Shown piece after piece: positions 1-64,000 of a DNA stretch of 64,000 nucleotides (position 1 is the first letter of the stretch; every line of letters starts with the position of its first letter). A program made the position numbers and the translations under genes. The stretch spans positions 55,323 through 119,322 of IMG/VR virus record IMGVR_UViG_3300038696_000205; one strand, given 5' to 3'. Under the pieces are notes generated by a model that did no database searches, had not been told where the DNA came from, and saw nothing but the letters and a program-made list of their open reading frames with translations. The stretch comes from a virus.

Positions 1-269
1 TCAATCATGAATTTGGCACCTTTAATTTTTATATCCCTGATTTTTGTGTCGGTATTGCCCCATTCTTTTAATCGGTTATCGTCCGCTGTATTAGTAAATT
101 CCTTTCTAAATTTATCGAATATTTTAATGTATTGTTCGTCCGTAAGATTAGTGTCCGATTTCCTATTTATTATGTCAAGACATTTTTCAATAATCACTTC
201 CTCACGACCCGTAATATGGGTAGGTTTTTCAGTGCCAGTTAATTCAAAATATAATTCTTCTTTTGTCAT
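1..269 (-). CDS. hypothetical protein, 3' end truncated by window edge (MTKEELYFELTG...)
   Basis: Hand translation: ATG at 269, open to position 1; the + strand ORF 7..285 is its shadow. Confidence 0.6.
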   Translation of the reverse strand, partial: MTKEELYFELTGTEKPTHITGREEVIIEKCLDIINRKSDTNLTDEQYIKIFDKFRKEFTNTADDNRLKEWGNTDTKIRDIKIKGAKFMI

Positions 270-287
270 GTTACCTGATTTATAGGA

Positions 288-509
288 TTATTCCAAATTT
301 TTTGATAAATTAAGTTCGGTTTCCAACCTATTTACTAATTCTTCAAGTTCTTCTTCATTACCTAACCATTGGAAGGCAATATCGTAATATACGTTATTAC
401 TCCATTTGCGACTTGGATTTTTATTTTCGGAGCAAATTTGTAGCCTATCGATTAAGGAATAAAACTTATCGTTAGTTCCAGCTATGTTAGGTTTTTTTAT
501 ATTTTCCAT
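288..509 (-). CDS. hypothetical protein
   Basis: ORF track; fits minus-strand gene tiling. Confidence 0.6.
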   Translation of the reverse strand: MENIKKPNIAGTNDKFYSLIDRLQICSENKNPSRKWSNNVYYDIAFQWLGNEEELEELVNRLETELNLSKNLE

Positions 510-547
510 ATTAAATAATTATTTAAGAAAATATAGCGAATATTTTA

Positions 548-1066
548 TTAAAAAACTAATTTTTTATTTAATAATTTTTCATTACCGTACACATGTAAGT
601 ATTTTAGGGTATCTAAAGACCAGATTAGATTACTTTTTCTTTTATTACACGTTTGACATGATACCACCAAATTATCTTTATCCCTTGCGGCACCTCCCTT
701 TGATTTCGGGTTGAAGTGGTCAGCGGTAGCCATCTTTTTAAGGTCTTTATTCGGGTGGTCACATTGATAGATTATTAGGTCTTCCTTGCCACAATACACA
801 CAAGTTAACTTATGGTGTTCGTCTAACATTTCCTGTAGAAACGTCATGTTGAATAAGGTTTGGGCAAGACCATCCATTCGTTTTTTTGATTTCGGTATAA
901 AGTGAATGCCTATTGACTTGAAACCAGATAATAAACTATTTATTTCATCTTGTAATAATTCATCTTTAATTAAGAGATAATCACCATACGGGGTTGACCC
1001 GTATATTTGGTGTTGCTCTATTATATTAGCTGACTTATTTTTCGATGTTACAATTGTTTGACACAT
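548..1066 (-). CDS. HNH endonuclease family protein
   Basis: CVYCG...TADHFNPKSKGG...NLVVSCQTCNKRK HNH/zinc motif. Confidence 0.85.
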   Translation of the reverse strand: MCQTIVTSKNKSANIIEQHQIYGSTPYGDYLLIKDELLQDEINSLLSGFKSIGIHFIPKSKKRMDGLAQTLFNMTFLQEMLDEHHKLTCVYCGKEDLIIYQCDHPNKDLKKMATADHFNPKSKGGAARDKDNLVVSCQTCNKRKSNLIWSLDTLKYLHVYGNEKLLNKKLVF

Positions 1067-1089
1067 ATTATTATTGTTTTTGTTCCTTA

Positions 1090-1125
1090 CAAAGATACGT
1101 AAAATATTTTAGACCACCAAATATT
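1090..1125 (-). promoter_or_regulatory. Bacteroidota sigma-ABfr-type promoter (example of roughly 25 copies)
   Basis: -7 TAnnTTTG with upstream -33 TTTG; others near 2057, 2525, 4576, 5291, 7039, 9343, 14597, 19660, 24712, 27003, 43839, 48243, 50354, 53055, 55165, 57398. Confidence 0.8.
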
Positions 1126-1657
1126 ATATATTAATAACTATACCCCCATTAATATAAGCAGGATTTATCACTATTAATGGTGATATTTTACCAAATTCGT
1201 ATGATAGGGCTAGAGTAATTATCGGTAAGATACCATTATTGCGAATCCATGTAGGTAGATTATTTGTAAGTGGGTTTGTTACCCCGTGTTCTTTGTAATT
1301 ACCATTTCTGGTAAAGTGCGCATCAAATAGATTATTATAGCCACTAATTATTCCCATATTCAAGGAAATGTCAAAATCACCTATACTTCTACCCACACCA
1401 TATTGTGTTAAAATTGATAATTTATGATAACTATTCGCTAGTACTCCTACTTGAATATCGTTGAACCAAATTTTATTGGTTTTTCTATATATGCCCACAA
1501 TACCATGTCCACCCTCTGTATTGTGATATGGTAAGTCTGGTGTCCTGTCAAAGTGATAGGTCTTTAGCGGAATATATAATTTAAATTCCGTTAACCTATC
1601 CTGTGATATTAGATTGATAGAGAAAATACAAAATAAAATTATTATAAATTGTTTCAT
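1124..1657 (-). CDS. signal-peptide protein, possibly a small outer-membrane beta-barrel (PagP-like)
   Basis: Likely start MKQFIIILF at 1657, hydrophobic N-terminus, YHFDR...G.G...NSY pattern and alternating beta strands. Confidence 0.4.
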   Translation of the reverse strand: MKQFIIILFCIFSINLISQDRLTEFKLYIPLKTYHFDRTPDLPYHNTEGGHGIVGIYRKTNKIWFNDIQVGVLANSYHKLSILTQYGVGRSIGDFDISLNMGIISGYNNLFDAHFTRNGNYKEHGVTNPLTNNLPTWIRNNGILPIITLALSYEFGKISPLIVINPAYINGGIVINI

Positions 1658-1659
1658 AA

Positions 1660-2034
1660 TTAATTGGATAAATATATGACCAAAGAGTTTATTATAATAT
1701 GAAATGTGTTGTCCACTATAAATAATAACCACATTGAAAGGTAGATGGGTGTTTCCATTGGGTAGCCGAAATTCTTTAGGTTCTGAGTTCTATTTATAAA
1801 TTGAATCCAATATCTAGCCAACCTATATCTATCTATGAAATAGTGCGTAATAAAGATTATTAACCAGTACCAATTTAGGTTGATTAATAAAAATGGTAAC
1901 GAGTACACTAGGGCGTGTATTAGAGCCACATAACTCTTGGTGGTCTTTTTATTAGCCATCCAACTAGTTTGTAATAAATAGTCACCTACAAAGTGTAATA
2001 GCAACCCGATAAATAATTTTAATTCTATACTCAT
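1660..2034 (-). CDS. DUF3307 membrane protein
   Basis: HFVGDYLLQ...HALVY...HYFID...DNTFH motifs. Confidence 0.8.
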   Translation of the reverse strand: MSIELKLFIGLLLHFVGDYLLQTSWMANKKTTKSYVALIHALVYSLPFLLINLNWYWLIIFITHYFIDRYRLARYWIQFINRTQNLKNFGYPMETPIYLSMWLLFIVDNTFHIIINSLVIYLSN

Positions 2035-2137
2035 GATATTAAGGTTTTATTTACAACAAAGATACAATAAAAAATCCTAACTATCAAAGATAATTAGGAT
2101 TTAATGAACAAACTAACAAACTAACAAACAAATTATA

Positions 2138-2488
2138 TTAAGATTTTCTTTTTAAGCCAAGTTCAGCCGCTGAATAGTGGATATTGAACCACATGGATTC
2201 CATCAGGGATTCGCTTTGTGATGCATCGTCCAATACATCCATTGCTTCTTCTTCCGAGCAATCGTAATGACCCGTTACATCTTCTATTGACCACATATTA
2301 CTTGCACATATACCAAGGTCTGTTAGAACCTCTTTGGCTTCTTTTTCCTGTGCATATTCGGAATCATTGATTTCTTCTAATGTATCGGCTATGTTGAACC
2401 TTTCATCACCAACGATAACAAACTCGTTAGACGAATACTCTTGAAGTTGTAATAATGCCAATTTTAAAAGTGCTTTTGAATTTTTCAT
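2138..2488 (-). CDS. hypothetical protein
   Basis: ORF track; host-type promoter just upstream (~2525). Confidence 0.7.
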   Translation of the reverse strand: MKNSKALLKLALLQLQEYSSNEFVIVGDERFNIADTLEEINDSEYAQEKEAKEVLTDLGICASNMWSIEDVTGHYDCSEEEAMDVLDDASQSESLMESMWFNIHYSAAELGLKRKS

Positions 2489-2558
2489 AATTTAGGTTTT
2501 TAATGTTGTTATTATTTCTTTTGTCAAAGATACGTAACTTAATTCGTTATACCAAATA

Positions 2559-3584
2559 TTATTTAAAGAAATATTTGAAATTTTCTCCACCATAAGCATC
2601 CTTGGTCAAATTAATCATTTCGCCAACACTATAATCTCGTTCCTCAATCTTAAATTCATTAACGAAATCCTTGACTCCGAACGAACATGCGCCAGTAATT
2701 ATCCTGTAACATTCTATCGCATCACCAAATGACAATACGTTATCCAACGTTAACCCTTTGTAATCTTCCACACACTTATTACTTATCTTAAATAATAAAT
2801 CAAGTTTAGCTTCTTTAATGGTTTCACCGTGCGCCCATCTATCCTCACCATCGGTAACTAAATAAAGTTTATTCTCATCGCTTAATTTCTTCACCTCATA
2901 TACATTACCCCGTTTATGTAGCACTTCGGTGAACACCCCATCAACCTTTACGTATTTCCCATCTTGCCAAAATATTGCCTTTGGGGGTAGACTTTTTTGA
3001 ATCGATGTAACCTTATCCAAATATAAGTGACCACCCACCGTAGGGTTAAATCCTTCTGGAATCATTGTAAGTGAGTTTAAGTCTAAACTACCCCCAACCG
3101 TAGGATTAAATCCTTCTGGAATATTTTTAAGTGACCTTAAGTATAAACTACCATCCACCATAGGATTAAACCCCCCTGGAATCGATTTTAGACTACTTAA
3201 ATCTAAAGTACCACCAACGGTGGGATTGAATCCTTCTGGAATCGATGTAAGTTTATATAAATCTAAATCACCACCAACGGTGGGGTTGAATCCATCTGGA
3301 ATAGAGATGAGATTTTCTAAAAATAAACCCCCACTAACGATTGGGTTAAATCCTTCTGGAATCGATGTTAGGTAACCTAAATATAAACTACCACCAACAA
3401 TTGGGTTAAAGCTATCTGGAATCGCCGTGATATTATTTAAGAATAAATGATTTCTGACTTTAGGATTAAACCCATCTGGAATCGATGTGAGTAAATTTAA
3501 GAATAAATTATCGTTAATTATATCAATTCCTAAGAATTGATTTTCCGTTATATTTGCATATTGCATTAATTCTTCTTTAGTCAT
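2559..3584 (-). CDS. LRR-like protein with 20-aa tandem repeats (about 9 units)
   Basis: LTSIPEGFNPTVGGxLxL repeats; N- and C-terminal domains shared with 5325..7013. Confidence 0.85.
   Translation of the reverse strand: MTKEELMQYANITENQFLGIDIINDNLFLNLLTSIPDGFNPKVRNHLFLNNITAIPDSFNPIVGGSLYLGYLTSIPEGFNPIVSGGLFLENLISIPDGFNPTVGGDLDLYKLTSIPEGFNPTVGGTLDLSSLKSIPGGFNPMVDGSLYLRSLKNIPEGFNPTVGGSLDLNSLTMIPEGFNPTVGGHLYLDKVTSIQKSLPPKAIFWQDGKYVKVDGVFTEVLHKRGNVYEVKKLSDENKLYLVTDGEDRWAHGETIKEAKLDLLFKISNKCVEDYKGLTLDNVLSFGDAIECYRIITGACSFGVKDFVNEFKIEERDYSVGEMINLTKDAYGGENFKYFFK
3000..3510 (-). repeat. 60-bp coding tandem repeat
   Basis: Units align at 60-nt period. Confidence 0.9.
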
Positions 3585-3756
3585 TTCAAGTATTTTTAAG
3601 TATTTTAACCAAGTGATTTTCTATAACCCATTACCCATCGTTCAAAATCTTGAACTTCATCGTGTGCTATTAAATATTCCCAAAGTCCAGATTCACTAAT
3701 CAAAGCTTGTTTTCTACTGTCTTTTATCGCTTGTGACATAAAGTTTTTATTTTAAA

Positions 3757-4080
3757 TTATTGTAGACCAACTGCCCTAAACCAATTCAATATTCTATTAT
3801 TTTCGCTTAAAGGGTAACTCCAACGCCCCGTAATAAGAAAAATAAAAGGTAATGATAACAACATTAACATCATTAATACAAACGCAAATGGCATCGTTAA
3901 TCTTAACCAAAAGGTTACTGGTGTTTTAATTTCAGAGAAAAATTCAACATTTAATTCTATAAACCTATTACAAAGTTCCTGACTATCTAATTTAGATAAT
4001 TCTGGGAATGTTTTCTTAAAATTGGGTATATGGTTTAAATAACCATGTGACCAAGTTCTTTTTAATTTTCTATACAACAT
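3757..4080 (-). CDS. hypothetical membrane protein
   Basis: ORF track; hydrophobic segment. Confidence 0.65.
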   Translation of the reverse strand: MLYRKLKRTWSHGYLNHIPNFKKTFPELSKLDSQELCNRFIELNVEFFSEIKTPVTFWLRLTMPFAFVLMMLMLLSLPFIFLITGRWSYPLSENNRILNWFRAVGLQ

Positions 4081-4085
4081 ATTAT

Positions 4086-4292
4086 TTAATATTTTTCCAA
4101 TTCTTTTTCTTCAAATTCAATACTGGCACTTATTTTTTCATCAGTATCTACAATAAGGTAATTACCCCTAACTAGAACAACAAACTTGGTATTGGTCTTA
4201 ATTACGTCATAGACCTCACCTTTTATAAACGCCAATTGACCGTGTAAGGTCAACTGGTTAATTTTTCCATTTAAGTTATTTAGTCGTATCAT
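4086..4292 (-). CDS. hypothetical protein
   Basis: ORF track. Confidence 0.55.
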   Translation of the reverse strand: MIRLNNLNGKINQLTLHGQLAFIKGEVYDVIKTNTKFVVLVRGNYLIVDTDEKISASIEFEEKELEKY

Positions 4293-4524
4293 CCTGTAAT
4301 AGTTTTTCTAAGGTTTCAAAATCTTCATCCCTACTTTTTTTATCCTCATAATATGTAAAGGATGCTATTGAGTTGGTGGCCTCTACAACCAATATAGAGT
4401 AACCGCTAACATGACTTTTTTTAACCTCAAAGTCATTTTCCTTAGCATCCTCAACTATATTTTTTATAGAACTATTATTAAATTTAGATTTTATCATAGT
4501 TTTAATTTTAAATTTAGTTTGCAA
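4276..4524 (-). CDS. hypothetical protein
   Basis: ORF track. Confidence 0.6.
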   Translation of the reverse strand: MQTKFKIKTMIKSKFNNSSIKNIVEDAKENDFEVKKSHVSGYSILVVEATNSIASFTYYEDKKSRDEDFETLEKLLQDDTTK

Positions 4525-4597
4525 TTACTATTAAATAGTGTAAGACATCGCAAACTAAATTTTAACAATGTCTTACAAATATACTGAAAATAATCGA

Positions 4598-4873
4598 CTA
4601 TTCCAAATCGTTTGTTAGGATTTTATCGATTCTATCGATTCTATCCATAATTTCATCAATCTTTAAAAACCACATATTTTCATAGTAACCTCCATCACTA
4701 TCCATACCCTCTTGAAATTCCTTATTTTCGTAGCACCAACTTTTTAATTCTTTTAATTGGTCAAGATGAAATTTAATTGATTTTTCAGCACAAAGTTCAG
4801 CAAATATTTGAGTAGGTTGATTTTTATCTATTAGTTTTTTAAAGCTAACTATTAATTCTTCTTTTGTTTTCAT
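4598..4873 (-). CDS. hypothetical protein
   Basis: ORF track. Confidence 0.65.
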   Translation of the reverse strand: MKTKEELIVSFKKLIDKNQPTQIFAELCAEKSIKFHLDQLKELKSWCYENKEFQEGMDSDGGYYENMWFLKIDEIMDRIDRIDKILTNDLE

Positions 4874-4874
4874 A

Positions 4875-5267
4875 TTATTTATTATTTGTGTAAATTTCCT
4901 TAACCAATGACATCAAAGATTCTTCGGTAATTATAACCTCATCAGGGTTTTCATAACAATCGTCCATTTCATGCGTCTGTGTATGAACCCTACCATCGGG
5001 TAAATTTGTTACCCTTGGCTCATCAAGTTCGATAAGACCGCAGTATTGTACACCGTAATTAATTTCCTGTGGGTCACTTGGTTTTGTCTTTGGTATGTCG
5101 TCAGCCCACGCATTCATATCGAATAATGGTTTACCATCATTACCTATAATCGTATCCCAACCCTCAAACTCAAAATTTCTGATTGTTTGTACGGGAATAC
5201 CCTTACCTATAACTAATGCTAATTTTTCTTTTTCGTTGATAAAAACTTGTTTGATTCTTACTTCCAT
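4875..5267 (-). CDS. hypothetical protein
   Basis: ORF track; promoter at ~5291. Confidence 0.7.
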   Translation of the reverse strand: MEVRIKQVFINEKEKLALVIGKGIPVQTIRNFEFEGWDTIIGNDGKPLFDMNAWADDIPKTKPSDPQEINYGVQYCGLIELDEPRVTNLPDGRVHTQTHEMDDCYENPDEVIITEESLMSLVKEIYTNNK

Positions 5268-5324
5268 AATATTGTTATTTTTGTTCCCTACAAAGATACA
5301 TAATTTATTTCATTATACCAAATA

Positions 5325-7013
5325 TTATTGAAAGAAATGTTTAAATTGCTGACCACCATAGCTATCTTTGGTTAAATCAATCATTTCCTCAATCGTATAG
5401 TCCTTATGCTCGACCTTAAATTTCTTAACGAAATGCTTAACACCGAATGAACATGCACCAGTTATCACCCTGTAACACTCGATTGCTTCCTCAAAGGGAA
5501 ACACGCTATCTAGCGATAAGTCCTCATAATCCTTTTTGTTTCTGTTACTTATCTTGTAGATTAAATCTTCTTTTGCATCGTTTAATGTATCACCATGCGC
5601 CCACTTACCCTGACCATCGGTGATAAGATAAAATTCTATAGGGTTGTTTAATCTCTTAACCCTATGGACATTACCCCTTTTCTTAACCACCTCAACGAAT
5701 ATTCCATCGACCGATATATATTTACCATCTTGCCAAAATAACGGTTGCCCGTTTAGTTTGGTGTGATTAATATATTTAAGATTTTCTAAATATAAATTAC
5801 CACCAACAATTGGGTTAAAGCTATCTGGAATCGATGTAATCTTACATAAAATTAAACGACCACCAACGATTGGATTAAATCCTTCTGGAATCGATTTTAG
5901 ACTACTTAAATCTAAAGTACCACCAACGGTGGGATTGAATCCTTTTGGAATCGATATTAGACTACTTAAATCTAAATCACCACCAACGGTGGGATTGAAT
6001 CCTTCTGGAATCGATGTAAGTTTATATAAATCTAAATCACCACCAACGGTGGGGTTGAATCCATCTGGAATAGAGATGAGATTATTTAAAAATAAATTAC
6101 GACCAACGTTCGGATTAAATCCTTCTGGAATCGATGTGAGATTATTTAAAAATAAACTACCACCAACAATTGGGTTAAAGCTATCTGGAATCGATGTGGG
6201 ATTATTTAAAAATAAATCACCACCAACGGTGGGGTTGAATCCATCTGGAATAGAGATGAGATTATTTAAAAATAAATTACGACCAACGTTCGGATTAAAT
6301 CCTTCTGGAATCGATGTAAGTTTATATAAATCTAAATCACCACCAACGGTGGGATTGAATCCTTCTGGAATCGATGTAAGTTTATATAAATCTAAATCAC
6401 CACCAACGGTGGGGTTAAATCCTTCTGGAATTGATGTAAGCTTACTTAAATCTAAAGTAGAACCCACCGTAGGATTAACCCCCTTTGGAATCGATGTGAG
6501 TGAATCTAAATATAAACTACCCCCGACCGTGGGGTTAAAATCCTCTTGCATTGTTGTGACTGAATCTAAATATAAACTACCTCCAACCGTAGGGCTAAAC
6601 CCCTTTGGAATCGATTTAAGCTTACTTAAATGTAAGCTTAGACCCACCGTGGGTTTGAACCCATCTGGAATTGATGTAAGCTTATTTAAATATAAAGTAC
6701 CCCCGACTGTAAGGTTAAACCCTTCTTGCATTGATGTGATATTATCTAAGTATAAATCACGACCAACCTTAAGATTAAATCCTTCTGGAATCGATGTAAG
6801 TGAACTTAAATATAAATTACCCCCAACTGTGGGGTTAAACCCTTCTGGAATCGATGTAAGTGAATCTAAGTATAAATCACGACCGACTTTAAGGTTAAAT
6901 CCCTCTGGAATCGATGTGAGATTATTTAAAAATAAATTCCCGATAATTGCATCAATACCTAAGAATTCATTTTCGGTTATATCTGCATATTCTAATAAAT
7001 TTTCTTTAGTCAT
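5325..7013 (-). CDS. LRR-like protein with 20-aa tandem repeats (about 19-20 units)
   Basis: LTSIPEGFNPTVGGxLxL repeats; paralog of 2559..3584. Confidence 0.85.
   Translation of the reverse strand: MTKENLLEYADITENEFLGIDAIIGNLFLNNLTSIPEGFNLKVGRDLYLDSLTSIPEGFNPTVGGNLYLSSLTSIPEGFNLKVGRDLYLDNITSMQEGFNLTVGGTLYLNKLTSIPDGFKPTVGLSLHLSKLKSIPKGFSPTVGGSLYLDSVTTMQEDFNPTVGGSLYLDSLTSIPKGVNPTVGSTLDLSKLTSIPEGFNPTVGGDLDLYKLTSIPEGFNPTVGGDLDLYKLTSIPEGFNPNVGRNLFLNNLISIPDGFNPTVGGDLFLNNPTSIPDSFNPIVGGSLFLNNLTSIPEGFNPNVGRNLFLNNLISIPDGFNPTVGGDLDLYKLTSIPEGFNPTVGGDLDLSSLISIPKGFNPTVGGTLDLSSLKSIPEGFNPIVGGRLILCKITSIPDSFNPIVGGNLYLENLKYINHTKLNGQPLFWQDGKYISVDGIFVEVVKKRGNVHRVKRLNNPIEFYLITDGQGKWAHGDTLNDAKEDLIYKISNRNKKDYEDLSLDSVFPFEEAIECYRVITGACSFGVKHFVKKFKVEHKDYTIEEMIDLTKDSYGGQQFKHFFQ
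5790..6950 (-). repeat. 60-bp coding tandem repeat with exact multi-unit duplications
   Basis: 60-nt period; blocks such as 6061-6135 and 6241-6315 are identical. Confidence 0.9.
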
Positions 7014-7081
7014 TTTAAATATTTTTATATTATCTACTCAAAGATAATTAGGGTTTAATGAACAAATTAACAAACAAAATT

Positions 7082-7936
7082 TTATATTTCTACTCTCATT
7101 ACATCACGTAGCTTACTGGCATAACCATAATTTTCATTGCTTATAGCAACCTCCAATAGATAAGCTATTAATTTTTTAGGGTATTTTTCATTAACCACTT
7201 CACGGTTATATATCATTTTAACCACAATGGCTTCATACGATTCTACACCATTTTTAACGTCCTCTAATATTTTATCTAATTCCCCATCGGCATTATCGAC
7301 TATATCGTATATTAAATCACTAAAAATATAACAATCTAAATCACCGTTTAACCTAACGGACATATCGAACGCTTCATAACTACCACCAACTGGGTCGAAT
7401 TGTTTTATACATTCACCATTTTTTATGTTATAAGTACCCACATTATAACCCAAATCTTCATCGGCATATTGAACTTCAATTTCCACCTCTGGAAATTTAA
7501 CACTAGCCTTTATAAATAACATGAACGGGGTAGACCAAGCAGTTATAAATTCATATTTTCCATTCTCCACCATAACACATTCAGATGCATTCCACTTAAC
7601 ACCCCAATTTAAAATACACCAATCATACCAATTATCAGCCCCAAATCTAACAATAAGGTCTTTACTCATTTTTTTGGTAATACCTCTGGACATAAAAGGG
7701 TTCTTGGGGTTATCCAATGATTCTTGTTCATCATATTTCTTTTGTGATATAATGGTGGTCGGTGCCGATGTACCCTTTAGTTCATCGGGTAATTCAATTA
7801 TCTTATTAAAGTCGATAACCCTTTCCTCACTTTGGATGGATTCAACCACTTCTTTAATTTTTTCGTCAGAACCTTTTAAGGTTAAAATATTCGTAATGTA
7901 ATTTGGCATAATATTTACTTTAATATGTTTATACAA
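7082..7936 (-). CDS. DUF1281/YubB-like ferredoxin-fold protein
   Basis: MPNYITN...DFNKII...NWYDWCILNWGVKWNA...FITAWSTP. Confidence 0.75.
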   Translation of the reverse strand: MYKHIKVNIMPNYITNILTLKGSDEKIKEVVESIQSEERVIDFNKIIELPDELKGTSAPTTIISQKKYDEQESLDNPKNPFMSRGITKKMSKDLIVRFGADNWYDWCILNWGVKWNASECVMVENGKYEFITAWSTPFMLFIKASVKFPEVEIEVQYADEDLGYNVGTYNIKNGECIKQFDPVGGSYEAFDMSVRLNGDLDCYIFSDLIYDIVDNADGELDKILEDVKNGVESYEAIVVKMIYNREVVNEKYPKKLIAYLLEVAISNENYGYASKLRDVMRVEI

Positions 7937-7961
7937 AGATACAAAAAGTTATTCTAATTGT

Positions 7962-8633
7962 CTAATCTTTTTCCTTAAATTTTTTATCTAATTTATTCTT
8001 GACTTCTTCCCAAGTGTAAAACCACTTCATCTTACCCTGTGCTATACCCACCAATAGCTTGAATAACTCTTCTCCGTGCATTACATCGTGCTTATCACTA
8101 TGTATGAACTTGCCATCCACTATTTCATCAATACCCACTTTAAAGTCCTTAAAATAGCTATAGTACGTATATTTGAAAGGAATCTCTAGGTAAAATCTTA
8201 ACCTCCATAATTTACCCAATGGTTTTAGGTCTTGATATCTTACACCTTTATTATCACTTAAATAGTTATTTTTAAATAATAACTTCTTATCGTCTAGCTT
8301 TGGGGTGTAATCACTATTTAATTTCACCCATATTTTACTTTTACCATCGGTATAGAAATTTGATATTAAATCTTTTGGAATGTACGTCATATTAAGTTCG
8401 GGGTCAGTAGATGCTATAACCTTACCTAAATTTTTAACAGTACCTAATGTACTATTAGCGAACGATACATCGAATTTATCCTCTATTAAATGAATACTAG
8501 ATGATTCGCCATTAACGATATAGTCACCGATTTTTACGGCACGTTTTATAACAATATACAAATCATGTCTATCCACGGTATGATTTTGTATTCGATTTGT
8601 TCTTATTCTAACTATTCTAGCTTTTTTATACAT
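7962..8633 (-). CDS. hypothetical protein
   Basis: ORF track. Confidence 0.7.
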   Translation of the reverse strand: MYKKARIVRIRTNRIQNHTVDRHDLYIVIKRAVKIGDYIVNGESSSIHLIEDKFDVSFANSTLGTVKNLGKVIASTDPELNMTYIPKDLISNFYTDGKSKIWVKLNSDYTPKLDDKKLLFKNNYLSDNKGVRYQDLKPLGKLWRLRFYLEIPFKYTYYSYFKDFKVGIDEIVDGKFIHSDKHDVMHGEELFKLLVGIAQGKMKWFYTWEEVKNKLDKKFKEKD

Positions 8634-8642
8634 TTTTTATTT

Positions 8643-8990
8643 TTAGATTGTACCAAGATAGCTATGTGGTAATGAACCATACTCCTCTACATAGCCTTTG
8701 GCTCTATCTTCGGACGTACCCTCGGAAATATATTGTTTAATAACTTCTACTTTAAACCCGTCCAACATTTGTTTTGCAACTTTATGGCTTGTCTCGTTTC
8801 TAGCATCGGTTGTGTATTCCTCACTAGCAACCCTCTCTATCAACTTAAATATTAATCTTAGACCAGATTGTTGTAATGTTCTATGTTCACGGCAGAAAGC
8901 ATCTATGAACTCCGTATGGTTATCTTGGTTATAACCGTTTACAAAGTTTGTTAATTCGTTGGCTAATTCTTTCCCAGTTAATTTTGACAT
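8643..8990 (-). CDS. hypothetical protein
   Basis: ORF track. Confidence 0.7.
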   Translation of the reverse strand: MSKLTGKELANELTNFVNGYNQDNHTEFIDAFCREHRTLQQSGLRLIFKLIERVASEEYTTDARNETSHKVAKQMLDGFKVEVIKQYISEGTSEDRAKGYVEEYGSLPHSYLGTI

Positions 8991-9049
8991 GATGTTTATA
9001 TTTAATATTAGTTTAGCAAATATAGTTAAATTAATCTAAGATACCAAAT

Positions 9050-9316
9050 TTAATTCAAGAAAAATGGTGCGTACTCGTAATTTAAGATTATTTTATTCTC
9101 ATGGATTTCCATGACTCTGTTGACCACCGAGATATTATGTTCGACAACCTCTATTGTATCATTACATTTTTCAATCATAGAGTAAATACCCTTTACCATT
9201 GAATCATCTTTGATAAACCTTTGTAGGCTCAATAATCTTTCCAACTCTATTGATATTGCGATTAACTCACTATAATTATCAATTTGTTTAATAACTTTAA
9301 ATTCAAGACGTAGCAT
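9050..9316 (-). CDS. hypothetical protein
   Basis: ORF track; its promoter abuts the IS right end. Confidence 0.6.
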   Translation of the reverse strand: MLRLEFKVIKQIDNYSELIAISIELERLLSLQRFIKDDSMVKGIYSMIEKCNDTIEVVEHNISVVNRVMEIHENKIILNYEYAPFFLN

Positions 9317-9356
9317 AATTTATATATTTTATTTGTTCATAGCAAAGATACAACCA

Positions 9357-10677
9357 GTGAACTACCCACCCACGCCAGAGGCGATGGGATGGGCTTCGGG
9401 TTTCATAGAGTGTGCGTTATTACTAACGTCTAATTTCCTCTCCACCTTTGTAATCGCCAGTTCCTGACGATATATTTTTAATCCTTCATTTAAAATGTTC
9501 TTTGCAGCGTTTAAATCACGGTCTAATTTATGACCATTCTTGCAAGTCCATTCTCTAATTGAAAGATTTAAGTCTTGGTTTATCCAACCACATTCACAAC
9601 ACGTTTTCGATGATGGATACCAGCGATTGATTTTAACGACTTCTTTGTCATTCCAATCTGCTTTGTATTCAAGTAACCGAACAAATGTTCCCCAACTTGC
9701 ATCTGATATGTGTTTGGCAAGTTTATGGTTCTTTACCATACCTTTAACATCCAAATCTTCTAATGCGATTATATCATAATCAGATACTAATTGGTGAGAT
9801 ACTTTATGCAAGTTATCCATTCGTGAATTGGTTATCTTCTCGTGAATAAGTGCAGTTTTTCGTCTTTGTTTTTCAAACGAACCACTACCTTTTGTTTTAC
9901 GAGAAAGATGTTTTTGTGCTTTCGCTAACTTTCTTTCATATTGCTTCGTGTATTTATTATTCTTAAATTTTATTCCATCTGATGTAATTGCAAAATCCTT
10001 TAAACCCAAATCAATTCCGCAAACTTTGCCAGTTTTTTCTTTTGGAATATATTGTTCCTCTGAAAGAATACTTACAAAGTATTTTCCAGTTGGAGTTTTG
10101 GAAAACGTGCATTTACCAATTTCACCTTTTACTTCACGATGAACATTTATTTTAATCCCTTCCTTAAATTTTGGTATGTAAAGTGTTTTATTTTCCAGTT
10201 TTGCAAATTGTGGAACAGTAAAAGTATTTTTCTTTTTTCTTGACTTAAATCTCGGAAACTTCGCTGTACCACGAAAGAAGTTCACATAGGCAGTATCCAA
10301 ACATCTTAAAGAGAACTGTAATGATTGACTATTCACTTCTTTAAGCCAAATAGTTTCTTCTTTTTTCTTTAATCCAGTTAAAGTTGCCGCTTGTTTGTAA
10401 TAATTATCAGACTTCTTATCTACTTGATATTGTTCTTTACGCTCATTTAAAAAGTGATTATAGACGAAACGGATACAACCGAAATGCTTATCCAATAGCG
10501 TTTTCTGCTCTTGGTTAGGCTGTAATTCAAATTGATATGTCCGAAATATTGTTTTCACTCTATTATTAAATAGTCTAGTATTTTGTAAATATATTTTAAG
10601 TCAATGGTAATTTAACTACATTTGTCGCTTACATCCCATCCACGCAAAAGCGATGAATGGGTTTTACGCTCCGTTTT
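9357..10677 (-). mobile_element. IS200/IS605-family tnpB-only element
   Basis: Left end preceded by TTTAT (10678-10682, minus); matching subterminal hairpins CCCATTCATCGC..GCGTGGATGGG and CCCATCCCATCGC..GCGTGGGTGGG; right end GTAGTTCAC; no tnpA. Confidence 0.85.
9362..10558 (-). CDS. tnpB: RNA-guided endonuclease TnpB
   Basis: HTH, RuvC motifs GIDLG / ALEDL / DRDLNAA, zinc finger. Confidence 0.95.
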   Translation of the reverse strand: MKTIFRTYQFELQPNQEQKTLLDKHFGCIRFVYNHFLNERKEQYQVDKKSDNYYKQAATLTGLKKKEETIWLKEVNSQSLQFSLRCLDTAYVNFFRGTAKFPRFKSRKKKNTFTVPQFAKLENKTLYIPKFKEGIKINVHREVKGEIGKCTFSKTPTGKYFVSILSEEQYIPKEKTGKVCGIDLGLKDFAITSDGIKFKNNKYTKQYERKLAKAQKHLSRKTKGSGSFEKQRRKTALIHEKITNSRMDNLHKVSHQLVSDYDIIALEDLDVKGMVKNHKLAKHISDASWGTFVRLLEYKADWNDKEVVKINRWYPSSKTCCECGWINQDLNLSIREWTCKNGHKLDRDLNAAKNILNEGLKIYRQELAITKVERKLDVSNNAHSMKPEAHPIASGVGG

Positions 10678-10909
10678 ATAAAATTCACCCTGAAAGCTTA
10701 CATAAATACTTACACCCTTATAATCTTTTACTAAACTCATATCTATTATTTTTAATTAGTACAATACAAATATAGTGATTTATTTCCGAATAAAAAAACA
10801 TTTTAATAATATTTTTTTAAACCGAATATTTGTTGTAATTTTGCAATAATGAAAAGGGCCACCCGAATTGAGTGACCCTAATTAATATAAATGTAAATAT
10901 ATGGTAAAT

Positions 10910-11260
10910 TTATGCTAAACCAACAATACCCCTGATAGTCGCTGCGTCCTTGTCATCGAATTGGTATAAGCCACCTTCCGAGTTCTTATCTTGGTGGACT
11001 TTTTTACCGAATAATGACCTGTTCACGCCAGCCTCGTCATCTTCAATACCCATTGACTTCATTACACCTACGTGCGATGGAGCTGTCGGGTTCTTGTCTT
11101 TATTCAAGGCGTTCTGAATATCACTATAATCCTTCTTAGTGGTAGATTCAACTTTCTTATCACCCCTGGCGTTACCCTTTGAGTTTGGGTCAGGCTTAGA
11201 TTCAGGCTTCTCCCTAAGTAGGGATTCTCTGACCATTTGTTTAATTTTATTTTTATCCAT
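10910..11260 (-). CDS. hypothetical protein (IKQMVRES N-terminus)
   Basis: ORF track; ATATTTATA motif upstream. Confidence 0.7.
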   Translation of the reverse strand: MDKNKIKQMVRESLLREKPESKPDPNSKGNARGDKKVESTTKKDYSDIQNALNKDKNPTAPSHVGVMKSMGIEDDEAGVNRSLFGKKVHQDKNSEGGLYQFDDKDAATIRGIVGLA

Positions 11261-11434
11261 TGTAGTTAACTTTAATTATAAATATGCGAGATTACCTTAA
11301 AATCACACTTACATGTACACAAATGTGTACACTGACACACATAAATGCTGGATGAATGTATCACACTATTCATCCAGCATTTCTATTACTATTTTTTTGG
11401 TTGACTCATCCATATTTGCTTCCCACCATTTACC

Positions 11435-11707
11435 CTATAAATTTAGGGTTAACCCAGTCTTTTCATATACGGAATATTTAATATCCACTAACTTGTTCTC
11501 AAATTTAACTATCTCTGGTTTAAACCAGCTATCCCATATTTCATCGATAACATCATCTTCCATAACGAATATTGTCTTGATATCAACAAATATATGTTGT
11601 AAATACTCGTCATCACCACTTATCTTATTGCGTAGTTTGTAACTGGTGTAGGTATCCAAACTTAATTGATACGAGAACATTAAATAATTTTTAATTACTT
11701 CTTCCAT
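11435..11707 (-). CDS. hypothetical protein
   Basis: ORF track. Confidence 0.6.
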   Translation of the reverse strand: MEEVIKNYLMFSYQLSLDTYTSYKLRNKISGDDEYLQHIFVDIKTIFVMEDDVIDEIWDSWFKPEIVKFENKLVDIKYSVYEKTGLTLNL

Positions 11708-11768
11708 CTTTGTTAATTATTAACATGTACACAAATGCGTACATAATCACACATTATATCTTATGTCG

Positions 11769-12097
11769 TTAACACCTATATAACTCATCACCAGTATTCT
11801 TTGGTGGGGTTTCTCTAACAGCTTTCGCCTCTTCTGCCAATATTTTTAATTGCTCCCCTATTGGTTTTGAACCAAAATCAAGCTCATCCATTTCTAATTG
11901 TTCCTCATCCTTTTCTTTGAAATTATGAATGTCATTCATTAGGCCCTGTACCTCTTCATCTTCTGAATAAGATGGGTCTATCTCATGTAAAAATACTAAA
12001 GCCAGATGGTTTTTAACCATCTGGGTTTGTTTAGCGTTAAGTTCTTTAGGTTCACCAAGTTCAAAAAATCCATTAATCCAAAATCCCTACTAGTCAT
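11769..12097 (-). pseudogene. conserved-looking phage protein (MTSRDF..W..GFFEL...) whose N-terminus is out of frame
   Basis: ATG at 12097 is in a different frame from WINGFFELGEPKELNAKQTQMVKNH...; duplicate start at 12942. Confidence 0.55.
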
Positions 12098-12113
12098 AAT
12101 TTTTTATTTTTAT

Positions 12114-12914
12114 TTAATTTTTATATTTCCACTGATATCCACCAGCAGTTTTGCTTCTATTTGTTAAACAATTACTAATATTAGTAATCCTAACCCCAGT
12201 CTTATTGTACGCACATGTTAAACTATCATATTCACATAATAATTTACCGCATTTAGTAAATTGTAATACACTTTTTTCGCTATGCTTTGTTTTCTCATGT
12301 TTACTAACTTTAATATCTTCATAAGCCCACATAAAACCATTTGAAGTTGTATTAGATTTTTTACACGCCCTAGTAATATTACTATGGTTAAGGCCCAATT
12401 CATTAGCAGCGTCAACCGCTGAGGCCCATTTTTTAATAAAATTACCATTTAAATCATATTGTAACACACATTTTTTAATTGAGTCAAAATACTTCCTAAC
12501 ACCCTTTTTTCGATTAGCATTACCTTTTGGTGTGTGTTTAACTGAAACACCAAGCCTAGATTTTCTATTATTGACTCTATGCTCGTCTGTCCAAGGTTTA
12601 CCCAATCTACCATATGTTGCACAACCTTCACCCCCATCTAATGTGTTGGTTAGATTATAAATTTTACGATATTCTTTAATCCAATAACGCTCACGCTCTT
12701 GCCAGTTATCCTCGGTACATTCTTCAATCTTTTCTATTAAGGGTCTAAGCCCCCGTTTGACTAAAGATTGTACCCAACACGCTGTATGGTACTTATTATT
12801 TTTACTCCTTGTAATATGCGCTTGTAATCTACGAGCTATATTTGTTGTTTTACCTACATAACGTATTTCATTAGTTATAGGGTCAATTAATTTATATATG
12901 TATATTTTCTTCAT
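12114..12914 (-). CDS. GIY-YIG homing endonuclease with NUMOD1-like repeats
   Basis: IYIYKL...RYVGKT GIY-YIG domain; two VLQY/F...A...S(N)I..C...TAGGYQWKY repeats. Confidence 0.9.
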   Translation of the reverse strand: MKKIYIYKLIDPITNEIRYVGKTTNIARRLQAHITRSKNNKYHTACWVQSLVKRGLRPLIEKIEECTEDNWQERERYWIKEYRKIYNLTNTLDGGEGCATYGRLGKPWTDEHRVNNRKSRLGVSVKHTPKGNANRKKGVRKYFDSIKKCVLQYDLNGNFIKKWASAVDAANELGLNHSNITRACKKSNTTSNGFMWAYEDIKVSKHEKTKHSEKSVLQFTKCGKLLCEYDSLTCAYNKTGVRITNISNCLTNRSKTAGGYQWKYKN

Positions 12915-12952
12915 GCCAATATGCAAAATCTCTACTAGTCATTTTTTTATTT

Positions 12953-13828
12953 TTAAAAAGTTAATTCATTAAAATCATATCCATTAGCCGTTTCATTTAG
13001 CTTTAAAAGGGTTGCATCTTTAATTTGCCTAACCCTCTCACGGCTTAGGTTGAATATATCACCAATCTCCAATAGGTTCATTCTATAGTGATAACCGATA
13101 CCATAATACATTCTTAACATGGTAGCACTATTCTTATCCAATGTACCTAATAGTTGGTCCAACCTCTTGTAACTTTCACCATTGGTGAGGTTAAAATCAT
13201 TATCCTCGAACTCGGATGATTCCATAAGTTCTACCATAGTAGAACCATCTTCATTTATAGGGGTGTCGATTGATTGTGCGTGTCCATTGGAGACCTCGAT
13301 TAGTGTAATGAGTTCCTTATCGGTTATACTATTACTACCATCAGTGCCCAATACATCGTACATGGATATAGGTCTGGATAACGTCTGTTCCATTTCAGAT
13401 ACGACTTTCCTAAGACTATTCAGGTCGTTCAACTTATTGTTCGGAACCCTAACTTGTCTTTCGTTGATATAAAGATATTTTAATATATCCTTTCTTATAT
13501 ACCACACGGCATAAGTGATGAATTTAGTACCCTGTGAAGGGTCGAATTTAGTTGCGGCTTCCATTAGACCGATGTTACCCTCGTTGACTAAATCTTCAAG
13601 CGTTACGTTGGGTTTAATGTACTGTTTGGCAACACTGATAACAAACCTTAGGTTGCGCATAACTAATTCATCCTGGGCATCCAAATCACCGTTTATGGCC
13701 CTATGTGCACACTCGGCTTCAACCTCAGGTGATTCGAATAGGTCAATATTGGATACATCCCTTAAATACTTCTTAAAGGATTCGGTTTCTCTAGTTGTAA
13801 TCACTTCACTTATTTTAAGTCCTCTCAT
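12953..13828 (-). CDS. RNA polymerase sigma-70 factor (RpoD/RpoS group, Bacteroidota-like)
   Basis: NLRFVISVAKQY, DLVNEGNIGL, KFITYAVWYIR, LSRERVRQI. Confidence 0.93.
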   Translation of the reverse strand: MRGLKISEVITTRETESFKKYLRDVSNIDLFESPEVEAECAHRAINGDLDAQDELVMRNLRFVISVAKQYIKPNVTLEDLVNEGNIGLMEAATKFDPSQGTKFITYAVWYIRKDILKYLYINERQVRVPNNKLNDLNSLRKVVSEMEQTLSRPISMYDVLGTDGSNSITDKELITLIEVSNGHAQSIDTPINEDGSTMVELMESSEFEDNDFNLTNGESYKRLDQLLGTLDKNSATMLRMYYGIGYHYRMNLLEIGDIFNLSRERVRQIKDATLLKLNETANGYDFNELTF

Positions 13829-13840
13829 ATTCTTTTGGGT

Positions 13841-14149
13841 TTATCTTAATAGGTTAAAAATTTTCTCTGCTTGTGTTTTTGAATCGATGTATTCATGAAT
13901 CCAACCGTTTAATTCCCTTAAACCTTTGCTGGTCATTTTGTCCAGCTCAACTCTAAGTTTATCAAAATCATCACACTTAAACTCAACAACTTTTTGGTCA
14001 TTCTTCATATACGCATTAGGCTGAATGTGTTGTCTAATGATAGATTCAGCGTGAGTAGTCAATAAATATATTATTTGTTTATTGGAATCATTTATTTCTT
14101 TAAGTAATTCGATTTGCGTTTTTAGACTCCTAATTTCTATATCTGTCAT
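13841..14149 (-). CDS. hypothetical protein
   Basis: ORF track. Confidence 0.65.
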   Translation of the reverse strand: MTDIEIRSLKTQIELLKEINDSNKQIIYLLTTHAESIIRQHIQPNAYMKNDQKVVEFKCDDFDKLRVELDKMTSKGLRELNGWIHEYIDSKTQAEKIFNLLR

Positions 14150-14150
14150 A

Positions 14151-14591
14151 TTACACTATTGTTTTACGGTTAATTTCCATGGTTAAATCTTTCTCCCTTA
14201 ATGAATTTCGTTTATCATAAAGTTTTTTACCCTTACCTAACCCAAGTTTGACCTTAATAAGACCAGTCCTGGTTAGATTAATTGATAATGGCACAAGGGT
14301 TAAGCCGTCTTGCGCTATTAGTTTACCTATCTTGATGATTTCGGATTTGTTCAATAATAGTTTCCTATCCCTAGATGGTTCGTGCGACCAGGCGTTTATC
14401 AACTTAACTGGAACATGCATACCCTTTAGGAATATTTCGTTGTTTTTAATATAACAGAACGAATCCTTTATGGTGGCCATATTCCCCTTAATGGGTTTTA
14501 TTTCCGAACCTATAAGTTTAATACCCGACACATACTCTTGAAGTATGTCGTATTCAAAATAAGCTATTTTATTTTTTGTTAGTGTTTTCAT
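14151..14591 (-). CDS. smpB: SsrA-binding protein SmpB
   Basis: NKIAYFEY, GIKLIGSEIK, HEPSRDRKLLLNKSEI, GKGKKLYDKR. Confidence 0.93.
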   Translation of the reverse strand: MKTLTKNKIAYFEYDILQEYVSGIKLIGSEIKPIKGNMATIKDSFCYIKNNEIFLKGMHVPVKLINAWSHEPSRDRKLLLNKSEIIKIGKLIAQDGLTLVPLSINLTRTGLIKVKLGLGKGKKLYDKRNSLREKDLTMEINRKTIV

Positions 14592-14636
14592 ACTGCAAAG
14601 ATATAAATTTTATATTGTTTCGCCAAATATATTAAC

Positions 14637-15134
14637 TTAAAAATTCATCATTCTTTCCGACACCTTTATGATTTCTTCATTATACCAGTTTTCATAAAAT
14701 CGATTAATTATTTTCTTGTTAATCCATTTAATATCCATTTTATAAAAAACATTGGTGATGTCATCCAAAGACATTACTTTACCAGATTTATCCCTAATGA
14801 GCCAATCCCTAGGACCTAACGAAATAGTTAATTCAGTATTAAAATACCGTTTAATATCGCTAACCGTTGAGTCAAAGCTTATTTTTATAGTATAGAACTC
14901 ATGATAATACCAATCATTTATGTGTTTATTGATTAAATCATCTTCATCAATACCAAAAATTAATTGTATTTCATTTAAAAATTCCTTTATGTAGGTGGAT
15001 GATTTATACTGGTCCGAAACTATTACCACAGAATCTTCACTTATGGTTTCACCCATTAGTCTAACTTCGGATAACCTTAAATGGTAATAAGTCTTAATAT
15101 AATCATCTAAAACAATATTATCAAATGTTTTCAT
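14637..15134 (-). CDS. hypothetical protein
   Basis: ORF track. Confidence 0.65.
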   Translation of the reverse strand: MKTFDNIVLDDYIKTYYHLRLSEVRLMGETISEDSVVIVSDQYKSSTYIKEFLNEIQLIFGIDEDDLINKHINDWYYHEFYTIKISFDSTVSDIKRYFNTELTISLGPRDWLIRDKSGKVMSLDDITNVFYKMDIKWINKKIINRFYENWYNEEIIKVSERMMNF

Positions 15135-15417
15135 TTATTTCTTTTAATAACTCCCTTATTTGTATGCATCTTTCAAAATCATTAATCGATGAAAAATATT
15201 CCAATGATAAATTTAAAGCATCATTCCAATATTTTGGTGCCATGTTGATTCTAATAGTAGAGTCATTGTTGGTCACTGAGAACTCCATCACAACCCTATC
15301 ATGGTCACCACTGATTATAGAATCGATAATAGTATTAACCACAAGAGTATGTACTAGTAATCGTTCATTTACCAAAAATTCGGAAACCTCTTCCATGGTT
15401 TCAAATGTCTTCTTCAT
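15121..15417 (-). CDS. hypothetical protein
   Basis: ORF track. Confidence 0.65.
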   Translation of the reverse strand: MKKTFETMEEVSEFLVNERLLVHTLVVNTIIDSIISGDHDRVVMEFSVTNNDSTIRINMAPKYWNDALNLSLEYFSSINDFERCIQIRELLKEINENI

Positions 15418-15787
15418 CGTGATTTGGATTAAATATTATATCCCAATTTTTATTATATATCTCACTTAATGTTTCTGATAATTTTTCATCTTTTGAAATC
15501 AGATTGTATAAATCCTCAAACATTAGGTAACCAAATTTTAACTCATTTAAATTACCACGACAATACATACCATTTGGGTCCTGTTGGCAAGCTAATGGTG
15601 AACAACACCCAGTCTCGCCACAACTTGTACACATTGGACAGTATACACTTTCATTGTCATCTTTATTTGTGGCTAATGTCCACACCCTTAATGCCGCCTC
15701 AAATTCGTTAAATTCAGATGTGGAAGGTCCTCTTGGGTCGTCTATATTGTAAAAATCTTCAAATAATGGTTTTTTAATTTCAGACAT
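15401..15787 (-). CDS. hypothetical Cys-rich protein
   Basis: CPMCTSCGETGCC motif. Confidence 0.65.
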   Translation of the reverse strand: MSEIKKPLFEDFYNIDDPRGPSTSEFNEFEAALRVWTLATNKDDNESVYCPMCTSCGETGCCSPLACQQDPNGMYCRGNLNELKFGYLMFEDLYNLISKDEKLSETLSEIYNKNWDIIFNPNHDEEDI

Positions 15788-15944
15788 AATTTTTAATTTA
15801 TTTCGGATAATATGTCATTACATTTTGCAACGACATAAAAAGGAATCATTATTAATATTTTAAGAATGGCTATCAACCAAAAAAATGGTAACAATAGAAT
15901 AAGTAATATAAACGGATAATCTTTTATATTTTCGGGCATAAAGT

Positions 15945-16217
15945 TTATTTTTTAACTAATATACCTGGGTTTGTTTTTAAACCTAGAGCTGAATGTAGTT
16001 TTTCACTTACATCTTTAATACAAGTATTTGATGGTAGCTCTAGAAAATATAAATAGGTAGCATGTCCATCGGATATTGTGGCCTCGAAATTAACCTTTGG
16101 TTTAAGGGTTTCAATTTTATCTTCAAGAAATTGAGCATATCTAATCATTTCATTTGCAAACTTTAGAGTTTGAAATTCATCATTGAAATCGTAATCTTTT
16201 TTACTTGGCTTATTCAT
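15945..16217 (-). CDS. hypothetical protein
   Basis: ORF track. Confidence 0.6.
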   Translation of the reverse strand: MNKPSKKDYDFNDEFQTLKFANEMIRYAQFLEDKIETLKPKVNFEATISDGHATYLYFLELPSNTCIKDVSEKLHSALGLKTNPGILVKK

Positions 16218-16234
16218 AACTTTATTTATTTATA

Positions 16235-16540
16235 TTATTCTTCTCTTTCGTAATTACAAATTTTACACGTTTCCTCATATTGAGTGTAGCCACCATCATG
16301 GGTTTCAACTTCATCTGTATAGTGATTTACATACGTTGAAATATCGGATACCCAGTAACTAGAATCCTCGAACGCTGATTCACCATTTTCATCAATATGG
16401 TCACATGAAGCTTCATGTCCTTTTAACTCATTATTTAATTTGTATATCTTTTGTTTAAGTTTAGAAATCTTAGCTTCCTTTAATCTAATCAACTCCAAAT
16501 ACCTATCTATTTTAAAGTAATACTCTTTTTTATCCGTCAT
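16235..16540 (-). CDS. hypothetical protein
   Basis: ORF track. Confidence 0.6.
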   Translation of the reverse strand: MTDKKEYYFKIDRYLELIRLKEAKISKLKQKIYKLNNELKGHEASCDHIDENGESAFEDSSYWVSDISTYVNHYTDEVETHDGGYTQYEETCKICNYEREE

Positions 16541-16546
16541 GTTATT

Positions 16547-16867
16547 TTAATCCTTTTGATTTTTTAACTTTTTTATTGGTTTCTTCCAACATTGGACCCA
16601 TATGTTTAACCAAGCGATTTGGAAATCGACTGCAAAGTAATAACTACTTGATTTGATTTGTGTATTGATTTTTAAGGTTATCCCAAAATCAAGCCAATCC
16701 CAGAAGACTGATGGTTTGATAAAATTATAGAGTTTGTATTCCATATTACAATAGCATTTATTTTTTGTTTTGCCACAACATGGCATATTTGGGCAATATT
16801 CATTCTCACATTTAGTACTTGTACTAACTCCATTACATAAGGTGCAATGGTAATATTTTTCACTCAT
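16547..16867 (-). CDS. hypothetical Cys-rich protein
   Basis: ORF track. Confidence 0.55.
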   Translation of the reverse strand: MSEKYYHCTLCNGVSTSTKCENEYCPNMPCCGKTKNKCYCNMEYKLYNFIKPSVFWDWLDFGITLKINTQIKSSSYYFAVDFQIAWLNIWVQCWKKPIKKLKNQKD

Positions 16868-16893
16868 TATAGGAAAGGTCTTTAACCGTTAAT

Positions 16894-16920
16894 GGGGGAT
16901 GCTCCTAAGAACATCCCCCT
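16894..16920 (-). terminator. intrinsic terminator-like hairpin
   Basis: GGGGATGTTCTTAGGAGCATCCCC after the OmpA-domain gene. Confidence 0.6.
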
Positions 16921-16939
16921 GATTAACTTTAAAATGTGA

Positions 16940-17446
16940 TTACTTTACTTCAAGTCTAACTCTTCTAGACAAATCAACATTCTTACCATCGGTGGTATCA
17001 ACCTCACCAACGTAGTCTAATACTATTTGGCTAAGACTAACTCCATTACTTAAAAGCTTTGCAACTACTGCTTCTGCTCTGTCCTCTGACAACGTTAAGT
17101 TGTAATCAACACTTGCTGGAGGTGAAGCATAACCAGTTACATATACTCTGGTATCTTCGGTTAAAGCATCCGTGATTTTTTGAATTGCCTTACCAGCCTT
17201 AGAATTTAACTTTGGCATGTATTCACCCATGAGGGTTTCCTTCCATAACTTTGAATCTACTTCTACACTCTTTTTAAACTCTATAGAGGAAAAATCACCA
17301 GCGACATGAAAACCTAATGCACGCCATGATTTTATTTTATATTTTTTGGCCATTTCATCTTGGGCACCAAAGGCTAAATCAAGCTTTTCAACCACTTCCT
17401 TGAATTTTAGACCAGTTTTACTATCTTTTTTTGTTATAAAATACAT
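16940..17446 (-). CDS. chimeric protein with partial OmpA-like peptidoglycan-binding C-terminal domain
   Basis: C-terminal VYVTGYAS...YNLTLSEDRAEAV...GV...SRRV; unrelated N-terminus. Confidence 0.65.
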   Translation of the reverse strand: MYFITKKDSKTGLKFKEVVEKLDLAFGAQDEMAKKYKIKSWRALGFHVAGDFSSIEFKKSVEVDSKLWKETLMGEYMPKLNSKAGKAIQKITDALTEDTRVYVTGYASPPASVDYNLTLSEDRAEAVVAKLLSNGVSLSQIVLDYVGEVDTTDGKNVDLSRRVRLEVK

Positions 17447-17462
17447 ATTATATTTTTTTAAG

Positions 17463-17711
17463 TTATTTTAAAAATGGACTTGTAAATCCACGCAAATCCT
17501 TACCACACTCAGGACAAAAGTTATTTAAAAATTCTTTTACCCTTTCCACATGCACATAGTCATGACATTCAGCTTCTAACTTTTCCATTTCGTTAACTAT
17601 CTCCACTATGTTTGTGGTGTCGATGTCATACTGCCAATCCTTATACTCTTCATCCGCATCTTTACTAGTTGCGTTTAAGTATATTTCCAATTTTTTTAAT
17701 CTACTGAGCAT
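17463..17711 (-). CDS. hypothetical protein
   Basis: ORF track. Confidence 0.6.
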   Translation of the reverse strand: MLSRLKKLEIYLNATSKDADEEYKDWQYDIDTTNIVEIVNEMEKLEAECHDYVHVERVKEFLNNFCPECGKDLRGFTSPFLK

Positions 17712-17892
17712 TTAATTATTTCTGTAGTGTTTATTGTAGTAGTCTTCCCCGACTTGTTTTTTTAAATATTCTTCACCAGACATACCATATAATTCATAAT
17801 CACTAATTCTCTTACCCCGATACATTGAGATACCCAAAATGATAAAGACTAATAGGATAGTAAATGTGGTTATGAACATTGTGAAACTCACG

Positions 17893-18414
17893 TTAATTTA
17901 TATAATTTTGAATAAATAATTTATACTTTTCGATATCGTTATCGACTTGACCAAATAAGTTTTTACATTTATCCCTATATTTTTCCTGATTACTTTTTAA
18001 GTGTAATTCTTGTGTCATGTATCTAGGGTATGTTACCCGATTTAACTTATAATACATAATTGATGCCCACCTATCGGCAAATATTTCTTCTTCGATTATT
18101 CCTTGGAAAAAGTGTTCAAAGTCTGGTCTTGACATTTTATCAAGTATGTTATCTTCACCAAGCTTTTTCATTCTAACGTAATGACCAATTTCATGTAAGA
18201 TTATATACATCCTGATTTCATCGGTCAACCTATAGTCGGATTCCAATTTATCAATATCAATATATATTCCGAAGATTGTTGCTAATCCGAGACCAAAACT
18301 TAGCTTGTTTGATTTAACGCTTATGTTTTTTTCTCGGATTATATCCAACACCCCCCTGAAATTATAATTTGTATCGGCATCTTTCTCTAAGAGATAGTTC
18401 TTAAAATTTTTCAT
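17893..18414 (-). CDS. HExxH zincin-like metallopeptidase domain protein
   Basis: ILHEIGHY and EEEIFAD. Confidence 0.55.
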   Translation of the reverse strand: MKNFKNYLLEKDADTNYNFRGVLDIIREKNISVKSNKLSFGLGLATIFGIYIDIDKLESDYRLTDEIRMYIILHEIGHYVRMKKLGEDNILDKMSRPDFEHFFQGIIEEEIFADRWASIMYYKLNRVTYPRYMTQELHLKSNQEKYRDKCKNLFGQVDNDIEKYKLFIQNYIN

Positions 18415-18415
18415 A

Positions 18416-18943
18416 TTAAATTATTTTAATAGTTTCACCGATAACATGGTTAATCTGAAATGATTTAATAAAACCATTCCCGACCATACTTTCGAAATAT
18501 TGCTTAAAGGTAACAATATGTTCTATCCTATCCTCGAACATGTTTACATGGTCGATAGGTTTGTTCTTACTCAACACATCGGCAATCTGCTCTATCTTGT
18601 TGGTAAGGGTGTCGCCACCGTAGTTGTATCTATATTCATCAAACACTAATTTATGTTTTTCTAATATAGCTTCAACCTCCTTATGTAATTTAGTCCGTCT
18701 ACCAGTAAGCATGATATTGTGAGAGTTTGGTTTTGAGGACAAACTCTTGTATTCTTCAATAACCGCTTCGATTACTGGTTGTTCGAATACTTCACAATCA
18801 AGAGATTCTGGTTTACTCCACCATCCAATATGAGGCCATTTCTTACCAGTTTTTTCAAGCCAGATGGCTTTACCAGTCTCTGGGATTTGTGTGTCTACCA
18901 AGGTAGAATCAAAATCAAAAATATTTAAAACTTTTGCACTCAT
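18416..18943 (-). CDS. HAD-family phosphatase (Swiss-army-knife RNA-repair type)
   Basis: IFDFDSTL, MLTGR, MFEDRIEH. Confidence 0.75.
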   Translation of the reverse strand: MSAKVLNIFDFDSTLVDTQIPETGKAIWLEKTGKKWPHIGWWSKPESLDCEVFEQPVIEAVIEEYKSLSSKPNSHNIMLTGRRTKLHKEVEAILEKHKLVFDEYRYNYGGDTLTNKIEQIADVLSKNKPIDHVNMFEDRIEHIVTFKQYFESMVGNGFIKSFQINHVIGETIKII

Positions 18944-18961
18944 ATTATTATTGTTTTTTAA

Positions 18962-19342
18962 TTAGAACGGTAAATCATCATCTTCGTAAGACCCATCAGT
19001 TGAATCCGACATAGCTGGCATTTTAGGTGTTACGTTCGCTTGTGCGGTCTGACCAGCAGCTGCGTTTTGTCCAACTTGGATTCTCCAACCTTGAAGGGAG
19101 TTAAAATATTTAACCTCACCTTGTGGGTTGGTCCATTCTCTACCTCTGATGTTGATGTGGACGATTACATCCTGGCCAACTTGGAAATTATTCAATTCTT
19201 CAACCTTATCCTGGATGAATTCGATTTGAATTGATTGTGGATATTGTTCCGCTGTTACAATAACCAACTCCCTTTTTCTAAAATTGTTAGTCCCAATCGT
19301 TTGGGTGTCTCCAATTAACTTAATTTTTCCTTGTACTTCCAT
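18962..19342 (-). CDS. DUF3127 OB-fold (SSB-like) protein
   Basis: FRKRELV...YPQ.IQIEF.QDK...INIRGREW...YFNSLQGWRI, acidic DDLPF tail. Confidence 0.85.
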   Translation of the reverse strand: MEVQGKIKLIGDTQTIGTNNFRKRELVIVTAEQYPQSIQIEFIQDKVEELNNFQVGQDVIVHINIRGREWTNPQGEVKYFNSLQGWRIQVGQNAAAGQTAQANVTPKMPAMSDSTDGSYEDDDLPF

Positions 19343-19394
19343 TTAATTTAAATTTTAATTATTTATTATTTAGGCAAATATATTACTTTTTTAT

Positions 19395-19640
19395 TTAAGA
19401 ATCAACTTCTGATATAATTTTAACAACTACTATTTGCATTGCATCGGAATCCTTTGACCATAGTTTATCCCAAATTTTACCTAGGAACCCCTTTTCGGAA
19501 ACAATGATTACGTATTGATTCATTTCGGTTTGTTGTTCTTTGGATATTTTACCATGCCTGACCATTTCTTTTAAGAAAACTTCCTTAAACTGGTTTGCTG
19601 ATTCCGTTAGTGCTCTAGCACCCATTGTATATGCTACCAT
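19395..19640 (-). CDS. hypothetical protein
   Basis: ORF track. Confidence 0.6.
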   Translation of the reverse strand: MVAYTMGARALTESANQFKEVFLKEMVRHGKISKEQQTEMNQYVIIVSEKGFLGKIWDKLWSKDSDAMQIVVVKIISEVDS

Positions 19641-19651
19641 ATTTCATTCTT

Positions 19652-20017
19652 TTATTTTAACAAAGATAGTAATAATCTAACACATATGCAAGTTAAAATA
19701 CCGATAAAATAATATTTTATTTTAATCTTCGTGATTTTATCTCTTTCTACACTAATTAAACTACCATAAATCCGTTTGGTTGCACTACCCAATAAATTCT
19801 TTGTAATTGGGCCGTGAGCATTAATGACCTGTTTGAGTGCACCACTTATACCGTTGGTGTATATTCTTTTGGTTTTCTTTAATTTCTCAATAGTCTTTAA
19901 GTTTACGGTTTCGTACTTATTAACAATGTTGACCATATTATTGATAGTGGGTTCGGGCTTATTCAATTCAAGTTCGATTGCATCTTTAAGTTTCTCTTCC
20001 CTACTTTTATATCTCAT
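19652..20017 (-). CDS. hypothetical protein
   Basis: ORF track. Confidence 0.6.
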   Translation of the reverse strand: MRYKSREEKLKDAIELELNKPEPTINNMVNIVNKYETVNLKTIEKLKKTKRIYTNGISGALKQVINAHGPITKNLLGSATKRIYGSLISVERDKITKIKIKYYFIGILTCICVRLLLSLLK

Positions 20018-20082
20018 GTGATAAATTTATTAATAAAAAACCCCATAATTTAATTATGGGGTTTTTAGTTGTTATTTAAAAT

Positions 20083-22758
20083 TTAGTCGAAGGTGGTATA
20101 ACAAACCTTACCATATTTATCCCTAGAGAACGTAATGTGTTGTGCTTTACCGTCCTTATGAATCAATACATGTGATTGTGCCCATGAACTTGGTCCCTCA
20201 TTGTATCCAACCCTTAACTTAGTTGTAGTTCCAACCGCTATTGCACCATCTTTTCTCCCAGGTGAGTTTCCAGTTAAAGATACAGTACCATCTTTTGCTG
20301 ATTGTACCCAAAAACATTGATTATCAACAGATACACAATAAACTTTAGTCTTTGTGGTTTGATATGAATTAAAACCCCACCCATTAAACCTAGAATCATG
20401 ATTCATTTTCTTACTATTTCTAATAAAATTCCTATCACTAGACCAAGTAATTATATTTAATGTTTTATGATTATCATTTTCATGTTCTCTTTTATTTATT
20501 CTATGAGAATACCCTAATCTATTTAAGGCTGATGATACAACATTTGCTTCAACTTTATTTGTTGTAGAATATTGGTTACCATTATTACCAGTATCATATG
20601 TACCATCCCAATACTTAAGTTCATCAACTAAGACTTCTAATGATTTATTATCCCATTCCAATATTTCAACTGAAATATTTTTAACCGATTTTAAATTATA
20701 TTTATATTCCATTAAAGTTTTATACAAGTCACCTCTAGTTGATATATAACCATCAAAATGTTCTTCAATGTCAGTGTATGTAACTAATTCAGAACCAAAT
20801 AATTCTTTTAGTCGTTCTATTTTCCTGGCTTTTTTTAAATTAAACCTAATTCTATAACCATTTTGTGAACCATCGGCAGCGATAGAAACTATTTGTCTTA
20901 TATGTTTTTCTGGAATACTTTTTCCGTAAATTTCTTCTGGTAATGCAGATATAGGTAATTCCGAAGACGACCTAGTACATATTGCCTGACTAGCTGGTAT
21001 ATAATCACCCCCATTCATCATTAACATATGTTTATCAGTAAAGGTTTGTTCAAAACCATTACCCTTTATTTGTAACATAACCCCATCATAATCAGTTTCA
21101 ATAAATTCATTAACTCTATTCCAGACATTTCTGTTAGTATTTGGGTCATAACTTAATATTTCATCACCAACACTAATAGCTCTTATTTCTTTCCAACCAC
21201 TATTTTTGGTTTGTACCTTATATTCGGCTGGTAAGCAGTGATAATGTCCTACTATAATCTTGGTATTTAACTTCCTAAACTGCACTAGGGAGCCTCTGGA
21301 GCCGTTGGCTCCTGAATCCCCATGTTGCCCAAGTTCCCAATCTAAAACCCTATAGCTATCACTCCTATCAAGTGTAATGAACTTTGGAAATTTCCTATTG
21401 ATTAGTTCTGGAATAACACCCATTACTTTTTCTGGTGTTTCACCGTGTTGTTTCAATAGTATTGCGCTATATTCCATATAAAGCGGTGAGTTCTTATAGG
21501 TCGGTTGTTTCTTCCAGTCACCGTTTTTCAGCCATCTATCCAAGAAATCGTCATGATTACTTCTAACTATGACCACATTCTCAAATTTATTGAATGGTTT
21601 AAGTCCGACCATTAATTCATCAATCTCCTTACCTAGGTCGTTGGTGTTGTTTATTTCTTTACCGTATTGGATAAACGGGTCTTTCATTGCGTGATGTGAA
21701 ATACTATAACCATCGAACACATCATGTAATACCACATGTTTAGGTGTTAACCTTTTCATAAGTTTAAAGGTTTTCTTCAATACCTTAGGGTCATGATGCC
21801 CATAGTGTAAATCGCCCAATATACAAGCCTCTACTTCGGTTATCTTCTTAATTCTTGATTCACCCACCCATTCAAAAGGTTCGGCACCACAATTTGCCTT
21901 TACCCACATAGGTTTGTCCAATGGGTCATCGAATACGATTGGTTGTCTTTTACCCTTGAACTTTACATTATAGTAAAGGTCGGTGAAATCACCATCATCA
22001 TCAGCGGTAACTTGTCTTAAATGGAATGTTTTATCATCCTGTATTTCTACAACGACAAAACCTAACATGTGGTGGAACTCACCTTTTTTACCAGCTTTTG
22101 AATCGGTATAATTACCTTGGGTACAGGCACCAGTGGACAACATCATCTTTGGTTTATTTGACTCCAATACTGAAATCATTTCCATTTGCACCTTTGGGTG
22201 TCCGAATACGCATGAGTTTATACCAGACATACCTTGTAACCCAGTTAATGGGTTTACAGCCGTTGGTTGTATCTTAACATCAGACATAATGGATACAAAC
22301 TCGTGTACGTCATGTCTAGCGGCATCCAAGTATTCCTTTATGGAAGGATGCCAAAAATCCTGACCCTTATCTACGAATACGGACGTAGGGTTTCTATATC
22401 TACCAGCGATTACATGAAAGTCTGCATTAATTTCAGCCGCATACGCTAACATGTTTTTAATAAAACGTTCTTCGACTGGTGTGTTGTTCTGTGCCCAGGT
22501 AATAATAAATCTAGTTACATTTCTATTATATTGTCTACCCTTGGCTTTGATTAGTTCTGGTGATTCAATTTCATTTTTTTCGGAAAGTTTTAACTTTTCC
22601 GATACCCATTTCCTGATGGTTCTTTCACTTACACCAAACTTTTTGCCGAGATTGAAAGCTCTGGTTTCCCATGGGTCACCACTTTTATCATGATAGACAC
22701 TTTTTATTAAATCAATGTCACCTTCGGTTAATGTTTTAAACTTTTTTTTGTTCTTCAT
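20083..22758 (-). CDS. HTH + calcineurin-like metallophosphoesterase, intein-containing
   Basis: GDLHYGH, HDVFDG, SNHD, QHGD, GHYH motifs. Confidence 0.8.
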   Translation of the reverse strand: MKNKKKFKTLTEGDIDLIKSVYHDKSGDPWETRAFNLGKKFGVSERTIRKWVSEKLKLSEKNEIESPELIKAKGRQYNRNVTRFIITWAQNNTPVEERFIKNMLAYAAEINADFHVIAGRYRNPTSVFVDKGQDFWHPSIKEYLDAARHDVHEFVSIMSDVKIQPTAVNPLTGLQGMSGINSCVFGHPKVQMEMISVLESNKPKMMLSTGACTQGNYTDSKAGKKGEFHHMLGFVVVEIQDDKTFHLRQVTADDDGDFTDLYYNVKFKGKRQPIVFDDPLDKPMWVKANCGAEPFEWVGESRIKKITEVEACILGDLHYGHHDPKVLKKTFKLMKRLTPKHVVLHDVFDGYSISHHAMKDPFIQYGKEINNTNDLGKEIDELMVGLKPFNKFENVVIVRSNHDDFLDRWLKNGDWKKQPTYKNSPLYMEYSAILLKQHGETPEKVMGVIPELINRKFPKFITLDRSDSYRVLDWELGQHGDSGANGSRGSLVQFRKLNTKIIVGHYHCLPAEYKVQTKNSGWKEIRAISVGDEILSYDPNTNRNVWNRVNEFIETDYDGVMLQIKGNGFEQTFTDKHMLMMNGGDYIPASQAICTRSSSELPISALPEEIYGKSIPEKHIRQIVSIAADGSQNGYRIRFNLKKARKIERLKELFGSELVTYTDIEEHFDGYISTRGDLYKTLMEYKYNLKSVKNISVEILEWDNKSLEVLVDELKYWDGTYDTGNNGNQYSTTNKVEANVVSSALNRLGYSHRINKREHENDNHKTLNIITWSSDRNFIRNSKKMNHDSRFNGWGFNSYQTTKTKVYCVSVDNQCFWVQSAKDGTVSLTGNSPGRKDGAIAVGTTTKLRVGYNEGPSSWAQSHVLIHKDGKAQHITFSRDKYGKVCYTTFD
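20266..21237 (-). mobile_element. intein (324 aa) with LAGLIDADG-like endonuclease
   Basis: GHYH|CLPAEY...TGN|SPG; block F VYCVSV; IAADGS. Confidence 0.85.
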
Positions 22759-22808
22759 TCTTTAATTTTTATATTTAGGGTTAAAGCCCCATCGTTATAT
22801 TGGACCAG

Positions 22809-23342
22809 TTAAGTAGTTTTTAATAATATTTCCTTAACTTTCTTTTTAGCTTTAAAAAGTGTAGCTTTTGAGGTCCCTGGGTTCAACCCAAGTTCTTTGG
22901 TTATTTCATTGTGTGAATAACCGTCTAACACAAACATGTTAAATATAGTTTTATATTTTGGACTTAATAAGTGAATCGCATTAAATATTTCACTTAAGGT
23001 ATATTGACTTTCCAAATCATATTCGGAATCATCTGATTCAAATTTAGATAAGTCCGTATTCTCCGAATACTTAATCTTCAAGGCCCTTGTTTGGTCAACA
23101 CAATAATGAATGCATAAACCTTTGACCCAAGCACCTAGTTCGGCAACCGTATCACCTATAAATAAATCTATTTTATCGAATATTTTTATAAAGCATTCCT
23201 GAATATAATCTTTACCAGTAGCTTCGTTCGGTACATATCTCATACACGTATTAAATACGGTTGAATACATCATATTATATAATTCATCCTGTGCCTTACT
23301 ATCCTTAATAAGACATAATTCTATTGTTTTTCTAAACGCCAT
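22809..23342 (-). CDS. ECF-type RNA polymerase sigma factor
   Basis: AQDELY...DYIQECFIKIF...FNMFVLDGYSHNEITKELG. Confidence 0.9.
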   Translation of the reverse strand: MAFRKTIELCLIKDSKAQDELYNMMYSTVFNTCMRYVPNEATGKDYIQECFIKIFDKIDLFIGDTVAELGAWVKGLCIHYCVDQTRALKIKYSENTDLSKFESDDSEYDLESQYTLSEIFNAIHLLSPKYKTIFNMFVLDGYSHNEITKELGLNPGTSKATLFKAKKKVKEILLKTT

Positions 23343-24340
23343 TATTTTCCAACTTTTAATAATTCAATACTAATACTTTTACTAATCCCCTTTATAGCTT
23401 TGGCTATTTGGTCAGCTATACTGACCTCTGTTACAATTTCATCTATATCGATATATAAGTCACCTAAAACGAATCCCTCGCCTATCGGTAACGAATCGGT
23501 ACAGTAGAATTTTTCCAAACCAGAATTAAATAACCTCTCCAACGCTGAACCACTTAACACACCGTGAGTTATAATTGCACTAACACTCTTTGCCCCCATT
23601 TCCAATAAATGGTCGGCAGCTTTGACCAAAGTACCGCATGTGTCGGCCATATCATCGATAATCATAACGTCCTTATCGGTAACATCACCTATCAGGACCA
23701 TCCTGTCAATTTCATTTGCCCTGATTCTAGTCTTATCTATCATAACCATTGGTAGGTCATAATCATATAAGCTGGCAACCCTATCTCTAAACCCCTTAAC
23801 CCTTTTGGTGGCCCCAGCATCTGGACTACATAGAATTAAGTTATGGTTTGTTGCTTCATGATAATCCGCTATGATTTCATCGAACATATATTTACCCTCC
23901 ATGTGTATAACTGGAATATTGAAAAAGCCTTGTGTTTGGTTGGCATGTAAGTCAAATAGGATAACCGATGTTGCCCCTCTATTTTCTAACATCTCGGCAA
24001 TTATTTTACCACCTATGGCCCCTCTTGGTTGGTTCCTTTTGTCACTTCTCCCATATGGGTAGTAGGTGATTATTGGTATGATTTCCTTGGCACCAGCCCT
24101 TTTTGCGGCATCTATCGCTAGGTTCAACATCATAATCTTATCTGAATCGTTAGGTGATGTGACTATGTAAATAGTTCTACCTCTAATCGATGTCAGATAG
24201 TCAGCCGACATTTCCATATCTGAAAATATTTCCGTATTGATTTCACCCTCTACAAATGCAACTTCTTCTTTCCTTAATTCGGAGAATAATTTACTTTTTA
24301 AAGTTTTTCTTTTTTCTAAAAAAAATATGATTGGTTCCAT
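23342..24340 (-). CDS. prs: ribose-phosphate pyrophosphokinase
   Basis: FSDME, YYPYGRSD, DLHANQ, SPDAGA, IIDDMADTCGT. Confidence 0.95.
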   Translation of the reverse strand: MEPIIFFLEKRKTLKSKLFSELRKEEVAFVEGEINTEIFSDMEMSADYLTSIRGRTIYIVTSPNDSDKIMMLNLAIDAAKRAGAKEIIPIITYYPYGRSDKRNQPRGAIGGKIIAEMLENRGATSVILFDLHANQTQGFFNIPVIHMEGKYMFDEIIADYHEATNHNLILCSPDAGATKRVKGFRDRVASLYDYDLPMVMIDKTRIRANEIDRMVLIGDVTDKDVMIIDDMADTCGTLVKAADHLLEMGAKSVSAIITHGVLSGSALERLFNSGLEKFYCTDSLPIGEGFVLGDLYIDIDEIVTEVSIADQIAKAIKGISKSISIELLKVGK

Positions 24341-24345
24341 GTGGT

Positions 24346-24693
24346 TTATTTTTTAATTAGTTTCCACTCCCTAATGTGGAACTTGGTTTTATACTCACCA
24401 AGTTCGAATGTTTGTGCATTTAAAATAATTTCGATTGCTAACGGTAATTCGATAAGTAATTTATCCATCTCCGTTTTTTGTTCCTCGGTCCAATCAAATG
24501 GGTCACCCTCGAACGGGTCGAAGTCTTCTGGTTGCCCATATAATATAACCCCCATATCCTCATGGTGATTAAGTCCACCAAATGGGGTTCCCCCAAATGT
24601 TGATATTGTAGTAAAATCCTCTATATCGGCCCAAGTTAGGTGTTTAACCAATTTTAAATGTTCTTCTTTTAATTCAAATTTTATAATGCTCAT
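24346..24693 (-). CDS. hypothetical protein
   Basis: ORF track. Confidence 0.7.
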   Translation of the reverse strand: MSIIKFELKEEHLKLVKHLTWADIEDFTTISTFGGTPFGGLNHHEDMGVILYGQPEDFDPFEGDPFDWTEEQKTEMDKLLIELPLAIEIILNAQTFELGEYKTKFHIREWKLIKK

Positions 24694-24743
24694 ATTATTG
24701 TTTTATTGTTACAAATATAGTATATTATATATTATGATTCAAC

Positions 24744-24998
24744 CTATTTATAAATTTCTTTTATTATTTCTATTGGTAAACCCCATTTTTTCATTAATCT
24801 ATGTGGATGTTCATTTTTACATACTTCCGTAAAATTATGATATTTAGATTTATTTAAGTGTTTTATATAATCATCTATATTTTTAAATTTATTTTTAGTT
24901 CTTAAATCATTTAAAATTTTATAATCTATATTTTCAAATAATTTATATTTTTTTATTCTTTTAAATAATTCAAAATTTAATTTTTTAATATCGCTCAT
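24744..24998 (-). CDS. hypothetical Lys-rich protein
   Basis: ORF track; very AT-rich. Confidence 0.45.
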   Translation of the reverse strand: MSDIKKLNFELFKRIKKYKLFENIDYKILNDLRTKNKFKNIDDYIKHLNKSKYHNFTEVCKNEHPHRLMKKWGLPIEIIKEIYK

Positions 24999-25244
24999 TT
25001 TTTTATTTTCAACAAATTTTAACTCATCAGCGGTTAATAAATTTGGGAATTTTAATTTAATTTTATATTTTAATATTTGTTCCTGAGTGATATTCTTATT
25101 TGTAATTAAATTAATTGTAGTTAGTTGTTTTTATAATTTTATTGTTCATAGTTATTATTTTAATTATTACTTATTATTTTAACAAAAGTACTCAAATAAT
25201 AAGTAATAATCAAGTTTTCAGACATATTTATATAGAAAGAAAAT

Positions 25245-26192
25245 ATGGAGAATAACCATAAACCATTTATAGTTAATACATTAAGGAATTTAAAATCAAA
25301 TAGTTTTGGTAGCACATCTTCTATAAATTATATTAATAAGGTAGTTAGCTCGATTAATATATTAAAAGAGGATATTAACTATGACGATGATACTGAATAT
25401 GAGTATGATTGGGGTAATATTGAATCCGATGTTAAGAATTCTACTAGAGGTATCAAGACCTTGGAGAACGCAAAGGAATATTTCAATATGTTACATGGTA
25501 AGGTCAAGAACTTACCAAAGTTAGCTAGAAAAAGAGTGTTCAATATAGCATTGCTTAGTTTAACAGGTCTTATGTTGAGTAATTTAAGTAAGACCAAAGA
25601 AGAGGTAATCGATGAACTACCAGAAGATGTTGTCGTAGACATTATGTCTGCCGATGTTGCCGCAGCTAAATTACTTAAGGCTGCAACGGTTAAAAAAGAA
25701 TTCCCAAAGGTTAGGGATGTCAGTAGTTCTTTTATTGAATTTTTAAAGTATGAGGAAGGTTCCCCTATTAAAAAGGGTCAACCTATATTGACCGCCTATG
25801 ATTTAGGTGACGGACACGTAACTATTGGTTACGGTCATGCTGAATCCAAGAGTTACACCAAGATGATTCCTGGTGAGACAAAGATAAGTTATGCTAGAGC
25901 CGAAAAGCTTTTGAAAAAGGATGTTGAGTGGGCCAGTAACTCTCTAAATAGAATTTTAGAGGATTGGGGTGAAGAAGGAATTAAAGTTAACGTAACTCAG
26001 GGAATGTATGATTCAATGGTATCGTTAATATACAATATGGGTATCGGTAACTTTAAAAAAAGCAAGGTTTTAAGATTGGTAAAAGCTAACAAACTTAAAA
26101 GAGCTAAGAAATTAATTAAAAATACCCATATTACATATCCAGGTCATGTTACACGTAGGAGCAAGGAGGCCGAAATGTTCGACTTACCTTAA
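25245..26192 (+). CDS. GH24 phage lysozyme with N-terminal extension
   Basis: FLKYEEG...AYDLGDGHVTIGYGH...VSLIYNMG...RRSKE; ATATTTATA upstream. Confidence 0.85.
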   Translation: MENNHKPFIVNTLRNLKSNSFGSTSSINYINKVVSSINILKEDINYDDDTEYEYDWGNIESDVKNSTRGIKTLENAKEYFNMLHGKVKNLPKLARKRVFNIALLSLTGLMLSNLSKTKEEVIDELPEDVVVDIMSADVAAAKLLKAATVKKEFPKVRDVSSSFIEFLKYEEGSPIKKGQPILTAYDLGDGHVTIGYGHAESKSYTKMIPGETKISYARAEKLLKKDVEWASNSLNRILEDWGEEGIKVNVTQGMYDSMVSLIYNMGIGNFKKSKVLRLVKANKLKRAKKLIKNTHITYPGHVTRRSKEAEMFDLP

Positions 26193-26194
26193 TT

Positions 26195-26395
26195 TCATTT
26201 ATTATAACTCCTTAACTGGTCCAACATTATCTGATGTTGCTTAATTAAGCGTTTTCTAATAGTTTCAATAACCTCTATTTGATTGTGGTTATTCAGATTG
26301 AATATTCTATCGGCTATTTCCTCACCCATAATAATATGGTCAGGTTTTGTCATTTCGTCTATTGTTGTTGAAATCTTATTTTTTAATAAGTTCAT
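26195..26395 (-). CDS. hypothetical protein
   Basis: ORF track. Confidence 0.55.
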   Translation of the reverse strand: MNLLKNKISTTIDEMTKPDHIIMGEEIADRIFNLNNHNQIEVIETIRKRLIKQHQIMLDQLRSYNK

Positions 26396-26429
26396 ATTTT
26401 TTATTTTTGAGGTTAGTTATTATTGTTTA

Positions 26430-26975
26430 TTATCCAAAAAGTGTTATCCAAATTGATGTGTCTGCTTGACCTATAATACCTACAATAGCACTTAAGATAG
26501 GGTTACCGAAGTATAGAAATAGACCGAATAGTGACCAGGATATAAGAAATGGTAGTCTAGACTCATACAAGCCCTCATATATTTCATCGTCCCACGTTAT
26601 TAATACGGCAGATATAACTATCAACCCTAACATAAAGCCAGCTAATGATTCGTAAAATTCTGGGAATCCACTAAATAGAAAGTAACCATATATCCCAAAG
26701 AAATAATCCAATAGGGTAAATATGCAAATTACTATTACACCCTTTAGGTCCTTAATTCTTACATCTTTATGTGTTGGGAATACGTATGCAAATACCACAA
26801 ATATGGGTACTAATATATATGTTATGGCACCGAAGGCTATCATGGCAAGGTTTCCAACCATGTATGAACCTATTTCTTTGTCTAACGACCACTTGAACGA
26901 ATCATAACTACCATCACTATTTTGAATGGTTTTTGTCCAATTATTACCCGAATTACTCTTTTTATTATCTATCAT
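26430..26975 (-). CDS. hypothetical multi-pass membrane protein
   Basis: Several hydrophobic segments. Confidence 0.65.
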   Translation of the reverse strand: MIDNKKSNSGNNWTKTIQNSDGSYDSFKWSLDKEIGSYMVGNLAMIAFGAITYILVPIFVVFAYVFPTHKDVRIKDLKGVIVICIFTLLDYFFGIYGYFLFSGFPEFYESLAGFMLGLIVISAVLITWDDEIYEGLYESRLPFLISWSLFGLFLYFGNPILSAIVGIIGQADTSIWITLFG

Positions 26976-27028
26976 AATTTATGTTATTTAATTATTATGA
27001 TACAAATATACGAATAATATTTAGTTTA

Positions 27029-27742
27029 TTATAATATTTTTGAATAAAGTTCGTCAAATACTTCTTTTACTCCTTTTGTTGCGGTCTTTTTTATGTATTT
27101 AATACCAGTACCCAACTGAGGACCTTCCTCGAAATAATCAACTGGGTCTGGGTCTATGTAGTAAACTTTAGTGTTTGGTCCCACCATATCCATCATACCA
27201 ACAGTGTAATGTATTTGGAATGATGTTCCCACCATAATTAAATAATCCGCTTTTGATAGTGCCCTAGTAGACTCTTCCATATTAAATGGATACTCACCAA
27301 AAAATACGGTATGTGGCCTTAACTGTGACCCCTTGATACATTTATCACCTAAATTTAATGAACCCCTACAATCATAATATAATTCTGGGTCTAAGGTACT
27401 TCTACACTTCATTAATTCACCGTGTAGATGTAGTATGTTCTTGCAACCAGCCTTTTCCAATAAATCGGATACGTTTTGGGTAACATGGGTGACATCAAAA
27501 TGCGTATCAAGTTCGGCCAATAATTTATGTGCCGAATTGGGTTTGGTCTTATGTAGGGCTTCCCTAAGCATGTTATGAAAATCTAATACCTTACTCTTAT
27601 CTTTTTTCCAACCCTCAGTGGTCGCAACTTCATCTATCTTGTAATTATACCAAAGTCCGTTGTCGGTATCCCTGAACGTATCTACGCCAGATTCTTTATC
27701 TAATCCAGCACCGCTGAATACTACTATTTTTTTTCTGCTCAT
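27029..27742 (-). CDS. cobB: Sir2/CobB NAD-dependent deacylase
   Basis: GAGLDKESG..TFR, TQNV, HLHGE, RPH.VFFGE, GTS. Confidence 0.92.
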   Translation of the reverse strand: MSRKKIVVFSGAGLDKESGVDTFRDTDNGLWYNYKIDEVATTEGWKKDKSKVLDFHNMLREALHKTKPNSAHKLLAELDTHFDVTHVTQNVSDLLEKAGCKNILHLHGELMKCRSTLDPELYYDCRGSLNLGDKCIKGSQLRPHTVFFGEYPFNMEESTRALSKADYLIMVGTSFQIHYTVGMMDMVGPNTKVYYIDPDPVDYFEEGPQLGTGIKYIKKTATKGVKEVFDELYSKIL

Positions 27743-27753
27743 AATATTTTTAT

Positions 27754-28179
27754 TTATAACGTTATGTTGAAATGATTAATTAGGTCCAACCATTCGGTTT
27801 CTGGGTTAAAACCAGCCTTATCATCCATTAACACATTCATGTATGGTTTTTTATCGTAGCACCCATAACTACCGATTTTAGTTTCTACTTCTGGGTTTTC
27901 ATTTATATAATTAAAAGTAATCCCATGTTTCTTGAAAAATTCAACATATTGCAATATTTCTTCTGGGTGCGAACACGTATACATGATAAGCACTATAGAA
28001 GTGTTTAGGGTTAAATGTTGCAAAACCTCTTTTGCATACGGATAAAATTCCGTTGGGATATCACCGACTTTATAGTTCGGCTTTATTACCGTACTATGTA
28101 AATCTATGAAATAATAAACTCTGTCCCAACCTCGTTCGGACATAATCTTCTCTGAATTTTTTACGGCATCTATTATCAT
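27754..28179 (-). CDS. HAD-like protein
   Basis: FIDLHSTV, YTCS, DDKAG. Confidence 0.65.
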   Translation of the reverse strand: MIIDAVKNSEKIMSERGWDRVYYFIDLHSTVIKPNYKVGDIPTEFYPYAKEVLQHLTLNTSIVLIMYTCSHPEEILQYVEFFKKHGITFNYINENPEVETKIGSYGCYDKKPYMNVLMDDKAGFNPETEWLDLINHFNITL

Positions 28180-28189
28180 AATTTATTCT

Positions 28190-28738
28190 TTAACTGTTTT
28201 TAATATCTCTAAAAGTTGGTAGTTCTAAATCTTTTTCACTCACCACTATTAGTTCACTTGGAATTTTCCAATCAATATCTAAATCTTTATCGTTGAATAT
28301 AATTCCAGACTCGGATTCCTTATTGTAATAGTTGTCACATTTATACGTGAATATAGAACCCATTTCCAACGATATGAATCCATGGGCAAACCCCTTAGGT
28401 ACGAATACTTGTTTTCTATTCGATTCGGTAAGGTGTACCGAAACATGTTCCCCATAAGTGGGTGAACCAACCCTAATATCTACAACGACATCTAGAACCG
28501 AACCCTTGACAACACTGACCAATTTGGCCTGGGCATGTTCCCCAGTTTGGAAATGTAATCCACGTAATACATACATATTAGATACCGATAGGTTGTCTTG
28601 GACATATGTTACATTAAGTTCTGAGTGGTCCTTATAAAAAAATTTATTATATGTTTCCATAAACGAACCTCTTTCATCATTATATCTATCTAACTGTATA
28701 ATATAACAACCCTTTAATTTAGTTTCTCTTACCCACAT
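28190..28738 (-). CDS. rmlC: dTDP-4-dehydrorhamnose 3,5-epimerase
   Basis: DERGSFMETY, QDNLS, LRGLHFQ, GFAHGF. Confidence 0.95.
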   Translation of the reverse strand: MWVRETKLKGCYIIQLDRYNDERGSFMETYNKFFYKDHSELNVTYVQDNLSVSNMYVLRGLHFQTGEHAQAKLVSVVKGSVLDVVVDIRVGSPTYGEHVSVHLTESNRKQVFVPKGFAHGFISLEMGSIFTYKCDNYYNKESESGIIFNDKDLDIDWKIPSELIVVSEKDLELPTFRDIKNS

Positions 28739-28749
28739 ATTTTTTTGTT

Positions 28750-29613
28750 TTATCTGCATATTAATTTCTTTAAATATAGGCCGTAACCACTCTTAATCAA
28801 TGGTTCTGCCAATAACTCTAACTCACTTTTATTTATATATCCCATATTGAACGCCATTTCCTCTATACAACCTATTTTTAAACCTTGTCGTTCTTCAATG
28901 ACCTCAACAAATTGACTTGCTTGATTCAGCGATTTAAACGTGCCAGTGTCCAACCAAGCTGTACCCCTATCCAAAATACTTACCTTTAACTTACCGAATC
29001 TTAAGTATTCCTTATTAATGTCGGTTATCTCATATTCACCCCTAGGGCTGGGTTTTATGTTTTCAGCAATCCAAACTACATTATTATCATAAAAATATAT
29101 ACCAGGAACCGCATAACTTGATTTCGGGTTTTCTGGTTTTTCCTCAATAGATATGGCTTCCCCATCATTATTAAATTCGACCACCCCATATCTTTCTGGG
29201 TCATGTACATGGTAACCATATACAACACCACCATTTGGGTCATAATTAGACTGTAAGAGCGTATCTAAACCAGTACCATAGAAGATGTTATCCCCAAGTA
29301 TTAAAGCTACAGAATCGCCTCCAATGAACTCTTTACCGATTATAAAGGCTTGTGCCAAACCATTTGGTTCTATTTGTGCGGCATATTTAAAACTACACCC
29401 CAATTTACTACCATCACCCAATAGATTCTCGAATAATGGTAAATCATGTGGGGTCGATATAATAAGGATTTCATTGATACCCGAACTCATTAATGTTGAT
29501 AACGGATAATAAATCATCGGCTTATCGTAAATCGGCATCAGTTGTTTACTAATGCTAAGTGTCAATGGATATAATCTAGTTCCTGAACCGCCAGCTAATA
29601 TAATTCCTTTCAT
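28750..29613 (-). CDS. rmlA: glucose-1-phosphate thymidylyltransferase
   Basis: [33 protein letters not shown]. Confidence 0.97.
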
Positions 29614-29626
29614 ATTACTATTTTAT

Positions 29627-30025
29627 TTATTCTTCCTCGTCTTCATCTTTAAAATCAACTGGGTAATATAACTCATATAAAGAATTTTCAGTCTTAAACT
29701 TTACATAACCTGGTGATTCTTCAATTACCTCGGTAACCATTGTTGTTTGCCAAGTGTAAAAATGATTAAATGGACTCATTATTAGACATCTACCTACCGA
29801 AATTTTTTCAAATTTATTCTTAAATGTTCCATCCTCGTTATATTCAAGCCAAAGAACATCTGGGGATGCCTTTATGAACCTAGTAGAATCTGATTTGAGT
29901 AAACGACATTTAATGTTCATGTGGTCGCACTCATTGCACACGCCAAAACCCTCTTTGAAGGCATCCATTTTCTCCCTATGTTTTGTAACCTTTTCACATT
30001 GGTCACAATATATTAATTTACCCAT
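29627..30025 (-). CDS. hypothetical zinc-ribbon protein
   Basis: CxxC pairs. Confidence 0.65.
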   Translation of the reverse strand: MGKLIYCDQCEKVTKHREKMDAFKEGFGVCNECDHMNIKCRLLKSDSTRFIKASPDVLWLEYNEDGTFKNKFEKISVGRCLIMSPFNHFYTWQTTMVTEVIEESPGYVKFKTENSLYELYYPVDFKDEDEEE

Positions 30026-30547
30026 TGTTCCTAACCCTTTCTAAATTTTTCAACGTTATGATTTCCTTTACCCTTTCATATGATATTGGGGTGAAGTTAT
30101 GTGAATCAACACCCACATCAAATTGGTTGGGTGATAATACTAAATCTTGAAATTCATCGGACACTTCCTGGTCCATAACTCGTATATCTAAACGTTCATA
30201 TATTCCACCACGAAATTCATCGATATTATAACTTTTTTTAAGGACTGTCTTTTCGTGATTACCTTTAATCAAAACCTTATGTCCATTTAATTTTTTTAAT
30301 ATTTTTAAACAATCCTGTTCTTTACCTAAAGCAAAATCACCCAGACAAAAAATTAGGTCTTCGTCTTTTACAACGCTGTTCCAGTTTTCAATTATTTTTT
30401 TATCCATTTCACCTATATCACTAAATGGTCTTTTACAATATTTAATAATATTTGCATGCATGAAGTGACAATCTGAGGTGAAATAAACCCCCTATTAGGT
30501 AAACTTTTAAAATTAAATGGGAAAGTGTCTTTTTCCTTATATTCCAT
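30018..30547 (-). pseudogene. calcineurin-like phosphoesterase, frameshifted and internally deleted
   Basis: ATG 30547 (MEYKEK...NRG) needs one more G in the G5 run at 30488-30492 to join VYFTSDCHF; the usual HYP...HGHxH block is absent before NQFDVGVD. Confidence 0.7.
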
Positions 30548-30549
30548 AT

Positions 30550-31095
30550 TTATTTTTTAATTAATTTTAAAATTTCTGACCATTCTTTTTTCTTAAATTC
30601 TGGATTTAAATATAAAATAGAATTCCATAAGTTTTCATTTTTCTCTCGCAAATAACCTATTCCACGATTACAAATATCACATAATAACCCCCTAACCTCA
30701 CCAGTTTCATGGTCATGGTCAACAACTAATTTACTTTCAAGGTTACATATTAAACATTTATTATCCTGTTCTAATATCATTTTATTTTTACCATCAATAT
30801 CAAGATTATAATAACGTTTTAAATTGCATTCTTGCATTTGTATTCTGTGACATTCTTTACATTGTCGTCTAAAACCAAATTTATTTTTATTTGAAATATG
30901 AAAATTATTTTCGTTCATATCTTTTAAAAAATCACATTTAGTGCATCGTAATTGTTTTGGGGAATAATTAATTTTACTTTTATTTTTTCGACAACTTTTA
31001 CAATCACCCCTATAACCATCTGGTCTATCTTTAGCTTTATGAAATTCAACCACTGATTTAATTTCATCACAGTAAATACATCTTTTTTCTTTCAT
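30550..31095 (-). CDS. endonuclease VII-like homing endonuclease with zinc fingers
   Basis: CLIC...VVDHDHETGEVRGLLCDICNRGIG. Confidence 0.85.
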   Translation of the reverse strand: MKEKRCIYCDEIKSVVEFHKAKDRPDGYRGDCKSCRKNKSKINYSPKQLRCTKCDFLKDMNENNFHISNKNKFGFRRQCKECHRIQMQECNLKRYYNLDIDGKNKMILEQDNKCLICNLESKLVVDHDHETGEVRGLLCDICNRGIGYLREKNENLWNSILYLNPEFKKKEWSEILKLIKK

Positions 31096-31215
31096 ACGTT
31101 TCTTTAATAATAAATATAATTAAAATGTATTTTATTCCAAAAATATGTATTTGATTCCAAATTAACTATTTTAATACACTCTTCTAGATTTGGATTATTA
31201 ATTTAATATTCCATT

Positions 31216-31971
31216 TTATTTTTTGGGTATTAAGTTTGTAAATAATTCTCTTTCTTTTGTTATCCAGATTGCTGGGTTAATGGCCCACCTACTTCTTAGA
31301 GCTTCCGTATTTTCTTTTTGGAATTCATTATTTGTTGCCGCAATCTTATATATCTCCTTTGTAATCATCCTACCCCTTTTAAAACCATCGGGTTGGTCGT
31401 TCCAGTTAACGCCTTTGGTCATACATAAATCTTGCATACCACTTGTGTTAACACCATTAAGTTCTTTATGGCTAAATAGGGATTGTGCGGTCATACTAAT
31501 TGAATTTCTAACACAATCTTGTTGTGTCCATATAAAATAGTTTTCAACCTCAACAGCTTCTGATATTGTGAATACCCTACTATCAAAAATAGCTAATTTA
31601 TCGGTTATGTTATGGGTTCTCATATAATCGTTAAAATATGTACTGGCCATTGATGCTGTAACACTAACAATTTTCTGTATAGCACCATCAAAAAATGCGG
31701 ATGTACCAATTTTTTCAAAATCCGTTAACAATATACTGATTTCATCTGATTGCGTATACCCCAATCTTGCACCTTGGATATTGGCACATAGCATTGAGGT
31801 CGTGTAATCCATGGCATCCATTAACCTGGTATCATACGGTATTTCAAATCCCTTGGTGAAGGTATGAAAAGCTTTACCGTCCATTCTTATAATAGAATAG
31901 GTACGTCTAGGTAAGTAACTTTTTGACCTAGATTCGTACATTTTCATTCTATCACCTAATTCATCTTTCAT
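31216..31971 (-). CDS. tRNA(His) guanylyltransferase Thg1-like protein
   Basis: DRMKMYE, IRMDGKAFHTFT, YTQSDEIS, FDSR, QQDCVRNS. Confidence 0.92.
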   Translation of the reverse strand: MKDELGDRMKMYESRSKSYLPRRTYSIIRMDGKAFHTFTKGFEIPYDTRLMDAMDYTTSMLCANIQGARLGYTQSDEISILLTDFEKIGTSAFFDGAIQKIVSVTASMASTYFNDYMRTHNITDKLAIFDSRVFTISEAVEVENYFIWTQQDCVRNSISMTAQSLFSHKELNGVNTSGMQDLCMTKGVNWNDQPDGFKRGRMITKEIYKIAATNNEFQKENTEALRSRWAINPAIWITKERELFTNLIPKK

Positions 31972-31981
31972 ATTGTTTTAT

Positions 31982-32626
31982 TTAAAATTTTAAAACTTTC
32001 ATAATACAAGTTATCGATATCCTGTATTCATCACTTAAGTTGGGTGATGAAAAGTGCATGCAATTTTTATCGTGCACAAGTATTTGACCCTTTTTCATTG
32101 GAACCATTGTAAAATCCTTATTCTGATAAACATCGGAATATAGGGAAACGCCCTTTTTACCTGTTCTAACCCTAACGTTGGTCCCAATCGCCTTATGTTC
32201 GACCAGACCACCTAAATGACTTCCAGGTACATAGAACATACAGGAATTTATTAAATCAACATCCTGTAATGGAATCCAAAATGTAAAAACATCTTCATCC
32301 GTTTCAAAGTATGCGTTATCCTGATGTGCGGAGGTCATTTTATAGTTTGGGGGTTTACAGAAATATTGGTTATTCAATATTTCATATTCTTCCGCACCTA
32401 TTAAATTGGCCAATAATGGATTTAGATGTTTAAAATTTAAATTCTGGATTTGTTTTATATCCCCTAATTTGGTCCTAAACACATTGTTATTATCTACACT
32501 ACTACCTATGCTTTCAAGATTGGTGGAAAACTTATTTATTAAATTTAGCACCTTACTTGAATCTATAACTTGGAAACCATCCTTACCTAGATTTTCACTA
32601 CCGTTTACTTTATTGAATTTAAACAC
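31982..32626 (-). CDS. phytanoyl-CoA dioxygenase family 2OG-Fe(II) oxygenase
   Basis: HQDNAY, WIPLQD, VPGSH, H.S.PN. Confidence 0.85.
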   Translation of the reverse strand: MFKFNKVNGSENLGKDGFQVIDSSKVLNLINKFSTNLESIGSSVDNNNVFRTKLGDIKQIQNLNFKHLNPLLANLIGAEEYEILNNQYFCKPPNYKMTSAHQDNAYFETDEDVFTFWIPLQDVDLINSCMFYVPGSHLGGLVEHKAIGTNVRVRTGKKGVSLYSDVYQNKDFTMVPMKKGQILVHDKNCMHFSSPNLSDEYRISITCIMKVLKF

Positions 32627-32828
32627 GTTTCTTTTCTTTTTTTAGATTAGCCTTTACTTCAACACCAGAGAATACATAGCTTGGTGAGTAATCACCATAA
32701 TTAGATTCAGCTTTAACATTAAATCTAACATCTTCAACCGTGTAACCACTGTCTGTTAAGAATTTAATAATTATTTTTTGAACACTGTTCGGGTCCAGAT
32801 TTATAGTTGTTTCAGTTTTTATATCCAT
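32619..32828 (-). CDS. hypothetical protein
   Basis: ORF track. Confidence 0.6.
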   Translation of the reverse strand: MDIKTETTINLDPNSVQKIIIKFLTDSGYTVEDVRFNVKAESNYGDYSPSYVFSGVEVKANLKKEKKRV

Positions 32829-32831
32829 AAT

Positions 32832-33185
32832 TTATTGCACGTTTTTTAATAATATACACTTCTTGTGATTGTAAAGATAAGTAATTTCATTTGCATTTGC
32901 AAGGAAATGAGATAATTCTTCACACCAAATATCTAAAATTAGGTACTGACCTAACTTAAATTTAAACCCACCATAGTTATTTATAGTATAGTTTGAGTCC
33001 GTTAAATGCATCAACGATACAATCGTATTATGGTATAATCCCCTATCAGGTACTATAATATCATAATCACTTATTAACCCATCATTTACTATTTGATTTA
33101 CGGACCCACCCACCAACCAACCTTCACTTGAAAGTAAAATTGATTTTATTCTATTGTTTAACTTTGAATATACTACACTTTTCAT
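32832..33185 (-). CDS. small nucleotidyltransferase-like protein (poly(A) polymerase/CCA head-like)
   Basis: LVGGSV...DYDI motif. Confidence 0.55.
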   Translation of the reverse strand: MKSVVYSKLNNRIKSILLSSEGWLVGGSVNQIVNDGLISDYDIIVPDRGLYHNTIVSLMHLTDSNYTINNYGGFKFKLGQYLILDIWCEELSHFLANANEITYLYNHKKCILLKNVQ

Positions 33186-33187
33186 GA

Positions 33188-35824
33188 TTAGTAGTTATTA
33201 GAATCCTTATTAGGTGCGTAAACACTTAATAATCTTAATCTTTCATCCAATATTGCCTCACTAGCTGGGTAGTAATTATCACCTCTATTTAAACACTTGG
33301 GCATGTTAGCCATTTGCTCCTTAATTCTACGTCTAATTTGTATAAAATCATCATCCTGACCAGGACCAAAAGGTTTATTAAGATTAGTACCATCAAAATA
33401 AAGAACCATGGCATCTTCACCCATTTCATTTTCAAAGACAATCGTAGTCTTTTTGGATAAAGCTTCTGGTGAACGTAATACCTTGAATGGACCTGGTAAT
33501 GTAGTTTTACCTAGTGTCTCGGAAAACTTAACTACACCTATATTAGCAAAACCCATTGCAGCCAGAGCATACTTTGCGGATAGATTATCTCTCTTTAGAC
33601 CATTTCTACCGCCACCACCTTGACCGAATAGACCCCAAGCGAAGGGTGCATAACCTTTTTCAATCATAGCCATCATAATATCCCACATATTTTTATGTGT
33701 CATACCATCACCCTCTATGAACCTTAAGGTGGTCCCAAAATACCATGTTTTCCCATCAATTATTTCAGTGGTACAAAGGTTGTTTTTAATGGCCAACTCA
33801 ATAGTCCATAATACTTGTTCAAGCGCATCACCAGAATTACCACAAACCATAGTAGACCTATTACGTTTAACCATAATCTTACCAGATGGTACTTGGACAC
33901 AATACACCTTTCCCACATAATTTATATTATTCTTTTTAATTGATTGACCACCGATTAAATTATTTCTAGTTATGTGTAATGTCCAAACATTATTAAATTT
34001 ATCACTTCTAGTATCCTCATATTCTGAAATCAAACAACCATACCCACAAGATAATACAATTAATTCAACAATATACACTATTTCTTTATTAGTTGTGTCA
34101 AATTTAATTTTATTTTCGTTTCTAACACAAGAGTCCCAATTACTTAATTCATCGATAAATTGTTTACACCAAGTTAATGATAAAGACGTTAAATCTACCC
34201 ATTCAAAATTTTTAGTTACGTTTATACTTATATCTAACCATATATAAATGGTGTAATTATTTGGTCGTTTAGGTTCAATTTTTTCAGAATATTCAAATCC
34301 ACCATTTTCGCAAATTTCTATAAGTTTATCTCTTTTTCTTTTTTTAGTGAAATTAAACCTATATACTTTTTTACCGCTAATTAACCCTTCATTCACTCTT
34401 TCATGTTTTGATGTAAATGACCCATCAGCTTGAAATGCAATTAAAAATCTTTCAAAATTAGTTAATCTTTTATTGGTTTCCTTAACTTTTGCACTTCTAA
34501 CCATATATTTACCATGATAACCAATATTTCCAACTTCTTTAGCGTATTGTGATAAAAATTTATTATTTTTCTTATAAATCATTTTATGTTCTGGAGTCAC
34601 TAATAAATCCACTTTTCCTTTATTCCCACTAAAATGACACATTTCTCCATTATAATCATAAATTTGTTTTTTTAATGGTTGAATAAATTCATAGGAACCA
34701 TCATCTAAAACTTGTGCAACTAATGTTTCATCTGTTAAATCCTTAAATAAAACCCATCCATCATTACTTAAAATAAGTGTATCATCAGAATAACAATCTG
34801 GTCTGCCAACAACTATCTTATCGTTCTTAAGAGTTTCACTTAACTTTGCAAGCGGTAATAACATTTGTTCGACCGCAACGAAATAGTCGTTACAATCGGC
34901 AACCATCGAAATAAAAGAACCATCCGTACATGAGTTATAAATAGCCTCATAACAATCATTCTCAAATTCATAACCTTGGACATTTCTATGTGCTAATGCA
35001 TTAACTGAATTACCGACTGGTTGCTCGCTAGCATTTTTCCAGGCTTGGTAGGCTCCAGAGCACGTATCGGTTCCAGGGAATGTATATAGTTGGGCCATAC
35101 TCAACACTTCGGATTCCTCGGCTGTAATGCCAGCTCTATCACCGAAATCGGTTAACATAATAGATGCTAGGAATATTGCTTTTTCTTCTTCAATATTTGG
35201 ATATACCATTCGAACCATTGATTTTAGTTTAAGCATCCAATGTTCGTTCTGGGTTATTTTTTCGGATACGGCCCAAGTTTGAAGTAATTTGGATTCAAAC
35301 CAAGCAGCAAGAACCCCCATACCATCGATATCGCACACGATTTGCATATTGGGTTCGTTAGGATAACAAACGGAACCTTCTGGTAACGCCTTTATCTTGA
35401 TTGGTGGTCTACCGTTGAATTCGTCAACAACTCTTCGCCATATTTCTTCTGGGAATTCATATTCGGATAGACCACGAGGTCCAACTTTAAATGTTTTTAA
35501 GAATTCCTTGGCCTCATCAATTTCTTCATGGGTAATTGGTTCGAAGAATAATTTTTCAAGTATAATCTGTAACCCACCGAATATAATTCTATTATCATCG
35601 GCAGTGTAAATTGTTGGGTCAATCGTTATTAATTGTTTTCTAAAAACATTATAATATGTAGATTTTTGCTTAACTAAATCACTCTCGAATTTATTAGACC
35701 CCACCGTATAGGCATCGGCCATTAACAATCTGGGCGTTTTATGAATTTTATTCTTGGGTAATATTAACTCTTTTTCCATACTCTTATATTTAAAATTTAT
35801 ACTATGCTTCACTACCTTCCGCAA
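33188..35824 (-). CDS. nadV: nicotinamide phosphoribosyltransferase (NadV/NAMPT), intein-containing
   Basis: MADAY, TDFGDR, FPGTD, RPD|SGD, EGDG, FGQGG. Confidence 0.9.
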   Translation of the reverse strand: MRKVVKHSINFKYKSMEKELILPKNKIHKTPRLLMADAYTVGSNKFESDLVKQKSTYYNVFRKQLITIDPTIYTADDNRIIFGGLQIILEKLFFEPITHEEIDEAKEFLKTFKVGPRGLSEYEFPEEIWRRVVDEFNGRPPIKIKALPEGSVCYPNEPNMQIVCDIDGMGVLAAWFESKLLQTWAVSEKITQNEHWMLKLKSMVRMVYPNIEEEKAIFLASIMLTDFGDRAGITAEESEVLSMAQLYTFPGTDTCSGAYQAWKNASEQPVGNSVNALAHRNVQGYEFENDCYEAIYNSCTDGSFISMVADCNDYFVAVEQMLLPLAKLSETLKNDKIVVGRPDCYSDDTLILSNDGWVLFKDLTDETLVAQVLDDGSYEFIQPLKKQIYDYNGEMCHFSGNKGKVDLLVTPEHKMIYKKNNKFLSQYAKEVGNIGYHGKYMVRSAKVKETNKRLTNFERFLIAFQADGSFTSKHERVNEGLISGKKVYRFNFTKKRKRDKLIEICENGGFEYSEKIEPKRPNNYTIYIWLDISINVTKNFEWVDLTSLSLTWCKQFIDELSNWDSCVRNENKIKFDTTNKEIVYIVELIVLSCGYGCLISEYEDTRSDKFNNVWTLHITRNNLIGGQSIKKNNINYVGKVYCVQVPSGKIMVKRNRSTMVCGNSGDALEQVLWTIELAIKNNLCTTEIIDGKTWYFGTTLRFIEGDGMTHKNMWDIMMAMIEKGYAPFAWGLFGQGGGGRNGLKRDNLSAKYALAAMGFANIGVVKFSETLGKTTLPGPFKVLRSPEALSKKTTIVFENEMGEDAMVLYFDGTNLNKPFGPGQDDDFIQIRRRIKEQMANMPKCLNRGDNYYPASEAILDERLRLLSVYAPNKDSNNY
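33836..34795 (-). mobile_element. intein (320 aa) with LAGLIDADG-like endonuclease
   Basis: RPD|CYSDDT...VCGN|SGD; TPEH block B; FQADGS. Confidence 0.88.
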
Positions 35825-36836
35825 TTAACTTTGACCTTAATATTTTAATATCAAGAGTAGTATCGGTAATCTTTTTTATTAACTCTTGCATAAGTTCAAC
35901 ATGTTCTTCCATAATCCTATACTTGATTTGGCTTTCGGTCGCAAATTCAGTTATACTTACCCACTTAAGTTCGGCTATATCATCGGATGCTTTTGCCAAT
36001 CCCCAACTACGTGGTGCAATGAACAAGGTTGTCATAATACCAGATTCTTCTTTTCTATAACGCCAATCGTCAATTTGTTTGGAGGTAACATATGTTAATG
36101 GCCCCATTTCGAAATTACCACCAGTTTCTTCCATGAATTCACGTCTAGCAGCAGTTTCGTATGAGGAATCATTTCTATCAACGAACCCACCAATAAACCT
36201 TAAATTTTTCTCACTTGCTTTCCTGGCCAATAACAATTCGGCATCTTCATTATATACCACTATATCAACTGTGGGATATGTAACCGCCCTTTGCGCATAG
36301 TTTGCGTGTATGACACCAGCTCTAAAATCTCTTGACTCACGTATTTCTTTTGAAATCTCATTCCTAATCTGCGTACCACTAACTGGTCCATTGGAGATTA
36401 GTTCCGTAGTTGCGTGTCTGCCGTGGTAATGTGGTATAAAAGAATCCCTACTACCATATAACAATGCGGAAGCTTCACCAAACACCATATTAATCTGTGA
36501 ATCCAAACTGTTACTCCAAGTAATGTCGCATCTATTATCCTTTTGTGGTAATACTATGGCATTGGGAACATATTCTTGAATCATCGCTTTTCTAGTTGCA
36601 AAATCAAGTGGATTTATCTTAGTGTTTGGAGTATTGGATACCCCAAGGAAAATCAATATTTTTCTATGGTGTTTAGCAACCATATCAATTAACCCTTTAT
36701 GGGCATCATGTAATTCATCAACTTGGAAACGGGCCACAAGTACACCGCAAGTGTAATCCTGAGGGTCAATTATTGTTCTTATATTCATAGTATATTTATT
36801 TAATGCAAATGTAGTGAATTTATTTAACATCTGCAA
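35802..36836 (-). CDS. bifunctional NMN adenylyltransferase / Nudix hydrolase (NadM-Nudix)
   Basis: VARFQ...HDAH, GSRDSF, SGTQIR, GGFVD...AARREFMEETG Nudix box. Confidence 0.92.
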   Translation of the reverse strand: MQMLNKFTTFALNKYTMNIRTIIDPQDYTCGVLVARFQVDELHDAHKGLIDMVAKHHRKILIFLGVSNTPNTKINPLDFATRKAMIQEYVPNAIVLPQKDNRCDITWSNSLDSQINMVFGEASALLYGSRDSFIPHYHGRHATTELISNGPVSGTQIRNEISKEIRESRDFRAGVIHANYAQRAVTYPTVDIVVYNEDAELLLARKASEKNLRFIGGFVDRNDSSYETAARREFMEETGGNFEMGPLTYVTSKQIDDWRYRKEESGIMTTLFIAPRSWGLAKASDDIAELKWVSITEFATESQIKYRIMEEHVELMQELIKKITDTTLDIKILRSKLIAEGSEA

Positions 36837-36853
36837 ATAAAAAAAGGGTAATT

Positions 36854-37408
36854 TTATTTACCCTTTAGTTTATCCCTTAATTTTTGAAGTTCTGGGTTAT
36901 CCCCTAAACTATGTGTTGCACCTATTTTCTTTACGGTTGGACTTTTGGATGGCCTTTCTTTTTTAGGTATAAATGGATTGTCACCCTTAAGTAACCAGGT
37001 AATGTGTTTATCACCAACCAATACTTTGTTTATAACCCAATCCTGAAATAAATGATATGTCGGTAACGCCATAAACGTGGTTGTATTAGTCCCTTGTACC
37101 GCTAGCTTTCTATCACCGAACAAACTTTTAATAGGTGTTTCAACCTCAACATCTTGGTCCATCATATTGTGTAGGAATTTAAAAAAATTCTCTTTATATT
37201 CTTCACTATGCATTCCACTGATTACCTCGTCTATAGAGATTAATTGCTGGTTTGTAATGGCGCATTTAAAGTCACCCTTTGGAGGTAGGAATACTTTACC
37301 CACAGTATTAACTGGCAAATATGATTTAACCAAATGGCTTATGAACCCACGGGTTTTCTTATTAGCTAAAAGGTCATCGAATTTCTTAATTATTTCTTTT
37401 GGTTCCAT
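36854..37408 (-). CDS. hypothetical protein
   Basis: ORF track. Confidence 0.7.
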   Translation of the reverse strand: MEPKEIIKKFDDLLANKKTRGFISHLVKSYLPVNTVGKVFLPPKGDFKCAITNQQLISIDEVISGMHSEEYKENFFKFLHNMMDQDVEVETPIKSLFGDRKLAVQGTNTTTFMALPTYHLFQDWVINKVLVGDKHITWLLKGDNPFIPKKERPSKSPTVKKIGATHSLGDNPELQKLRDKLKGK

Positions 37409-37412
37409 AAAT

Positions 37413-37802
37413 TTATGCTTTTAATATTTCTTTAGTTAATTCAGATGCCATTTTACCATCATACTCACCAGCGTAATTTTCTCTTAAATATTTCATGATA
37501 GAACCCATATTTTTATTTATTCCATCGATAATACCAGTTGTTATTACGGTTTCCAATTCATCACTTGTCATTTGCCTTGGGACATATTTATTGAGTATGT
37601 CCAACTCTAATGAATTAAGGGAATTTGTTTCTAACGAATTTTTAATCATCGCCTTAAACTTCCCAACGATATATGCATCGTCTGGTGTCTTGGTTTCTTT
37701 GGTGACCTCGGACTTTAAAAAGCCTAGATAATTTTTGGTTTCCATATCCCTATTTTTATAAGCGGACATGAAGTCTTTATTAATTTTCTCTAATAATTCC
37801 AT
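37413..37802 (-). CDS. GatB/YqeY domain protein
   Basis: AYKNRD...L..YVPRQMT...NMGSIM...YDGK.AS. Confidence 0.85.
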   Translation of the reverse strand: MELLEKINKDFMSAYKNRDMETKNYLGFLKSEVTKETKTPDDAYIVGKFKAMIKNSLETNSLNSLELDILNKYVPRQMTSDELETVITTGIIDGINKNMGSIMKYLRENYAGEYDGKMASELTKEILKA

Positions 37803-38246
37803 TTATTTTAATTTTAAGTAATAATGATACCCGATATTGTTTTCCATTGTATAATATACCCACTTAACCTCACCTCTTTGAATCTTATCACCCATTTCAA
37901 TAAATTTAACAGATTTGGAATTAGTACTTATTTTAATATATTTTGTACTATCAACAATTCTGTGTTTATTTGGTTTAGCCTTTACAACAGTTAAATTATC
38001 AACTGGTGACTTAACTGGCATCTCCACAACTTTTTTAGGTGTGCTTCTTTTCCTACTTAAAGAGGCCGTTACCTTTTTTTTAGGTGCAACCTTTGTTGTC
38101 TTTTTAGTCGGAGGACTTGGTTTAGGTTTCTGTTTGACCACTTTGGTAGTGACCGTTTTACTCTGGTTAACCTTCTTAGGGGCTTTTTTTAAAGTGGGCT
38201 TTATTGCCTCACTCATTTTTTTTGTTTTAGTTACTCTCTTCGCCAT
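37803..38246 (-). CDS. basic Lys/Pro/Thr-rich protein
   Basis: Histone-H1-like composition. Confidence 0.6.
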   Translation of the reverse strand: MAKRVTKTKKMSEAIKPTLKKAPKKVNQSKTVTTKVVKQKPKPSPPTKKTTKVAPKKKVTASLSRKRSTPKKVVEMPVKSPVDNLTVVKAKPNKHRIVDSTKYIKISTNSKSVKFIEMGDKIQRGEVKWVYYTMENNIGYHYYLKLK

Positions 38247-38341
38247 AGTTAATATTCTATGACTAATAGTAGTAATTTATTATGAAAAGTAAAGTTTAAT
38301 AGTATACACCATCTAAATAATCACTTCTACACCCCATATAT

Positions 38342-38638
38342 TTATTTTTTAATTAAATTTTCAAGTTCCGAACAAGTCGATGTGCTATTGTATAAATTGA
38401 TTAAAAGTTCTAATTTCATTTGGTCATCTAACGATTCGACCACAATCTCATCAAATTCTTTTATAGAAATACTATCGAAGGCTCTCCTTAACGCTGACCA
38501 TTCGTAGGGTTCGCAAGTTCTAATATAATTTAAAGTGTCGCTGAACTCATCCCTATCATCTTCATAAAATGGGTGGCTTTTTATCTTATTAACTAATATC
38601 TCAAAATCTTTTTGAGTTATATTTGTTTTATAATTCAA
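38342..38638 (-). CDS. hypothetical protein
   Basis: ORF track. Confidence 0.6.
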   Translation of the reverse strand: MNYKTNITQKDFEILVNKIKSHPFYEDDRDEFSDTLNYIRTCEPYEWSALRRAFDSISIKEFDEIVVESLDDQMKLELLINLYNSTSTCSELENLIKK

Positions 38639-38747
38639 CGTTACCGATAATGAATTAAGTACTGTTACTAAGGGGGGTGTTTTCTTTAGCCATAATTTTT
38701 TTTATATTAACAAATATAGTAAAAATTTGTTTAACAAACCAAATAAT

Positions 38748-39518
38748 TTAGTATATTTTTTTATTTTTAATTGATAAATTTCTAAAACATGTTACTATTC
38801 CCACCGTTAAGGCCACGAATAAGATGTAAATTCCACTAATGCCGTTGGGGTCGTTTAATACTATCTCTAGGTTATATATCCCGTGTAAAATGCTGGATAT
38901 GATTAAACCACACACAATAAAAAATGTAAATTTTACCCTTGGAAATCTTTCAACGAACCACCCGAATAAGGATTTTGGCCTTATATTTACGATTTTTGCC
39001 TTAGCTATAAAGTAACCCATGTAAAGACCAAAGAACAGATGTGCAACTACGGCACTTATTGACCTCCACCCTAGTGTTACAAATGGTGATTCGGACCTAA
39101 TGGCGTGGAATATATTTTCAACAGAAGCGAACCCAAGTGATACCATACCCATATAAACCATAAGTGCTATTGGTGATTCACCTTTAATTTTAAAATTAAA
39201 TTTAAGATAATAATAAATTAGAATAAAAGCCAATAATTTAAAAAACTCTTCTATAAAGCCTACCTGAATAAAATATTTAATATGTAAGTGTAGGGTTTCA
39301 TCCAACACTGGATTAACATATGATGCCGCCAGTATTCCCCATTGTAGGAATAAGTCAAAGAAGGTAAATAAAGGGCCGACCGAAAGGGTTCCAAAAAGCA
39401 AATAAACTAAAGCAATATTTAACTTAAAAGATTTAAAAGGTAAATTGATGAACAATATCGAACAATAAAATAGTGCTGGCAATATTGAAAAAATGATTAT
39501 TAATATTTTTTGTTCCAT
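38748..39518 (-). CDS. PrsW-family intramembrane metalloprotease
   Basis: GFIEEFFK, GFASVEN, AH, LHGIYN in a multi-pass membrane protein. Confidence 0.85.
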   Translation of the reverse strand: MEQKILIIIFSILPALFYCSILFINLPFKSFKLNIALVYLLFGTLSVGPLFTFFDLFLQWGILAASYVNPVLDETLHLHIKYFIQVGFIEEFFKLLAFILIYYYLKFNFKIKGESPIALMVYMGMVSLGFASVENIFHAIRSESPFVTLGWRSISAVVAHLFFGLYMGYFIAKAKIVNIRPKSLFGWFVERFPRVKFTFFIVCGLIISSILHGIYNLEIVLNDPNGISGIYILFVALTVGIVTCFRNLSIKNKKIY

Positions 39519-39535
39519 ATCGGTTACTTGATAAT

Positions 39536-39775
39536 TTATTCGTCACTAGTCACATCTATCACTTCAACTCCCCAATCAACAGAATCTAGCTCACCAACAT
39601 TTTTACAAAGCCAACCGTATGCTAGGGGATACTTGGATGTGTCGTTTAATTTTCTAGAGTCAGAATCAATTTCAGCGGACACTAATTCATTATAAACATC
39701 TTCTGGTATTTCTAAATCTTTTAAATCAACCTCATACGTTACCTTGACACTTAGATTATTAACTTTTTTTAACAT
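39536..39775 (-). CDS. hypothetical protein
   Basis: ORF track. Confidence 0.6.
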   Translation of the reverse strand: MLKKVNNLSVKVTYEVDLKDLEIPEDVYNELVSAEIDSDSRKLNDTSKYPLAYGWLCKNVGELDSVDWGVEVIDVTSDE

Positions 39776-40134
39776 GTTATCTTATTTAAATTTATAATTC
39801 TTTTTTTCACCATTAGCCTTGCTGTAAACTATTTTCTTTGGTGTAATCATTATTGGGTCCTCTAGTGACTGAATATATTTTTTACCCTCACCAGCCTTAA
39901 CGACCCTATTATTTACACAAAAATACACATTTTTTTGGTCGTATGCAACTTTCACACATATTTATTATTATAATGTAATACATAAATTTTGTAACACAAT
40001 GAAAGATAAACACCTAAGTATTCGTATACCATATGAATTATATCAAAAATACGTTAAAGAAACAATAAAAAGAACCAATCAAGAAAATAGATTAGTTAAG
40101 GTAAGTGAAATAATAAGAGAAATATTAGAAAAAG

Positions 40135-40887
40135 GTGTTAAAGGTGAATAAAGAATTTAATAAACAATGTCCTAAATGTGATATTACACTCACATATTCT
40201 AGAAAAGACTCTTTAAAAGAATCGATAGATAAAGGTAGACTATGTAAATCATGTTCTAAAAAAGGTAAGCAACCAGCGTTCTATGTTGATGGAAAGATAC
40301 CAGAAGATATATTAGTTAAAATTAGTAAAAACTGGTTCATTAAAGGACATAGGCCAGTTAATGCTGACCAAAGAAAGGGTAAAACAATAGAGGAAATATA
40401 TGGTACAGAAAAATCAAAAGAAATTAGAGAAAAATATTCGAAATGGGAAAGAACGAGGGAAAGTAATATTAAAAGAACAAAAACACTAATTAAACAATGG
40501 GAGAACGGTGCCTTTGATAATGTAAATAGAGAAGTGAGTGAAGAAACTAGACGTAAACATAGGTTAAATATGTTTAAAAGATTAAAAGCCACTGGTAAGA
40601 ATTTCCACCCAGGTTATAATAGAGATGCGTGTTATTATTTTAATGAATTAATGAAAGAAACCAATACAAATATTCAACATGCTTTAAATGGTGGTGAATT
40701 TCAGATTGAAGAACTTGGATTTTGGGTAGATGGTTACGATTTAAAAAATAATATAGTTTACGAATTCGATGAAAAACGACATTTTAATAAAAAAAATAAA
40801 TTAAAGAAAAAAGATGTTCATAGACAAAAACTTATCACTGAACACCTTAATTGTAAATTTATTAGGATTAGATGGGATACTATTTAA
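40135..40887 (+). CDS. putative homing endonuclease (NUMOD3-like repeats + PD-(D/E)xK/Vsr-like domain)
   Basis: VSEETRRKH; FWVDGYD...VYEFDEKRH; counter-oriented insertion. Confidence 0.7.
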   Translation: MLKVNKEFNKQCPKCDITLTYSRKDSLKESIDKGRLCKSCSKKGKQPAFYVDGKIPEDILVKISKNWFIKGHRPVNADQRKGKTIEEIYGTEKSKEIREKYSKWERTRESNIKRTKTLIKQWENGAFDNVNREVSEETRRKHRLNMFKRLKATGKNFHPGYNRDACYYFNELMKETNTNIQHALNGGEFQIEELGFWVDGYDLKNNIVYEFDEKRHFNKKNKLKKKDVHRQKLITEHLNCKFIRIRWDTI

Positions 40888-41434
40888 ATTTATAACTCTT
40901 TTTTTCACCATTTGCTTTACTGTAAACAATTTTATTGGGTTTGATAACTATAGGTTCATCTAGGGTTTGGGTATATTTCTTACCCTTACCAGCCTTAACA
41001 TAAAATAAAGTTACGTGAGCGTGATAATCTGGATAATTACTAGTAAATGGAAGTTTTTTAAATTTATCGTTCATCTTAACAAGCTCCTTGTTTTCCACAT
41101 CGAACTTAACAACATCAAATCCCTTATCCGCATTATCAAAAATACTGATTTTATCTAACATTAATTCTGGTGCAACTAGTGCATCGATTAATTCTTCAAC
41201 ATCCTCGTCTGGCACATCACTATGGATACCACATAAAACCGTTACATGTGGTTCTGTTTCCCTACCATATCCAGGGTCTTCTTTTGTACCCAGGTACAAG
41301 TCTTCTTCCTCGACTAACCCCTGAATTTCTTTTTGTTTTTCATTATTTAATTCTAGATAAAGCATAACACAACCATATTTATGTTTTTCCTTACCCTCGG
41401 TAATCAATTCTGTGTAAATTTTATTTAATTTCAT
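40880..41434 (-). CDS. 2H phosphoesterase, Acb1 (T4 57B)-like
   Basis: Two HxT motifs: PHVTV and AHVTL. Confidence 0.75.
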   Translation of the reverse strand: MKLNKIYTELITEGKEKHKYGCVMLYLELNNEKQKEIQGLVEEEDLYLGTKEDPGYGRETEPHVTVLCGIHSDVPDEDVEELIDALVAPELMLDKISIFDNADKGFDVVKFDVENKELVKMNDKFKKLPFTSNYPDYHAHVTLFYVKAGKGKKYTQTLDEPIVIKPNKIVYSKANGEKKSYKFK

Positions 41435-41445
41435 CTTATTATTTT

Positions 41446-41715
41446 TTATTTTTGTTTTTTAACCCAAACAATAAAGTCATTTATCTTATCATTGGTTAAT
41501 AATTTATCTACGGTATTGTAGGTTTCACCTAATTCTCTATGTGTAAAAAATTTATGGATAGTCTTATGACACATCCTACATAACTCGGCCCTTCTCTTAG
41601 TCATATCCAACCTAGTGAACATGCGCTTACACCAACTCTTACTGTGCACTTGTTTTGGTATAAGGTGGTGAGAGGTCAAGGTTTGTTCCCTATTGCACAA
41701 TTCACACTTATCCAT
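41446..41715 (-). CDS. small HNH protein
   Basis: CELC...HHLIPK...LCRMCHKTIH. Confidence 0.75.
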   Translation of the reverse strand: MDKCELCNREQTLTSHHLIPKQVHSKSWCKRMFTRLDMTKRRAELCRMCHKTIHKFFTHRELGETYNTVDKLLTNDKINDFIVWVKKQK

Positions 41716-42236
41716 TAAAACCCCCTATATATTAAAACATCATTTTCCCAATCAAAGGATTTTAAAATCCTAACAAGTTCAAAAACCTCATATTCGTATT
41801 TCCAACTCGAAACTATTGTTTTATTTTTTTCGTCTATATCATAAGGCCAAATTTCCCAACTAGAACCACCCCACTCGTTAATCATTGTTTTAGTGTGGAT
41901 TATGTGCTTATCCAGTGGTTCGTCTTTTAAATTCTGATACCAAGATAAAACTTTAACCCTATAATCCTCTATTAGGGCCAATAACAACTCTTTTTTAGCT
42001 ATCGAACATTCACAATCGGAATCTTTATATTTGGTAAAAAAATCTGACTTTAAGTCATCAATTGGGAAATCACAATATTTGCCTAGTTCATGAATATCCT
42101 CTAACTCTGGTATATCAAAAACTGAAAAATAGTTATCTTCTCCATCATATTTTTTACATAACTCAGCCGTACTTAGGTCTTTAATTTCTTCATAAACCGA
42201 TTTTGGGATTCTGGATAAATAATTTCTATAACCCAT
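41715..42236 (-). CDS. hypothetical protein
   Basis: ORF track. Confidence 0.7.
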   Translation of the reverse strand: MGYRNYLSRIPKSVYEEIKDLSTAELCKKYDGEDNYFSVFDIPELEDIHELGKYCDFPIDDLKSDFFTKYKDSDCECSIAKKELLLALIEDYRVKVLSWYQNLKDEPLDKHIIHTKTMINEWGGSSWEIWPYDIDEKNKTIVSSWKYEYEVFELVRILKSFDWENDVLIYRGF

Positions 42237-42239
42237 CGA

Positions 42240-42626
42240 TTAATCTTTTATTATTTGTTTCAACTTTTTTTCCTTAACTTTTTTTCTTTTCTTTTCCTTC
42301 TCTTCTTTTTCTTTTCTTTTCTTTTCCACCTCAACTTGAATTAAGAATTCTGCCTGAACAGCTTCTTTAAATTTAGTTAATGTCGAGATTAGGGTATCCA
42401 GCTTATACAAGGAATTTTCCCTATCATATTCCCCATCACTAGAAATAGTTAATTTAACGATTTCAGAACAATCGGTAATAATCAAATTATAATCGACCAT
42501 TCTTTCCGTTTCTGTTATTTCATGCCATTCACTTCTGATAATATCAGTAAGTATGGAGGCAATTGTCTCTTGCCCTGGTAAATTTAAAAACTCTTTTTTT
42601 GAGTATATAACGTCTTTTCTTTTCAT
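42240..42626 (-). CDS. hypothetical protein
   Basis: ORF track. Confidence 0.65.
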   Translation of the reverse strand: MKRKDVIYSKKEFLNLPGQETIASILTDIIRSEWHEITETERMVDYNLIITDCSEIVKLTISSDGEYDRENSLYKLDTLISTLTKFKEAVQAEFLIQVEVEKKRKEKEEKEKKRKKVKEKKLKQIIKD

Positions 42627-42907
42627 ATCATTTATTAGTTATAAAGTTATCATCCAAGTATTTGATACATAACTTTGTTAGTTCTTCACCATCAAAATAA
42701 TCATTATCTGAACCTAATTGAATTAACGCACCCAAGCCATTACATAATGTAGTAATGTCCAACATTACCATTTCCTTAGCGGTACCATTTCCATCCACAC
42801 CTAAAACTTTATTTTATGGTTTGGATATTTTAATAGATGGCTCTCTATCACTATCTAAATCTATTAATATAATATTTTTCATAATCAAATATAGTATTTT
42901 ATTATTA

Positions 42908-43159
42908 TTAAATCAAGTTATCAGTAGTGAATTTTAGGTCACTAATGATATTATCAACTATTTCAACTGAAATTAATTGTTCGAAAAAACCACACCAAAA
43001 ATTACGATGTTGCATTAAATTACCATTATCGGCTTTAAGTTTCATACAGGTATCCTTGTACTCATCAACAAACCACCATTTATTTGAATATTTTATCAAT
43101 TTTAACTCAAGTTCCGAATTGGTTAAAAATATGAACCCAAATCTATATTTAAAAACCAA
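42908..43159 (-). CDS. hypothetical protein
   Basis: ORF track. Confidence 0.45.
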   Translation of the reverse strand: MVFKYRFGFIFLTNSELELKLIKYSNKWWFVDEYKDTCMKLKADNGNLMQHRNFWCGFFEQLISVEIVDNIISDLKFTTDNLI

Positions 43160-43295
43160 TGTTCTTTGATTGCTAATAAATTTTCTTTTGCTATTTCTAA
43201 ATTATCCCAAGATAATGTAATTACATCGCTAGTATCCTCCGATGTAAACGAATTACCAGTGGTATATTCTATTTTTATTGTATATCTACCCATTT

Positions 43296-43823
43296 CTATG
43301 TTTTAAAATTATAATTCAATGATTGCATATCAACATGTTGTTTAATATTTTTATCCACATGTTCGGCTGACCATATAATATCCGTATCTCTCCAACTTTT
43401 TTGTAAATCAGATTTACTGTATTTATGTGCCTTTGTTATATCGGTCGTATAACCGTTACCACCCTTGGCCCACCACAATATTGAATTACCAACGTAGCTT
43501 CGCCTGTCTTGTACATAATATGTATCATCCTCTGGCAAGTTTTTAATGGCAACACGTCTCTCTATATTAACTATTTGACTTCTTTTGACCACTTCCCCAT
43601 TGGTGTATCTGATAACATCGGATTCTTTACGTCTACGGACCTTAACCGTTAAGTAATCAATATTCTCACCATTACTTAATAAGGTGCAACTATCGTAATC
43701 AACAATAGCCCTACTCTTAGCATGACCCCTTGTACCATAATAAATGCAATCATCTTCGTCAACAAAGTAAGGTTCATCTAGATTAGACTTATTTATGCTC
43801 CATGCTTTTTCTAATATTTCCAT
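43296..43823 (-). CDS. hypothetical protein
   Basis: ORF track; promoter at ~43839. Confidence 0.75.
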   Translation of the reverse strand: MEILEKAWSINKSNLDEPYFVDEDDCIYYGTRGHAKSRAIVDYDSCTLLSNGENIDYLTVKVRRRKESDVIRYTNGEVVKRSQIVNIERRVAIKNLPEDDTYYVQDRRSYVGNSILWWAKGGNGYTTDITKAHKYSKSDLQKSWRDTDIIWSAEHVDKNIKQHVDMQSLNYNFKT

Positions 43824-43872
43824 AAAACTTATTTAGATTACAAATATACGACTTTTAAATTATATATGCAAT

Positions 43873-43901
43873 AAAAAAAGTCATAACTTTCGTCATGACT
43901 T
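43873..43901 (-). terminator. terminator at end of tRNA array C
   Basis: AAGTCATG-loop-TATGACTT followed by a T-run. Confidence 0.6.
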
Positions 43902-43976
43902 TGGAGCGGAAAATGAGATTCGAACTCACAACCTTTGAATCGGCAATCCAATACTCTACCGTTGAGCTACTTCCGC
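43902..43976 (-). tRNA. tRNA-Gly(GCC)
   Basis: Full cloverleaf, loop TT-GCC-GA, encoded CCA. Confidence 0.92.
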
Positions 43977-43986
43977 ATTATTTATT

Positions 43987-44634
43987 CTAATAGCTTTTAC
44001 CCCCTTTATATCTTTCTCTCCTACTGTACCTACCATTACCACTATTTAACGCTTTATAAGTAGGGGTCAATGAATGACAATTAGGGCAAAGTAATTTTAA
44101 ATTATCTAATGAATTATTACTTGAGTTACCATCAATATGTTCTAATTCAATTGGCACCTTACCACTATGGGGGTTAACTTCACGCCAACCACAACCCATA
44201 CATTTTTTACCATTCTTATAAATTAAATATTTTCTATATTGCCCGACAAATAATGTAGTATCACCTTCTTCAATTTTTTCAAATATTATTTTTCTATTAT
44301 AATTTTGCTGACAAGTATTATCGCAAAATTTATTTAATACTAAATTGCCACAACCCAAACATTCATTAAGTGATTTTAACCTTAACTTATTATTATAAGT
44401 CGCACTACAAGAACGTGAACAAAATTTTTCACCTTTATTTTTTATTTCATTTCCACATTTAATGCAAATTTTAGATTCTTTAAATTTGTATTTGGATAAT
44501 GTTTCACCCATCTTACCTAATTTATTTCTAATTGCATTATTACCCCTTCCCGTTATTTCACTTATTTCATCGTAAGTTTTACCCTCTTTAAGTAATTTAA
44601 TACTAAATTTAATTTCCTTTTTACACCATTTCAT
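43987..44634 (-). CDS. HNH homing endonuclease
   Basis: ELEHIDGNSSNN...LLCPNCHS; zinc-ribbon repeats. Confidence 0.88.
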   Translation of the reverse strand: MKWCKKEIKFSIKLLKEGKTYDEISEITGRGNNAIRNKLGKMGETLSKYKFKESKICIKCGNEIKNKGEKFCSRSCSATYNNKLRLKSLNECLGCGNLVLNKFCDNTCQQNYNRKIIFEKIEEGDTTLFVGQYRKYLIYKNGKKCMGCGWREVNPHSGKVPIELEHIDGNSSNNSLDNLKLLCPNCHSLTPTYKALNSGNGRYSRRERYKGGKSY

Positions 44635-44695
44635 ATTTTATATATAATAAAATGAGCGGAAAAGTCAAGTCGAAATTATAATTAATTTCATTTTG

Positions 44696-44767
44696 AGCAC
44701 AAAATCAGATTCGAACTGATGACTAAGCTTTACAAGGGCCTTATTTTTCCAACTAAACTATGTGTGC
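44696..44767 (-). tRNA. tRNA-Thr(TGT)
   Basis: Cloverleaf, loop CT-TGT-AA. Confidence 0.8.
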
Positions 44768-44817
44768 ATTTATAGTCTTTCCTATCGTCAACCTTTGAAA
44801 GAGTAGTTATCTCCTAG

Positions 44818-44890
44818 TGCGAAAGAAGAGATTCGAACTCTCACTGTGGACTTGGAAGGCCCCTGTGCTAACCGTTAACACCACTCTCGC
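44818..44890 (-). tRNA. tRNA-Gly(TCC)
   Basis: Cloverleaf, loop CT-TCC-AA. Confidence 0.88.
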
Positions 44891-44972
44891 AATTTATGTG
44901 TCTCTCCACATCGTCACCCATTCCTTGAATTTCAACCACGCACAGTTATAGGTATCCTTGCGCTAATATTAA

Positions 44973-45431
44973 TTAATTTATATATTTACCATAATTTTTA
45001 CCAGCGTATGTATCAGTTTGAGAATGACAATTAGGACATAAAAAACGTAAATTATTTAACCGATTATCGTTTCTAATACCATTTATGTGGTCTAACTGTA
45101 ATTTTATTACTCTATCCATCCACTCACCTTCGTTACCACACCCACAACATTTATATTCTACTATATTTTCACTTATAATTCTTTTCTTTAAACTAGTGTT
45201 ATTAGTGTATTTTGAATCTTTAACTAAAATTTCAACCATTGGTGTTTTATTTTTAACATTCCTCAAATGTTTACTATTCAACCTTAGCATATGGTCAACA
45301 TTCAACCCCTCATTATCAATACGCTCTTTAATGCTTTTATGTATTGCACCACTTTTATTTTTATACCCTAATTTACGTAAAATATCCGTAATAGAATCAC
45401 TATTTTTCACTAACTTTTTAAACTCACTCAA
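44973..45431 (-). CDS. HNH homing endonuclease
   Basis: LQLDHINGIRNDNRLNNLRFLCPNCHS. Confidence 0.88.
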   Translation of the reverse strand: MSEFKKLVKNSDSITDILRKLGYKNKSGAIHKSIKERIDNEGLNVDHMLRLNSKHLRNVKNKTPMVEILVKDSKYTNNTSLKKRIISENIVEYKCCGCGNEGEWMDRVIKLQLDHINGIRNDNRLNNLRFLCPNCHSQTDTYAGKNYGKYIN

Positions 45432-45520
45432 TTCAATAGAATTAATTCTATTTTTTTTTTAACATTTTTAATATTTAATTATAAATATGATAATAAAAGT
45501 AAAAGACCTAATATCTTATA

Positions 45521-45561
45521 CTTTACAGTCCCGCTGCCGTATCCGAACGACTTTCACCCCC
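45521..45561 (-). pseudogene. 5' half of tRNA-Tyr(GTA)
   Basis: GGGGTGAAAGTCGTTCGGATACGGCAGCGGGA-CT-GTA-AA, then sequence switches to the HNH upstream region; no 3' half seen. Confidence 0.6.
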
Positions 45562-45568
45562 AATTTAG

Positions 45569-45640
45569 TACCCCCAGAGAATTTTGAAATCTCGACTCCC
45601 CCGTTAAAAGCGGGGTGCTCTGCCTCTGAGCTATGAGGGC
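45569..45640 (-). tRNA. tRNA-Lys(TTT)
   Basis: CCCCG-CT-TTT-AA-CGGGG. Confidence 0.88.
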
Positions 45641-45722
45641 GTTTTGAATGTGTCCACTTTCCACCTATCGGGTCTTTCACCTGTCAAAACGGGTGGTGCG
45701 TTACACATTCAATTTTTATTTG

Positions 45723-45793
45723 AGCACAATGTGGGAATCAAACCCCGTCCTCTGCTTGGAAGGCAAATGCTTTATCATTAAGCTACATCATGC
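45723..45793 (-). tRNA. tRNA-Gly(TCC)
   Basis: TTTGC-CT-TCC-AA-GCAGA. Confidence 0.85.
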
Positions 45794-45911
45794 ATTAAAT
45801 GATTTCAATAAATAGATGTATCATGAATTTACTATTTATTTCAAACGCAACTATCCCAAGTCTCACCGAGGCGTTACAGACGTGCTTGTACATTGCACGA
45901 ATAATCATTTG

Positions 45912-45982
45912 AACCACCACACGGAAACGAGCCGAGATTTTATCCCTACCAAGGACACGTAATACCATTATACCATGGCGGC
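45912..45982 (-). tRNA. tRNA-Thr(GGT), degenerate T-loop
   Basis: TGTCC-TT-GGT-AG-GGATA; T-loop CTCGTTT. Confidence 0.65.
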
Positions 45983-45989
45983 AATTTGT

Positions 45990-46075
45990 TGGGTAATGAG
46001 GATTTGAACCTCTCAGTCAATAAACAACACCCTTACGTATGGTGCTATCGATTCACACATCGATTAGTTACCTGT
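45990..46075 (-). ncRNA. tRNA-like RNA with palindromic D-arm and 9-nt anticodon loop
   Basis: T-arm GAGG-TTCAAAT-CCTC; partial acceptor pairing GGTAA/TTACC. Confidence 0.4.
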
Positions 46076-46114
46076 GATAGTTTTTATTAAGTTCAGTTCT
46101 ATCAACTGACACAG

Positions 46115-46189
46115 TTCCCCCAGTCGGGTTCGAACCGACATTGATGCCTAGTTAAAAGCTAGGTGCTTTACCCAGTCAGCCATGGGGGA
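46115..46189 (-). tRNA. tRNA-Lys(TTT)
   Basis: CCTAG-CT-TTT-AA-CTAGG. Confidence 0.9.
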
Positions 46190-46195
46190 ATATTG

Positions 46196-46277
46196 TGGGG
46201 GTAGAGGGATTCGAACCCCCAATGTCGTAAGACCACAGATTTACAGTCTGCTGAGCAACCAGTTGCTCAATACCCCC
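46196..46277 (-). tRNA. tRNA-Tyr(GTA)
   Basis: GCAGA-CT-GTA-AA-TCTGT, long variable arm. Confidence 0.92.
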
Positions 46278-46286
46278 ATTAATTTG

Positions 46287-46357
46287 TCGATAGACCAAGA
46301 ATCGAACTCAGTCCTTAACCCCCAATGGGTCACATGCTTTCATTACACCATCTACCG
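46287..46357 (-). tRNA. atypical tRNA: Pro-type acceptor (C1:G72, A73), loop CA-TTG-GG
   Basis: Well-formed cloverleaf with A33. Confidence 0.6.
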
Positions 46358-46361
46358 TTAG

Positions 46362-46435
46362 TTGGGGTGGAGGGATTTGAACCCCCAATCTGAAATGGCT
46401 CAAAACCACCCGTAATACCATTATACCACACCCCA
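46362..46435 (-). tRNA. tRNA-Gln(TTG)
   Basis: U1:A72; GGTGG-TT-TTG-AG-CCATT. Confidence 0.88.
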
Positions 46436-46444
46436 ATATACTTG

Positions 46445-46515
46445 TTACTCCACCAAGGTTCGAACTTGGGATACGAGAATCAAAATCTCGTGTCTTACCA
46501 CTACACCATGGAGCA
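46445..46515 (-). tRNA. tRNA-Gln(TTG)
   Basis: U1:A72; CGAGA-TT-TTG-AT-TCTCG. Confidence 0.9.
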
Positions 46516-46523
46516 AAAACTTG

Positions 46524-46597
46524 TAAGGAGAATGGGATTCGAACCCACGACCTCGCCCGTCCAAGGGGCGTAAACAACCTGACCGTTATCTCTCCTT
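46524..46597 (-). tRNA. tRNA-Pro(TGG)
   Basis: CGCCC-CT-TGG-AC-GGGCG; atypical A1:U72. Confidence 0.85.
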
Positions 46598-46659
46598 ATA
46601 TAAACTTTTATTAATAATAAAACTAATAGTACCTTTAGATGATATATTATGTTTATCCA

Positions 46660-46911
46660 TTATTTCACTATATGTCTTACCACAATCCCCCCTTCAAATA
46701 TCTTATCTCCAAATTTCTGATAAGCTTGTAGTCTATGGGTCATTACAACTGACCTTAAACCTTTATATCTTATCGTAAAAAAATGATACCCACCAGTACT
46801 TATAGTATTCCTTGATAATTCATGTCCACGCAATCCAATAACATTACCCTTACTTGTGACCCTGTAACCTTTTTTATGTGCTTCTTTTAAAATCAATGAC
46901 ATTCCATTCAT
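46660..46911 (-). pseudogene. truncated HNH endonuclease
   Basis: THRLQA...VVRH, then a stop before the Asn/His of the HNH motif. Confidence 0.6.
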
Positions 46912-46943
46912 ATTATTCCTTATTTTTATTAACTTTCGGGCAT

Positions 46944-46981
46944 AAAAAAAGCCCAGTTAAAATCGGTTGATTAAACTGGGC
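46944..46981 (-). terminator. attenuator terminator C
   Basis: GCCCAGTT-loop-AACTGGGC-TTTTTTT. Confidence 0.9.
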
Positions 46982-47010
46982 CTGTTGTATTAGATTTAAG
47001 TATATGTATC

Positions 47011-47121
47011 TTATATTCCTGTTTCGGTTTTAGATGACGTTATACACAACATTCCCAGTCTGCTCGGCTTTTGGCCTTGCGGATACTGCTTCCCTTGATA
47101 TGTAGTTGTATAATTTTTCAT
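47011..47121 (-). CDS. leader peptide C (36 aa) MKNYTTTYQGKQYPQGQKPSRLGMLCITSSKTETGI
   Basis: Hand translation; A-rich start; residues 4-19 only Y/T/Q/G/K/P. Confidence 0.85.
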   Translation of the reverse strand: MKNYTTTYQGKQYPQGQKPSRLGMLCITSSKTETGI

Positions 47122-47139
47122 CTTATTTTTCTTTGTGGG

Positions 47140-47175
47140 TTTTAACCCTTTGTTATTAAATATACACAAATATAC
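47140..47175 (-). promoter_or_regulatory. promoter of leader C (TATATTTG + TATATTTAATAACAAAGGGTTAAA)
   Basis: Near-identical block upstream of leader A (61025-61060). Confidence 0.7.
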
Positions 47176-47303
47176 TAAAAAGTACATTAATGTGCAACTA
47201 TTTTTATTATTTTTTTTTAATTAACTGATAATCAGTTATTTTTATAATTCAGAATGGTCTTTTTTCTACATTTGAGAGTTTAGATGCTGAAATCATTCTT
47301 TAG

Positions 47304-47372
47304 TCAGGCCAGGAGAATCGACACTCCATCTTCATCCCCAATGGATGATATCTTCAATTAGACCATGGCCCG
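47304..47372 (-). tRNA. atypical tRNA: Pro-type acceptor (C1:G72, A73), loop CA-TTG-GG
   Basis: TCATC-CATTGGG-GATGA. Confidence 0.55.
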
Positions 47373-47378
47373 TTGCAG

Positions 47379-47443
47379 TTGAACTAGTGGGATTCGATAC
47401 CACATTACCTAATTAAGGTGACTTCAATTAGTCGATAGTTCAA
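47379..47443 (-). ncRNA. reduced tRNA-like RNA (short anticodon arm)
   Basis: Acceptor TTGAACT/AGTTCAA, D- and T-arm-like hairpins, ACCT-TAATT-AGGT. Confidence 0.4.
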
Positions 47444-47444
47444 G

Positions 47445-48235
47445 ATGAATGCTTGAGTGGTGGGCATATATGTTAAAATTTAATAGGGTTTCCCCTCTTA
47501 CACACACCTTTCATTTCTGTCAGGTAGTCAACATTAAGGTAGCATTAGAGTTGCTATTACTCACTACACACGTTAATATAAACTTTCTTCAACACCCAGT
47601 CTCCTTGCGAGAGTTCAGAGGGGCAAACCTCTTACTAATGACATTTACTAGAAGTTTCAGTCTTGGCCTTGTGAGCTTACTAACTGCCTATATATTTCAA
47701 TAGGATAACTTAATTTTCAACGTATGTTCAACAGAACTTTTACTTTTGTTATCATTTAAAGATATTTTTTTGTTATTCTCTTAAATCCAGGATGTGTCTG
47801 TTGATTGACAATCGTACTACCTTTTGAGTAGGTTAGATTACGACACCCCAATGTACCTTTTTACAGCTACGTCAATAAATTCACTTCAAACCTTATTGTA
47901 AGCCCCAACCGAAGTCAGGTAACTTACTAGTTATCCCATGAACTTTCATGATGAATTAAGCCTCTAGGATTTTTAATCCCCTTGACCCAATTCTAACTAT
48001 TCATTTATTTGTATTTCTACATCAACACCCAACGAGAAAATTGAATGTAGCACCTCCGAGCAGTGCTCTCTTAGTGCCGTAAATAGCTTGCTTACACGGA
48101 TTACATAAATGTAACGCAATAGCTGTTTCCGAAACTACTGCTTTATCCCATCACTGGATTATCCTTAATTACCCGAAGGTAAATGGAGCATAAGCACCCC
48201 AATTTTTTAATATTTTAAAGAACGTTTGTTTTTTA
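47445..48235 (-). ncRNA. large (~0.8 kb) structured ncRNA, GOLLD-like candidate
   Basis: No credible ORF, raised GC, many hairpins, own TATATTTG promoter at ~48243, lies among tRNAs; family not verified. Confidence 0.55.
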
Positions 48236-48296
48236 TTACTCTGCAAATATACTACTTTAATTTGATACTTGCAAGATTTTTTTAAAAAACTTTTTG

Positions 48297-48365
48297 TAGA
48301 GTCAGAAGATTTGATACTTCATTTCCAAGCTTCACGCCAGGTGTCCTAACTTAGATGATAACTCC
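48297..48365 (-). pseudogene. degenerate tRNA (anticodon TGA or GTG, uncertain)
   Basis: Acceptor GGAGTTA/TGACTCT; weak anticodon and T arms. Confidence 0.4.
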
Positions 48366-48407
48366 GTTTTTAATACTCGACAAATATAATACTTTATTTT
48401 TAAATAG

Positions 48408-48740
48408 TCAAGCTTTTTTGAAAATATTTTTAATAAAAATAAAAATCCTTTCTTTTAATGATGCTTTATATAATTTATACTCTTCATCTTGGATACTATA
48501 ATTAGTGTCGTACTTTTTAATATACAGTAAACTTTTTCGTTTTCTGAATACACTTAGGTATTCGTAATTTTCACTAACTTCAAAAGTTTCTACCCATTCA
48601 TTGATTAGATTTATTTGAAGGTCTATATCTAGGTTGAGCTTATTAACTTCAAACTCAAACTTTAAAAGTAAAGCCTTTATTTGGTCGTTAACTAAATCAT
48701 CCTTTGAATATCTTATGTATTTGTATTTATTTAAATTCAT
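48408..48740 (-). CDS. hypothetical protein
   Basis: ORF track. Confidence 0.55.
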   Translation of the reverse strand: MNLNKYKYIRYSKDDLVNDQIKALLLKFEFEVNKLNLDIDLQINLINEWVETFEVSENYEYLSVFRKRKSLLYIKKYDTNYSIQDEEYKLYKASLKERIFIFIKNIFKKA

Positions 48741-48789
48741 AATACAAATATAATAATTTTTAATTCAATAAACAAGTTATAAATAACTT

Positions 48790-49266
48790 TTATTTGATTT
48801 TATTTCTGGCACCTAACTTAAAGACATACTCGAATAACTTATCAAAACGATTGTATAAGAAATTCATTATATCATTTAATAAGTCGGATAATACCCAGTT
48901 AATAAATGATAATGGAAAGAGAACCCACCATTTAATTATTTTATCTTTTATACCATATTTTTTATTATCAAAATCTTTTTTACTGGTTATTTTATTACCA
49001 TGAAAATATGTTCTAATCAGGGCATAAATAAATCCAATAATTAAATAGTATAAAAGATACCAAGGACTAAATGATTCCCTTATATCAAAATTAGAACCAC
49101 CTTGTATAAGTACTAAATACCCCAAAATTATAAATATTAACCAGAACCAACTATTATGTTTTTCACTAATTAGTAATACTATGGCCGAACCCACTGTGAG
49201 AAACCAAAAATTTAAAATACTCCCAAATAATGTAAACCCCACTAATATTTCTAAAAAATTTTCCAT
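48790..49266 (-). CDS. hypothetical membrane protein
   Basis: Hydrophobic segments. Confidence 0.7.
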   Translation of the reverse strand: MENFLEILVGFTLFGSILNFWFLTVGSAIVLLISEKHNSWFWLIFIILGYLVLIQGGSNFDIRESFSPWYLLYYLIIGFIYALIRTYFHGNKITSKKDFDNKKYGIKDKIIKWWVLFPLSFINWVLSDLLNDIMNFLYNRFDKLFEYVFKLGARNKIK

Positions 49267-49291
49267 ATTTATTTAAGTTAATTTTAAAATG

Positions 49292-49420
49292 ATTGACATA
49301 CAGAGGCCACACGGGGTCCAAACATTAGGCTTTTTATTAATCCACCTCACATCATTGCTGACGGGTCTCATTTCCGTATCTTTTCCTAACTTACAACCTT
49401 TTACGCATGTATGTCAAATC
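49292..49420 (-). ncRNA. putative structured RNA closed by TTGACATAC/GTATGTCAA
   Basis: 9-bp terminal inverted repeat around a GC-richer core. Confidence 0.4.
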
Positions 49421-49511
49421 ATTAAGCTAATTGGTATTTTTCGGTAGCAGAAATTATCTTTAAATAATCTCCCCCTTACTCATATTTAGCAAAAGAGTCA
49501 CTTCTTATTGG

Positions 49512-49599
49512 TTGGATTGTTAGGACTCGAACCTACGACCTTGGTTACTCCAACCGTAATCGGATGTTTTACCACGCTCTCCCACTGAGCTACAACCCA
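49512..49599 (-). ncRNA. tRNA-like RNA with enlarged anticodon arm
   Basis: Normal acceptor, D and T arms; TGGT-(25 nt)-ACCA. Confidence 0.55.
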
Positions 49600-49617
49600 A
49601 TATTAAACTAATACTTG

Positions 49618-49689
49618 TTATCTAGGTTGGGTTCGAACCAACAACCGAGCAGACAATGCCACCCACTCTACCAATTGAGCTACTAGATA
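49618..49689 (-). tRNA. atypical tRNA, loop CA-TTG-TC
   Basis: Perfect acceptor TATCTAG/CTAGATA, normal D and T arms, weak anticodon stem. Confidence 0.5.
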
Positions 49690-49695
49690 ATTTTG

Positions 49696-49769
49696 TGGTG
49701 GAGACTCGATTCGAACGAGTGACACCAAGGCGTTCGGTCCCTGTGCTCTACCAACTGAGCTACCCCACC
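49696..49769 (-). tRNA. tRNA-Phe-like (GAA) with irregular 8-nt loop ACCGAACG
   Basis: Phe-like body GGTGGGG/CTCCACC. Confidence 0.55.
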
Positions 49770-49779
49770 ATTAAATTAG

Positions 49780-49866
49780 CACGGAACAATCAGATTCGAA
49801 CTGACATCTTAGCCATAGCTAAAAGCTTCGATTCATTTATAGCTATACCAATGAATCATATTCCGT
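49780..49866 (-). ncRNA. tRNA-like RNA with extended D-stem
   Basis: Acceptor ACGGAAT/GTTCCGT, GATTCAT/ATGAATC 7-bp D-stem, canonical T-arm. Confidence 0.45.
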
Positions 49867-49879
49867 ATTTTGATAATCA

Positions 49880-49996
49880 GAATGGACTATTACGGGCTCT
49901 ATCCAGTTGAGCTATAAGGTAGTCAAACTACCCTAGTAGGATTCGAACCTACAACCACGAGCTTACAAGGCTTAGTTTTTATTGCTGGAGCCATTC
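49880..49996 (-). tRNA. circularly permuted tRNA gene (anticodon TGT, Arg-like body)
   Basis: 3' half 49928-49972 precedes 5' half 49893-49921; 6-nt linker; enclosing stem GAATGG/CCATTC with CAGCAA. Confidence 0.7.
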
Positions 49997-50029
49997 TTTA
50001 ATATCATCAATATGTCAATAATTAATTAC

Positions 50030-50283
50030 AGATTCAACGTGAATTAGATTTAGACAAAATCAACACCACATGATACGGTCTCCGTACATTACATTTTTTA
50101 GGGCCGAGCGTCTAACCTCGTTTAACCAACCCACATATGTAACACTGGGAACTTCATACTTTCGTAACGCCTAGGGGCCTTACCTACCACCGAACTAAAT
50201 CGGTTAATACAAATATCGCTCGAACGCTTTCACGTTTGTTACTACCTTAGGACCATTTTTCAGTTTATTGCTGAAATGAATCT
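50030..50283 (-). ncRNA. ~250-nt structured RNA in a stem+CAGCAA module
   Basis: AGATTCA-TTT-CAGCAA ... TGAATCT; internal GNRA-capped hairpins. Confidence 0.55.
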
Positions 50284-50553
50284 TTAAATTAATTTTGTAA
50301 AACTATCGGTAGTGTTTTCTCTTAGTCCAAATCGGATATCGATAATTTTACATTGCAAATATACTACTTATTTTTCAATACTGCAAGCTTTTTTAAAAAA
50401 ATATTAATATTAGTTGTAAATTTTATCCTTGCCTCTCCTTATTAGGACACCCCACATAATAGTGAGTTTAGCTAATATATCATCAATTCCGTGGGGAAGG
50501 CTTTTACAATTAAGTTTAACCCTATTATACCAACACTAATATAAATATTTTTG

Positions 50554-50733
50554 AGCCAGCGGTAGGTACTCGAACCCTTAAAACCTATGCTTGTGTTTAT
50601 AACCACTAAGCTACCTAACTTCGGTGTAGACTTACAATTCCATTATTCTTTTTAATAACTAGAATATTTCAAATGACACTCATGAATATCAAGGGATATC
50701 TAGATTAAAAACCATCTACTTTTGACCGCTGGC
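50554..50733 (-). ncRNA. 180-nt RNA with tRNA-like acceptor and T-arm
   Basis: GCCAGCGG/CCGCTGGC 8-bp stem, GGG-TTCGAGT-ACCT. Confidence 0.5.
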
Positions 50734-50741
50734 ATATTAAT

Positions 50742-51275
50742 TTAATTCTTATTCAAAATTACATTACTAAATGTTGAATCAATCTGCATTTGCTTGATTA
50801 ATTCATCGGCTGTCATTTCTTTAGCTCTATCCAATATTTTTTGTTTACTATCGGCAACACCCAGGTCTACTTTGGCATCTTTGGCCATTTGTCTCAACTC
50901 AATAGATACAAAATTTACCATATCCTTTGGTAGGGTCTTAGCTATAGAATCATTTGTCATAAAATTAAGTGTCTGTCCACCAGCTATAATAAGTAATGCA
51001 TCTTTTTTGTTTGGGGTAAAAATCCATAAAGTTAAAAATAATAACATGAATGGGGTTGAATACCAAGTCCACTTATTACATCTATTTAAAAAATCTTTAT
51101 GTCTTGACCCACCAGCAGTATAAAGTGATGGTGTATCTTCACCTGGTATATAACTAAAAATTCTAACTAACGTTACAATTATAAATACCAAAATAAATAT
51201 GATGGCAAACCAACCAAAGAATGTTTTTGCATTATCTGCAACCGTTAACCAATAAAAAACTTTTGTCCAATCCAT
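50742..51275 (-). CDS. hypothetical membrane protein
   Basis: Start MDWTK; two hydrophobic segments. Confidence 0.75.
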   Translation of the reverse strand: MDWTKVFYWLTVADNAKTFFGWFAIIFILVFIIVTLVRIFSYIPGEDTPSLYTAGGSRHKDFLNRCNKWTWYSTPFMLLFLTLWIFTPNKKDALLIIAGGQTLNFMTNDSIAKTLPKDMVNFVSIELRQMAKDAKVDLGVADSKQKILDRAKEMTADELIKQMQIDSTFSNVILNKN

Positions 51276-51359
51276 AGTATTATTTTTAATTATTCTACAC
51301 AACAAAGATAGTGCTTTTATATTTAGTAATCAAATATTTTTAAACTTTTTTAAAACTAT

Positions 51360-51612
51360 TTTATGGTGTAAGTATGTCTTAATCTCTAGGTAATTACTCC
51401 CGTCTTTAAACCTCTAACTTCTTGAACGAACATACAACATTAAGTTGCACCAAAAAAATAGTTAATGTAATTATTATGGGTATTTGCATTTCTACTTTGG
51501 CAAGCTAATCCTGTTTCCAGTGCTACTTAGACCCTGAGTCTTTAACCTTCATCCCACATCGTCCACACGTCTATTTCGGAAACTGGTTTCTGCGTTTCCA
51601 CGATTAACAATT
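51360..51612 (-). ncRNA. putative structured intergenic RNA
   Basis: ORF-free, GC-richer, hairpins; no family recognised. Confidence 0.3.
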
Positions 51613-51620
51613 ACAATGTT

Positions 51621-52145
51621 TTATTTACCATCAAAATTTACCAGAGTGACATAACAGTCACGCATTTCATTTTTAATGATTCCCTTTATTACCTCCCAGT
51701 CACCACCAGCTAAATCGGACCCAATTTTAGGTAAACCAAGACGACTACCCTTAAAGGTGTGATTAATTTTTCGCAGACATAAGGTCAACGCTTCATAATC
51801 GATTGGTTTATCTATACCGCTCATATGATTTCTACCGTAATGGAATTGAGAGTATGCATTAACCACATATAAACTAACTTCACTATCACGATATTCGTTA
51901 TAAGGTTGTAAAAATCCATCTTCATCAAAAAGGTAAGCTTCATAATCTATCGTACCCAATTTATTGATATCACCCTTAAATTCGTGACCCTCCATTTTAA
52001 ATTTATCACAACCAAATGCCTTTGCCATTTGTGGGGCCAAACCAGCACCCATGGTACAAAAACAATTCACCCCGTGGCATATTACATCAAATACACCTTC
52101 GTTTGCCAACGTTATTAAATTTCCAGTAACTTCTACGTATTTCAT
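51621..52145 (-). CDS. macrodomain (Appr-1''-p processing family) protein
   Basis: VTGNLI...HGVNCFCTMGAGLA...PKIGSDLAGGDW. Confidence 0.88.
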   Translation of the reverse strand: MKYVEVTGNLITLANEGVFDVICHGVNCFCTMGAGLAPQMAKAFGCDKFKMEGHEFKGDINKLGTIDYEAYLFDEDGFLQPYNEYRDSEVSLYVVNAYSQFHYGRNHMSGIDKPIDYEALTLCLRKINHTFKGSRLGLPKIGSDLAGGDWEVIKGIIKNEMRDCYVTLVNFDGK

Positions 52146-52160
52146 ATTTTTTTATAATAG

Positions 52161-52978
52161 TGATTCTAATGGGGGTCGAAAGTTATTTTTCGAAATATTT
52201 TTATATTTATTAATAAATATTAATTATGAGACCAATGTATACTGAAAATGAATTTAACTTAGCTAAACCAATTGATGAACTTCCATGTGAATGTTACAAT
52301 TGTAATAACATTTTTTATATTACAAAACACAAAATTCAAAGGTCGTTAAACAAAAATCATGTTAGCACTAGTCACTTTTGTTCTAATAAGTGTAAATTTA
52401 TAGCACAAAAAACAAAACAAAAAATAAACTGCACAAATTGTAATTTAGAATTTGAAAAATTTCCTAGTCAAATAAAAAAATCAAGCAATCATTATTGTAA
52501 TAAATCTTGTGCCGCCACCTATAACAATAAAAATAAAAAACACGGTACAAAACGCTCTAAACTTGAAATCTGGTTAGAAGAACAGTTAACAATTCTTTAC
52601 CCTAATTTAGTTATTCATTTTAATAGAAAAGATACAATCGGTTCTGAATTAGATATTTATTTCCCAACACTTAATTTAGCTATTGAACTTAATGGGATAT
52701 TCCATTATGAGCCAATATTTGGTATAGATAAATTAAGTAAAATACAAAAAAATGATAAATCTAAATCAAAAACTTGTATCGATGCAAAGATTGATTTATG
52801 TATAATCGATACATCAGCACAAAAATACTTTAAACCAAAGACATCACAAAAATATTTTGATATCATAATTAAAATTGTCAATGAACGTGTTAATATTTTA
52901 GTCACCTAAATTAGGTGTGCGATAACCACTACGTGCAAGTAGATTAACTTTGGTTATCTGATTCTAATGGGGGTCGAA
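52161..52978. mobile_element. endonuclease cassette flanked by a 20-bp direct repeat of the suppressor tRNA 3' end
   Basis: tgattctaatgggggtcgaa at 52161-52180 and 52959-52978. Confidence 0.7.
52226..52909 (+). CDS. zinc-ribbon + PD-(D/E)xK (Vsr-like) putative homing endonuclease
   Basis: CxxC repeats; ELDIYFP...AIELNGIFHY. Confidence 0.75.
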   Translation: MRPMYTENEFNLAKPIDELPCECYNCNNIFYITKHKIQRSLNKNHVSTSHFCSNKCKFIAQKTKQKINCTNCNLEFEKFPSQIKKSSNHYCNKSCAATYNNKNKKHGTKRSKLEIWLEEQLTILYPNLVIHFNRKDTIGSELDIYFPTLNLAIELNGIFHYEPIFGIDKLSKIQKNDKSKSKTCIDAKIDLCIIDTSAQKYFKPKTSQKYFDIIIKIVNERVNILVT

Positions 52979-53031
52979 CCCATAACCGTCATTTTTAGAG
53001 AATGCAGCTCTGCCAGTTGAGCTATAGAACC
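52959..53031 (-). tRNA. amber suppressor tRNA (anticodon CTA)
   Basis: Full cloverleaf; GCATT-CT-CTA-AA-AATGA; own TATATTTG promoter at ~53055. Confidence 0.85.
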
Positions 53032-53124
53032 GAATCGTCTTATCTTTATTAACAGGGCAAATATACAACTTATTATTTAAATATGCAAGAGTTAATTAAA
53101 AATAATCAAAAATTAATTTTAAAT

Positions 53125-53385
53125 CTACCGAGTTAAATCACATTCCTGTGCATCTTTACAATCCCGACATACTGAGCGTTCATCCATATGGGTGCCACGG
53201 TCACAATCACCACATAGTAAATTTTCACAACTAGAGCAACTATACTCGTGTCTATTTCCACAAGTACATTCACGCCTTTCCTCGTGCACATTTATCATTA
53301 TCGCTAACGCTTCATGTATTCTAACATCGCTTTCGTCCTTAAGGCTACTAGTTAGATACCTTATCGATTTAAGTAATTTCGTCAT
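53125..53385 (-). CDS. hypothetical Cys-rich protein
   Basis: ORF track. Confidence 0.55.
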   Translation of the reverse strand: MTKLLKSIRYLTSSLKDESDVRIHEALAIMINVHEERRECTCGNRHEYSCSSCENLLCGDCDRGTHMDERSVCRDCKDAQECDLTR

Positions 53386-53387
53386 GA

Positions 53388-53591
53388 CTAGCGATAATCT
53401 TCGTGATTACATATCCCACACCTAAAATAATCTTTGTTGTGACCATTTCCATACCACTCCATAGCATCCTCACCGCCTTCACGTTTATGTTGACAAAGAT
53501 TCTGTAACGCTTTAATGGCAGTTTCAACTAATTTAAGTTGTTTTTTTAATTCTGATTTTTGATTTAATAAATTCGTAATAGTATTTTTCAT
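53388..53591 (-). CDS. hypothetical protein
   Basis: ORF track. Confidence 0.6.
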   Translation of the reverse strand: MKNTITNLLNQKSELKKQLKLVETAIKALQNLCQHKREGGEDAMEWYGNGHNKDYFRCGICNHEDYR

Positions 53592-53607
53592 AATTGTTCT
53601 TATTTTA

Positions 53608-53946
53608 TTATTTAAAATTCTTGCTAGTTATATGAATTGCACCACATTCTGGGAGGTATTCCCCTATTAGCTCTATTTCAATTTCATCATCATCAAAGAA
53701 TAAATCAAAACCCTTTAAAAAAGAATGTTTATCGCTACCCTCGGTAAATATAACATTATTTCTGGGTATATTTAATTCATCAACAATTTTAAATAATAGT
53801 TTATTATTCCAGGATAATGTTACACTTGGGTTGGCCTGTCTGGTCGTTACTACCCACACTTCATGCCCATCAGCTATGAATTTCTTCGCAACTTTCTGAA
53901 TTCTACGTGTGGCCAGTGTGCTATCAAAATCGAAACCTACTTTCAT
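53608..53946 (-). CDS. HAD-family phosphatase
   Basis: MKVGFDFDSTL, VTTR, FFDDD. Confidence 0.75.
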   Translation of the reverse strand: MKVGFDFDSTLATRRIQKVAKKFIADGHEVWVVTTRQANPSVTLSWNNKLLFKIVDELNIPRNNVIFTEGSDKHSFLKGFDLFFDDDEIEIELIGEYLPECGAIHITSKNFK

Positions 53947-54357
53947 AATATGATTATTTAATTGATTTATCGCAAATATAGGTAAAAAAAATAAGACTAA
54001 CAAGTAAATGTCAGTCTTATTTTAATTAGGCAACGTGCCTACTCTTTGTTTTCCAAACAACCCTACTGGTTGTTGCGTGTATACTACGTCTTCTTCGGTT
54101 AGCATACTGCGTTCTTAAATTTCCTTGTAACATCTGTTCATCATTTTTATTTATTAATCATTATTTATTTACTCATTATTTATATTTCACTCAATCTATT
54201 GGTCATTACGTCCCAATTATTCTCACCATTACTAGTTACCGTAGTAAAAAGTTTTTGGGGTGTCTGTCTGACTACCGTTACTTCACTACCATTGGCGTGG
54301 TCCTTATCCAACTTAACAACTTGCCCAACATTAAATGATTTACGAAGGTTACTCATG

Positions 54358-54885
54358 TTATTTTATATATTTAGGTAAAACTTTATCCGTTAACCAAACA
54401 CCATTTTTTGATTTATAGAACTTGACCCCATCAGCATTCATGCTAGCCGAATCTATTGTTAGTATAATAGCCTTACCTCTTCTATTCGCAACTTTTGTCG
54501 CTGTTTCTATTTCATCACTTAAATGAACGTGTTGCCTATTCATTTTATTGAGGCCAACTTTTCTAATATCTATCGTAAACCTTTCAACTGTTCCATGATA
54601 TAATTCAATTGGTGGCCTTTCAGCTATTAACTTTAAATCTACCTTTAATGAATGACCCTGATTGGCCCTGATTTTGGTTATATCATCATTAAAGGCAAAT
54701 CTTTGTTTATCATTACCATCAACAATACTGATTAACTCCGTTAAATTAATATCGTTACCGTTCTCATTTAATTTGGTTAATAATATATCAACCTCGGTCC
54801 AACCATTTTTATCTAACTTAATACCAATAGTTTCTGGTTTATGCCTTAACACTAAACTTAATAATCTACTTATATTGTACCCCAT
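54358..54885 (-). CDS. kptA: RNA 2'-phosphotransferase Tpt1/KptA
   Basis: SLVLRH, KQRF, IRANQGHS, LYHGT, RQHVHLS, NGVWLT. Confidence 0.95.
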   Translation of the reverse strand: MGYNISRLLSLVLRHKPETIGIKLDKNGWTEVDILLTKLNENGNDINLTELISIVDGNDKQRFAFNDDITKIRANQGHSLKVDLKLIAERPPIELYHGTVERFTIDIRKVGLNKMNRQHVHLSDEIETATKVANRRGKAIILTIDSASMNADGVKFYKSKNGVWLTDKVLPKYIK

Positions 54886-55139
54886 TATTGAAATCTAATA
54901 GTAACACCCTTTAAAACACCACTACATATACAACCCTCGACCATGTTACCTTCTTTGTCCTTAGCTGTGAAACCAGTTGAGAAAGTATCTTCCTCACCAC
55001 AACAGAATAAGTCATAACCAGTGCTTTGTATTTCGGTAAATCCCTGATTTTCCAATATTGCCTGACCTTTATCAAAATCATTACTACTGGTACAGCTCAT
55101 TAATAAAATGGTAAGTAACGTAAACATTAATTTTTTCAT
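54885..55139 (-). CDS. putative lipoprotein
   Basis: Signal peptide ending LMSC. Confidence 0.7.
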   Translation of the reverse strand: MKKLMFTLLTILLMSCTSSNDFDKGQAILENQGFTEIQSTGYDLFCCGEEDTFSTGFTAKDKEGNMVEGCICSGVLKGVTIRFQ

Positions 55140-55203
55140 ATCTTTGTATTTTTATAATTAAATACAAAGATAATATAAATATTTCAATAAAGCAAGTATT
55201 TTT

Positions 55204-55241
55204 GAGATATAGTAGGAATCGAATCCTAATAAACCCATCTC
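55204..55241 (-). ncRNA. tRNA minihelix-like remnant (acceptor + T-arm)
   Basis: GAGATGG...TAGGA-TTCGATT-CCTA...ATATCTC. Confidence 0.35.
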
Positions 55242-55254
55242 AGTGCAAATTTTG

Positions 55255-55393
55255 TGGAGACGACAGGGTTCGAACCTGTGGCGCACCCTTCCTTCTAGGC
55301 CGCTCTACCTTAAGGTTAATTAATACCAATTTTATAGTTTTATGTACAATCATTCTATAAAATTCTCTATGCGACCCTCTGAGCTACATCTCC
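55255..55393 (-). pseudogene. tRNA-like gene with ~70-nt D-loop insertion and degenerate anticodon arm
   Basis: GGAGATG/CGTCTCC, GCTC...GAGC split by an AT-rich insert, canonical T-arm. Confidence 0.5.
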
Positions 55394-55412
55394 GTTTTTA
55401 ATCTTAATCTAG

Positions 55413-55484
55413 TAACCCCAACGGGATTCGAACCCGTGACTTCACCGTGAAAGGGTGATGACTTAACCGCTTGTCGATAGGGCT
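55413..55484 (-). tRNA. tRNA-Glu(TTC)
   Basis: TCACC-CT-TTC-AC-GGTGA. Confidence 0.92.
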
Positions 55485-55618
55485 AGTTGGGTAGAATCAT
55501 GATGCACCATGTCTACCGTGTCCAAGTTGCATGTTCTAAAACTTCACAGAACAGAGGCTTACTTGACCCAATTATTTATTATGATACAAATATAACACTT
55601 TTATTTAACCTAATTATT

Positions 55619-56251
55619 TTAAATTATTTTTCTGCCCAATCTCCAACCATCTGGTATTAAATCACCTTTCATTATCTTTTTACTCTCGATTTCATTGGTT
55701 ATCCAACATGTACCAAATTGAGAATTTATCCCCCCCTTACCTTGGCCAGTCTTGATTTTACTAATTTTTAATTTAGTTTCTTCAGAATGTTGTTTACCAG
55801 TGAAAGTATCATATTTAATTTTACCATTTTTGTGATTATCTTTCATAGTGTTAGATGATATTTTACTAATTTTAGCTCTGTGGTCCAAGTCATTTTTTAA
55901 TTTTAAAGCATTTGCTAAACCACCAGCCTTTGAACATCTAAAATGATGGTCATCTAACATGAATCCTCCCCCACCAACAACTAAATTCATACAATCAATC
56001 TTAACTACCTCATTTAGAGTGACTAATTCCTCTTCTCGTTTCTTTAATTCTTCCCTAGAAACACAATATTCAAGTATTTCTCTAATAAAATTCTCTTTAC
56101 CATGTTTTCTTACAGCTAACCTTAATCTATTTCCACTACCTAAATAACCATCATCTAAATTTGATGTACTATGCATCCCTATATAATAACGACCACTTAA
56201 TACATTTGTGGTCTTATATATGAAATGATATTTTTTTTCTTTTCTCGCCAT
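55619..56251 (-). CDS. GIY-YIG (Seg-like) homing endonuclease with NUMOD3
   Basis: FIYKTTN...YYIGMH...YLGSG; HSEETKLKIS. Confidence 0.88.
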   Translation of the reverse strand: MARKEKKYHFIYKTTNVLSGRYYIGMHSTSNLDDGYLGSGNRLRLAVRKHGKENFIREILEYCVSREELKKREEELVTLNEVVKIDCMNLVVGGGGFMLDDHHFRCSKAGGLANALKLKNDLDHRAKISKISSNTMKDNHKNGKIKYDTFTGKQHSEETKLKISKIKTGQGKGGINSQFGTCWITNEIESKKIMKGDLIPDGWRLGRKII

Positions 56252-56311
56252 ATCTATATCTTTTTAATATAAATATCCAGAAAAACGTTAAAGTACAAAA
56301 ACGTGTCCAGG

Positions 56312-56386
56312 CGGTTTAGACGGGACTCGAACCCGCAAATCTCGCACCGTGACAGGGTGGAACATACGCCAATATGCTGCTAAACC
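56312..56386 (-). tRNA. tRNA-Asp(GTC)
   Basis: CCACC-CT-GTC-AC-GGTGC, G73. Confidence 0.9.
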
Positions 56387-56414
56387 GTTTAATAGTCTTT
56401 CCTATTAGTCTTTG

Positions 56415-56487
56415 TACTCCCGAAGGGAATCGAACCCTCATTTGGTGATAGAAAGTCACCCGTACTGAGCCATTATACGACAGGAGC
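56415..56487 (-). tRNA. tRNA-Glu(TTC)
   Basis: GGTGA-CT-TTC-TA-TCACC. Confidence 0.9.
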
Positions 56488-56491
56488 AAAT

Positions 56492-56566
56492 TGGTGGGGA
56501 GAGAGGGAGTCGAACCCTCGACGCTTGCCGCTTCAAGACAACGCTCTACCACTGAGCTACCTCCCC
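56492..56566 (-). tRNA. tRNA-Phe(GAA)
   Basis: TTGTC-TT-GAA-GC-GGCAA, encoded CCA. Confidence 0.92.
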
Positions 56567-56605
56567 AATTATAATACTAACAAAATGTCAAAAAACTATT
56601 TCCAG

Positions 56606-56679
56606 TGGAGGTAAACGGTATCGAACCGTCCTCAGGTTGGTTGCAAACCAATCTCGCCTTGCCTTGGACATGTACCCCC
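56606..56679 (-). tRNA. tRNA-Ala(TGC)
   Basis: G3:U70; TTGG-TT-TGC-AA-CCAA. Confidence 0.88.
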
Positions 56680-56692
56680 AATTATTAATAAC

Positions 56693-56722
56693 AAAAAAGC
56701 CCGAATCTTTCGAGTCGGGCTT
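56693..56722 (-). terminator. attenuator terminator B
   Basis: AAGCCCGACTC-GAAA-GATTCGGGC-TTTTTT. Confidence 0.9.
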
Positions 56723-56749
56723 GCTATTTAGTTTAGTTGTTATGAACAC

Positions 56750-56839
56750 TTAACTTATATCAATACTCGACCTTCCCAGGCTAAAATCCGCCTCGGCTGC
56801 TTCTATAGCAAAATCAAATATGTTGTTAAATGTTTTCAT
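56750..56839 (-). CDS. leader peptide B (29 aa) MKTFNNIFDFAIEAAEADFSLGRSSIDIS
   Basis: Hand translation; residues 8-19 are 11/12 F/D/A/E. Confidence 0.85.
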   Translation of the reverse strand: MKTFNNIFDFAIEAAEADFSLGRSSIDIS

Positions 56840-57103
56840 AATTTCTATTATTTATTCGTTAATGGATATTAATATCCTTTTTAATTAAATATGTGCTTTT
56901 TCTTTAAAAGTACATTTATTTTTTAATACACTGCAAATATACTACATTAAAATGTAATAATCAAGCTTTTTTGAAATTATTTTTAATTTATTTCAATGCT
57001 CTAATAAGAAGTTTGGATGTTGTCCAAGTTAATTCTCCGTTTGTTTCCATTTCCACTTCGGCAGAGTCTATGATTCTATTAATTTGTTTTTCCGATAATT
57101 CCT

Positions 57104-57379
57104 TCATTTTCTGATTTTAATTTCTTTTGCATTGGTATAGTCTACGACAACTAACTCACCAGAGTTATTTACGTGTGGCTTTTGCTCCACTTCATCTAAG
57201 TTAACCTCAACACCTCTTTCATTTAAAATTTCAAGACAAACCTTTTCGATTTCAGCCTTATCACTTCTATCACACTTATTAGCGTAATCTATAATGTTAA
57301 TCAAGTGGTCACTTTCCAATTCGCTTAACGGGGCAACGTTACCTTCGTAATTCTGCCATAATGTATCTTTTGTTATCAT
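57104..57379 (-). CDS. hypothetical protein
   Basis: ORF track; promoter at ~57398. Confidence 0.65.
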   Translation of the reverse strand: MITKDTLWQNYEGNVAPLSELESDHLINIIDYANKCDRSDKAEIEKVCLEILNERGVEVNLDEVEQKPHVNNSGELVVVDYTNAKEIKIRK

Positions 57380-57622
57380 ACTATTTTATTTTATACTGCA
57401 AATATACATCAAATAAATGTAACTCACAAGTTTTTTTATTTAAAATTCTATTTTAACTGGAAATTTATCCCCATCATCACCATAATACCATGTATCAAAA
57501 CTATCAACCAACCTTGTTGCGATTTGCTCGTTGGTCCATGAGGACCTGATATCAAAACCATCGGATACTGATTCAATAAAGTTTAAATAAACGGTAAAAC
57601 CAAATAATTTTGAATAAAGTTT

Positions 57623-58189
57623 TTACATATTGTACTCTACAAAACGTTTTAGGTCATTGTAACCCAACTTACTGATACCGTTTGGATATCCAACAGCCAT
57701 AAGGTCTTGGTTCAATTCATCGTAGTCCATGTCCTTGAACTGGTTTACATATTCTAAGAACTCATCATTGTTCAAGTGTTTAATCTTAACAACTGGAATA
57801 AGACTACAATCGTTCATCATTGCCGCCATAGCTCTGTGTCTACCTTCCTGACTTGAGTTATCGTGAGTGTAGAAACCAACTGGGGCCTTCTCACCGTTTC
57901 TCATTCTCTCGGCATACTTAGCAGCTCTTTCCTTATCATAACCACCACCTAAGGCATCCTCATAAGATATTCCGAAACCGTTTGCTATTCTATATATGTA
58001 TTGTTTTGGTGATATGTATTCAATGATACCAACCCTTCTTTTAGCCACAATGGAGTAAAGTGGTTTTTCAATTTCAATATAATCGTTTACTGTGTTCATA
58101 TCAAAGTACTTACAACAGTCACAATCGTTTGACAGGTTTTCCCTGATTAACTTTTTAATTAATGTTTTTGTTTCTGATAGCTGTTTCAT
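57623..58189 (-). CDS. ParB/Srx-like domain protein
   Basis: QEGRHRAMAA motif. Confidence 0.55.
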   Translation of the reverse strand: MKQLSETKTLIKKLIRENLSNDCDCCKYFDMNTVNDYIEIEKPLYSIVAKRRVGIIEYISPKQYIYRIANGFGISYEDALGGGYDKERAAKYAERMRNGEKAPVGFYTHDNSSQEGRHRAMAAMMNDCSLIPVVKIKHLNNDEFLEYVNQFKDMDYDELNQDLMAVGYPNGISKLGYNDLKRFVEYNM

Positions 58190-58193
58190 ATTT

Positions 58194-58862
58194 TTAAGAA
58201 TAATATGAGGTATATGTATTTTTATCTAATCCATAATCTATTATTACAATAGTATCTTCACCATTTCTTTGTACAATACCATATGAATTTAATCTAACTA
58301 AATCGCCAACGGGTAAGTCGTAATTACCCACATAATCCAAAATACCGCTAACAAACTCATCGTCCCACATGGCATCAGATAATTCTGGGTCTACCTTAGG
58401 ATATGTGGGTCTAGGTTTATCCCTATCACTATAACTAAGTAATAGTGTTGAGTAATCTTTGAAATCAAAACCAGTTATACGTTTAAAATCACTAATTCTA
58501 ACCTTTCTAGCTAATTCCATTTCACTCCATAAGTTATCTGGGTGATAATCAAATACCCGTGCGACCACATCTTCTATATCGTTATATCGTGAATGCGATA
58601 TTTCTATTTCGTTCTGGGCCAGACCTTTTGAGTTCTTAGCTAATTTTAAAACTTTTTCATCATCTATTTTATATACTATTCTAGCTGAACCAGATGATAT
58701 TCTCTGTAAATTTTCTTGACAATATCTTATCCTAGCATTAAAAGAGTTTAGTTTTTTAAACTCATCCATATTAAAGCTAGATGGGTAATCTTCACCTATC
58801 ATGTTTTCTAGTACTTCAAAAACCAAGGATTCACTTAGTAACTTTTTTATATTATCTTTCAT
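58194..58862 (-). CDS. protein-kinase-like fold protein
   Basis: GSARIVY, VLKLA, NEIE, GDL...NSYG, IIDYG. Confidence 0.65.
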   Translation of the reverse strand: MKDNIKKLLSESLVFEVLENMIGEDYPSSFNMDEFKKLNSFNARIRYCQENLQRISSGSARIVYKIDDEKVLKLAKNSKGLAQNEIEISHSRYNDIEDVVARVFDYHPDNLWSEMELARKVRISDFKRITGFDFKDYSTLLLSYSDRDKPRPTYPKVDPELSDAMWDDEFVSGILDYVGNYDLPVGDLVRLNSYGIVQRNGEDTIVIIDYGLDKNTYTSYYS

Positions 58863-59265
58863 ATAAATTAGATTCTTTGAGCAATTTTATAATTATTGAT
58901 TTACCCTCACCTATATCCAACATAAATTTTGAATTAGGAAATAATACTATTTCCCCAGTGCCATACTTTTTATCTCTAGTTATAATTGAATCATAACCTT
59001 GTGACATTAATTTTTTAGTTAAATTTGCACCCTTTGCCTTAAATTTAGTGGATAAATCCATCTTATAGTCAATTGGGTTATTGTATTCATCTAAGTCAAT
59101 GTATAATGGTTTGGTTAAATTGGCCATACCACCTATCCAACCTGGAAATAGTTTGATGTTTCGGTCCCATTCTAACACATATGTACCCTTAGGTTCCACA
59201 TCCTGTCCAAATTCGGAACCGTGGTATTCAGCGGCTTCCATATTTTTCATTATACTTAACTGCAT
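58852..59265 (-). CDS. ADP-ribosyltransferase-like small protein
   Basis: YHGS ... GYDSII ... EIVLF pattern. Confidence 0.45.
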   Translation of the reverse strand: MQLSIMKNMEAAEYHGSEFGQDVEPKGTYVLEWDRNIKLFPGWIGGMANLTKPLYIDLDEYNNPIDYKMDLSTKFKAKGANLTKKLMSQGYDSIITRDKKYGTGEIVLFPNSKFMLDIGEGKSIIIKLLKESNLYER

Positions 59266-59326
59266 TTGTTTTATTTATAAATACTTTATAAAACAAAAAA
59301 GGCTGGTAAATACCAACCTTTTAATG

Positions 59327-59409
59327 TAACTCAGAAGGGATTCGAACCCTTAAAGGTCTGGCCTTCTTAGGGCCAATGCTCTGCCATTCGCTTTTTTACC
59401 CACTGAGCA
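59327..59409 (-). tRNA. atypical tRNA-Leu(AAG) with D-arm insertion and short variable loop
   Basis: TGGCC-CT-AAG-AA-GGCCA; GTAAAAAA inserted before the D-stem. Confidence 0.65.
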
Positions 59410-59417
59410 ATATAACA

Positions 59418-59501
59418 GGATGAGATTGTTAGTGGGTTTGAACCACCGAAAATAGAGTATAAGTCTAGTTTTTTATCCGTTTTCTTTTGCTGTAATCATC
59501 C
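59418..59501 (-). ncRNA. stem+CAGCAA module with anticodon arm (TAT) and T-arm only
   Basis: GGATGA-TTA-CAGCAA...TAGA-CT-TAT-AC-TCTA...GGTGG-TTCAAAC-CCAC...TCATCC. Confidence 0.55.
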
Positions 59502-59505
59502 TTTG

Positions 59506-59556
59506 TAACCTAGGTGAGATTCGAACTCACACGCCCTTTCGAGCATTGGTTTCTTA
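59506..59556 (-). pseudogene. 3' half of a tRNA-Leu
   Basis: TAA-GA-AACCAAT, long variable arm GCTC-GAAA-GGGC, T-arm, CTAGGTT; TAA is also the HNH stop. Confidence 0.65.
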
Positions 59557-60003
59557 TTTATTATAGTTTCCTTTATTTTTACCAGAATTATTTTCTGTTA
59601 ATGAATGACAATTAGGACATAAAATCTGTAAATTAGTAAAATTATTGTTATATTTATTACCATCAATGTGGTGTAATTCTATAGGTATTAATTTACCCAT
59701 CCACATATGTAAGTCACAATTTTCACATTTATGTTTTTTTACATTATCTTCTATTAACTTATTTTTTAATAAATTACTTTTAACACATGTTGACTTTGAA
59801 TATTCTAGAGCTGTTTTTCTATCGTTACTAATTTTAATATTTTTACCACCTTTATTACCACCATAAATAATACCCATTTTATCTAAATAAGAATTTAATG
59901 TTTCTGGTTTACACTTTAATTCTCTACATATAAACGCTTTAGATTGATTAATATCAATCCACCCATTAATTTCATCTTTTCTTTCTAATATATCTATTCT
60001 CAT
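59554..60003 (-). CDS. HNH homing endonuclease
   Basis: IELHHIDGNKYNN...ILCPNCHS. Confidence 0.88.
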   Translation of the reverse strand: MRIDILERKDEINGWIDINQSKAFICRELKCKPETLNSYLDKMGIIYGGNKGGKNIKISNDRKTALEYSKSTCVKSNLLKNKLIEDNVKKHKCENCDLHMWMGKLIPIELHHIDGNKYNNNFTNLQILCPNCHSLTENNSGKNKGNYNK

Positions 60004-60057
60004 ATTAATAAATACGGTACACATTAATGAAAGGCTACTTTAGTGTATAATAATTTG

Positions 60058-60140
60058 TAACTCAGAAGGGATTCGAACCCTTAAAGGTCTGGCCTTCTAA
60101 GGACCAATGCTCTGCCGTTCGCTTTTTTACCCACTGAGCT
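60058..60140 (-). tRNA. atypical tRNA-Leu(TAG), paralog of 59327..59409
   Basis: TGGTC-CT-TAG-AA-GGCCA; same GTAAAAAA insertion. Confidence 0.65.
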
Positions 60141-60148
60141 ATTTTAAA

Positions 60149-60174
60149 CGTGTCTACCATTCCACCACTAAGCC
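60149..60174 (-). pseudogene. 5' half of a tRNA-Leu
   Basis: GGCTTAG-TG-GTGGAATGGTAGACACG; acceptor strand pairs with CTAGGTT of the 59506 half. Confidence 0.6.
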
Positions 60175-60182
60175 ATAATATG

Positions 60183-60268
60183 TGGGCCAGAAGGGAGTCG
60201 AACCCTCACGCCCCTTACGAGGCACAGGGGCTTAAACCCTGTGTGTCTACCAGTTCCACCACTAGGGC
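60183..60268 (-). tRNA. tRNA-Leu(TAA), acceptor stem with two mismatches
   Basis: CAGGG-TT-TAA-GC-CCCTG; near-duplicate of 60600..60685. Confidence 0.7.
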
Positions 60269-60522
60269 AATTTGTGGGGGTTAACCCCACTGTTTATTTT
60301 TATAATTCTTCCAGTTATCATCTATACCATATTTCTTTCCATTACACCCTTTATTAGGTGGACAAAAATCACAGTGTAAATGTACTTTTCTCATAGTCAT
60401 TTTATACACACGACTATCTGTTGTGTTTTCGACAATTATTTTGTGTCTTCCCATAGTTTTGATGTGCTTTTATTTGCACTAACCAAAACCGTAAATTTTT
60501 ACATACATAATCATTAATTTTG

Positions 60523-60593
60523 TACCCCCAAACAGATTCGAACTGCTGACTCTTGCATGTAAGGCAAGGATGTTCCCATTACACTATAGGGGC
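60523..60593 (-). tRNA. tRNA-Val(TAC)
   Basis: CTTGC-CT-TAC-AT-GCAAG. Confidence 0.88.
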
Positions 60594-60599
60594 AATTTG

Positions 60600-60685
60600 T
60601 GGGCCAAGAGGGATTCGAACCCTCACGCCCCTTACGGAGCACAGGGGCTTAAACCCTGCGTGTCTACCAGTTCCACCACTGGCCC
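60600..60685 (-). tRNA. tRNA-Leu(TAA)
   Basis: Full cloverleaf with long variable arm. Confidence 0.92.
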
Positions 60686-60691
60686 AATTTG

Positions 60692-60766
60692 TACCTTTAG
60701 AGGGAGTCGAACCCCCGACCTTCACCTTGTAAAAATGTTGCTCTAAACCAACTGAGCTATAAAGGT
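60692..60766 (-). tRNA. tRNA-Val(TAC)
   Basis: Loop TT-TAC-AA; perfect acceptor. Confidence 0.82.
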
Positions 60767-60779
60767 ATTTCACTATTTG

Positions 60780-60862
60780 AGCCTAATGTTGGATTCGAAC
60801 CAACGTGAGATTTCTCTAGCGGTTTTGCAGACCGCCCCATTCGGCCACTCTGGCAATTAGGC
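60780..60862 (-). tRNA. tRNA-Cys(GCA) with long variable arm
   Basis: GCGGT-CT-GCA-AA-ACCGC, U73. Confidence 0.88.
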
Positions 60863-60863
60863 A

Positions 60864-60897
60864 TAAAAAAAGTCCGATGCTTTACAGTATCGGACTT
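60864..60897 (-). terminator. attenuator terminator A
   Basis: AAGTCCGAT-loop-ATCGGACT-TTTTTT. Confidence 0.9.
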
Positions 60898-60919
60898 TGT
60901 ATATTAATTAAAATTTAGT

Positions 60920-61003
60920 TCAATTAATTCCACAGCCCGACACGCTCACTAAGACTAGTAAACATAAACAAAGGACAGATAGTATGTTATTAATTGTTTT
61001 CAT
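60920..61003 (-). CDS. leader peptide A (27 aa) MKTINNILSVLCLCLLVLVSVSGCGIN
   Basis: Hand translation; residues 8-19 are 11/12 L/V/C. Confidence 0.82.
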   Translation of the reverse strand: MKTINNILSVLCLCLLVLVSVSGCGIN

Positions 61004-61024
61004 TTTTATTTTTATTTTATTAAA

Positions 61025-61060
61025 GGTTTAACCCTTTGTTATTAAATATAAGCAAATATA
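61025..61060 (-). promoter_or_regulatory. promoter of leader A (TATATTTG + TATATTTAATAACAAAGGGTTAAA)
   Basis: Shared with leader C upstream region. Confidence 0.7.
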
Positions 61061-61101
61061 GTAAAAGTATTCTTATTAGTCAAGTTTTTTTATAATTATT
61101 T

Positions 61102-61419
61102 TTATTTATTTCTATAATTGGAGTCTAAATGGTGTGTATAATTGCCCCAATGGAACCTATCGGTAACTTCACTCCTGAATTTATCCAAATCACATAGGTC
61201 TATCATATTCAAAGCATCTTCAAGGGCATCTTCATATTCTATAAATGAACCTGAAAATTCACAATTACCATTAAACTCGGAATAACCTAAATCGGTTCCA
61301 CTATCCACCATACACATACTCCAAAGGAATCCTGATGCGTTAGTATAAATAGAGACAATAATATTCTTAGTGTCCATTATCACCTTATGTCTCTTTGTTA
61401 GTTCAATTAATCTTTCCAT
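61102..61419 (-). CDS. hypothetical protein
   Basis: ORF track. Confidence 0.65.
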   Translation of the reverse strand: MERLIELTKRHKVIMDTKNIIVSIYTNASGFLWSMCMVDSGTDLGYSEFNGNCEFSGSFIEYEDALEDALNMIDLCDLDKFRSEVTDRFHWGNYTHHLDSNYRNK

Positions 61420-61554
61420 ACATTTATATTTTAAAGATGCTTATCGCACCACTCCCATTTTTCTTTTAGCGTTGGATTGTCGTTTGGCTTTCCAGCCAAT
61501 TTGTACTTGTTGCCCCTACATGGGCATTTAAAAATTCTAACTGGTTGTTCCATA

Positions 61555-62265
61555 TTATTTTGTTTTTTTAGGTCTGGTCCTGAAACCATATTTAGGGTCA
61601 AAACCCTTGCTGTTAATAATCACTTTATCGTCACCTACTGGCATCTTTGGGGTTGATACGTCAACTAATGTTGAACCTAGAAACATGCTTATCTCTTGGA
61701 ATGCCTGATACGCATCAAGAATCTTATAAAAATCGATATCACTTAATTTTTTGTTAATATTAACTTCCCAAACCCCCGTTTCATAATAATATAGTGTGGG
61801 TGACTGGTATTTAATATGTTCATCAAGAATTACTTTATCAGTTAATGATGAAATAACTAAATTAAATAACTCAACTCTATTCCACTTACTCCAATTTACT
61901 TTGAAATCATATTCTATCTCTTTGAAGAACTCTAAACACTCGTCAACCCCTATTATTCTTTTGGTTATTAACTGGTCATTTACTCTACCACCAACCCTAT
62001 AGTTATAGTTTACTTCTGGATATACTTTACCACAAAAAAATAAGAATCTTGTAAAATATGATTCTATATTTCGAGTGTTATATATCAAGTTTGAGGTAAT
62101 ATAGTTACCACTATTTAGTGTTGTCCACCCTGGGGGTGACAACAAATCGTCTATTTCTTTACTTGCGATTTCGGTATTGGGTATCCTAAGATAATGAATA
62201 GTTTCATCTATACCAAATGAGACACCGATATCATAATAATCCTTAAATTTAGAAATAATTTTCAT
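61555..62265 (-). CDS. hypothetical protein
   Basis: ORF track (MKIISKFKDYYD... phage-type protein). Confidence 0.75.
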   Translation of the reverse strand: MKIISKFKDYYDIGVSFGIDETIHYLRIPNTEIASKEIDDLLSPPGWTTLNSGNYITSNLIYNTRNIESYFTRFLFFCGKVYPEVNYNYRVGGRVNDQLITKRIIGVDECLEFFKEIEYDFKVNWSKWNRVELFNLVISSLTDKVILDEHIKYQSPTLYYYETGVWEVNINKKLSDIDFYKILDAYQAFQEISMFLGSTLVDVSTPKMPVGDDKVIINSKGFDPKYGFRTRPKKTK

Positions 62266-62268
62266 GAC

Positions 62269-62667
62269 TTATAATATTTTACTTAATTCACTTAAGCGTT
62301 CTTTTTCCTTAATCGTTAGGTTGTCGATTCCACCTCTATCCACTAACAAGTCCAAAAAGTAATTAATATCTTCGGATATGTTGGCATCTATTGTAAAGTC
62401 CCTAACATCCTCGAATATCCTAGGACTATAACAGAATAGTGTTGTACCTAAGTTGAAGTCATTGATTTCAGTTATTCCGACTAATAGTTTATTCTTAATC
62501 GCTAGAATATCATATATTTCATCAATATTGAATCTGGTATCCACACAAATGATATTGTGATTTATATATTCAACCAAATGGTTCTCATCCAAGCCTTCTA
62601 GGGTTGATAATATCAAACCAGAGCTTACAAGGTCGCCACACTCTATTAAAAACATTCTATAATTCAT
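62269..62667 (-). CDS. hypothetical protein
   Basis: ORF track. Confidence 0.65.
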   Translation of the reverse strand: MNYRMFLIECGDLVSSGLILSTLEGLDENHLVEYINHNIICVDTRFNIDEIYDILAIKNKLLVGITEINDFNLGTTLFCYSPRIFEDVRDFTIDANISEDINYFLDLLVDRGGIDNLTIKEKERLSELSKIL

Positions 62668-62755
62668 AATATTTACTTTTCAAAAATCCAGACCTATATT
62701 ATGGTCATGGGAATAGTATATTTATTAAGGGCTGATAATGGTGATTGTGATTTAT

Positions 62756-64000
62756 GTGAACTACCCACACACTAAAAAGATGTGTGGGCTTCCTGTACAA
62801 CGCATAGCCTAATGGCTTACGTTAGCGTACAAAGGGTTGTCCCTAACCCCGAAATTTTTTATATTATACGCAGCGTTAAGGTCTCTATCTATTGAATTAT
62901 TACACTTATCACAATTATATGTCCTATCTGAAAGTTTTAAATCTTTCTTGTGGTTTCCACAATTAGAACATACCTTACTGCTCGGTTCAAATCTACCAAT
63001 TACAACAAGGTTTTTACCTTGCCAATCAGTCTTATATTCAAGCATTGTTCTTAATTGTCGCCAACCCATATCAGATATTGCTTTAGCTAAATTATGGTTC
63101 TTAACCATATTACTAACAGCTAAATCTTCCAAAACAATCGTATCATACGTGTTTATTAATTCAGTAGATATTTTATGCAAGTAATCAGTCCTTTGGTTAC
63201 GGATTTTCTCTTGCAACAATGCTACTTTTAATTTTTGTTTCTCTCTATTTATTGAACCTTTCTGTTTTCTCGCAAGACTTCTTTGTTCGACTCTTAATCT
63301 CTTTTGTTGTGATTTAAAAAAGTTTTTATTTTCATATACCACACCATCGGAAGTTATTGCTAAATCTTTAATACCAAAATCAATACCAACAGACGTTTCT
63401 GTTTTTATACTTTTTTGTTTTGGTTTTTCTGTTTGTGTATCAACCAATATTGAAACAAAGTATTTACCAGTTACTGTCTTTGTTAGTGTAACTCTTTTAG
63501 GTAAACCTTTAAATTCTCTATGGTAGTCAATAGCAACTTCTTTAAGTTTAGGTAATTTTAAAATATTATCCTTAAATGATATTTCAAATCCTTGTGGAAA
63601 TGTAATTGACTGTTTAGAGTACTTATTTTTAAATTTAGGGAATTGACCCCTACCTTTAAAAAAGTTTTGGTACGCAGTATCTAAATTAATTATACTATGC
63701 TGTAAAACTTGACTTGGACACTCTTTAATGTAATCAAACTCTTTTCTTAATTCTGGTAGTTGTTTTATTAAGTCGTATTTAGATATTGATTTTTTGTTTG
63801 AAGCATATGCAACAGTCTTAGTTTCTAAACCAAGATTATACACCAACCTGTTCACACCAAAATACCTTTGTAATTGGTCTTTTTGGTCATCCGTTGGAAA
63901 TATTCTGTATTTGTATCCTTTTAGCATATATTATTAAATAGTCTAAACTTTTGTAAAAGTACAATATTTTTTATCTAAAATCAAGTTCTGGTTAAAATTT
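62756..64000 (-). mobile_element. IS200/IS605-family tnpB element (left end outside window)
   Basis: Right-end hairpin CCCACACATC..GTGTGTGGG followed by TAGTTCAC at 62756. Confidence 0.8.
62809..63927 (-). CDS. tnpB: RNA-guided endonuclease TnpB
   Basis: GIDFG, VLEDL, DRDLNAA, zinc finger. Confidence 0.95.
   Translation of the reverse strand: MLKGYKYRIFPTDDQKDQLQRYFGVNRLVYNLGLETKTVAYASNKKSISKYDLIKQLPELRKEFDYIKECPSQVLQHSIINLDTAYQNFFKGRGQFPKFKNKYSKQSITFPQGFEISFKDNILKLPKLKEVAIDYHREFKGLPKRVTLTKTVTGKYFVSILVDTQTEKPKQKSIKTETSVGIDFGIKDLAITSDGVVYENKNFFKSQQKRLRVEQRSLARKQKGSINREKQKLKVALLQEKIRNQRTDYLHKISTELINTYDTIVLEDLAVSNMVKNHNLAKAISDMGWRQLRTMLEYKTDWQGKNLVVIGRFEPSSKVCSNCGNHKKDLKLSDRTYNCDKCNNSIDRDLNAAYNIKNFGVRDNPLYANVSH

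Follow-up and report, generated by a model that had tools for sequence, protein, structure and literature searches.

A 27-codon leader frame stands between a promoter and an intrinsic terminator directly ahead of a phage tRNA array, and this unit (unit A) is probably an attenuator of the leader-peptide (ribosome-mediated) type that controls transcription of the Cys, Val and Leu tRNA genes of the array. All coordinates are those of the window, the whole 64,000-nucleotide stretch of DNA that was analysed. An attenuator of this kind had been proposed in the sequence-only reading, and the proposal is supported by sister units in the same phage, by the match between leader and array in relatives, by covariation of the antiterminator strand with the terminator and by the lack of a promoter that would bypass the terminator. 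Of the elements that characterise a leader-peptide attenuator, the ORF, the matched codons, the terminator and a mutually exclusive helix were all found in unit A; the 1:2 element was not.

The leader frame and its tRNA array

The features of unit A, in the direction of transcription, are as follows.

61053-61083, minus strand: promoter, TTGACT followed after 17 nt by TATATTTG, which fits the -7 motif TAnnTTTG
61022-61037, minus strand: small 5'-UTR hairpin in the predicted fold (AAAGG / CCTTT), then an A-rich stretch up to the ATG
60920-61003, minus strand: leader ORF A, 27 codons and a TGA stop
60947-60982, minus strand: control codons 8-19 (LSVLCLCLLVLV)
60934-60943, minus strand: predicted upstream strand of the antiterminator (region 2), leader codons 21-24, 10 bp with 60887-60896
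60903-60928, minus strand: AU-rich spacer hairpin which, in the folds, contains the leader stop codon and juxtaposes regions 2 and 3
60865-60899, minus strand: intrinsic terminator, with 5' arm 60896-60887 (region 3), 3' arm 60880-60871 (region 4) and T7 run 60871-60865
60779-60862, minus strand: tRNA with anticodon GCA, long variable arm and U73 discriminator, first gene of the array (ARAGORN, Rfam)
60522-60766, minus strand: tRNA-Val(TAC), tRNA-Leu(TAA), tRNA-Val(TAC) (ARAGORN, Rfam)
60182-60268, minus strand: second tRNA-Leu(TAA), with two mismatched acceptor pairs, possibly decaying (ARAGORN, Rfam; 37.8 bits)
60058-60141, minus strand: non-canonical tRNA-like element with a TAG anticodon loop (stems; homologue in Cellulophaga phage Calle_1)
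59328-59411, minus strand: near-identical copy of the TAG element with an AAG anticodon loop (stems)
59297-59322, minus strand: array-closing terminator (terminator scan)

The promoter layout, AAAAAnCTTG...TATATTTG, recurs upstream of leaders B and C of the same phage and of the leaders in relatives. We take the TAnnTTTG -7 motif to be that of a Bacteroidota-type promoter, and the host is probably flavobacterial. The ATG of leader A lies about 45 nt past the predicted transcription start, behind the A-rich stretch; units B and C carry a 5'-UTR hairpin of different sequence at the same position.

Codons 8-19 were read directly from the DNA and are those which had been listed for the leader, CTA TCT GTC CTT TGT TTA TGT TTA CTA GTC TTA GTG; 11 of the 12 specify Leu, Val or Cys. 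Such a density over 12 consecutive codons is reached by 2 of the 448 small ORFs of the genome, leader A among them, and since hydrophobic mini-ORFs exist, the C/V/L richness of the leader taken alone is only suggestive. The choice of Leu codons in leader A alone is statistically not distinctive. Its three Ser codons count against the attenuator reading, as there is no Ser tRNA in the array.

The leader ORF is presumably translated. In four distant phages, Cys/Val/Leu arrays are headed by homologous leaders whose reading frame is kept and in which switches between codon boxes retain Leu. Across homologous leaders such switches keep the amino acid, either Leu (TTA/CTA/CTC/TTG) or Ser (TCG/AGT/AGC), which is a sign of translation. 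A core L-C-L/S-L-V is common to the Cys/Val/Leu leaders; their C-terminal parts, where the region 2 site lies, are unrelated as peptides.

The array had been read as Cys(GCA), two Val(TAC), two Leu(TAA), Leu(TAG) and Leu(AAG). The first five of these genes are called by both ARAGORN and Rfam, but the TAG-like and AAG-like elements are called neither by ARAGORN nor by the Rfam tRNA model RF00005, even at E<=5. In both, the acceptor, anticodon and T arms are present, as is an A73-type discriminator; their D region is aberrant, with around 9 extra nucleotides between the acceptor and D stems. The homologue of the TAG-like element in Calle_1 carries compensatory stem changes. The claim that the TTA, CTA and CTT codons of the leader each have an exact cognate anticodon in the array holds for TTA, via Leu(TAA), whereas for CTA and CTT the cognates are putative tRNA-like genes that neither ARAGORN nor Rfam calls. 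Of the Leu codons of leader A, 6/6 are readable with the TAG-like and AAG-like elements counted, and 3/6 with the ARAGORN set; the codon-level refinement of the leader/array match is weaker than the match at the level of amino acids. In relatives that carry canonical Leu(tag/aag/caa/gag) genes the matching CTA, CTT, TTG and CTC codons are used, an observation which is suggestive only.

Terminator and proposed antiterminator helix

The hairpin of terminator A (60899-60870) has a predicted energy of -14.0 kcal/mol and is followed by seven T; an internal A-C mismatch and its long loop hid it from a consensus scan. Its T run ends 2 nt short of the start of tRNA(GCA) at 60862, a gap into which no promoter fits. 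Furthermore, no TAnnTTTG promoter motif was found inside array A on the array's own strand.

Region 2 can form with the terminator 5' arm the 10 bp that had been predicted (GTGTCGGGCT, 60943-60934, with AGTCCGATAC, 60896-60887), 8 of them Watson-Crick and 2 G-U. The predicted energy of this duplex is -16.7 kcal/mol, compared to a mean of -7.4 for shuffled sequences, and 0/300 shuffles reach it. With the dissimilar terminator arms of other units region 2 of A gives a mean of -11.4 kcal/mol; after normalisation, one of 40 foreign arms scores as well as its own. In both the nascent and the full RNA of leader A the minimum-free-energy state is the antiterminator pairing (98 nt, -27.3 kcal/mol, z -4.15), and when the RNA is masked as it would be by a ribosome at the stop codon, the terminator alone forms in the fold. 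An anti-antiterminator (1:2) pairing was not found in the leader A folds, where a small hairpin over codons 14-19 forms without region 2. A 1:2 anti-antiterminator or pause hairpin is a trp-type feature and does not belong to every attenuator; with no such pairing, the model predicts read-through whenever the leader is untranslated, unlike trp.

The same layout of promoter, mini-ORF, terminator and array was found in 41 non-redundant units of distant relatives; on the IMG/VR contigs that carry them, the neighbouring 222-aa protein shows 40-65% identity. The best leader pairing to the terminator 5' arm begins at codons 18-23 in 34 of the 41. A MAFFT alignment of 19 units was not used for counts of structure pairs because the terminators were out of register; covariation was tested instead by comparing cognate and non-cognate duplex energies, with terminator types defined by Hamming-distance clustering (single linkage on shared 6-mers merged nearly all types and was uninformative). 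Cognate pairs of leader and terminator arm beat non-cognate ones by a mean of 4.4 kcal/mol, and cognate pairing was the stronger in 23/23 distinct terminator types (sign test 1.2e-7). By this measure of predicted energies, the antiterminator strand inside the ORF covaries with the terminator 5' arm. Unit B of this phage has a weak alternative pairing (z -0.9), and 32 of 35 non-cognate arms score as well or better with it.

Under the attenuator model transcription would begin at the promoter near 61050 and the 27-codon ORF would be translated co-transcriptionally. With fast decoding of Leu, Val and Cys codons the ribosome would trail the polymerase over codons 21-24 and hide region 2; the 5' and 3' arms of the terminator would then pair, and transcription would stop at the T run, 2 nt before the first tRNA. 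When charged tRNA-Leu, -Val or -Cys is short the ribosome would stall within codons 8 to about 16, leaving region 2 free to pair with the emerging terminator 5' arm; the terminator would be blocked and the polymerase would enter the tRNA genes. The newly made tRNAs would relieve the stall, closing a negative feedback loop. That ribosome and polymerase are coupled in the host, which way the switch works and what triggers it physiologically are inferences. The geometry places demands on that coupling: region 2 ends 20-39 nt ahead of the stop codon in many relatives, where a ribosome parked at the stop would miss it, and the switch would therefore require tight kinetic coupling between ribosome and polymerase. 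In addition, the last control codons lie within 3 nt of region 2, so that stalls at the final three or four would partly mask it.

Alternatively, translation of the ORF may matter while the output is not termination but processing or stability of the precursor, for instance by altering how far RNases can reach the 5' leader of the first tRNA; the switch may also have the opposite polarity. The terminator hairpin, 2 nt from the tRNA 5' end, would be part of the RNase P substrate, and both the distance between region 2 and the stop codon in many units and the lack of a 1:2 element in the folds are points in favour of this. However, the hairpins of the units are canonical intrinsic terminators with T5-T9 runs, and the covarying partner is specifically the terminator 5' arm, a signature of termination and antitermination; we consider the processing explanation unlikely. 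It is also conceivable that translation plays no part and that uncharged tRNA, or some other factor, is sensed directly on the leader RNA by a T-box-like element or a protein-mediated antiterminator, since the default predicted fold is the antiterminator and some factor must favour termination. Against this, the leaders are conserved as frames rich in many codons, which no known RNA- or protein-binding switch needs, and no leader match to the T-box or any other Rfam family was found in 59200-61150 at E<=5; we give such a sensor very little weight. Rfam rows for FopS, Yfr10 and L20-leader were weak, far under their gathering scores, and were rejected.

Sister units and relatives

Two sister units accompany unit A in the 119-kb phage, each with a leader that fits the array behind it, and a unit of this design stands ahead of each main tRNA block in the phage and in its relatives. 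At 56839 the leader (control stretch FDFAIEAAEADF) draws on Ala, Phe, Glu and Asp codons, and behind it come Ala(TGC)-like, Phe, Glu, Asp and Glu tRNAs. In the leader at 47121, residues 4-19 are solely Y, T, Q, G, K and P, and the array that follows holds Pro, Gln x3, Tyr, Lys x2, Thr x2 and Gly x3. Among the relatives the units fall into four recurrent classes, {C,V,L}, {F,E,D,A}, {P,Q,Y,K,T,G} and {S,H,W,I,M,N,R}, which jointly cover all 20 amino acids. A leader of the fourth (Ser/His/Trp/Ile/Met/Asn/Arg) class was not found in this contig, which is possibly incomplete, ending 3 kb upstream of leader A.

The composition of the leaders goes with that of the arrays. When 11 leaders were compared with 11 array sets, each leader scored highest with its own set, and the only sets which tied or exceeded it were of the same class from another phage. 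In a permutation test over 8 distinct classes, 1 of 40,320 arrangements, the true pairing, reached the observed match sum. Phages with other partitions of the amino acids (L025, L066, L080) have leaders which follow those partitions, and the cultured Cellulophaga phages phi38:1 and Calle_1 have three such units with further, different partitions. The match is present in every class and phage examined, and as judged from these sequences it persists and co-changes across the relatives; within a class, the tracking of tRNA gain and loss by the leader is imperfect.

These comparisons bear on two explanations in which the leader peptide has no part in regulation. In one, the terminator is constitutive and leaky and serves to insulate or dampen the array, the mini-ORF having arisen by chance or lacking a function. 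AT-rich DNA commonly holds small hydrophobic ORFs, one other small ORF of the 448 is equally C/V/L-rich and the codon-level match of leader A alone is not significant, all of which would fit; yet in distant phages the ORFs keep their frame and change codon box without losing the amino acid, leader composition follows the array in every class, and the segment within the ORF covaries with the terminator, which makes this explanation highly improbable. The other, which had been named as the case that would overturn the attenuator, is a secreted, lipoprotein-type or other hydrophobic micro-protein unrelated to the tRNAs, and it fails: leader A does have K2, a hydrophobic core and a VSGC that fits the lipobox pattern, but only three residues follow the Cys, none of the four homologous Cys/Val/Leu leaders has the VSGC or any lipobox, and sister leaders B and C, alike in start and architecture, are acidic or polar, so that we attach next to no probability to it.

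Comparison with known systems and meaning

Several enterobacterial attenuators are multivalent, the ilvGMEDA leader reading Leu/Val/Ile and the thr leader Thr/Ile; trpL, hisL, leuL and pheL are further examples of the type. Like unit A, these amino-acid attenuators have a short codon-enriched leader, an intrinsic terminator and an alternative helix on the terminator 5' arm, and as proposed for the phage units, ribosome position is the signal and several amino acids may be read by one leader. The phage units differ in that tRNAs rather than enzymes would be controlled, that up to 7-11 amino acids are represented per leader, that no 1:2 pairing was found, and that they are phage-encoded, have Bacteroidota-type promoters and span 20 amino acids in four classes. 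The pheST attenuator of E. coli, with its pheM leader, is similar in controlling a component of the translation apparatus and in responding to the supply of charged tRNA, but it controls a synthetase, reads one amino acid and belongs to a cellular genome. T-box riboswitches (RF00230) likewise connect charged-tRNA supply to terminator read-through before translation-related genes; unlike the mechanism proposed for unit A, they bind uncharged tRNA directly and do not need the ribosome. E. coli pheU (tRNA-Phe), considered as a possible cellular precedent, was rejected: in K-12 its promoter immediately precedes the tRNA, and the upstream region has no leader ORF.

Attenuation is known in amino-acid operons and in one synthetase operon; phage tRNA genes are commonly viewed as constitutive supplements to codon usage or as spares against tRNA-cleaving defences. 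No description of leader-peptide control of tRNA genes was found in the literature searched. The nearest system is the trn operon of Anabaena sp. PCC 7120, an array of supernumerary tRNAs that is silent and is induced on impaired translation (PMC8421152; PMC10272220). There, a ribbon-helix-helix repressor, TrcR, acts at the promoter, and attenuation or a leader peptide is not mentioned in the paper. If the attenuator reading is true, the phage units would extend leader-peptide attenuation to tRNA genes, of which no published account was found.

As units of this kind occur in phages that are in culture, Cellulophaga phages phi38:1 and Calle_1, the model lends itself to direct test, and RNA-seq of phi38:1 infection has been published (PMC5335546). 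The promoter-leader-terminator cassettes are modular and could be used to sense how well particular charged tRNAs are supplied.

The remaining tRNA blocks of this phage and its relatives would be gated likewise, by leaders with other codon sets, and each set of tRNAs is probably made only when ribosomes run short of it. More tentatively, it is possible that the leaders of the four-class relatives together form a multi-channel read-out of decoding over all 20 amino acids (three classes being present in this contig), which would sense depletion or cleavage of host tRNAs by codon set, for example by anti-phage anticodon nucleases, and replace the affected set; the arrays would then be a self-regulating counter-defence and not a simple codon-usage supplement. 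If the attenuator reading is true, the phage would measure decoding speed directly, through leaders that each read far more amino acids than any classical attenuator does, and would make its tRNAs on demand.

Leader, terminator and proposed switch of unit A

The source virus is a single contig of 119,322 bp with 32% G+C, of which the window is the final 64 kb. About 24 tRNA genes lie at 43.9-60.9 kb of the window, all on the minus strand, with HNH and GIY-YIG endonuclease ORFs scattered among them. A GenBank search with proteins neighbouring the arrays found no close cultured relative; IMG/VR holds a near-identical contig, L001. The Cys/Val/Leu array (array A) is headed by a leader ORF (leader A) and a terminator, together unit A, and two further units of the genome, B and C, share its promoter, have a UTR that resembles its own, and likewise contain a mini-ORF and a terminator.

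Leader units of the window
61083-61053, minus: promoter-like TTGACT-17-TATATTTG of unit A
between promoter and ORF, minus: UTR of unit A, a small hairpin followed by an A-rich run
61003-60920, minus: leader A ORF, 27 codons
before the terminator, minus: AU-rich hairpin holding the TGA stop of leader A
60899-60865, minus: terminator of unit A, hairpin and T7 run
60862-60779, minus: tRNA with anticodon GCA, 2 bases past the T7 run
56690-56965, minus: unit B, promoter, leader and terminator
46940-47200, minus: unit C, promoter, leader and terminator

When the minus strand was read, codons 8-19 of leader A agreed exactly with the sequence-only reading. The 10-bp pairing which that reading proposed between 60943-60934 (region 2, the upstream strand of the antiterminator) and the terminator 5' arm, 60896-60887, was borne out, with eight Watson-Crick and two G-U pairs; the duplex energy of -16.7 kcal/mol was equalled by 0/300 shuffles. 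Leader A RNA folds as the antiterminator, both as nascent RNA before the 3' arm and as the full 98-nt or 186-nt RNA (-27.3 kcal/mol, z -4.15), and the terminator alone forms in the fold when the RNA is masked to 12 nt beyond the stop codon.

We propose a switch in which rapid decoding would leave a ribosome covering region 2 during terminator synthesis, so that transcription would stop. A ribosome stalled at Leu, Val or Cys codons would instead leave region 2 free to form the antiterminator, and the tRNA genes would be transcribed, relieving the stall. We infer the translation of the leader, its coupling to transcription and the physiological trigger. Since no promoter would fit into the gap separating the T run from the first tRNA, and none was seen inside array A, the whole array would hang on the decision made at the leader. 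The anti-antiterminator (1:2) pairing of trp-type attenuators was not found in folds of leader A, and an untranslated leader is therefore predicted to read through. Several features sit less easily with the model: leader A contains Ser codons although its array has no Ser tRNA, unit B has a weak alternative pairing, and in some relatives as much as 39 nt separate region 2 from the stop codon.

Sister units and relatives

The unit B ORF at 56839 begins MKTFNNI, where leader A begins MKTINNI. Its control stretch, FDFAIEAAEADF, stands ahead of a tRNA-Ala(TGC)-like gene and then Phe, Glu, Asp and Glu. The Ala(TGC)-like gene (56610-56687, minus) was called by neither ARAGORN nor Rfam; read by eye, it pairs G3 with U70, and its D arm is unusual. 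In the unit C ORF at 47121, residues 4-19 are exclusively Y, T, Q, G, K and P, and the array behind it encodes Pro, Gln (three), Tyr, Lys (two), Thr (two) and Gly (three). Among 448 small ORFs of the genome, excluding leader C itself, 12-codon windows equally rich in the cognate set occur twice for unit A (including leader A), once for unit B (itself) and never for unit C. In L001 the unit B leader is nearly identical (two codons differ), but both the terminator and the tRNA-Ala that follow it are different; the TCGAGT/ACTCGA alternative pairing is retained.

Homologues of a 222-aa protein coded between arrays A and B were aligned and used to fetch 80 IMG/VR loci, to which further tRNA regions from five large contigs of 160-370 kb were added. 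An unsupervised finder required a hairpin with a T run, an upstream ATG ORF of 15-50 codons whose end lay no more than 45 nt before the hairpin (110 nt in a first pass, later filtered to 10-40 nt) and a tRNA at most 900 nt downstream. It returned 41 non-redundant units in relatives. Four classes turn up repeatedly, {C,V,L}, {F,E,D,A}, {P,Q,Y,K,T,G} and {S,H,W,I,M,N,R}, which together make up all 20 amino acids; the underlying ARAGORN tRNA sets are incomplete, and 2-kb clustering at times fuses adjacent arrays. Other relatives partition their tRNAs differently, with leaders to match: L025 (A/D/P/G/M; N/H/T/K/I/L), L066 (eleven amino acids) and L080 (nine). In four other phages the Cys/Val/Leu arrays begin with the same long-arm tRNA(GCA) as array A and contain canonical Leu(tag), (aag), (caa) or (gag), and their leaders share a core L-C-L/S-L-V with Leu codon boxes that match the array.

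When every leader was scored against every array set, each leader did best with the set of its own array or with that of the same class in a different phage. On permutation of eight distinct classes, the observed total was reached by the true pairing only (1/40,320); kinship within classes makes per-unit p-values overstate independence, which this class-level test and the test by terminator type were meant to limit. Cognate leader-terminator pairs were better than dissimilar-terminator pairs by a mean of 4.4 kcal/mol, an advantage seen in 23/23 terminator types. Of the 41 units, 34 have their best pairing with the terminator 5' arm beginning at codons 18-23, right after the control codons. The pairing sequences are very diverse (GTCGGG/CCCGAC, GGTCAAGG/CCTTGACC, GTTCGAGC/GCTCGAAC, ATCCGAAGG/CCTTCGGAT) and the peptide they encode is not conserved, as would be expected if selection acts on RNA pairing.

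Two cultured Cellulophaga phages, phi38:1 and Calle_1 (73 kb, Pervagoviridae), have three units, again with other partitions; one leader stretch, RLLHQEPLEQLRLP, lies ahead of Pro, Glu, Gln, His, Leu and Arg.

Leader units of phi38:1 (NC_021796.1), also in Calle_1
3284-3361: first leader, inside the gp066 ORF (annotation: hypothetical protein)
4745-4834: second leader
5988-6077: third leader

The second leader of these phages also has Tyr and Cys codons, but the tRNAs annotated behind it include none for Tyr or Cys.

tRNA-like elements and mobile genes

Cys(GCA), two Val(TAC) and two Leu(TAA) of array A were called by ARAGORN and Rfam, one Leu(TAA) copy having a damaged acceptor stem; the Leu(TAG) and Leu(AAG) also claimed from the sequence were called by neither. 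These last two elements (60058-60141 and 59328-59411, minus) are near-identical copies differing at 3 positions, the wobble base among them. Acceptor, anticodon and T stems can be recognised in both, as can an A discriminator, but around 9 additional bases separate the acceptor stem from the D stem; in their Calle_1 homologue, changes in the acceptor and T stems are compensatory. Both are probably real RNAs, with a putative decoding role. The homologue (395-478 of the Calle_1 locus) straddles two conflicting tRNA annotations.

The tRNA(GCA) heading array A (60779-60862, minus) combines a Cys-like U73 discriminator with a long variable arm as in type II tRNAs. In three other phages the Cys/Val/Leu array likewise opens with this long-arm form, of 82-87 nt, and ordinary 71-74-nt tRNA-Cys genes are found elsewhere in the same phages.

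Within 59508-60176 (minus), an HNH endonuclease ORF (59554-60024) is flanked by two orphan fragments, a Leu-type tRNA 5' part (~60176-60150) and a long-arm tRNA 3' part (~59550-59508). In L001 a different endonuclease-like ORF (11697-12420) replaces the second tRNA-Val body. Homing endonucleases are remodelling the arrays. Upstream of leader A, at a distance of 1.8 kb, is a TnpB/OrfB_IS605-type ORF (62809-63927, minus; Pfam E 9e-29, Cas12f-like TNB domain).

One tRNA of the amber-suppressor type (anticodon CTA; 52959-53031, minus) has its own promoter and neither leader nor terminator; solo CTA, Met and Cys tRNAs of relatives likewise have no leaders. At 55255-55393 (minus) is a 139-nt tRNA-model match (31.5 bits) with a ~65-nt insertion in the D-loop region. 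At 47300-48400 (minus), ~1 kb of G+C-richer sequence is driven by a pair of strong promoters, whose -7 boxes are at 48388 and 48251; it has no Rfam match and, on a by-eye reading of the strand in which ORFs were not listed, no obvious long ORF, and may represent a structured RNA or several.

Relation to known regulation

Amino-acid operons and pheST are textbook cases of leader-peptide attenuation, and T-boxes sense tRNA charging by a different route. In a literature search, neither an account of leader-peptide control of tRNA genes nor any inducible tRNA array other than that of Anabaena was found, and the phi38:1 transcriptome paper (PMC5335546) does not mention such control. The Anabaena array is controlled by the repressor TrcR (PMC8421152; PMC10272220), whereas leader-peptide attenuation is proposed for the phage arrays described here. 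We regard the phage tRNA-array leaders as a probable form of leader-peptide attenuation, itself a known type of regulation.
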